Origin: Candidatus Methanophagaceae archaeon
GTDB taxonomy: Archaea; Halobacteriota; Syntropharchaeia; Alkanophagales; Methanospirareceae
Direction of reading: 5' to 3'
DNA length: 12,496 nt
NCBI GenBank assembly: GCA_013374505.1
Contig: QENJ01000067.1
Location: 1-12,496 of the forward strand
The translations under genes and the position numbers were made by a program. Shown in pieces: positions 1 to 12,496 of this stretch. Within the stretch, counting starts at the first letter, position 1, and each line of letters starts with the position of its first letter. The notes below the pieces were generated by a model. That model made no database searches, was not told where the DNA came from, and saw only the letters and a list, made by a program, of their open reading frames with translations.

Positions 1-1894
1 GTCTTCCTTCTTCGTCTATCTCAAAGGTAGCACCTGGAATGTTAATGTCACCCAGGCGAGCATGCCTTCCTTGCGGGTCGTAGACTGTGAGAGTGGCATT
101 AGAAGCGAGAATAATAGACATCCATAGATCTGCTGCTGGTGGTTGTCTGGTTTGTAAGGCAAGAAGAGCATAATCAGTAGCAAGTTCTGGTATATCCTCC
201 TGCCCATGAGCAGCAGGTGCATTTACCCAGTGCCCGTCATCGTGCTGAAGGCCTGCCAATTTGGTAGAAAGAGCGGCATACCAGTCAACACCACCTAAAT
301 CATTTAGGAAGCACATAGCCAAGGCTTTGGCGGTGGTCATATAGTAATAGTAAAGGAAGCAATGTCCTTGACTGTAAGGATAACCAGGATTATCGTCAAA
401 GCTGCAATCCTCATTGTTGGTTAACCAGGTCAAACCAGCTTGAACTCTTCCATCGGTTACATCAACGCCACAAAGTCTCAGGCTCCAGATGCCAGCCGCG
501 GTCATAGTGCCATAGGATTTGCTTCCTCCAGCCAAACTCCCGCCGGTTGGATAATATATAAAGCCACCATCATTATATGATGGTTGAGTATTATCGTGAG
601 CCCAAGCTTGGTCATTAGATGCTGGTCTATTTTGGCAGTGTGAGGTAAAGTTTATAGCCTTTGTCCAAGTATCATTCCCACTGGGCAATCCTGCTGCACT
701 TAATGCCATAAGTGCAAATTGAGTGTTAGAAAGGTCTCCGTCACTTGGCGAAGATCCGTAACGCCAGCCACCATAGCATGGATCAGTAGGGTCAGCCCCT
801 TCTCCTTCATCGTATTGTGCATCCACAAGCCAATCCCTTGCATCGGCTATTTCGTCGCTGTAGCTTGCATTATGAGTGGCAACTAAGGCTAATACAGCTA
901 AAGATGTTTCGTAAGTTCTCCTTGTCCCAAAAGAGCCATCTGTATTGTTATTAGCCAAGACGTATTGGATAGCTTTGTTGACGGTAGGGTTATCCTCAGT
1001 ATGTCCAGCATTAAGGAAGGCTAAGACTGCCATAGAGGTTATACCAACACTGTTCTGCCATGAGCCGTCTGGGTTTTGGTGGTTGCGGAGCCATTGGAGA
1101 CCTAGCACTATACGGTTTACGCTGGCAAGTGCGTCAATCTTGCCATAGCCCCAATCCTCATTAGGAGTATCACCGGTAAATCCATCGGATCTAGCTCCGA
1201 GTTGCAACATTTTTTTGATTTGCCCATGGGTTAAAGAAGGATATTTCTGGAGGATCAAAGCACTTACTCCAGCTACATGAGGACCAGCTGCACTTGTTCC
1301 ACCAAACCGTCGGTAACTACCCAAGGGATAGGATGATGCATTTGAAGCTGCGGACCCGATATCGTAATTTCCTGGTGCCGCTACATCAACAATAGTTTGT
1401 CCATCTATCCTCGGTCCTCTCCCACTGAAAGTGCTTAGATCGCCAACAGCTACTCCCCATCCTCTTGTACTATACGATGCCACAGTTATGGCGCTGTCGG
1501 AGGTAGCAGGTCGGGTAACAGTGGTCTCGTTAGACTGGAAGGCCGTCCACCTCGCACCTCCCGACCAAGAGGTTTGATCATCATATATATACAAATCAAC
1601 ATGTTCATTGCTGCCACCACTATTACTTACCTGTAATGTCCAGCCCCCAGGGATCACAGGATTCCTCGTAACCTGAATGTCGTACTTTGCAGTTCCTCTA
1701 GTCGAGTCCTCTCGACGATACCAGATTGTGTGTCCATCACCTGTGATTGTGGATTGCCAACCTGCCGGGGGTGCCGCGGGCAAATTCGCTACACTCCCGG
1801 TAGGGGTAGTCACCGTAATGGGTAAATTGTTGCCGGTAGTGCGCCATAATGTTGGGTATATACCCTCTGAATGTTCGTGGTTAACACGGGCACA
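1..1894 (-). CDS. 3' continuation of the S8 protease gene: beta-sandwich insert, catalytic-Ser block, prenyltransferase/terpene-cyclase-like alpha/alpha-toroid repeats and a terminal beta domain. It has no convincing start of its own and its 3' end runs off the window. Together with 1810-3258 it forms one frameshifted gene (possible pseudogene or assembly indel).
   Basis: This frame is not in the supplied track because it has no stop inside the window. The minus-strand frame with codon first bases = 1 mod 3 is open from the TAA at 1895-1897 down to base 1; I translated all of it and found no stops. It reads ..IYPTLWRTTGNNLPITVTTPTGSV..GWTLQVSNSGGSNEHVDLYIYDD..AITVASYSTRG..LSTFSGRGPRIDGQTIVDVAAPGNYDIGSA..FGGTSAAGPHVAGVSALILQKYPSLTHGQIKKML, which is the subtilase Ser block (Ser codon 1292-1294). 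From about 1100 to 140 it carries QNPDGSW, NTDGSFG, YGGWRYG, YNDGGFIYY and QHDDGHW repeats. It ends ..LTVYDPQGRHARLGDINIPGATFEIDEEGR at the window edge. Confidence 0.8.
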
Positions 1895-3258
1895 TTAAAG
1901 GCGAAGCTTGTGCTGCCACCAGCGGTTACATCATCCTGAGCATGTTTATCATTGCCAGCTAAGTTACCGGCTGGAACAACCTGTACAATGCCCCCAGCAG
2001 CTTCAGTATCAATCATCTGCTCCAAATTGGAAGAGCCGTCGAGGAATTGCTGTATCCATCCACCAAATTCATATATCATAACGTCTGCACCATTAGCCCT
2101 AGCCCAAGGAATATATACGGTGTAGTCATTGTCATATCTATCTGCTACGAGAAGTTCTGCATTTGGTGCAACACCTACATAGCTTCTCCTTTCAATAATT
2201 CCTCCGTTTACGATTCCGCACACACTTGTTCCATGTCCATTAGTATCATCGTCGGTCAATATAAGGTCAGTTCCTCTTGTACGTGTAGTACCGCCTGTGT
2301 TCAATGTCCTAAAAACTTTACTTGTGCCAAGTGCTATCACGTCCTCTCCGACGTCAAGGGCATTGTTACTATTCGAATCATCTACAATGAAAAGTAGTTC
2401 ACCATACGTGGGGTCCGTCTCTGTGAAACCGCTTGCTGTGCCATAATCCCGCTGGCCATTGCCATTAGCATCATTGTACAGCCAATCCATGTCCGCTTGA
2501 AACACGCCATCATTATTTCCCGCGGGTCCATCACCGTCAAAGAAATGAAGCGTTTCCCCTGCATTTGCAGCTCCGTTTCCGTTCAGATCTACGGCATCAG
2601 TTCCGGGATCAAATACATTATTACCGTCTGTATCGATCCAGTTGTAGGACCCTCCATCGGCTTGCCAAAAATCTGGATGGAAAACATCAATGCCTGTATC
2701 GAAATCCGCTATCGTTATCCCTTCTCCGGTTATATTGGTTCCCCCAGCATCAAGCAACTGCCATACGTCATCAGCATTAATCTCGGGAACGCTTACATCT
2801 AGAGGATTCTCTAATCCTAGCTGCCAAGTGGACTCAATACGCAAGACATCAGCCCTTTCCTTCAAGGCATCTACATAGGCGATAGGCATCTCTGCACCAT
2901 AGATTGTGCCTGAATGAGCCACTTCGTCATTCACACGCGCAAACATCAACCCCTGTGCCTCTAAAGCTGCAATTTCAGCCTCACTCAGTTCGTGATCGAA
3001 ATGAATACTCACGCTAAGGCTTTGTATTTGCGCGAGGCTACGTACGGCCTCGCCAAGGTCACTAGTCAAGCTAGGTTGGACTTCTGTCTCTGCTAGTGCA
3101 AGCAGAAGCTCTAGCGTGGCGCCGGTCTTGCTAAGATAAGAAGGCGTCTGTGCGTTAGCTGTTTCCATATTACCAGCACTGATGGCAACAGGCGAAAGCA
3201 ACATGGACAAAACCAGTATTGCCATCAGCGTATAAAATCCTATTCTCTTTGCCTTCAT
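1810..3258 (-). CDS. Secreted subtilisin-family (peptidase S8) protease, N-terminal part: signal peptide, pro-region, and catalytic Asp, His and oxyanion Asn. The frame ends before the Ser block.
   Basis: Tracked ORF of 482 aa. The signal peptide is MKAKRIGFYTLMAILVLSMLLSPVAISA. The Asp block is ITIADFDTGID, the His block is TNGHGTSVCGIV and the Asn block is VVPAGNLAGN. No GTSxA Ser block occurs before the TGA at 1810-1812; it lies in the adjacent frame (feature 1-1894). The ATG overlaps the upstream gene's stop (ATGA, 3255-3258). Confidence 0.85.
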   Translation of the reverse strand: MKAKRIGFYTLMAILVLSMLLSPVAISAGNMETANAQTPSYLSKTGATLELLLALAETEVQPSLTSDLGEAVRSLAQIQSLSVSIHFDHELSEAEIAALEAQGLMFARVNDEVAHSGTIYGAEMPIAYVDALKERADVLRIESTWQLGLENPLDVSVPEINADDVWQLLDAGGTNITGEGITIADFDTGIDVFHPDFWQADGGSYNWIDTDGNNVFDPGTDAVDLNGNGAANAGETLHFFDGDGPAGNNDGVFQADMDWLYNDANGNGQRDYGTASGFTETDPTYGELLFIVDDSNSNNALDVGEDVIALGTSKVFRTLNTGGTTRTRGTDLILTDDDTNGHGTSVCGIVNGGIIERRSYVGVAPNAELLVADRYDNDYTVYIPWARANGADVMIYEFGGWIQQFLDGSSNLEQMIDTEAAGGIVQVVPAGNLAGNDKHAQDDVTAGGSTSFAFNVPVLTTNIQRVYTQHYGALPATIYPLR

Positions 3259-4166
3259 TTGGATTCTCCTTTCCTTTGTCTTAAGTTAGCAGGATTTTCT
3301 ATCCCTAGCTGCCATGCTGATTCTATACGAACTACACTCTCCAATTCTGCTAGATCCTCTGTCCTATCCCAAGGAATCTCAGCACCATAAATGGTTCCGG
3401 AATGAGCTATCTCACCATCATGTAATCTTGCAAATTTCACTCCCAATTCCTCTATCAACTGAATTTCTGAGGTATTCAACTCATGAGTGAAATTTATACT
3501 TACATTTACGGTATTGCTTATCACAATTTCCTTCATTTCCTCAGGGATTTGCTCCTCTCCTCTTAAAGTGAGTAAAAGATCCAGGGCAGCATCGATTTTG
3601 CTAAGAAAAGGAGACGGCGTTCCTCCGCTTTCTCCCCATTCTACACTTAGCCTATGTTTATTTAACTCTTGAGATCCTGCTAATACTACAACACCCGCCT
3701 TTACTCCCCACTCATCGCTTCCCTCAACCAACAACATCGCTTTATCTTCATTCCATGGATTCTTCAATATCTCCAAAATACCTTTATTCTCTCCCGGGTA
3801 TTCATCTGTTACCCTCGTAACATTTGCCATTTTACACACCTCTTTTAACACCTCATTTGAATTTGGCGTACCAAGAATAATCAAATTATAGGTATATTTA
3901 AGACTTTCGGTTTTTTCCGATATATAAACCTTTGGCTTGTTACCTGTTATATTTTCTAAATTCTCAGCTATTGCTTCTGCACTTTCATATTCCATCTGAG
4001 TTGCGTTTTCTCCTATCACGATTACCACCTCTTTTCCAAATAGTTTTGGATAGTTGCTTAATACCAATTCCTCCTCCTGCTCGATGACGCCTGAAAGCAC
4101 TATAGCTGTGATAACAATTGCAATCGCCGCAATCGCCCCTCCACCTATTAGTAAACTTTTTCTCAT
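3255..4166 (-). CDS. N-terminally membrane-anchored extracytoplasmic protein. It has a surface-protein-like N-domain and a C-domain paralogous to the pro-region of the downstream S8 protease.
   Basis: Tracked ORF of 303 aa. The N-terminal TM segment is LLIGGGAIAAIAIVITAIVLSGVI. The middle domain (EVVIVIGENATQMEYESAEAIAENL..NLIILGTPNSNEV..AMLLVEGSDEWGVKAGVVVLAG) resembles, from memory, the VVG..A..D..A..IA / LILVG..N module of archaeal cell-surface proteins. The C-terminal ~105 aa align with residues ~40-152 of the protease. The stop overlaps the protease ATG. Confidence 0.8.
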   Translation of the reverse strand: MRKSLLIGGGAIAAIAIVITAIVLSGVIEQEEELVLSNYPKLFGKEVVIVIGENATQMEYESAEAIAENLENITGNKPKVYISEKTESLKYTYNLIILGTPNSNEVLKEVCKMANVTRVTDEYPGENKGILEILKNPWNEDKAMLLVEGSDEWGVKAGVVVLAGSQELNKHRLSVEWGESGGTPSPFLSKIDAALDLLLTLRGEEQIPEEMKEIVISNTVNVSINFTHELNTSEIQLIEELGVKFARLHDGEIAHSGTIYGAEIPWDRTEDLAELESVVRIESAWQLGIENPANLRQRKGESK

Positions 4167-4857
4167 CTTTATTGTAATCTTTCTTTATGCCTCCAAATAA
4201 AACTTTTCGTTTGTTCCTTTCGGATGATAACATTTGGGCTTTGAATTCATGTCATGGACGAGGCACTCATTTCAATTCCTCGCCTTTACTCGTCATTTTC
4301 ACACCTTCGCCCTTTTTATGTTTAAAGGTAACACGATAGAAAGCTCTTTGTTAAGAACACCTTAAAAGCTTTTCGATTTTTCCCGATATGTTACCCATTT
4401 CGATAACCTTAAATGGTCATATGTAAGTGGAGCTAAAGAAGAGGGACGCAAAAATTTACGAAATGAGCGAGTTCTCGAAGTAATCCCCTCCCTTTTGAAA
4501 AGGGCGGAAGCAAAACCTTCCTTTACATCAAACCTTGCATTTCCGTATCCGCTCCTCTAATCCGATGATGATCAAAATAGCCACAAACTTACGTGTTTCT
4601 CCAACCTCAATCCTCTCACGATCCTCAGAAAATCTGATCACAATATCTTCCGCTTCGCTCTCTCGTAAGCCAACATCTTATCCGATAGGTTTTTTAGAAA
4701 CCTTTATGACACCACAGGGACACCCAGGAACAGAACATGAAACTATAAAGTATTTTCATACCAATAATAAAAGCATAAAATTAGATAAAATCGTGAACAA
4801 GCATAAGGAGCAGTAATCAGCGAATAGCGAAAAATAGCAAACCTTAAAAAGACAGGG

Positions 4858-4865
4858 TAATATAC
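4858..4865 (+). promoter_or_regulatory. Candidate archaeal TATA box for the IscU/NifU-like gene
   Basis: TAATATAC lies about 35 nt upstream of the ATG at 4896 and is preceded by an A-rich BRE-like stretch (CTTAAAAAGA). This would give a short 5' leader. The evidence is position and composition only. Confidence 0.25.
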
Positions 4866-4895
4866 AAAGCTAATAAAATAACAGTGTGATTAAAA

Positions 4896-5291
4896 ATGAG
4901 CGAACTGCAAGATTTGTTGAAAGAGTCGGGATATTCGGATAAAGCCATTGAGTACTATCTGAACAAAGTGAATGTCGGAGAGCTAACCGAGCCAGATGCT
5001 CATGCGATATATACGGGACCCTGTGGCGATACGATGGAGATTTTTTTGAATGTAAAAGAGGGCGTGATAAAAGAAGCGAAGTTCCAGGCGATAGGCTGTG
5101 CAGGTGCTTTTTCGTCTGGCTCTGCCCTTACAGAAATGATCATCGGAATGACATTAGAAGAGGTGGAGAAGATAGATGAAGAGCTAATAATAAATTATCT
5201 GGGCGGTATTCCACGGCAGAAGGTACATTGCACGTGTTTATCTAAAAGGACGTTGCAAAAAGCGATTAATAATTATAAAGAAAAGGGGTGA
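4896..5291 (+). CDS. IscU / NifU-N-terminal-domain-type iron-sulfur cluster assembly scaffold protein
   Basis: Tracked ORF of 131 aa. The three scaffold cysteines are in the canonical contexts GPCGD, AIGCAGAFSS and KVHCTCLS. It is colinear with the IscU pattern YS.K..D.Y.N..NVG.... Confidence 0.85.
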   Translation: MSELQDLLKESGYSDKAIEYYLNKVNVGELTEPDAHAIYTGPCGDTMEIFLNVKEGVIKEAKFQAIGCAGAFSSGSALTEMIIGMTLEEVEKIDEELIINYLGGIPRQKVHCTCLSKRTLQKAINNYKEKG

Positions 5292-5308
5292 TAAAAAACT
5301 AAATTGTT

Positions 5309-5397
5309 GACACAGATTAACGCAGATTAACACAGATGATAAAAAGCAACAGAGTTAAACATAAATAAATACGTGTAAATCAATGTTAATCTGTGTC
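5309..5397. promoter_or_regulatory. Putative operator/promoter: a 13-bp inverted repeat plus a 10-bp-periodic tandem repeat bracketing a TATA-like box
   Basis: GACACAGATTAAC (5309-5321) is the exact reverse complement of GTTAATCTGTGTC (5385-5397). The left arm is followed by in-phase 10-bp copies: ACAGATTAAC 5312-5321, GCAGATTAAC 5322-5331 and a degenerate ACAGATGATA 5332-5341. ATAAATAAAT at 5361-5370 is TATA-like, which puts the expected TSS inside the right arm, about 40 nt upstream of the ATG at 5435. Confidence 0.5.
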
Positions 5398-5434
5398 TTA
5401 AAGAGAAGGCAGTTATACTTTAGGTACAATAAAA

Positions 5435-6106
5435 ATGGAAGAAAAAGAGAAGAAGAAAGACCTGTTGGATAAAGGCGCAATTGTCCAGCGGGATTATGAA
5501 ACGTATGCGATTGCGCCGCATATACCGGGCGGGATTTGCGAACCCGGTACGCTACGGAATATAGCAGATGTCGCGGAGAAATACAATGCTGCAGCGTTAA
5601 AATTGACCTCAGCACAACGAATAGCAATTGTGGGTATAGCAGAGAGCGATATAGAAGCTGCCTGGCACGACCTCGATATGCCACCGGGTGCAGCTATCGG
5701 GTTATGTATCAGAAGCGTAAAAATCTGTCCGGGAACAACGTTCTGTAAAAGGGGCAAGCAAGATTCTGTGAAATTGGGTCTGGAATTTGATAGCAAGTAT
5801 CACGGGTTGGAACTGCCTTCAAAGTTCAAAATCGGCGTTTCCGGTTGTAGTAATAGCTGTGCGGAGTCCTGGATAAAGGACCTGGGCTTCATCGGTATGC
5901 CAAAGGGCTGGAAAGTGGTGGTCGGAGGTTCCGCAGGTGCTGCACCAGCGATTGCAGAAGTTTTGGCAGAGAATTTGAGTGATGATGAGGCTATGGCTCT
6001 TGCTGATCGAATCATCAATTACTACAAGAACTGCGACACAAAAAAGCGATTGGGCAGGTATATTAAAGAAGTCGGGCTGGATGAATTCAGAAAAGAGGTT
6101 TTATAA
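5435..6106 (+). CDS. Small (~24 kDa) nitrite/sulfite reductase-family hemoprotein with a siroheme-[4Fe-4S] binding motif (low-molecular-weight assimilatory-type sulfite-reductase-like)
   Basis: Tracked ORF of 223 aa. The N-terminal ferredoxin-like half domain reads IVQRDYETYAIAPHIPGGICEPGTLRNIADVAEKYNAAALKLTSAQRIAIVGI. The four-Cys signature is C-x5-C (CPGTTFC) .. C-x3-C (GCSNSC) with KIGVSGC context, as in the SiR/NiR siroheme domain. Confidence 0.85.
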   Translation: MEEKEKKKDLLDKGAIVQRDYETYAIAPHIPGGICEPGTLRNIADVAEKYNAAALKLTSAQRIAIVGIAESDIEAAWHDLDMPPGAAIGLCIRSVKICPGTTFCKRGKQDSVKLGLEFDSKYHGLELPSKFKIGVSGCSNSCAESWIKDLGFIGMPKGWKVVVGGSAGAAPAIAEVLAENLSDDEAMALADRIINYYKNCDTKKRLGRYIKEVGLDEFRKEVL

Positions 6107-6133
6107 TAGCCTATAACCAGGAGAAGGAAACGT

Positions 6134-7078
6134 ATGAGTGAGGTAGCATCAAAAAAGGGAATGGTGGAGATGTCGGGGTGTAGTGTAAAGGAGGGCGATT
6201 TACCCACCGCCAATGTAGAAGGCAAAGAAGTACCATGGGATCCTGCACAGCTAAGGAAGATTAGTGAACACCCTTGTTTCAGTGAAAACGCCTGTCATTT
6301 CTTCGGCAGAATACATCTCCCGGTGGCACCGAAATGCAACATCCAATGTAATTATTGTGTACGGAAATTCGATTGCGTGAATGAGTCGCGACCCGGAGTG
6401 ACGAGCAAGGTGCTAATGCCACAGGAGGCGTTAGAACTGGTACGTGATGTAATGGAAAAGGTGCATTACATAAAGGTAGTTGCCGTTGCGGGACCCGGCG
6501 AGCCACTGTTTAACGAAGAGACGTTCGAGACGTTCCGGCTCGTGAAGGATGAGTTCCCACACCTGATGCGGTGTCTGAGCACGAACGGGCTTCTTTTGCC
6601 CGAACGGATTGACGAGATAGAAGAGTTGGACATCGGAACTGTGACAGTCACACTGAACGCTATAGACCCTGCGATAGGTAAGGACATCTATTCGGTTGTC
6701 AATTACCGCGGTAAACGATATAAAGGCGAAGAAGGTGCTGAGATACTGTTGAAGAACCAGTTGGAAGGCATTCGAGAGGCTGTGAAACGTAAGATACTGA
6801 TAAAAGTGAATACTGTTCTTATTCCCACGGTAAATGATGAGCATATCGTGGAGGTAGCGAAGGAGATACGTAAGCTGGGCGTTTATATGCACAATATTAT
6901 CCCGCTCATCCCGCAGTACAAGTTCGCGAATATTAAACCACCGACACAGCAAGAGAAGGAGGCGATTCAGGAGAAATGCCGCGAGTACGTGAAAGAGATG
7001 ACTCACTGCCGGCATTGCCGTGCCGATGCTATTGGCAAGCTGGGAAAGGACATCCAACAGCGTATGTACTCAGAATAA
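6134..7078 (+). CDS. nifB: NifB, the radical SAM nitrogenase cofactor (NifB-co) biosynthesis protein, in the minimal stand-alone form without a C-terminal NifX-like domain
   Basis: Tracked ORF of 314 aa. It carries the NifB hallmark HPCFSENACHFFGRIHLPVAPKCNIQCNYCVRKFDCVNESRPGVTS (CxxxCxxC radical SAM cluster), then GPGEPL and LSTNGLLLP, and C-terminally HCRHCRADAIGKLG. An AGGAGAAGG Shine-Dalgarno-like site lies at 6119-6127. The gap from the upstream gene is 27 nt. Confidence 0.9.
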   Translation: MSEVASKKGMVEMSGCSVKEGDLPTANVEGKEVPWDPAQLRKISEHPCFSENACHFFGRIHLPVAPKCNIQCNYCVRKFDCVNESRPGVTSKVLMPQEALELVRDVMEKVHYIKVVAVAGPGEPLFNEETFETFRLVKDEFPHLMRCLSTNGLLLPERIDEIEELDIGTVTVTLNAIDPAIGKDIYSVVNYRGKRYKGEEGAEILLKNQLEGIREAVKRKILIKVNTVLIPTVNDEHIVEVAKEIRKLGVYMHNIIPLIPQYKFANIKPPTQQEKEAIQEKCREYVKEMTHCRHCRADAIGKLGKDIQQRMYSE

Positions 7079-7128
7079 ACAGGAAAGCACACACACCAAA
7101 AATCCGCGTCTAAGACCGCTGAAAAGAA

Positions 7129-7881
7129 ATGGACCTGGTAGTATTGTACAGCGGCGAGTTCGGTGAACGAGTAATTGGAAACTTCATAAACTACTCAACC
7201 TTCTGCATATCCTGTGCAGATGCCTGCACGCACTGTAAAGAAGCTAAATACGGATTTGCAGACCGTATAAACGGATTGTTTAAGCTTCCTGAGCCTTCTA
7301 TGCTTCCGGAATTCATAGAAGATTCTGCGGGTGAGTATTTACCGCAGGAGATTCCAGATGCAGACATAGCGATTGTATCTGAGATTCACAATGACCTCCT
7401 GCTGGAACTCCCACCCATTTTAAAGGATTCGGGGATTAAAGCGATGATAGTACCACAAGAGAGTGCTGCTAGGATTGCAAGACCGCAGGTTGAAGAGATA
7501 TGCGGTAGAGAAGGAATTGAGGTAGTCTTTCCAAAGCCGTTTTGTGATTTACAGCCGCAGGACGACAAGCCCGTGATTCGCAGTTTTATCGCAGAATTCG
7601 GGATTGGAATACCAGAGATACGGGTAGAAATGGATAGGCGTGGGCGTATTGTTCATGTAGATGTTTTGAGAAGTGCTCCTTGCGGGAGTACCTGGTTCGT
7701 GGCAAAGCAGTTAGAAGGCGTAGAAGTTGAGAACAAACTAGAACTTTACGATCGAATCAGTGAATCTCATCATTCCTATCCCTGTACCGCGAGCATGGAG
7801 AAAGATCGTGAGATTGGCGATACGATTCTGCATAGGGCGGGTTATTTGATTAGGGAAGCGGTAGAAAAGGCGTTAATATGA
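7129..7881 (+). CDS. Cys-rich protein resembling the archaeal DUF166 / COG1810 family (PF02593), function unknown
   Basis: Tracked ORF of 250 aa. It has an N-terminal CISCADACTHC cluster (C-x2-C-x3-C-x2-C) plus conserved-looking PFCD, APCGSTWF and HHSYPCTASM..GDTILHRAGY blocks. The family assignment is from memory of the DUF166 pattern and needs an HMM check. That the ORF is coding is much more certain than its name. Confidence 0.6.
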   Translation: MDLVVLYSGEFGERVIGNFINYSTFCISCADACTHCKEAKYGFADRINGLFKLPEPSMLPEFIEDSAGEYLPQEIPDADIAIVSEIHNDLLLELPPILKDSGIKAMIVPQESAARIARPQVEEICGREGIEVVFPKPFCDLQPQDDKPVIRSFIAEFGIGIPEIRVEMDRRGRIVHVDVLRSAPCGSTWFVAKQLEGVEVENKLELYDRISESHHSYPCTASMEKDREIGDTILHRAGYLIREAVEKALI

Positions 7882-7933
7882 TTTTACTAATTGTTTAGCT
7901 AACCACAAGATTACACAGAGTTCCACGAGAAAC

Positions 7934-7952
7934 CTTTCTTTAAGAAAGAAAG
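7934..7952. terminator. Hairpin in the convergent intergenic region (8-bp stem, 3-nt loop)
   Basis: CTTTCTTT-AAG-AAAGAAAG forms a perfect stem with T-rich flanks (..TTTACC, GGTTTTTG downstream). Confidence 0.35.
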
Positions 7953-7982
7953 CTTTACCAAAGAAACTATTTGGTTTTTGAT

Positions 7983-8005
7983 AAAACTTTTTTCTAAAAA
8001 GTTTT
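7983..8005. terminator. Candidate bidirectional terminator hairpin (10-bp stem, 3-nt loop) with T-runs on both strands
   Basis: AAAACTTTTT-TCT-AAAAAGTTTT forms a perfect 10-bp stem. Each strand reads a T5 run at the 3' side of its stem. It sits about 28 nt downstream of the minus-strand stop and about 100 nt downstream of the plus-strand stop. Confidence 0.5.
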
Positions 8006-8032
8006 AGTGTTAATCTCGTGGAATCTCGTGGT

Positions 8033-8800
8033 TTATTGTTCTGGCAGAATTTCAATAAATTTCGCTTTCCGTGGCGTTTTCCTGATCTCATTTATCTCGG
8101 AATACAAAGGGTGATAGGATACAACATATAGATGCCTCATCGCACCGGAAACCGCATCTATCAAATCTCGTTTCTCTGGTTCTTTAAACTCCACGCCCTC
8201 TAATGGTATCCAGGGCTCAATGAAAAGTGCAATCGCGGGATCTATCCGTGAAATGAAGATTGCCAGACGTTCTATATCCGCAGGATCATTTATCCCAGGG
8301 ATCAAAACCGTCTCAATCTGTAATCTGAAATAAGCATCTTCTAGCGTTACTAAGTTCTTTATCGCAGTCAATACTGGCTTGACACTCCTTTTCGTGTAGT
8401 AAAGATGCTTTTTGGCATCAAATGCCTTTATGCCGATAATAATCTCGTTCACACCCGTTTTTTTCAAGTCTTTCGCATATTCCATGTCTATTCTGCCCCC
8501 ATTTGTCATCAATACGATATGTGCGCCGAGCTTTGTGATTCTTTCGATTATCATTATCAAATCCGGGTCGAGTGTAGGTTCATAGCCACCAAGATATATC
8601 CTATGCGGCTTCAACTCTTCCAATTCTGTTAGTATGTTATCTAAATTCCAATCAATGTATTTCCGCTCTTCCGCATAGATGTCACATTCGTTTCTTTTCC
8701 TGAGACAACCTATACACTCGAAGTTGCATCCTTTAAAAGACAGCATGGCCATCCTCTCACCCACGAATTTTTGTGTGTAGCTCATGTGGTAAATATTCAT
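8033..8800 (-). CDS. Radical SAM enzyme of unknown substrate (about 255 aa, with no SPASM or other auxiliary Cys cluster seen)
   Basis: It has a canonical CNFECIGC (CxxxCxxC) motif after LSFKG, then a GGYEPTL glycine-rich SAM motif and MTNGG. The tracked ORF begins at 8908, but I place the start at ATG 8798-8800 (MNIYHMSY..). That start is preceded by GGAAGGAGA 7 nt upstream and avoids overlapping the 3' end of the upstream gene. Confidence 0.85.
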   Translation of the reverse strand: MNIYHMSYTQKFVGERMAMLSFKGCNFECIGCLRKRNECDIYAEERKYIDWNLDNILTELEELKPHRIYLGGYEPTLDPDLIMIIERITKLGAHIVLMTNGGRIDMEYAKDLKKTGVNEIIIGIKAFDAKKHLYYTKRSVKPVLTAIKNLVTLEDAYFRLQIETVLIPGINDPADIERLAIFISRIDPAIALFIEPWIPLEGVEFKEPEKRDLIDAVSGAMRHLYVVSYHPLYSEINEIRKTPRKAKFIEILPEQ

Positions 8801-8852
8801 GACTGTGTCTCCTTCCAGTACTAATGTTGTAGATACAGTGATTTTTAAACGT

Positions 8853-9872
8853 TCACACCCTTTTTGTTTTTCTTCTTGAGAAGTACAGTACCGTAAGTAA
8901 GCCAGCAACTGCTAATACCGCTTCAAACCCGGCAGGCTCTGGTGTGGGCGTCCCCGTATCACCGACCGATTCTGACAGACACGCATAAACAATCTCCGTT
9001 GCGTTTGCTATCCGGGGTCCTGCTCGAGACGCGATGTCCGCATCAATAGTGTAAACTCTACCGTTTTTAACGGCATTCACTACTTTCAGCCGCTCCTCTT
9101 GTAGTATATAATCATACGGCTGCATGCCCGCGACGCCATGCCCAATCGAGACAATAATGACATCAGGATTGCGGTCTATGAACTCTTCCAGACTCGCAGT
9201 ATCCCACTCTTTTTTGTCAGAAAAGACATTATCGCCACCTGCTAATTCTATCAACTCGTCCTGTACGGTGCCGCCACCCGCAACCCAGAGCGGGTCATGC
9301 CAGGTAATATGAGCAACTTTCGGGCGTTTCACGTCCACAGTTCGAGCTTTTATCGCTTCTAATCTTTGTGCCATATCGGTGACTAAAGCAGTAGCATTCT
9401 CTTCTTTGCCAGTTAAACGTCCTACCAGCATTATATCGTCCTGTATCTCCTGGATGTTCACCGGATTCAGGGATACGACCGCTACATTCAGCTCTGTCAA
9501 TCGCTCAACTGTTTCTTTGCTGTTCAACGCGCAGCCGAGCACGAGGTCGGGCTCTGAGGCTACTACTTTCTCTATGCTCACCGTGGAAACGCCACCTACC
9601 CGCGTAATTTCTTCCGCTTCTGCCGGGTAATTACAGTAATCTGTTGCACCTATGACTCTGTCACCGGCGCCAATAGCGAATAGTATTTCCGTATTGGTTG
9701 GCGATAACGAGATGATTCTTTCCGAAACTCCCGGGAGGGTTACATTCCTACCGAAGTCGTCAGTTACTTTGAGCATTTCTGCGCTTACCGCAAAAGCAGA
9801 AAAAGCGAGTGCTGCGATAAAAGCGAGTGTTAGCACTGTGAGTGTGCATATATCCCTTCTATTAGTATTCAT
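8853..9872 (-). CDS. BtuF/FhuD-type (Peripla_BP_2) substrate-binding protein for a corrinoid, siderophore or metal chelate, with an N-terminal signal and a C-terminal PGF-CTERM-like archaeosortase sorting signal
   Basis: Tracked ORF of 339 aa. Family blocks are ERIISLSPTNTEILFAIGAGDRVIGATDYCNYPAEA..VGG..SIEKVVASEPDLVLG, then HDPLWVAGGGTVQDELIELAGGDNVF and NPDVIIV. The signal/TM segment is CTLTVLTLAFIAALAFSAFAVSA. The tail is TGTPTPEPAGFEAVLAVAGLLTVLYFSRRKTKRV. Confidence 0.85.
   Translation of the reverse strand: MNTNRRDICTLTVLTLAFIAALAFSAFAVSAEMLKVTDDFGRNVTLPGVSERIISLSPTNTEILFAIGAGDRVIGATDYCNYPAEAEEITRVGGVSTVSIEKVVASEPDLVLGCALNSKETVERLTELNVAVVSLNPVNIQEIQDDIMLVGRLTGKEENATALVTDMAQRLEAIKARTVDVKRPKVAHITWHDPLWVAGGGTVQDELIELAGGDNVFSDKKEWDTASLEEFIDRNPDVIIVSIGHGVAGMQPYDYILQEERLKVVNAVKNGRVYTIDADIASRAGPRIANATEIVYACLSESVGDTGTPTPEPAGFEAVLAVAGLLTVLYFSRRKTKRV
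8856..8938 (-). other. PGF-CTERM-like tripartite sorting signal (Thr/Pro linker, AGF motif, TM helix, basic tail)
   Basis: DTGTPTPEP-AGFEAV-LAVAGLLTVLYF-SRRKTKRV closely resembles methanogen PGF-CTERM tails (..PGFEA.FA.AGLLAVAYL.RRR), except that it has P-A-G-F instead of P-G-F. Confidence 0.5.
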
Positions 9873-9972
9873 CTTTCTTCTTGACCGCTTGATGGTATAA
9901 ATAACAGTTCTTTATTCCGTCCTTGTCATTAAAATATCTTCGTTTATTTCTCTGCTCGAAATAGAGAGTTAG

Positions 9973-10161
9973 TTATGCCGCCATATATAGCGAATTACCG
10001 TCAATAAACCACGGACCTAACTCTTTTTTTATCGCCTCCAACCGTTCCTCTAATTGTTCTTCCCTCTCTTCAAGCTCGAATTCAGACATATTCTGAAGTA
10101 GCCGTAGCAAATCCTTCATCAGTCTTGTTTTCTCTTCTTCGTTCATTTTTATCACGCACAT
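9973..10161 (-). CDS. Hypothetical small acidic coiled-coil protein (62 aa, or 57 aa from the second Met)
   Basis: Tracked ORF reading MCVIKMNEEEKTRLMKDLLRLLQNMSEFELEEREEQLEERLEAIKKEL... It shows heptad-like charge periodicity. A TTTTATAT TATA-like box on the minus strand lies about 25 nt upstream of the ATG, consistent with a leaderless transcript. I recognised no family. Confidence 0.35.
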   Translation of the reverse strand: MCVIKMNEEEKTRLMKDLLRLLQNMSEFELEEREEQLEERLEAIKKELGPWFIDGNSLYMAA

Positions 10162-10302
10162 AGTCTAATTGCAGGTCTGCGATATAAAAGAAGTTGGAGT
10201 TGGCACTATAAATAGGTTCCCCTTTAGGTAGTAACTATAACCTAGATGGGTAAACATATGTTTCATTTGAATTGGTGTCGCTGCTCACACATTACACCCA
10301 CC

Positions 10303-10665
10303 TTATCTTACACCCACCTCATCTTCTGCCGGTACATACACCATTCCTCCACCTTTTGTTTTATATATCCTACCCATTTCACCTGTTATCTCAGTCTGTA
10401 CCGTCTCGTTCATCATATCCAGCTTCTCTATCCGTTCTCCGCTTTTTACTATTACTTCCATGTTCGGCTGCCCCGGATTCTTGACTATTGTCATATCTGT
10501 CTGCGTTAGCACTTCGGGTATGCTGAGATACATCAGCAGCATCACCATTAACCCGAGTGCGAATACCATCGCCACGTCAAATAGATTGGCAACGGAGGAC
10601 ATCGGGTCTTCGTCACATCTTCCACGTTTGCGACTTCCGCCTCCTACGTCTTTCATGTATTTCAT
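10303..10665 (-). CDS. ExbD/TolR-like single-pass membrane protein (DUF2149-like)
   Basis: Tracked ORF of 120 aa. A basic N-terminus is followed by DEDPMSSVANLFDVAMVFALGLMVMLLMYL: one TM helix with an embedded Asp (D30, codon 10576-10578), positioned like the essential TM Asp of ExbD/TolR. A small extracytoplasmic domain follows. It starts 14 nt after the ExbB-like stop. Confidence 0.7.
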   Translation of the reverse strand: MKYMKDVGGGSRKRGRCDEDPMSSVANLFDVAMVFALGLMVMLLMYLSIPEVLTQTDMTIVKNPGQPNMEVIVKSGERIEKLDMMNETVQTEITGEMGRIYKTKGGGMVYVPAEDEVGVR

Positions 10666-10679
10666 TTTCTTCTTTTTGT

Positions 10680-11402
10680 TTACTCCCCTCCAAACAGCAT
10701 CTCACAAATATACCGCATGTCGTTCATATCCTTATCGTACCAGTGCTGCCGAACCGTAGTAATCACGAATGCAACACCACCAACCAAGAGACCGAGGACT
10801 GTGGTACCGAAAGCGAAGATTAGGCTGGTTGCCAGCGTATTTATATCGCCCTGTGTGAGTGCAAGTAGTGCAGGACCCATCGGTATCAGCGTACCCATAA
10901 GCCCGAGTATCGGCCCTATTCTAACCGCGGTTCTCGTCTTTTCCAGCCGTTTTGTCATCTCCTCATCGCACGTCTGCAACAGCTTTTGCAACCTTACCGC
11001 AAATAGCTCGTCATTTTTTAGCGTTGAGAGTTCATTCAGAAACATGTGCACGAATTTGTGTGCTGTGCAATTTTTGAGCACGGCAATTGCCTCTTTGTGC
11101 TCTTTTATTGTTTTACCCTTGCGTGCGTTGGGGTTCTCTATATCTTGTACCACCAGGTTCACTGCTTCTTGTAGTCCTTCTTCCAAATCTTTCGGATGGC
11201 TCTTTGAGACTCGCCCGGTTCTCGTAAGCCACTCGAAAGTGAGCATCCCGACCTCTACGATTATCCATAGCGTTAAGCCATACAAAAGTATTAAAACCGG
11301 AATTCTGAGCACAGAAGTAATCAAAGTCAGGAAATCAGAGCTCATCCAGGACACGAAATCAGTGCTCGGCATCAATGTCGGTAGCATCACTACAGGATTC
11401 AT
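10680..11402 (-). CDS. MotA/TolQ/ExbB-family proton-channel protein
   Basis: Tracked ORF of 240 aa. It has a 3-TM ExbB topology with a long cytoplasmic loop. The C-terminal signature is IGPILGLMGTLIPMGPALLAL..LATSLIFAFGTTVLGLLVGGVAFVITTV. Its ATG overlaps the stop of the upstream surface-protein gene (ATGA, 11399-11402). Confidence 0.85.
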   Translation of the reverse strand: MNPVVMLPTLMPSTDFVSWMSSDFLTLITSVLRIPVLILLYGLTLWIIVEVGMLTFEWLTRTGRVSKSHPKDLEEGLQEAVNLVVQDIENPNARKGKTIKEHKEAIAVLKNCTAHKFVHMFLNELSTLKNDELFAVRLQKLLQTCDEEMTKRLEKTRTAVRIGPILGLMGTLIPMGPALLALTQGDINTLATSLIFAFGTTVLGLLVGGVAFVITTVRQHWYDKDMNDMRYICEMLFGGE

Positions 11403-12496
11403 TTTTTGTTGTTAGTCCTCCTTCCTTCTTTAATTTCGTTCCCCGGCGAAATATGTTTCGCATGCGACTTTTTTTCCTTGTAATAACCAAAATAGAAGAC
11501 GGTCATAATAAAAATCGCGACCACAACCAAAAGTATCGGTATCGTGCCGCCACCACCGGCCGCACCGGAAGAAATATTACCAAACGGATAACCCGAAACT
11601 TCGTGTTTTGTTTCTTCTTCTGCTGCAGAAGTGCTAACGTTTACGGGCATTTGCATACCTCCGGTTTCTCCCGAACCGGATTCGCCAGTGCCGCTGCCAG
11701 CACCGAAGCCACCTGCGGAACCGCCACCGCCACCGCCGCCACGGGTACCGGGACCTACAGCAGGAGGCGGCGGAGGCGGAGTTGACAGTGATTGGGGTTC
11801 ATCTTCATCTTTTCCTTTCCGCTCAAGCGTAACATCTTGCCACGCCTTATTATTGATCGGGTTCGTCTCTGTTATCTTGTTATCCGGATCAACCTCAGCA
11901 ACAAGCCTGCAAGTCCGGTTCCCGGATTCTGATTTCAGACTTGAATCCCAATCTGCTTCTGTCACGGTCCAGTTGAAACTTATGTTTGCCTCGCCGTCCG
12001 CATTTAGCATATTAATAGTTTTCGCATCTATCAACCTGCCATTCGCTCGTAACGAAACGTTAAAACTCATGTCCGCTTCAACTTCGTCACTTAAATTTAC
12101 CAAAACATTTACAGATCGCGTTTCGCCTACATACACAGTTTCAAGTGCTTCGAAATCTGAGATAATAAGGTCCAGCGTGTTATTAGCACCAAAACACCAT
12201 AATTTGTGCTGGCCTATTGTATATACTCTACCGTTGGCAATAACAGCAGTCGAGCCACCATTAGGCAAATTCCAGATCTCGTTTCCTGTTGATGCGTCTA
12301 AGCAGTATGTACCTTCAACCCCGTTTGGACCGGTTTTCCCGACTATTAACTTACCATCACTTGAAATCACAGGTGAAATCGTCCAGCCGCCTATGTCTTC
12401 CGCCTTCCAGAGTTCATTCCTATTTTCCGGGTCGATGCAGTAAGTTGCAATAGCGGAATGCCCGGGACATCCGGCACTGATATACAAATTGCCAGA
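11399..12496 (-). CDS. Cell-surface protein, 5'-partial: PQQ-like beta-propeller blades, a CARDB-like Ig domain, a Pro/Gly low-complexity linker and a C-terminal TM anchor with a basic cytoplasmic tail
   Basis: The frame is open to the window edge (..SGNLYISAG..); the tracked start at 12487 is only a TTG. Propeller-type repeats include ATYCIDPENRNELWK, GKLIVG, TYCLDASTGNEIWN and NGRVYTIG. The CARDB-like block is DLIISDFEALETVYVGETRSVNVLVNLS..FNVSLRANG..LNADGEANISFNW..LVAEVDPDNKITETNPINN (about 11822-12175). The linker is PPPPPPAVGPGTRGGGGGGGSAGGFGAGSGTGESGSGETGG (11651-11782). The TM segment is IPILLVVVAIFIMTVFYFGYY. Confidence 0.8.
   Translation of the reverse strand, partial: SGNLYISAGCPGHSAIATYCIDPENRNELWKAEDIGGWTISPVISSDGKLIVGKTGPNGVEGTYCLDASTGNEIWNLPNGGSTAVIANGRVYTIGQHKLWCFGANNTLDLIISDFEALETVYVGETRSVNVLVNLSDEVEADMSFNVSLRANGRLIDAKTINMLNADGEANISFNWTVTEADWDSSLKSESGNRTCRLVAEVDPDNKITETNPINNKAWQDVTLERKGKDEDEPQSLSTPPPPPPAVGPGTRGGGGGGGSAGGFGAGSGTGESGSGETGGMQMPVNVSTSAAEEETKHEVSGYPFGNISSGAAGGGGTIPILLVVVAIFIMTVFYFGYYKEKKSHAKHISPGNEIKEGRRTNNKK

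Follow-up and report, generated by a model that had tools for sequence, protein, structure and literature searches.

Why a nifB gene should lie among genes for an IscU-like scaffold, a small siroheme reductase and a DUF166 protein, with no nitrogenase gene at its side, is the question raised by the stretch of DNA analysed here (the window), which is the entire 12,497-bp contig of CONS3730H04p2b1, a MAG of the methane-oxidising ANME-1 archaea. A first, sequence-only reading had placed the four genes, with gaps of 143, 27 and 50 nt between them, and our check of the open reading frames agreed exactly. The features of the region are:

4783-4816, + strand: 3' remnant of a flavodiiron protein (FDP) gene, last ~11 codons and stop (blastn breakpoints; alignment of relatives)
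4829-4853, + strand: A/T-rich conserved element, GAAAAATAGCAAACCTTAAAAAGAC, between FDP and IscU, ~45 nt 5' of the IscU ATG
4896-5291, + strand: IscU/NifU-N-type Fe-S scaffold, 131 aa (ORF and PF01592)
5299-5430, no strand assigned: MITE-like insertion, ~132 nt (absent from relatives; inverted repeat; hairpin)
5435-6106, + strand: small siroheme-[4Fe-4S] reductase (SiR), 223 aa (ORF and Pfam NIR_SIR_ferr plus NIR_SIR)
6134-7078, + strand: NifB, 314 aa (ORF and TIGR01290)
7129-7881, + strand: DUF166 protein, 250 aa (ORF and PF02593)
7886-8038, no strand assigned: second dispersed-repeat insertion, between the DUF166 stop and a convergent radical-SAM gene

Elsewhere the window carries a frameshifted S8 subtilase, an S-layer-like protein, a second radical SAM protein, a BtuF-like PGF-CTERM binding protein, DUF2149, MotA/ExbB and a CARDB/PQQ protein. 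As had been said of it, it holds no nifH, nifD, nifK, nifE or nifN; since it is one whole MAG contig, this tells little about the genome.

Profile scores bear out the family identities proposed for all four genes. NifB scores 375.5 bits against TIGR01290, exceeding the equivalog cutoff of 343.65, 459 bits against Methanothrix thermoacetophila NifB 6Y1X (66% identity over 289 residues) and 272 bits against 7JMB/7BI7. An alignment including 6Y1X and 7JMB places the radical-SAM CxxxCxxC motif at C68/C72/C75 and shows C48, H61, C147, C292 and C295 to be invariant and C81 nearly so; the assignment of the NifB Cys/His ligands to the K1 and K2 modules is taken from published structures. The protein has the build of other archaeal NifBs (6Y1X; 7JMB/7BI7; M. 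acetivorans NifB), with a single radical-SAM domain, ~300 aa, the CxxxCxxC motif and the same Cys/His columns; it stands alone, with no NifX domain, and is 100% identical to the database entry 'nitrogen fixation protein NifB [Ca. Methanophagaceae archaeon]'. Its TIGR01290 score, its 6Y1X match and its conserved columns mark it as a bona fide NifB and not the NifB-like outlier that it might have been, and it is predicted to be a genuine [8Fe-9S-C] L-cluster synthase.

That nifB is not beside nitrogenase genes is true of this locus but is no anomaly, being usual for archaea. NifB of other methanogens is likewise unlinked to nifHDK, and the annotated recurrent neighbour clusters of 80 NifB loci contain no nif gene within 6 kb. 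Even methanogens that have no nitrogenase cannot do without NifB, which is reported to be universal in methanogen genomes; [8Fe-9S-C] clusters are found in the MCR activation complex, and NifB is thought to make them. What sets the window NifB apart is that it is preceded by IscU and a small siroheme reductase and, in relatives, lies at the tail of an oxidative-stress island, whereas M. marburgensis NifB is preceded by mmp genes and Methanotrichaceae NifB sits among housekeeping genes.

Of the 45 ANME-1-type NifB loci that could be judged, 18 have SiR directly 5' of NifB; of 30 others (Methanotrichaceae, Methanolinea, Methanoregula, Hadarchaeota, Syntrophoarchaeum), none has. The adjacency is thus not unique to this genome: it recurs, with gene order and direction unchanged, in 18 species-level genomes that have NifBs of only 73-96% identity, although it is confined to ANME-1-type genomes. 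Such a recurrence is far beyond chance; given the shared ancestry of the 18 genomes, it represents one or a few events. The junction between the two genes is a gap of 26 to 30 nt, a 4-nt overlap or an overlap of ~29 nt, so that the co-transcription proposed earlier is almost certain; in the window, a GGAGAAGG motif is found 7-14 nt 5' of the NifB ATG. The SiR orthologues of Methanoliparum, Syntropharchaeales and Methanothrix have neighbours other than NifB. A literature search found no paper linking SiR and NifB, and the IscU-SiR-NifB linkage of ANME-1, restricted to this lineage, appears to be unreported.

The wider frame is FDP, NifB and, variably, IscU, SiR and DUF166, in the order FDP-IscU-SiR-NifB-DUF166. 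In 30 NifB loci, those of Argoarchaeum/GoM-Arc1 among them, a same-strand FDP gene is found upstream, and what stands between FDP and NifB varies in a modular way: nothing, IscU, SiR or both. IscU immediately precedes SiR or NifB in 11 related loci; in 5 loci it is paired with NifB and SiR is missing.

In relatives the module is preceded by a Fur-family regulator, rubrerythrin, desulfoferrodoxin, peroxiredoxin, ferritin, flavodoxins, rubredoxin and FDP, in that order. One locus (L096) reads Fur-Rbr-Dfx-Prx-ferritin-Fld-Rd-FDP-IscU-SiR-NifB, and in another (L001) the module likewise stands in a stress-island context. In a third (L095), desulfoferrodoxin and peroxiredoxin flank SiR and NifB is absent; a fourth (L094) has an Rrf2/rubrerythrin neighbour, and Syntropharchaeales show FDP-SiR-cytochromes-rubrerythrin followed further on by DUF166. 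These wider partners of SiR (FDP, rubrerythrin, desulfoferrodoxin, peroxiredoxin, ferritin, Fur, DUF166) indicate a role in oxidant or sulfite stress. The co-oriented gene set 5' of the module is that of the Fur-headed stress islands of strict anaerobes, and the ANME-1 island differs from these in being extended by IscU, the siroheme reductase, NifB and DUF166, an extension for which the literature search returned no description. Regulation of the module by the Fur-family protein is assumed from gene position.

In the window itself, a search upstream for the Fur-headed island turned up no more than the ~11 final codons of FDP, reading ...DKIVNKHKEQ and a stop, which align with the C-terminus of FDP in relatives; there the upstream gene is identified as FDP by Pfam ODP, Lactamase_B and Flavodoxin_1. 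Homology to the relatives starts at 4783, and positions 4167-4782 have no blastn match in them. This contig has lost FDP and everything upstream by rearrangement and has received two MITE-like repeats. With the island gone, the module must here use a promoter of its own. The GAAAAATAGCAAACCTTAAAAAGAC block, near-invariant across 7 aligned loci, may be an internal archaeal promoter of the BRE/TATA type; a sigma-70 promoter scan is not applicable to archaea.

SiR is a single NIR_SIR_ferr plus NIR_SIR unit of ~220 aa without a ferredoxin insert (53.8 bits over residues 17-81 and, for the 4Fe-4S domain, 108.3 bits over residues 91-222 of 223). It scores 177 bits against NirB TIGR02374 (profile positions 552-759) and 43-66 bits against CysI and Fsr. 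The four Cys of its motif for the coupled siroheme-[4Fe-4S] centre, C98-X5-C104...C138-X3-C142, are invariant in 120/120 homologues. The structure paper on Fsr gives Arg355, Arg423, Lys460 and Lys462 as the canonical sulfite-binding residues. Aligned by sequence to Fsr 7NP8, SiR keeps three of the four positions (R93, K130, K132), while at that of Arg355 it appears to have an invariant Ala27, followed two residues on by His29, in a NirB-like motif. As far as can be read from the residues, the pocket is NirB-like, and because the first canonical residue is missing and NirB is the closest family, sulfite may not be the substrate; subgroups Ia-d of Susanti's Group I Dsr-LP, for their part, tolerate missing sulfite-binding positions. 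Judged by size, domains and Cys motif, SiR resembles the characterised alSir / Group I Dsr-LP proteins (D. vulgaris DVU_1597, Methanosarcina P590, ANME alSir), with which it shares ~220 aa, two domains, the lack of a ferredoxin insert, the Cys motif and presence in ANME; it would differ from them in the invariant Ala at the first basic position and in having the NirB C-terminal domain as its closest match. alSir is expressed in ANME, and a reverse, sulfite-producing role was once proposed for it, in coenzyme M synthesis.

The scaffold scores 103.5 bits against PF01592 (NifU_N) and has the motifs GPC43GD45, GC68AG and HC111TC113, which supply the scaffold residues Cys43/Asp45, Cys68 and Cys111. 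Since it stays below the equivalog cutoffs (NifU_clost TIGR03419, 113.7 vs 187.9; IscU, 87.1 vs 192.4; NifU proper, 97 vs 273.3 bits), we class it by its sequence as a family member and not as a named equivalog. NifU-type scaffolds deliver [4Fe-4S] units to NifB. The suggestion that the IscU-like protein could feed NifB is consistent with this biology and with the five IscU-NifB pairs that lack SiR. The bacterial NifU/NifS-NifB supply line also has a NifU-N/IscU-type scaffold gene adjoining NifB, but the cluster here is without NifS/IscS, NifU C-terminal domains, NifX/NifEN and nitrogenase genes.

The DUF166 protein matches PF02593 with 229 bits over profile positions 1-219 of 221; against the DfsP (seleno)protein equivalog NF041372 it scores 55 bits and does not reach the cutoff of 200. 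It has an N-terminal C26-x2-C29-x3-C33-x2-C36 and, in the alignment, invariant C139, C185, C219, H87, H214, H215 and H235. Its AF2 model has a pLDDT of 90.4, with the Cys loop as the low-confidence part, and a search for a solved structural relative found none. These features suggest that it probably acts as an accessory factor that binds a metal or a cluster. Autotrophy through CODH/ACS in M. maripaludis requires the DUF166 protein MMP_RS05055, whose gene is beside cooC2 and the CODH/ACS operon; the genetics of this protein tie it to the maturation or function of CODH/ACS, a complex Ni-Fe-S enzyme. The window protein is like it at the level of the Pfam family; unlike MMP_RS05055, neither the window gene, which follows NifB, nor the Methanothrix DUF166 gene, which is beside a small SiR, adjoins CODH/ACS. 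By blastn, DUF166 is decaying into a pseudogene in two close relatives and therefore is not an obligatory part of the module.

The explanation that we favour, with a probability of about 0.52, is that the region is the distal IscU-SiR-NifB-DUF166 module of an ANME-1 stress and iron island, serving co-regulated repair and biogenesis. NifB would be a true L-cluster synthase, supplied with [4Fe-4S] building blocks by IscU, and its product would serve the MCR activation complex, at its L-cluster-binding proteins, and, in genomes having one, also the seep-group nitrogenase. The small reductase would clear sulfite, possibly nitrite, and DUF166, rich in Cys, would be an accessory factor to complex metallocentres. 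O2 and other oxidants react abiotically with sulfide to give sulfite, which harms MCR. After oxidants, the cell would detoxify, re-supply Fe-S, rebuild O2-labile clusters and re-activate MCR; we propose that the genes are linked because they are jointly needed after such exposure, and not by a hand-over of sulfur from SiR to NifB.

Such a hand-over was the core of the sequence-only reading, in which SiR delivers, generates (from sulfide) or buffers the sulfite that becomes the ninth belt sulfur, with IscU giving the [4Fe-4S] units and DUF166 acting as a carrier. The gene identities, the co-transcription, the recurrence and the use of sulfite stood, while the anomaly and the regulated spacer fell, and the role of SiR is weakened to the point where we consider it unlikely. 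Sulfite as an in vitro source of the ninth sulfur agrees with the literature, where sulfite, not sulfide, finishes the L-cluster; the sulfite-producing alSir proposal is a precedent, and the literature search turned up no earlier SiR-NifB link. The SiR-NifB pair persists, overlapping or 26-30 nt apart, while its downstream neighbours vary, and among linked pairs SiR is highly conserved (82-92% identity vs 73-96% for NifB), which, with the frequent junction overlap, would fit a closer functional coupling as well. Linkage does not demonstrate, however, that the reductase feeds sulfur to NifB. The adjacency is missing from all 30 non-ANME-1-type and from 27/45 ANME-1-type loci, SiR-less IscU-NifB and FDP-NifB pairs included; elsewhere the neighbours of SiR orthologues are oxidative-stress genes, cytochromes or DUF166; and an Fsr/Dsr-type homologue is missing from ~69% of class I methanogen genomes despite the universality reported for NifB, so that SiR cannot be a general requirement for NifB. 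A forward sulfite reductase would moreover compete with NifB for sulfite, and the pocket appears to be short of one canonical sulfite ligand.

Somewhat less improbable, though still a minority view, is historical accident, in which rearrangements in an ANME-1 ancestor joined four genes that inertia has kept together in one transcription unit and that have only generic Fe/S housekeeping in common. NifB neighbourhoods do differ wholly by lineage (housekeeping in Methanotrichaceae and Methanolinea, mmp in M. marburgensis), the FDP-NifB slot is filled variably, DUF166 is decaying in two relatives and the region readily rearranges and takes up repeats; yet order and orientation hold down to 73% NifB identity, with overlapping stop and start codons, and the recurring partners, all related to Fe, Fe-S, O2 or sulfur oxyanions, are not random. 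This account corresponds to the mundane alternative of the sequence-only reading. We regard as very improbable an operon dedicated to maturing the NifEN-less 'methane seep group' nitrogenase of ANME, unlinked from nifHI1I2DK. Many ANME-1 genomes with SiR-NifB do carry nifHI1I2DK without nifEN (the arrangement is found with these genes elsewhere in the genome in GoMg1, GoMg2, CONS3730B06UFb1 and Agg-C03), and a NifK is on record for the window's own MAG. The correspondence fails in GB37/G37ANME1, where FDP-SiR-NifB coexists with a group IV nifH alone, nifDK being absent, and both the need of non-diazotrophic methanogens for NifB and the lack of nif genes among the annotated recurrent neighbours at the 80 loci argue against it.

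Finally, the 143-bp gap between IscU and SiR, earlier taken for a regulated spacer, is nearly all a ~132-nt insertion specific to the window (5299-5430). It is absent from six close relatives (L001, L013, L015, L017, L018, L019), in which IscU stop and SiR ATG are 3-8 nt apart. The insertion has a 25-nt imperfect inverted repeat (5309-5333 / 5373-5397), ATAAAA on both flanks and a hairpin of -26.6 kcal/mol (z = -3.4); an Rfam search gave no match, and partial copies occur in L020 (five), L053 and L017. Its make-up is that of a mobile-element-like insertion and not of a conserved regulatory region. The second insertion (7886-8038) is absent from L013 and L014; copies of it at 94% identity are present in L001 (6046-6185), L002 and L004, and one at 80% lies at 10064-10201 of L001.

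Searches of the open reading frames of the window against Pfam and NCBIfam located four genes with exactly the coordinates, strand and gap lengths given by the sequence-only reading (143, 27 and 50 nt for IscU/SiR, SiR/NifB and NifB/DUF166), and confirmed the identity that it had assigned to each product:

4896-5291, + strand: IscU-like protein (NifU_N, 103.5 bits in Pfam/NCBIfam)
5435-6106, + strand: small siroheme reductase-like protein, here SiR (NIR_SIR_ferr and NIR_SIR domains)
6134-7078, + strand: NifB (TIGR01290, 375.5 bits; curated cutoff 343.65)
7129-7881, + strand: DUF166 protein (DUF166 profile, 229 bits)

Across the rest of the window, ORF and profile annotation found no nif gene other than nifB, as had also been claimed. 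The remaining genes encode a frameshifted S8 subtilase, an S-layer-like protein, a second radical SAM protein, a BtuF-like PGF-CTERM binding protein, a DUF2149 protein, a MotA/ExbB protein and a CARDB/PQQ surface protein. The window is one entire MAG contig, and the locus-tag prefix C5S39 assigns it to the ANME-1 genome ANME sp. CONS3730H04p2b1. An Rfam scan of the whole window gave zero matches, and a scan for sigma-70 promoters and intrinsic terminators, which is not applicable to an archaeon, returned fewer promoter-like sites than were found in shuffles.

Judged by its sequence, the window NifB is genuine, as had been proposed. Besides exceeding the TIGR01290 cutoff, it matches the solved NifB of Methanothrix thermoacetophila (structure 6Y1X) with 459 bits and that of Methanothermobacter with 272 bits, and an alignment including both solved proteins shows strict conservation of the CxxxCxxC motif (C68/C72/C75), C48, H61, C147, C292 and C295 and near-invariance of C81. 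Its position apart from nitrogenase genes is expected in archaea. In the 2025 structure paper on the MCR activation complex, McrC and Mmp7 are reported to have sites that bind [8Fe-9S-C]; the paper also describes NifB as essential for methanogens without nitrogenase, and notes that in M. marburgensis nifB comes after the mmp genes. According to Chadwick et al., many ANME-1 have nifHI1I2DK of the 'methane seep group' but no nifEN; their table lists one NifK for the MAG to which the window belongs and full nif clusters for GoMg1, GoMg2, CONS3730B06UFb1 and Agg-C03, and has no entry for GB37, which is described as having a group IV nifH only. That the operon is an accessory cluster dedicated to nitrogenase is therefore very improbable, and we rejected it, since GB37 has the operon, as FDP-SiR-NifB (FDP, flavodiiron protein) on contig PQXB01000001, but lacks nifDK. 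Two Methanotrichaceae MAGs contain two NifB loci each (L068/L088 and L070/L084, among the related loci compared with the window), 62-64% identical to the window NifB, which suggests NifB paralogues in this family.

The sequence-only reading had singled out the small SiR beside nifB, and this pairing was found beyond the window but, among the loci surveyed, not beyond its lineage. One genome per GTDB species was scanned with a NifB alignment, the best 80 loci were taken, and their neighbours were surveyed by tblastn with the window proteins followed by clustering of the neighbouring ORFs. The 49 loci with a NifB sharing 69% identity or more with that of the window were treated as ANME-1/Methanophagales-type, and 45 of them have enough upstream sequence to judge. 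Within these best 80 loci, 18 of the 45 judgeable ANME-1-type ones have SiR directly before NifB in the same orientation, as against none of the 30 judgeable remaining ones (Methanotrichaceae, Methanolinea, Methanoregula, Hadarchaeota, a Syntrophoarchaeum and others). In a neighbour-joining NifB tree the loci with SiR are spread over the ANME-1 part, and among the linked pairs identity to the window proteins is 79-92% for SiR and 73-96% for NifB. SiR and NifB are either 26 to 30 nt apart, stop to start, or overlap by 4 nt or by about 29 nt, and in relatives only 3-8 nt separate the IscU stop from the SiR ATG; this spacing is operon-like. The adjacency is real, tight and conserved. Three loci with ANME-1-like NifB (75-79% identity) and ANME-1-like neighbours are filed as Bathyarchaeia, Desulfobacteria and Nitrosotalea MAGs (L025, L046 and L051), labels that probably reflect mis-binning. 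The MAG WYZ-LMO13 has two distinct loci with a flavodiiron protein (FDP), SiR and NifB (L029 and L050), for which paralogy or a mixture of strains could account, and in L047 a second, distant SiR-family gene (9043-9819, 22% identity) lies downstream of DUF166.

The commonest neighbour of NifB is not SiR but FDP, identified by its ODP/Lactamase_B and flavodoxin domains, which among the best 80 loci lies upstream on the same strand in 30, including ethane oxidisers of Argoarchaeum/GoM-Arc1. The slot between FDP and NifB is empty or holds IscU, SiR or both, and the place of DUF166 varies between loci, either after NifB or upstream, beside ferritin. In the longer contexts of L001 and L096, genes for a Fur-family regulator, rubrerythrin, desulfoferrodoxin, peroxiredoxin, ferritin, flavodoxins, rubredoxin, FDP, IscU, SiR and NifB follow one another in this order, all co-oriented. 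SiR also occurs away from NifB: L095 has a SiR of 81% identity within such an island, flanked by desulfoferrodoxin and peroxiredoxin; in Syntropharchaeales SiR comes between FDP and genes for multihaem cytochromes and rubrerythrin, and some 3 kb off is a DUF166 of 59% identity; Methanothrix has DUF166 and SiR in that order; and remaining contexts include a Fur or Rrf2/rubrerythrin neighbour or glutamine synthetase, while in Methanoliparum SiR is solitary. The convergent radical SAM gene adjoining the Methanothrix pair is unrelated, being neither NifB nor the second radical SAM of the window. The primary association of SiR is therefore with oxidant-defence and iron genes and DUF166, its linkage to NifB being an ANME-1 speciality. 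A small ORF directly upstream of SiR within the stress island (L095 4648-4998 and L002 195-503) has a weak DsrE/DsrF-like (sulfur relay) match, below cutoff at E = 0.001. In L016 (7353-7820), and also in L017, L032 and L033, a CbiX-type small sirohydrochlorin chelatase adjoins NifB, two of these loci being without SiR; it could serve siroheme supply or act as the Ni-chelatase of F430 synthesis, either of which would be a further cofactor link.

The window itself has lost FDP and the stress island. Homology to relatives starts at 4783, within the last ~11 codons of the FDP gene (remnant 4783-4816), and the 616 nt before it (4167-4782) have no match in related loci and no convincing gene, so that 4167-4816 marks a rearrangement breakpoint severing the operon from its island. 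The FDP-IscU intergenic region is kept, and a near-invariant A/T-rich block within it (4829-4853) could be an internal archaeal promoter. The 143-bp spacer between IscU and SiR, previously taken to be regulated, does not stand as a conserved regulatory region: it is almost wholly a window-specific, MITE-like insertion of a dispersed repeat (5299-5430, ~132 nt), absent from six close relatives. This insertion contains a 25-nt imperfect inverted repeat (5309-5333 / 5373-5397), is flanked on both sides by ATAAAA and folds better than shuffled sequence (z = -3.4), and partial copies were found in the ANME-1 loci L020 (five places), L053 and L017.

As to the proteins flanking NifB, the coupled siroheme-[4Fe-4S] motif of SiR (C98-X5-C104...C138-X3-C142) is invariant among 120 homologues, and its best family match is the C-terminal domain of NirB (177 bits), far above CysI or Fsr. 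Structures of Fsr define four sulfite-binding residues (Arg355, Arg423, Lys460 and Lys462), of which sequence alignment indicates that SiR keeps three (R93, K130 and K132), the Arg355 position being an invariant Ala within the motif A-I-A-P-H-I-P-G-G. In DUF166, C29, C33 and C36 of the CxxCxxxCxxC motif are invariant and C26 is nearly so; C139, C185, C219 and several His are also invariant. Its predicted model has a pLDDT of 90.4, the Cys loop being the uncertain part, and the protein has no solved structural relative. M. maripaludis needs a DUF166 gene for autotrophy, and this gene is cofit with CODH/ACS and CooC2. Two close relatives have internal deletions in DUF166, L001 (9706-10059) and L013 (7008-7365); the deleted segments correspond to window 7149-7265 and 7386-7646, and L001 is left with fragments of 32 and 60 aa.

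We give a probability of roughly 0.5 to the best-supported reading of the linkage, in which the genes form a 'detoxify and rebuild' module that closes an oxidative-stress/iron island and is co-regulated. IscU would feed NifB, which would provide L-clusters for the MCR activation machinery and, where present, for the seep nitrogenase; the siroheme protein would clear sulfite or nitrite, and DUF166 would aid a complex metallocentre. Oxygen meeting sulfide produces sulfite abiotically, and sulfite damages MCR. The translationally coupled, conserved FDP-IscU-SiR-NifB operon of ANME-1 suggests that methane-metabolising archaea couple L-cluster synthesis to their response to oxidant damage, and the locus bears on the way in which they organise and regulate the L-cluster demand newly recognised for the MCR activation complex. 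If the linkage reflects co-regulation only, its value is smaller, yet it still defines such a module and cautions against reading NifB in metagenomes as a sign of diazotrophy. Neutral hitch-hiking of the linked genes we regard as unlikely.

The idea that SiR serves NifB with its ninth sulfur starts from correct chemistry, the literature bearing out sulfite as the source in vitro, and from an adjacency that is real. The adjacency is however restricted to a single lineage, some NifB loci lack SiR and some SiR loci lack NifB, and most class I methanogen genomes are without an Fsr/Dsr-type homologue, yet NifB is reported as universal among methanogen genomes; we consider the idea decidedly doubtful. 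Its particular form, in which the ANME-1 NirB-like siroheme protein is a physiological partner of NifB and sets the sulfite level there for ninth-sulfur insertion in a sulfide-rich cell, whether by producing sulfite from sulfide or by retaining or channelling it, is a long shot; on this view the operon would rank as the first genetically encoded source of this sulfur in vivo. Small siroheme proteins of this type, the alSir proteins, occur widely in methanogens and ANME and are expressed there, and it has been proposed that they run in reverse and form sulfite. The operon offers a concrete, testable candidate lead to their role. In Methanosarcina alSir and NifB are both present but unlinked. 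The preprint of Saini et al. contains nothing on sulfite or on the gene neighbourhood of NifB, and in the searchable literature we found no earlier report that connects NifB with Dsr-LP/alSir or, in methanogens, with flavodiiron proteins. The FDP-IscU-alSir-NifB(-DUF166) arrangement in ANME-1 thus appears to be unreported; its components and a nitrogenase-independent role of NifB are already known.

Outside the operon, a second dispersed repeat lies between the DUF166 stop and the convergent radical SAM gene (7886-8038). It contains tandem AATCTCGTGG (x2) and inverted TTCCACGAGA, and has 94%-identical copies in L001 (6046-6185), L002 and L004 and an 80%-identical one at L001 10064-10201. The minus strand at 8033-11402 carries a conserved block, also present in L001, L013 and L014, of a radical SAM protein (291 aa, without specific family), the BtuF-like PGF-CTERM substrate-binding protein, DUF2149 and a MotA/ExbB-like channel, which looks like an archaeal counterpart of ExbB/ExbD-type powered uptake systems for a corrinoid or metal chelate. 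At the other end, the S8 subtilase gene (2-3258, minus strand) is split by a frameshift near 1810-1894, with Peptidase_S8 profile positions 1-171 in ORF 1810-3258 and positions 157-288 in the open frame 2-1894, which also encodes a prenyltransferase/squalene-hopene-cyclase-like alpha/alpha toroid and runs off the contig end.

Follow-up and report, generated by a model that had tools for sequence, protein, structure and literature searches.

We analysed a window of 12,496 nt, by which we mean the whole stretch of DNA considered here. Its top genome matches are Methanophagales MAGs, and the closest named homologue of its DUF2149 protein belongs, at 98% identity, to a genome of Candidatus Methanophagaceae (ANME-1, methane oxidisers), so the contig is archaeal, as had been supposed from the sequence alone. 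The minus strand carries a triad in the order surface-protein gene (3' end), MotA/TolQ/ExbB gene and DUF2149 gene, as read from the window sequence. The features of the locus are as follows.

8853..9872, minus strand: BtuF/TroA-type substrate-binding protein with PGF-CTERM anchor (Peripla_BP_2 6.1e-38, PGF-CTERM 6.2e-6)
9973..10161, minus strand: conserved acidic ORF of 62 aa between the DUF2149 and binding-protein genes (phmmer: 8 loci)
10303..10665, minus strand: DUF2149 (HmuV-type) single-pass protein, 120 aa (PF09919, 2.2e-25)
10525-10593, minus strand: DUF2149 transmembrane helix, one hydrophobic helix containing NLFDVAMVF
10576-10578, minus strand: codon of Asp30 in the DUF2149 helix
10680..11402, minus strand: MotA/TolQ/ExbB-family channel subunit, HmuU type, 240 aa (PF01618)
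10752-10823, minus strand: channel TM3 motif LIFAFGTTVLGLLVGG
10857-10916, minus strand: channel TM2 motif GPILGLMGTLIPMGPALLAL
11399..11402, minus strand: ATGA stop/start overlap of the surface-protein and channel genes (read from the sequence)
11399..12496, minus strand: 3' part of the surface-protein gene, 365 codons and a TGA stop (translation), running past the window end
11402..11668, minus strand: conserved C-terminal module (HMM from 14 seed sequences)
11402-11479, minus strand: basic C-terminal tail of 26 residues, KEKKSHAKHISPGNEIKEGRRTNNKK (sequence)
11480-11545, minus strand: C-terminal transmembrane helix, fragment residues 318-339, ending in FG[YF] (hydropathy)
11579-11593, minus strand: GYPFG motif in the module
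11633-11641, minus strand: N-x-S/T sequon in the module
11657..11785, minus strand: poly-Pro (6 residues), then Gly-rich linker STPPPPPPAVGPGTRGGGGGGGSAGG... (sequence)
11846..12172, minus strand: membrane-proximal CARDB (Ig-like) domain (PF07705, E 1.3e-11, fragment residues 109-217)
12218..12442, minus strand: last PQQ/BamB-like beta-propeller blades (PQQ_2, fragment residues 19-93)

The ATG of the DUF2149 gene (10665) follows the channel gene after a gap of 14 nt. What the sequence-only reading had stated about the triad agrees throughout with the window sequence, Pfam and hydropathy. Its remark that TonB and outer-membrane receptors are absent also stands, as no Pfam TonB or TonB-dependent receptor domain was found in any sizeable window ORF. 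Besides, no CobN or DUF2162 gene lies in the window or in the ~20 kb that make up locus L004.

The loci for comparison were gathered by DUF2149 similarity (at least 542 matches, of which the best 80 were used), with the Asp forming part of one of three search patterns, so the collection carries an ascertainment bias. Among these loci the triad turned out to be conserved across several archaeal orders, recurring in dozens of independent genomes, which is more than chance, and the overlap of stop and start is frequently kept too: of 31 genes that carry the module, 20 have a 4-nt overlap between their stop codon and an ATG or GTG start. The 62-aa acidic ORF is tied to the locus only in ANME-1 and matched no Pfam or NCBIfam family.

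The channel-DUF2149 pair and its relatives

The channel truly belongs to the MotA/TolQ/ExbB family, as claimed earlier (PF01618 MotA_ExbB 1.5e-11; 44.6 bits, cut-off 22.9), with three hydrophobic segments and the signature GLMGTLIPMGP...FGTTVLGL. In its predicted topology it is N-out, crosses the membrane in 3 TM segments and has a long loop in the cytoplasm. Searched against PDB, the channel profile A2 matched TolQ (2.6e-4) and ExbB (1.9e-3) across TM1-TM3; GLMGT is aligned to GLFGT, and AFsTTV to ALIAT. The invariant positions of a 29-sequence alignment include G167, L168, G170, T171, L172, P174, G176, P177, F198 and T201, and the Thr motifs are invariant in archaeal, planctomycete and bacteroidete members. 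The channel sequences are grouped by partner class, even when they are paralogues within one genome (L022, L026, L031).

The DUF2149 protein has a basic cytoplasmic N-terminus (N-in), one TM helix and an ectodomain of ~65 residues. Asp30 is found in 90 of 90 non-redundant DUF2149 sequences from the loci, and among 150 representatives drawn from an unbiased HMMER scan, 132 contain N-x-x-D and 5 more have the Asp in a variant motif; the others are 8 truncated sequences, 1 with Glu and 4 without an acidic residue. The transmembrane Asp is therefore nearly universal in homologues. The earlier label "ExbD/TolR-like" fits the position, size, topology and transmembrane Asp, but homology is not demonstrable: neither Pfam nor PDB profiles gave similarity to ExbD/TolR, and hhalign probabilities stayed below 5%. 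AF2 models (pLDDT about 60) consist of a helix (23-46) and 5 strands, thus the ectodomain is predicted to be all-beta, and a Foldseek search with this low-confidence model returned no match. The label is an analogy.

The idea that the system is unprecedented does not hold for the pair itself, which is not new: in the hmu operon of Bacteroidota it is known as HmuU/HmuV, and it has been catalogued as the arCOG03208-TolQ pair, as a rule with a CobN-like chelatase beside it. In the haem operon hmuYRSTUV both families adjoin in the order seen here (MotA/TolQ/ExbB protein, then DUF2149) and share the motifs GLMGTLIPMGPAL and NLFD with the ANME-1 pair, and a large secreted, C-terminally TM-anchored protein, HmuS, is likewise encoded beside them. 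HmuS is reported to carry a signal peptide together with a helix at its C-terminus, and periplasmic action was proposed for it from partial proteinase-K data (PMC13227078, PMC12583661). Unlike the hmu operon, the ANME-1 locus is without the CobN-like HmuS, DUF2162 (HmuT), HmuY and the TonB-dependent HmuR, and its partner is a CARDB/propeller/toroid giant with its own conserved C-terminal module. In published models HmuU/HmuV either power the TonB-dependent receptor HmuR or serve inner-membrane transport; the former cannot apply in ANME-1, since the archaeal host has no outer membrane.

In Methanomicrobia, the linkage between COG0811 (TolQ) and COG4744/arCOG03208 (DUF2149) has been catalogued as conserved (PMC9425974), and the same two families are present in the Methanoculleus and ANME-3 loci L066, L068 and L074. 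This methanogen arrangement (class 2) has a different channel paralogue, DUF2162 and a CobN-like or ~640-aa beta-helix partner, whereas the window represents a separate paralogous class coupled to giant module-bearing proteins. CobN-like proteins (PF02514) adjoin the pair in Methanoculleus, ANME-3, Planctomycetota and Bacteroidota. Most of them have an N-terminal signal or anchor, and the detector called a C-terminal anchor plus basic tail in about half, while in most others these were recognised by eye.

The giant surface protein and its C-terminal module

The new element is the giant ectoprotein as partner of the pair. Its full length was obtained from near-identical contigs (L001, 99.5% identical to the window over 6122 nt; L002, 99.98% over 4515 nt). 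The complete protein (L001:1401-5993) is type I, has 1530 residues and contains, in order, a signal peptide, CARDB repeats, an alpha/alpha toroid, a PQQ-like beta-propeller, a CARDB domain, a linker and the C-terminal anchor. Pfam finds 5 copies of CARDB (1.9e-41) and Prenyltrans/SQHop_cyclase_C/TED matches at about 1e-5 to 1e-6. The propeller that had been read from the fragment is confirmed over the full 1530 residues (PQQ_2 2.6e-19, 70.3 bits), while the window fragment stays sub-threshold (7.9e-5, 22.8 bits against a cut-off of 27.6). Against PDB the propeller gives weak sequence matches to BamB (E 2.4e-3 and weaker).

The poly-Pro/Gly-rich stretch, the C-terminal hydrophobic helix and the 26-residue basic tail are all present, as sequence and hydropathy show. 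The "rigid Pro/Gly stalk" proposed earlier finds no support: since six prolines are followed by long glycine runs, the linker is probably flexible, and it lies outside the conserved part and differs among homologues.

The conserved part is a module of ~75 residues that ends ectoproteins of 1.5-3 kaa whatever their ectodomain. Its elements are the N-x-S/T sequon, GYPFG, a Gly run, the TM helix with FG[YF] at its end, an invariant Glu and the basic tail. Among the ORFs of 88 loci, the module HMM matched 33 with E <= 1.7e-14; every one of these matches sits at the very C-terminus of a giant protein, and the next-best match had E = 5.5e-4. It turned out that 32 of the 33 lie directly upstream of the channel gene, the exception being a duplicated copy in L004. 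These ORFs come from ANME-1, ANME-2, Syntrophoarchaeum and Argoarchaeum/GoM-Arc1 loci, and the module is common to propeller/toroid/CARDB and beta-helix(NosD)/CARDB ectodomains. In a reciprocal test, fragments with the module were found without reference to DUF2149; MotA_ExbB was directly next in 3 of 4, and in the fourth a short unannotated ORF came next, followed by DUF2149. In alignment A4, G61, E65 and R84 are invariant and the sequon Asn is near-invariant. Since G61 and E65 are placed at the cytoplasmic face of the helix and R84 in the tail, the invariant positions would look like an interaction surface as opposed to a generic anchor. The proposal that a C-terminally anchored protein is the partner of the motor thus has real comparative support, because otherwise different giant proteins have this module in common.

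Proposed motor and competing explanations

The reading that we propose, with about even confidence, is a proton-driven motor of the ExbB/TolQ type working on C-terminally anchored ectoproteins. The three genes would form one membrane machine. The channel and DUF2149 are strongly indicated to be an ion-conducting pair of the ExbB-ExbD/TolQ-TolR kind, which by analogy would be a pentamer around a dimer; such a 5:2 architecture is an extrapolation, as DUF2149 has no detectable ExbD/TolR homology beyond the helix. Asp30, near the cytoplasmic helix end, is predicted to face the Thr residues of TM2 (GLMGT) and TM3 (FGTTV) and to make up a proton relay with them. The giant protein would be exported by its signal peptide and then tethered by its C-terminal helix, the module would dock onto the motor as a coupling handle, and proton flux would be turned into motion of the ectodomain or into conformational work on it. 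The predicted topologies (channel N-out, DUF2149 N-in, giant protein with signal peptide and C-terminal TM) would fit this arrangement. If true, Ton/Tol-like force transduction would operate in a cell without outer membrane, which is a proposal from sequence. The flexible-looking Gly-rich linker would be poor for force transmission and speaks against the motor. The published assignments of HmuU/HmuV and the ascertainment bias among the loci weigh against it as well.

The closest mechanical parallels are as follows. With ExbB-ExbD-TonB, the ANME-1 channel shares the family, the 3-TM topology and both Thr motifs; DUF2149 resembles ExbD in being N-in and single-pass, with an Asp near the cytoplasmic helix end and a gene immediately downstream, and in both cases a third, membrane-anchored protein extends outward. 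However, DUF2149 is not detectably homologous to ExbD, and the locus has neither a TonB-dependent receptor nor an outer membrane. TonB and TolA carry an SHLS-type motif. The ANME-1 third protein is C-terminally anchored by a reversed helix, has 1530 residues and lacks TonB_C and SHLS, and the reversal and the missing motif also count against the motor. The claim that it takes TonB's place gains support as to partnership but not as to orientation: with an out-to-in anchor, opposite to TonB/TolA, it is at most a functional analogue. TolQ-TolR-TolA follows the same three-part logic, and the channel profile finds its best structural-database match in TolQ (E 2.6e-4), but TolR-type domain, Pal, TolB and peptidoglycan are missing here, and anchor orientation and partner differ.

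In the wider family, the motor would supply mechanical energy to secreted, C-terminally anchored CobN-like chelatases/dechelatases of the HmuS type. Cytoplasmic class I chelatases use an ATP-driven AAA+ partner; secreted ones are out of its reach, so a proton motor would supply the energy. The module shows marginal similarity to CobN-type C-termini (best E = 2e-3), thus a coupling mechanism common to the classes stays hypothetical.

We consider it possible, if unlikely, that the proton-driven pair aids the export, folding, retention or release of giant C-tail-anchored proteins. The GldLM/PorLM motor drives secretion of cargo with a conserved C-terminal signal, and here translational coupling goes together with a conserved, signal-like C-terminal module that includes a conserved sequon. 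As partners the pair has very large, repetitive surface proteins of an adhesin type, either Ig-like or beta-helical, and such proteins are abundant in ANME genomes (PMC5244752). In Salmonella SPI-4, SiiAB has been described as a MotAB-like proton channel tied to a giant Ig-repeat surface protein, and its activity controls the PMF-dependent retention of SiiE (PMC6272769). SiiE, however, is a substrate of type I secretion that is kept in its secretion channel rather than C-tail-anchored, SiiA is MotB-like and binds peptidoglycan, and neither DUF2149 nor the C-terminal module is related in sequence to this system. Against this model, the signal peptides of the giant proteins are N-terminal and ordinary, and a stop-transfer helix with basic tail should insert without a dedicated motor. 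Moreover, CobN-like enzymes, which are served by this pair too, are no adhesins, and secretion-system genes were not found nearby.

It is rather improbable that the pair itself, joined by DUF2162/HmuT in the loci that have it, works as an ion-coupled importer of, or gate for, a metal, a tetrapyrrole or another small ligand, so that the coupling is metabolic and the large ectoproteins only capture or process substrate at the membrane. Reviews of P. gingivalis Hmu propose haem/iron passage across the inner membrane by HmuTUV, and DUF2162, an annotated predicted transporter, accompanies the pair in class 2 loci. ANME-1 neighbours include the BtuF-like binding protein and polytopic permease-like genes (L011, L013, L014), and domains of ligand-binding type (DUF4430, toroid) are present. 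Nevertheless, no solute transporter is known in the MotA/ExbB family, and the DUF2162 gene is missing from the window and L004. Transport also leaves unexplained why a module with cytoplasmic-side invariants is conserved on partners with unrelated ectodomains, and why the subfamily of the channel goes with the type of its partner.

That the pair is an ion channel or envelope-maintenance module of its own, with the surface-protein genes beside it as no more than genomic context, is very improbable. The whole pair family lacks a known function, and a few loci (e.g. L077, L018) have no recognisable large partner in the recovered sequence, but this reading is already disfavoured by all 33 strong module matches lying at giant C-termini, 32 directly upstream of the channel gene, by the pair following directly downstream in 4 of 4 reciprocal cases (MotA_ExbB called in 3), by the frequent 4-nt overlaps and by the grouping of channels by partner class. 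A Zorya-like or other MotAB-based anti-virus defence module is scarcely credible: Zorya has a MotA/MotB-like 5:2 complex and variable surface-protein regions often hold defence genes, but 0 of 4 tested proteins match any PADLOC model, nuclease or other effector genes are not present, and across phyla the family keeps its synteny with genes for chelatases and surface proteins.

The binding protein and ligand hints

Returning to the motor, its task in the ANME-1 locus might, more speculatively, be the capture and release of a corrinoid or other tetrapyrrole-like ligand, which might be passed to the neighbouring BtuF-like binding protein. Such work is suggested by the alpha/alpha toroid of the giant protein and by two DUF4430 domains (1.4e-13 and 9.4e-14) in a secreted propeller protein encoded upstream. 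DUF4430 corresponds to the C-terminal domain of transcobalamins (PMC4350170), and DUF4430 proteins occur in 12 class-1 loci, ANME-2 among them. Together with the binding protein these domains are suggestive of corrinoid capture, while many beta-helix/CARDB partners have no evident tetrapyrrole link, which, like the lack of CobN and DUF2162 genes in the window and L004, counts against this ligand.

The binding protein scores 7.6e-44 for TIGR04281 and 1.3e-35 for BtuF NF002894, both under the curated cut-offs. Homologues were found in 19 loci, but directly downstream of DUF2149 only in L001-L020 and L050. The link drawn earlier between this protein and the triad is thus seen in ANME-1-like loci and not beyond. 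A TATA-like box lies ~27 nt before its ATG, and the gene may be transcribed separately from its own promoter.

Components of the motor-like pair and its surface protein

The three genes of the triad follow each other closely, and their features are as follows.

11399-12496, minus strand: 3' part of the surface-protein gene, an open frame of 365 codons that runs off the end of the window
10680-11402, minus strand: channel gene (240 aa), whose ATG overlaps the preceding TGA as ATGA (11399-11402)
10303-10665, minus strand: DUF2149 gene (120 aa), after a 14-nt gap behind the channel gene

The sequence-only reading had described this layout together with the ATGA overlap, the 14-nt gap, the numbers of TM segments, the NLFDVAMVF motif and the basic tail, and all of these statements are correct. 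It had also taken the contig to be archaeal, in agreement with two findings: among named DUF2149 homologues the nearest, at 98% identity, belongs to a Candidatus Methanophagaceae (ANME-1) genome, and the top genome matches are Methanophagales MAGs.

For the surface-protein fragment, Pfam gave CARDB (1.3e-11) and a sub-threshold PQQ_2 match, and hydropathy gave one C-terminal hydrophobic helix followed by a basic tail of 26 residues. An identical channel protein is encoded on two metagenome contigs that extend the window, L001 (99.5% over 6.1 kb) and L002 (99.98% over 4.5 kb), and the complete surface protein obtained from the extended sequence has 1530 residues. From N- to C-terminus it contains a signal peptide, CARDB, an alpha/alpha toroid (borderline matches to Prenyltrans, SQHop_cyclase_C and TED), more CARDB, a PQQ/BamB-like propeller (PQQ_2, 2.6e-19), a last CARDB, six prolines, glycine runs and the C-terminal anchor. 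Just upstream is a gene that stops one base short of the start of this giant; its product, a secreted propeller protein, carries DUF4430 twice, a domain that forms the C-terminal part of transcobalamins (PMC4350170). When the toroid and DUF4430 proteins were compared with solved structures, the matches were BamB-like propellers, designed propellers and squalene-cyclase-like toroids, and no direct sequence link to solved transcobalamin structures was found.

The channel had been assigned to the MotA/TolQ/ExbB family, and it matches PF01618 (MotA_ExbB) above the curated cut-off (44.6 bits against 22.9, E 1.5e-11, residues 117-229). Its hydrophobic segments (22-56, 162-183 and 189-218), with basic residues after TM1 and TM3, give the ExbB/TolQ type of topology, in which the N-terminus is outside and a long cytoplasmic loop connects TM1 with a hairpin of TM2 and TM3. 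The single channel sequence had no match in PDB and a profile of 29 sequences was needed, which matched TolQ (E 2.6e-4) and ExbB (E 1.9e-3) from TM1 to TM3, with MotA and PomA ranking far behind. In the profile alignment, GLMGT of the channel lies on GLFGT in TM2 of TolQ/ExbB, and AF(G/S)TTV lies on ALIAT in TM3. The threonines of these TM2/TM3 motifs are the ones that face the Asp of the small subunit in TolQ/ExbB motors, where the conserved polar residues on the Asp-facing side are T145/T178 of TolQ and T148/T181 of ExbB. Among the 29 sequences, T171 and T201 of the channel are invariant and T200 is at least 90% conserved; the aligned TM2/TM3 motif residues are invariant from ANME-1 to Planctomycetota and Bacteroidota in this alignment.

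The gene directly downstream of this MotA/ExbB-family gene encodes a DUF2149 protein, whose PF09919 match (89.2 bits; cut-off 27.1) spans positions 1-91 of the 92 in the profile. It has a basic cytoplasmic N-terminus, one N-in helix (about 24-47) with Asp30 in NLFDVAMVF, and about 65 residues outside. Asp30 was present in all 90 non-redundant DUF2149 sequences from the collected loci, a count biased by the fact that one of the three locus-search patterns included the Asp. Its conservation was therefore re-tested with an index-free HMMER scan. Among the 1.84 billion proteins scanned, the family forms 754 clusters at 50% identity, and 150 representatives were inspected. It turned out that 132 of the 150 have N-x-x-D, 5 carry the Asp in a variant motif, 8 are N-terminally truncated, 1 has Glu and 4 have no acidic residue, which makes the TM Asp nearly universal. 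The four without an acidic residue (P0206, P0222, P0240 and P0265) belong to a subgroup of about 200 aa with Asn, Thr or Leu in place of the Asp, and P0244 has Glu; these variants may be non-conducting or differently coupled. A 180-aa protein with an apparent tandem DUF2149 (P0073) might have served as a natural model of a dimer, but it repeats its N-terminal half exactly, its topology would be impossible, and it was discarded as a probable assembly artefact.

The label “ExbD/TolR-like” given to this protein holds for its position, size, topology and TM Asp, but not at the level of family similarity (PF02472). Pfam gave DUF2149 only, a profile search of PDB was empty at E <= 10, and hhalign of the DUF2149 alignment gave a probability of 0.8% with E. 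coli ExbD and 4.9% with TolR. AF2 models built on alignments of 21 and 81 sequences had an all-beta ectodomain of about 65 residues at low confidence (pLDDT about 60), and Foldseek with this low-confidence model returned only noise, with no PDB match at E <= 0.001. Since homology to ExbD/TolR is not demonstrable and topology and Asp are shared, “ExbD-like” is a functional analogy and not a family assignment.

Locus classes of the pair

To summarize the gene neighbourhoods, we took one genome per species and found at least 542 loci with a DUF2149 relative; the best 80 and 8 metagenome loci were analysed, and the domain identities of representative proteins were verified with Pfam. The arrangements are listed below.

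Arrangements of the channel-DUF2149 pair in the analysed loci
Class 1 (window type): giant ectoprotein (from about 1500 aa to over 3100 aa; also fragments at contig ends), channel (198-270 aa), DUF2149
Class 2: DUF2162 (PF09930, in the position of HmuT), channel, DUF2149; beside a CobN-like gene (PF02514) or a gene for a beta-helix protein of about 640 aa
Class 3: long channel fusion (407-487 aa, with a C-terminal extension), DUF2149, C-terminally anchored DUF11/CARDB protein of about 520 aa
CobN-upstream arrangement: CobN-like gene immediately before the channel gene, in other Planctomycetota

The triad is conserved as class 1, which recurs in ANME-1, ANME-2, Syntrophoarchaeum and Argoarchaeum/GoM-Arc1. 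Two types of ectodomain occur in it: propeller/toroid/CARDB, in many cases close to genes for DUF4430 proteins, and beta-helix(NosD)/CARDB. Class 2 is found in Methanoculleus, ANME-3 and other ANME genomes, and Bacteroidota and some Planctomycetota have a modified version of it. Most of the large neighbours of the pair start with a signal or anchor and end in a helix with a basic tail, features that indicate an extracytoplasmic position. The long channel fusions occur in L035, L041, L043, L045, L047, L048, L051, L053, L055, L056 and L082, always followed by DUF2149 and DUF11/CARDB genes, and another fusion, of DUF2162 and MotA (L059:4297-5388, 363 aa), adjoins a CobN-like gene. In Syntrophoarchaeum caldarius, an ORF of 208 aa between giant and channel (L008:8810-9436) was considered as an equivalent of HmuT, but it is Ser-rich and of low complexity without a family match, and is probably a spurious or decayed segment.

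The Bacteroidota pair corresponds to HmuU-HmuV, encoded at the end of the hmuYRSTUV operon, which responds to iron and haem. Of the other products, HmuT is a putative permease and HmuS is a CobN-like dechelatase (PMC12583661), for which a signal peptide and a C-terminal membrane helix have been reported and a periplasmic action proposed (PMC13227078). In the Bacteroidota Hmu core (HmuSTUV), the CobN-like HmuS and the DUF2162-type HmuT adjoin HmuU/HmuV, whereas PF02514 and PF09930 are absent from the window, L001 and the related ANME-1 contig L004 (about 20 kb); both are present in other loci, e.g. L059, L066 and L084. The archaeal pair is itself listed as the conserved, uncharacterised arCOG03208 “linked to TolQ” (PMC9425974). 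The statement that no such archaeal system has been characterised therefore needs a limit: the pair is already catalogued, as arCOG03208 and as HmuUV, while we found no paper that treats the archaeal pair together with giant surface proteins. A large comparative-genomics study of ANME does not mention ExbB, MotA or CobN, and our literature searches on DUF2162 and on ExbB/TolQ in ANME comparative genomics found nothing relevant. What is already known is a MotA/ExbB-family motor pair with a partner family other than ExbD; what is new is its tie to a candidate coupling module, not described before, at the C-terminus of giant surface proteins of archaea.

A conserved C-terminal module on the giants

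The module was defined by an HMM of the last 75 residues of 14 class-1 giants, which we searched against the 4759 ORFs of the loci. There were 33 matches at E <= 1.7e-14, all at the extreme C-terminus of a giant protein, and the next-best match had E = 5.5e-4. The module is retained even where the ectodomain is of the other type, as in the beta-helix giants of L022 and L026. From outside to inside it consists of an N-x-S/T sequon, K...G[YFH]P[FM]G, a Gly run and a helix ending in an invariant Gly (FG[YF]); on the inner side, an invariant Glu four residues past this Gly is followed by an Arg-rich tail. The position of invariant residues at the cytoplasmic face points to a specific interaction there rather than to a generic anchor. 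No PGF-CTERM or related Pfam/NCBIfam sorting signal was found on the C-terminus of the giant, while the neighbouring binding protein does match PGF-CTERM. Unlike archaeosortase-type signals, which have their motif at the start of the helix, GYPFG of the giant lies about 11 residues from the helix and the invariant residues are on the cytoplasmic side. The similarity between the module and the C-termini of CobN-type proteins is marginal (best E = 2e-3).

Genes with the module lie directly upstream of a channel gene in all but one of the 33 cases, the exception being a duplicated copy in L004, and 20 of 31 genes with the module have a stop codon that overlaps an ATG or GTG. For a reciprocal test, we searched a collection of 5.8 billion proteins with the module profile alone, which found only 9 short fragments at contig ends, and examined the neighbourhoods of four matches. 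In 3 of the 4, MotA_ExbB comes directly after the module with a 4-nt overlap, and DUF2149 is next where the contig continues; in the fourth, a short unannotated ORF is followed by DUF2149. Besides, channels with the same class of partner group together in sequence, and this holds even for class 1 and class 2 paralogues of one genome (L022, L026, L028 and L030-L032). The stop/start overlap, the reciprocal test and the channel clustering support a tie between module and motor.

The duplicated copy in L004 (L004:1-1955) is a second giant of 2262 aa located upstream, with the same C-terminal module, the stop as ATGA and then a MotA-like start (ATGAATCCCGTAGTGG). No channel gene follows this start, and the segment is 92.5% identical to window 11355-11740; the giant gene and its junction seem to have been duplicated in tandem.

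Candidate client, cargo and alternative roles

MotA/ExbB-type ion motors are known for four jobs: flagellar rotation, energising transport at the outer membrane (Ton), outer-membrane upkeep (Tol), and gliding or type IX secretion. All four are bacterial to our knowledge, and most concern diderm envelopes. In the proposed mechanism, the channel-DUF2149 pair would be a proton-driven motor and its client would be the co-encoded, C-terminally tethered ectoprotein. The comparative pattern is as expected under such a mechanism, which is partly supported by it. The sequence-only reading had put the surface protein in the place of TonB; the idea of a motor with a client fits the pattern, while the comparison with TonB itself fails. 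TonB is anchored at its N-terminus and has a Pro-rich spacer and a C-terminal TonB domain, whereas the partner in the window is anchored at the C-terminus and belongs to an archaeal host. The client is thus neither a homologue nor a mimic of TonB, because its helix has the opposite direction, a TonB domain is missing, and the Pro/Gly segment, which had been described as a rigid stalk, is largely glycine and unconserved. As that reading had stated, no TonB, outer-membrane receptor or flagellar gene is present: among the sizeable ORFs of the window, L001 and L004, Pfam found none with a TonB_C or TonB-dependent receptor domain, and among those of the window none with a flagellar domain.

The window system belongs to a broader family as one of its branches, and secreted CobN/HmuS-type chelatases would be further clients of this family. 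In the cytoplasm, class I chelatases need an AAA+ ATPase as partner (ChlI/D, CobS/T). For a secreted chelatase homologue, which has no ATP available, a proton motor acting through the anchor would be an attractive substitute for this ATPase, as we infer here (unpublished).

Several alternatives were weighed. A role of the pair in transport, as proposed for HmuTUV, is possible, and so is, by analogy with SiiAB, a role in biogenesis or retention of the surface protein; SiiAB is tied to the giant adhesin SiiE (PMC6272769). Mere adjacency of the pair and the surface-protein genes is disfavoured by the module, the stop/start overlap and the co-clustering of channels with their partners. A defence function of the Zorya/MotAB-based kind is disfavoured as well, since PADLOC defence models including ZorA/ZorB gave no match at E <= 0.01 for the four proteins tested.

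Beyond the window, it is a tentative and rather improbable generalization that MotA/ExbB-DUF2149 pairs are a distinct, widespread class of proton-driven motors whose clients are extracytoplasmic proteins tethered by a C-terminal helix. If it were true, anaerobic alkane- and methane-oxidising archaea would have motors that actuate giant surface proteins by way of a coupling module reserved for this purpose at the C-terminus, and no force-transducing system across an envelope would have been described in archaea before. Such motors would replace the AAA+ partner for secreted CobN/HmuS-type enzymes in Bacteroidota, Planctomycetota and methanogens, and in gut haem dechelation HmuUV would have to be seen as acting on HmuS itself instead of on the outer-membrane receptor.

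An archaeal motor hard-wired to giants by a conserved C-terminal handle would bring this motor principle to archaea with a monoderm envelope and add a new type of client. It also offers a testable hypothesis for HmuT/U/V, which make up the uncharacterised half of the Bacteroidota haem-iron operon abundant in the human gut: the motor would work on membrane-anchored HmuS. For ANME, which have not been grown in pure culture so far, it flags a conserved, putatively energy-coupled surface apparatus with possible roles in cofactor scavenging or cell-cell contact.

Downstream of the DUF2149 gene lie three more genes.

9973-10161, minus strand: conserved ORF of 62 aa, highly acidic, between the DUF2149 and binding-protein genes, without a family match
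8853-9872, minus strand: binding protein of BtuF/TroA type with a PGF-CTERM anchor
8033-8908, minus strand: radical SAM ORF, which shares 56 nt with the 3' end of the binding-protein gene when its first TTG is taken as the start

Cooperation of the surface protein with the BtuF-like protein in capturing corrinoids or metal chelates had been suggested. DUF4430, the toroid and the BtuF-like gene are present and agree with this, but the linkage to the binding protein is confined to ANME-1 loci. These three features are the only ones that bear on a corrinoid or other tetrapyrrole cargo, for which they are only suggestive, and the beta-helix partners give no hint of such a cargo. In ANME-1 the binding-protein gene may have a TATA-like promoter to itself. 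Rfam detected neither a riboswitch nor any other RNA in the window.

The position of the 62-aa ORF is conserved in 8 ANME-1 loci, its product is probably helical, and TATA-like boxes lie upstream of it at about 10183-10215. The radical SAM ORF, called as 255-256 aa in related contigs, is kept downstream of the binding protein in 12 loci and has only a generic resemblance to MoaA/AhbD/NirJ-type enzymes. At the other end of the window, a subtilase (Peptidase_S8) gene is present in two pieces (2-1894 and 1810-3258, both on the minus strand) with an apparent frameshift split near 1810-1894, the upstream piece covering profile positions 1-171 and the downstream piece 157-288. The downstream piece runs into an alpha/alpha toroid (SQHop_cyclase_C, 5.5e-12), the same kind of domain as in the giant. 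Between these regions is a divergent cluster.

4896-7881, plus strand: NifU-like, NIR_SIR (sulfite/nitrite reductase-like), NifB-like radical SAM and DUF166 genes

The NifB-like radical SAM protein matches TIGR01290 with 375 bits (cut-off 343.65), and the set of four genes is syntenic in the related ANME-1 contigs L004 and L005.
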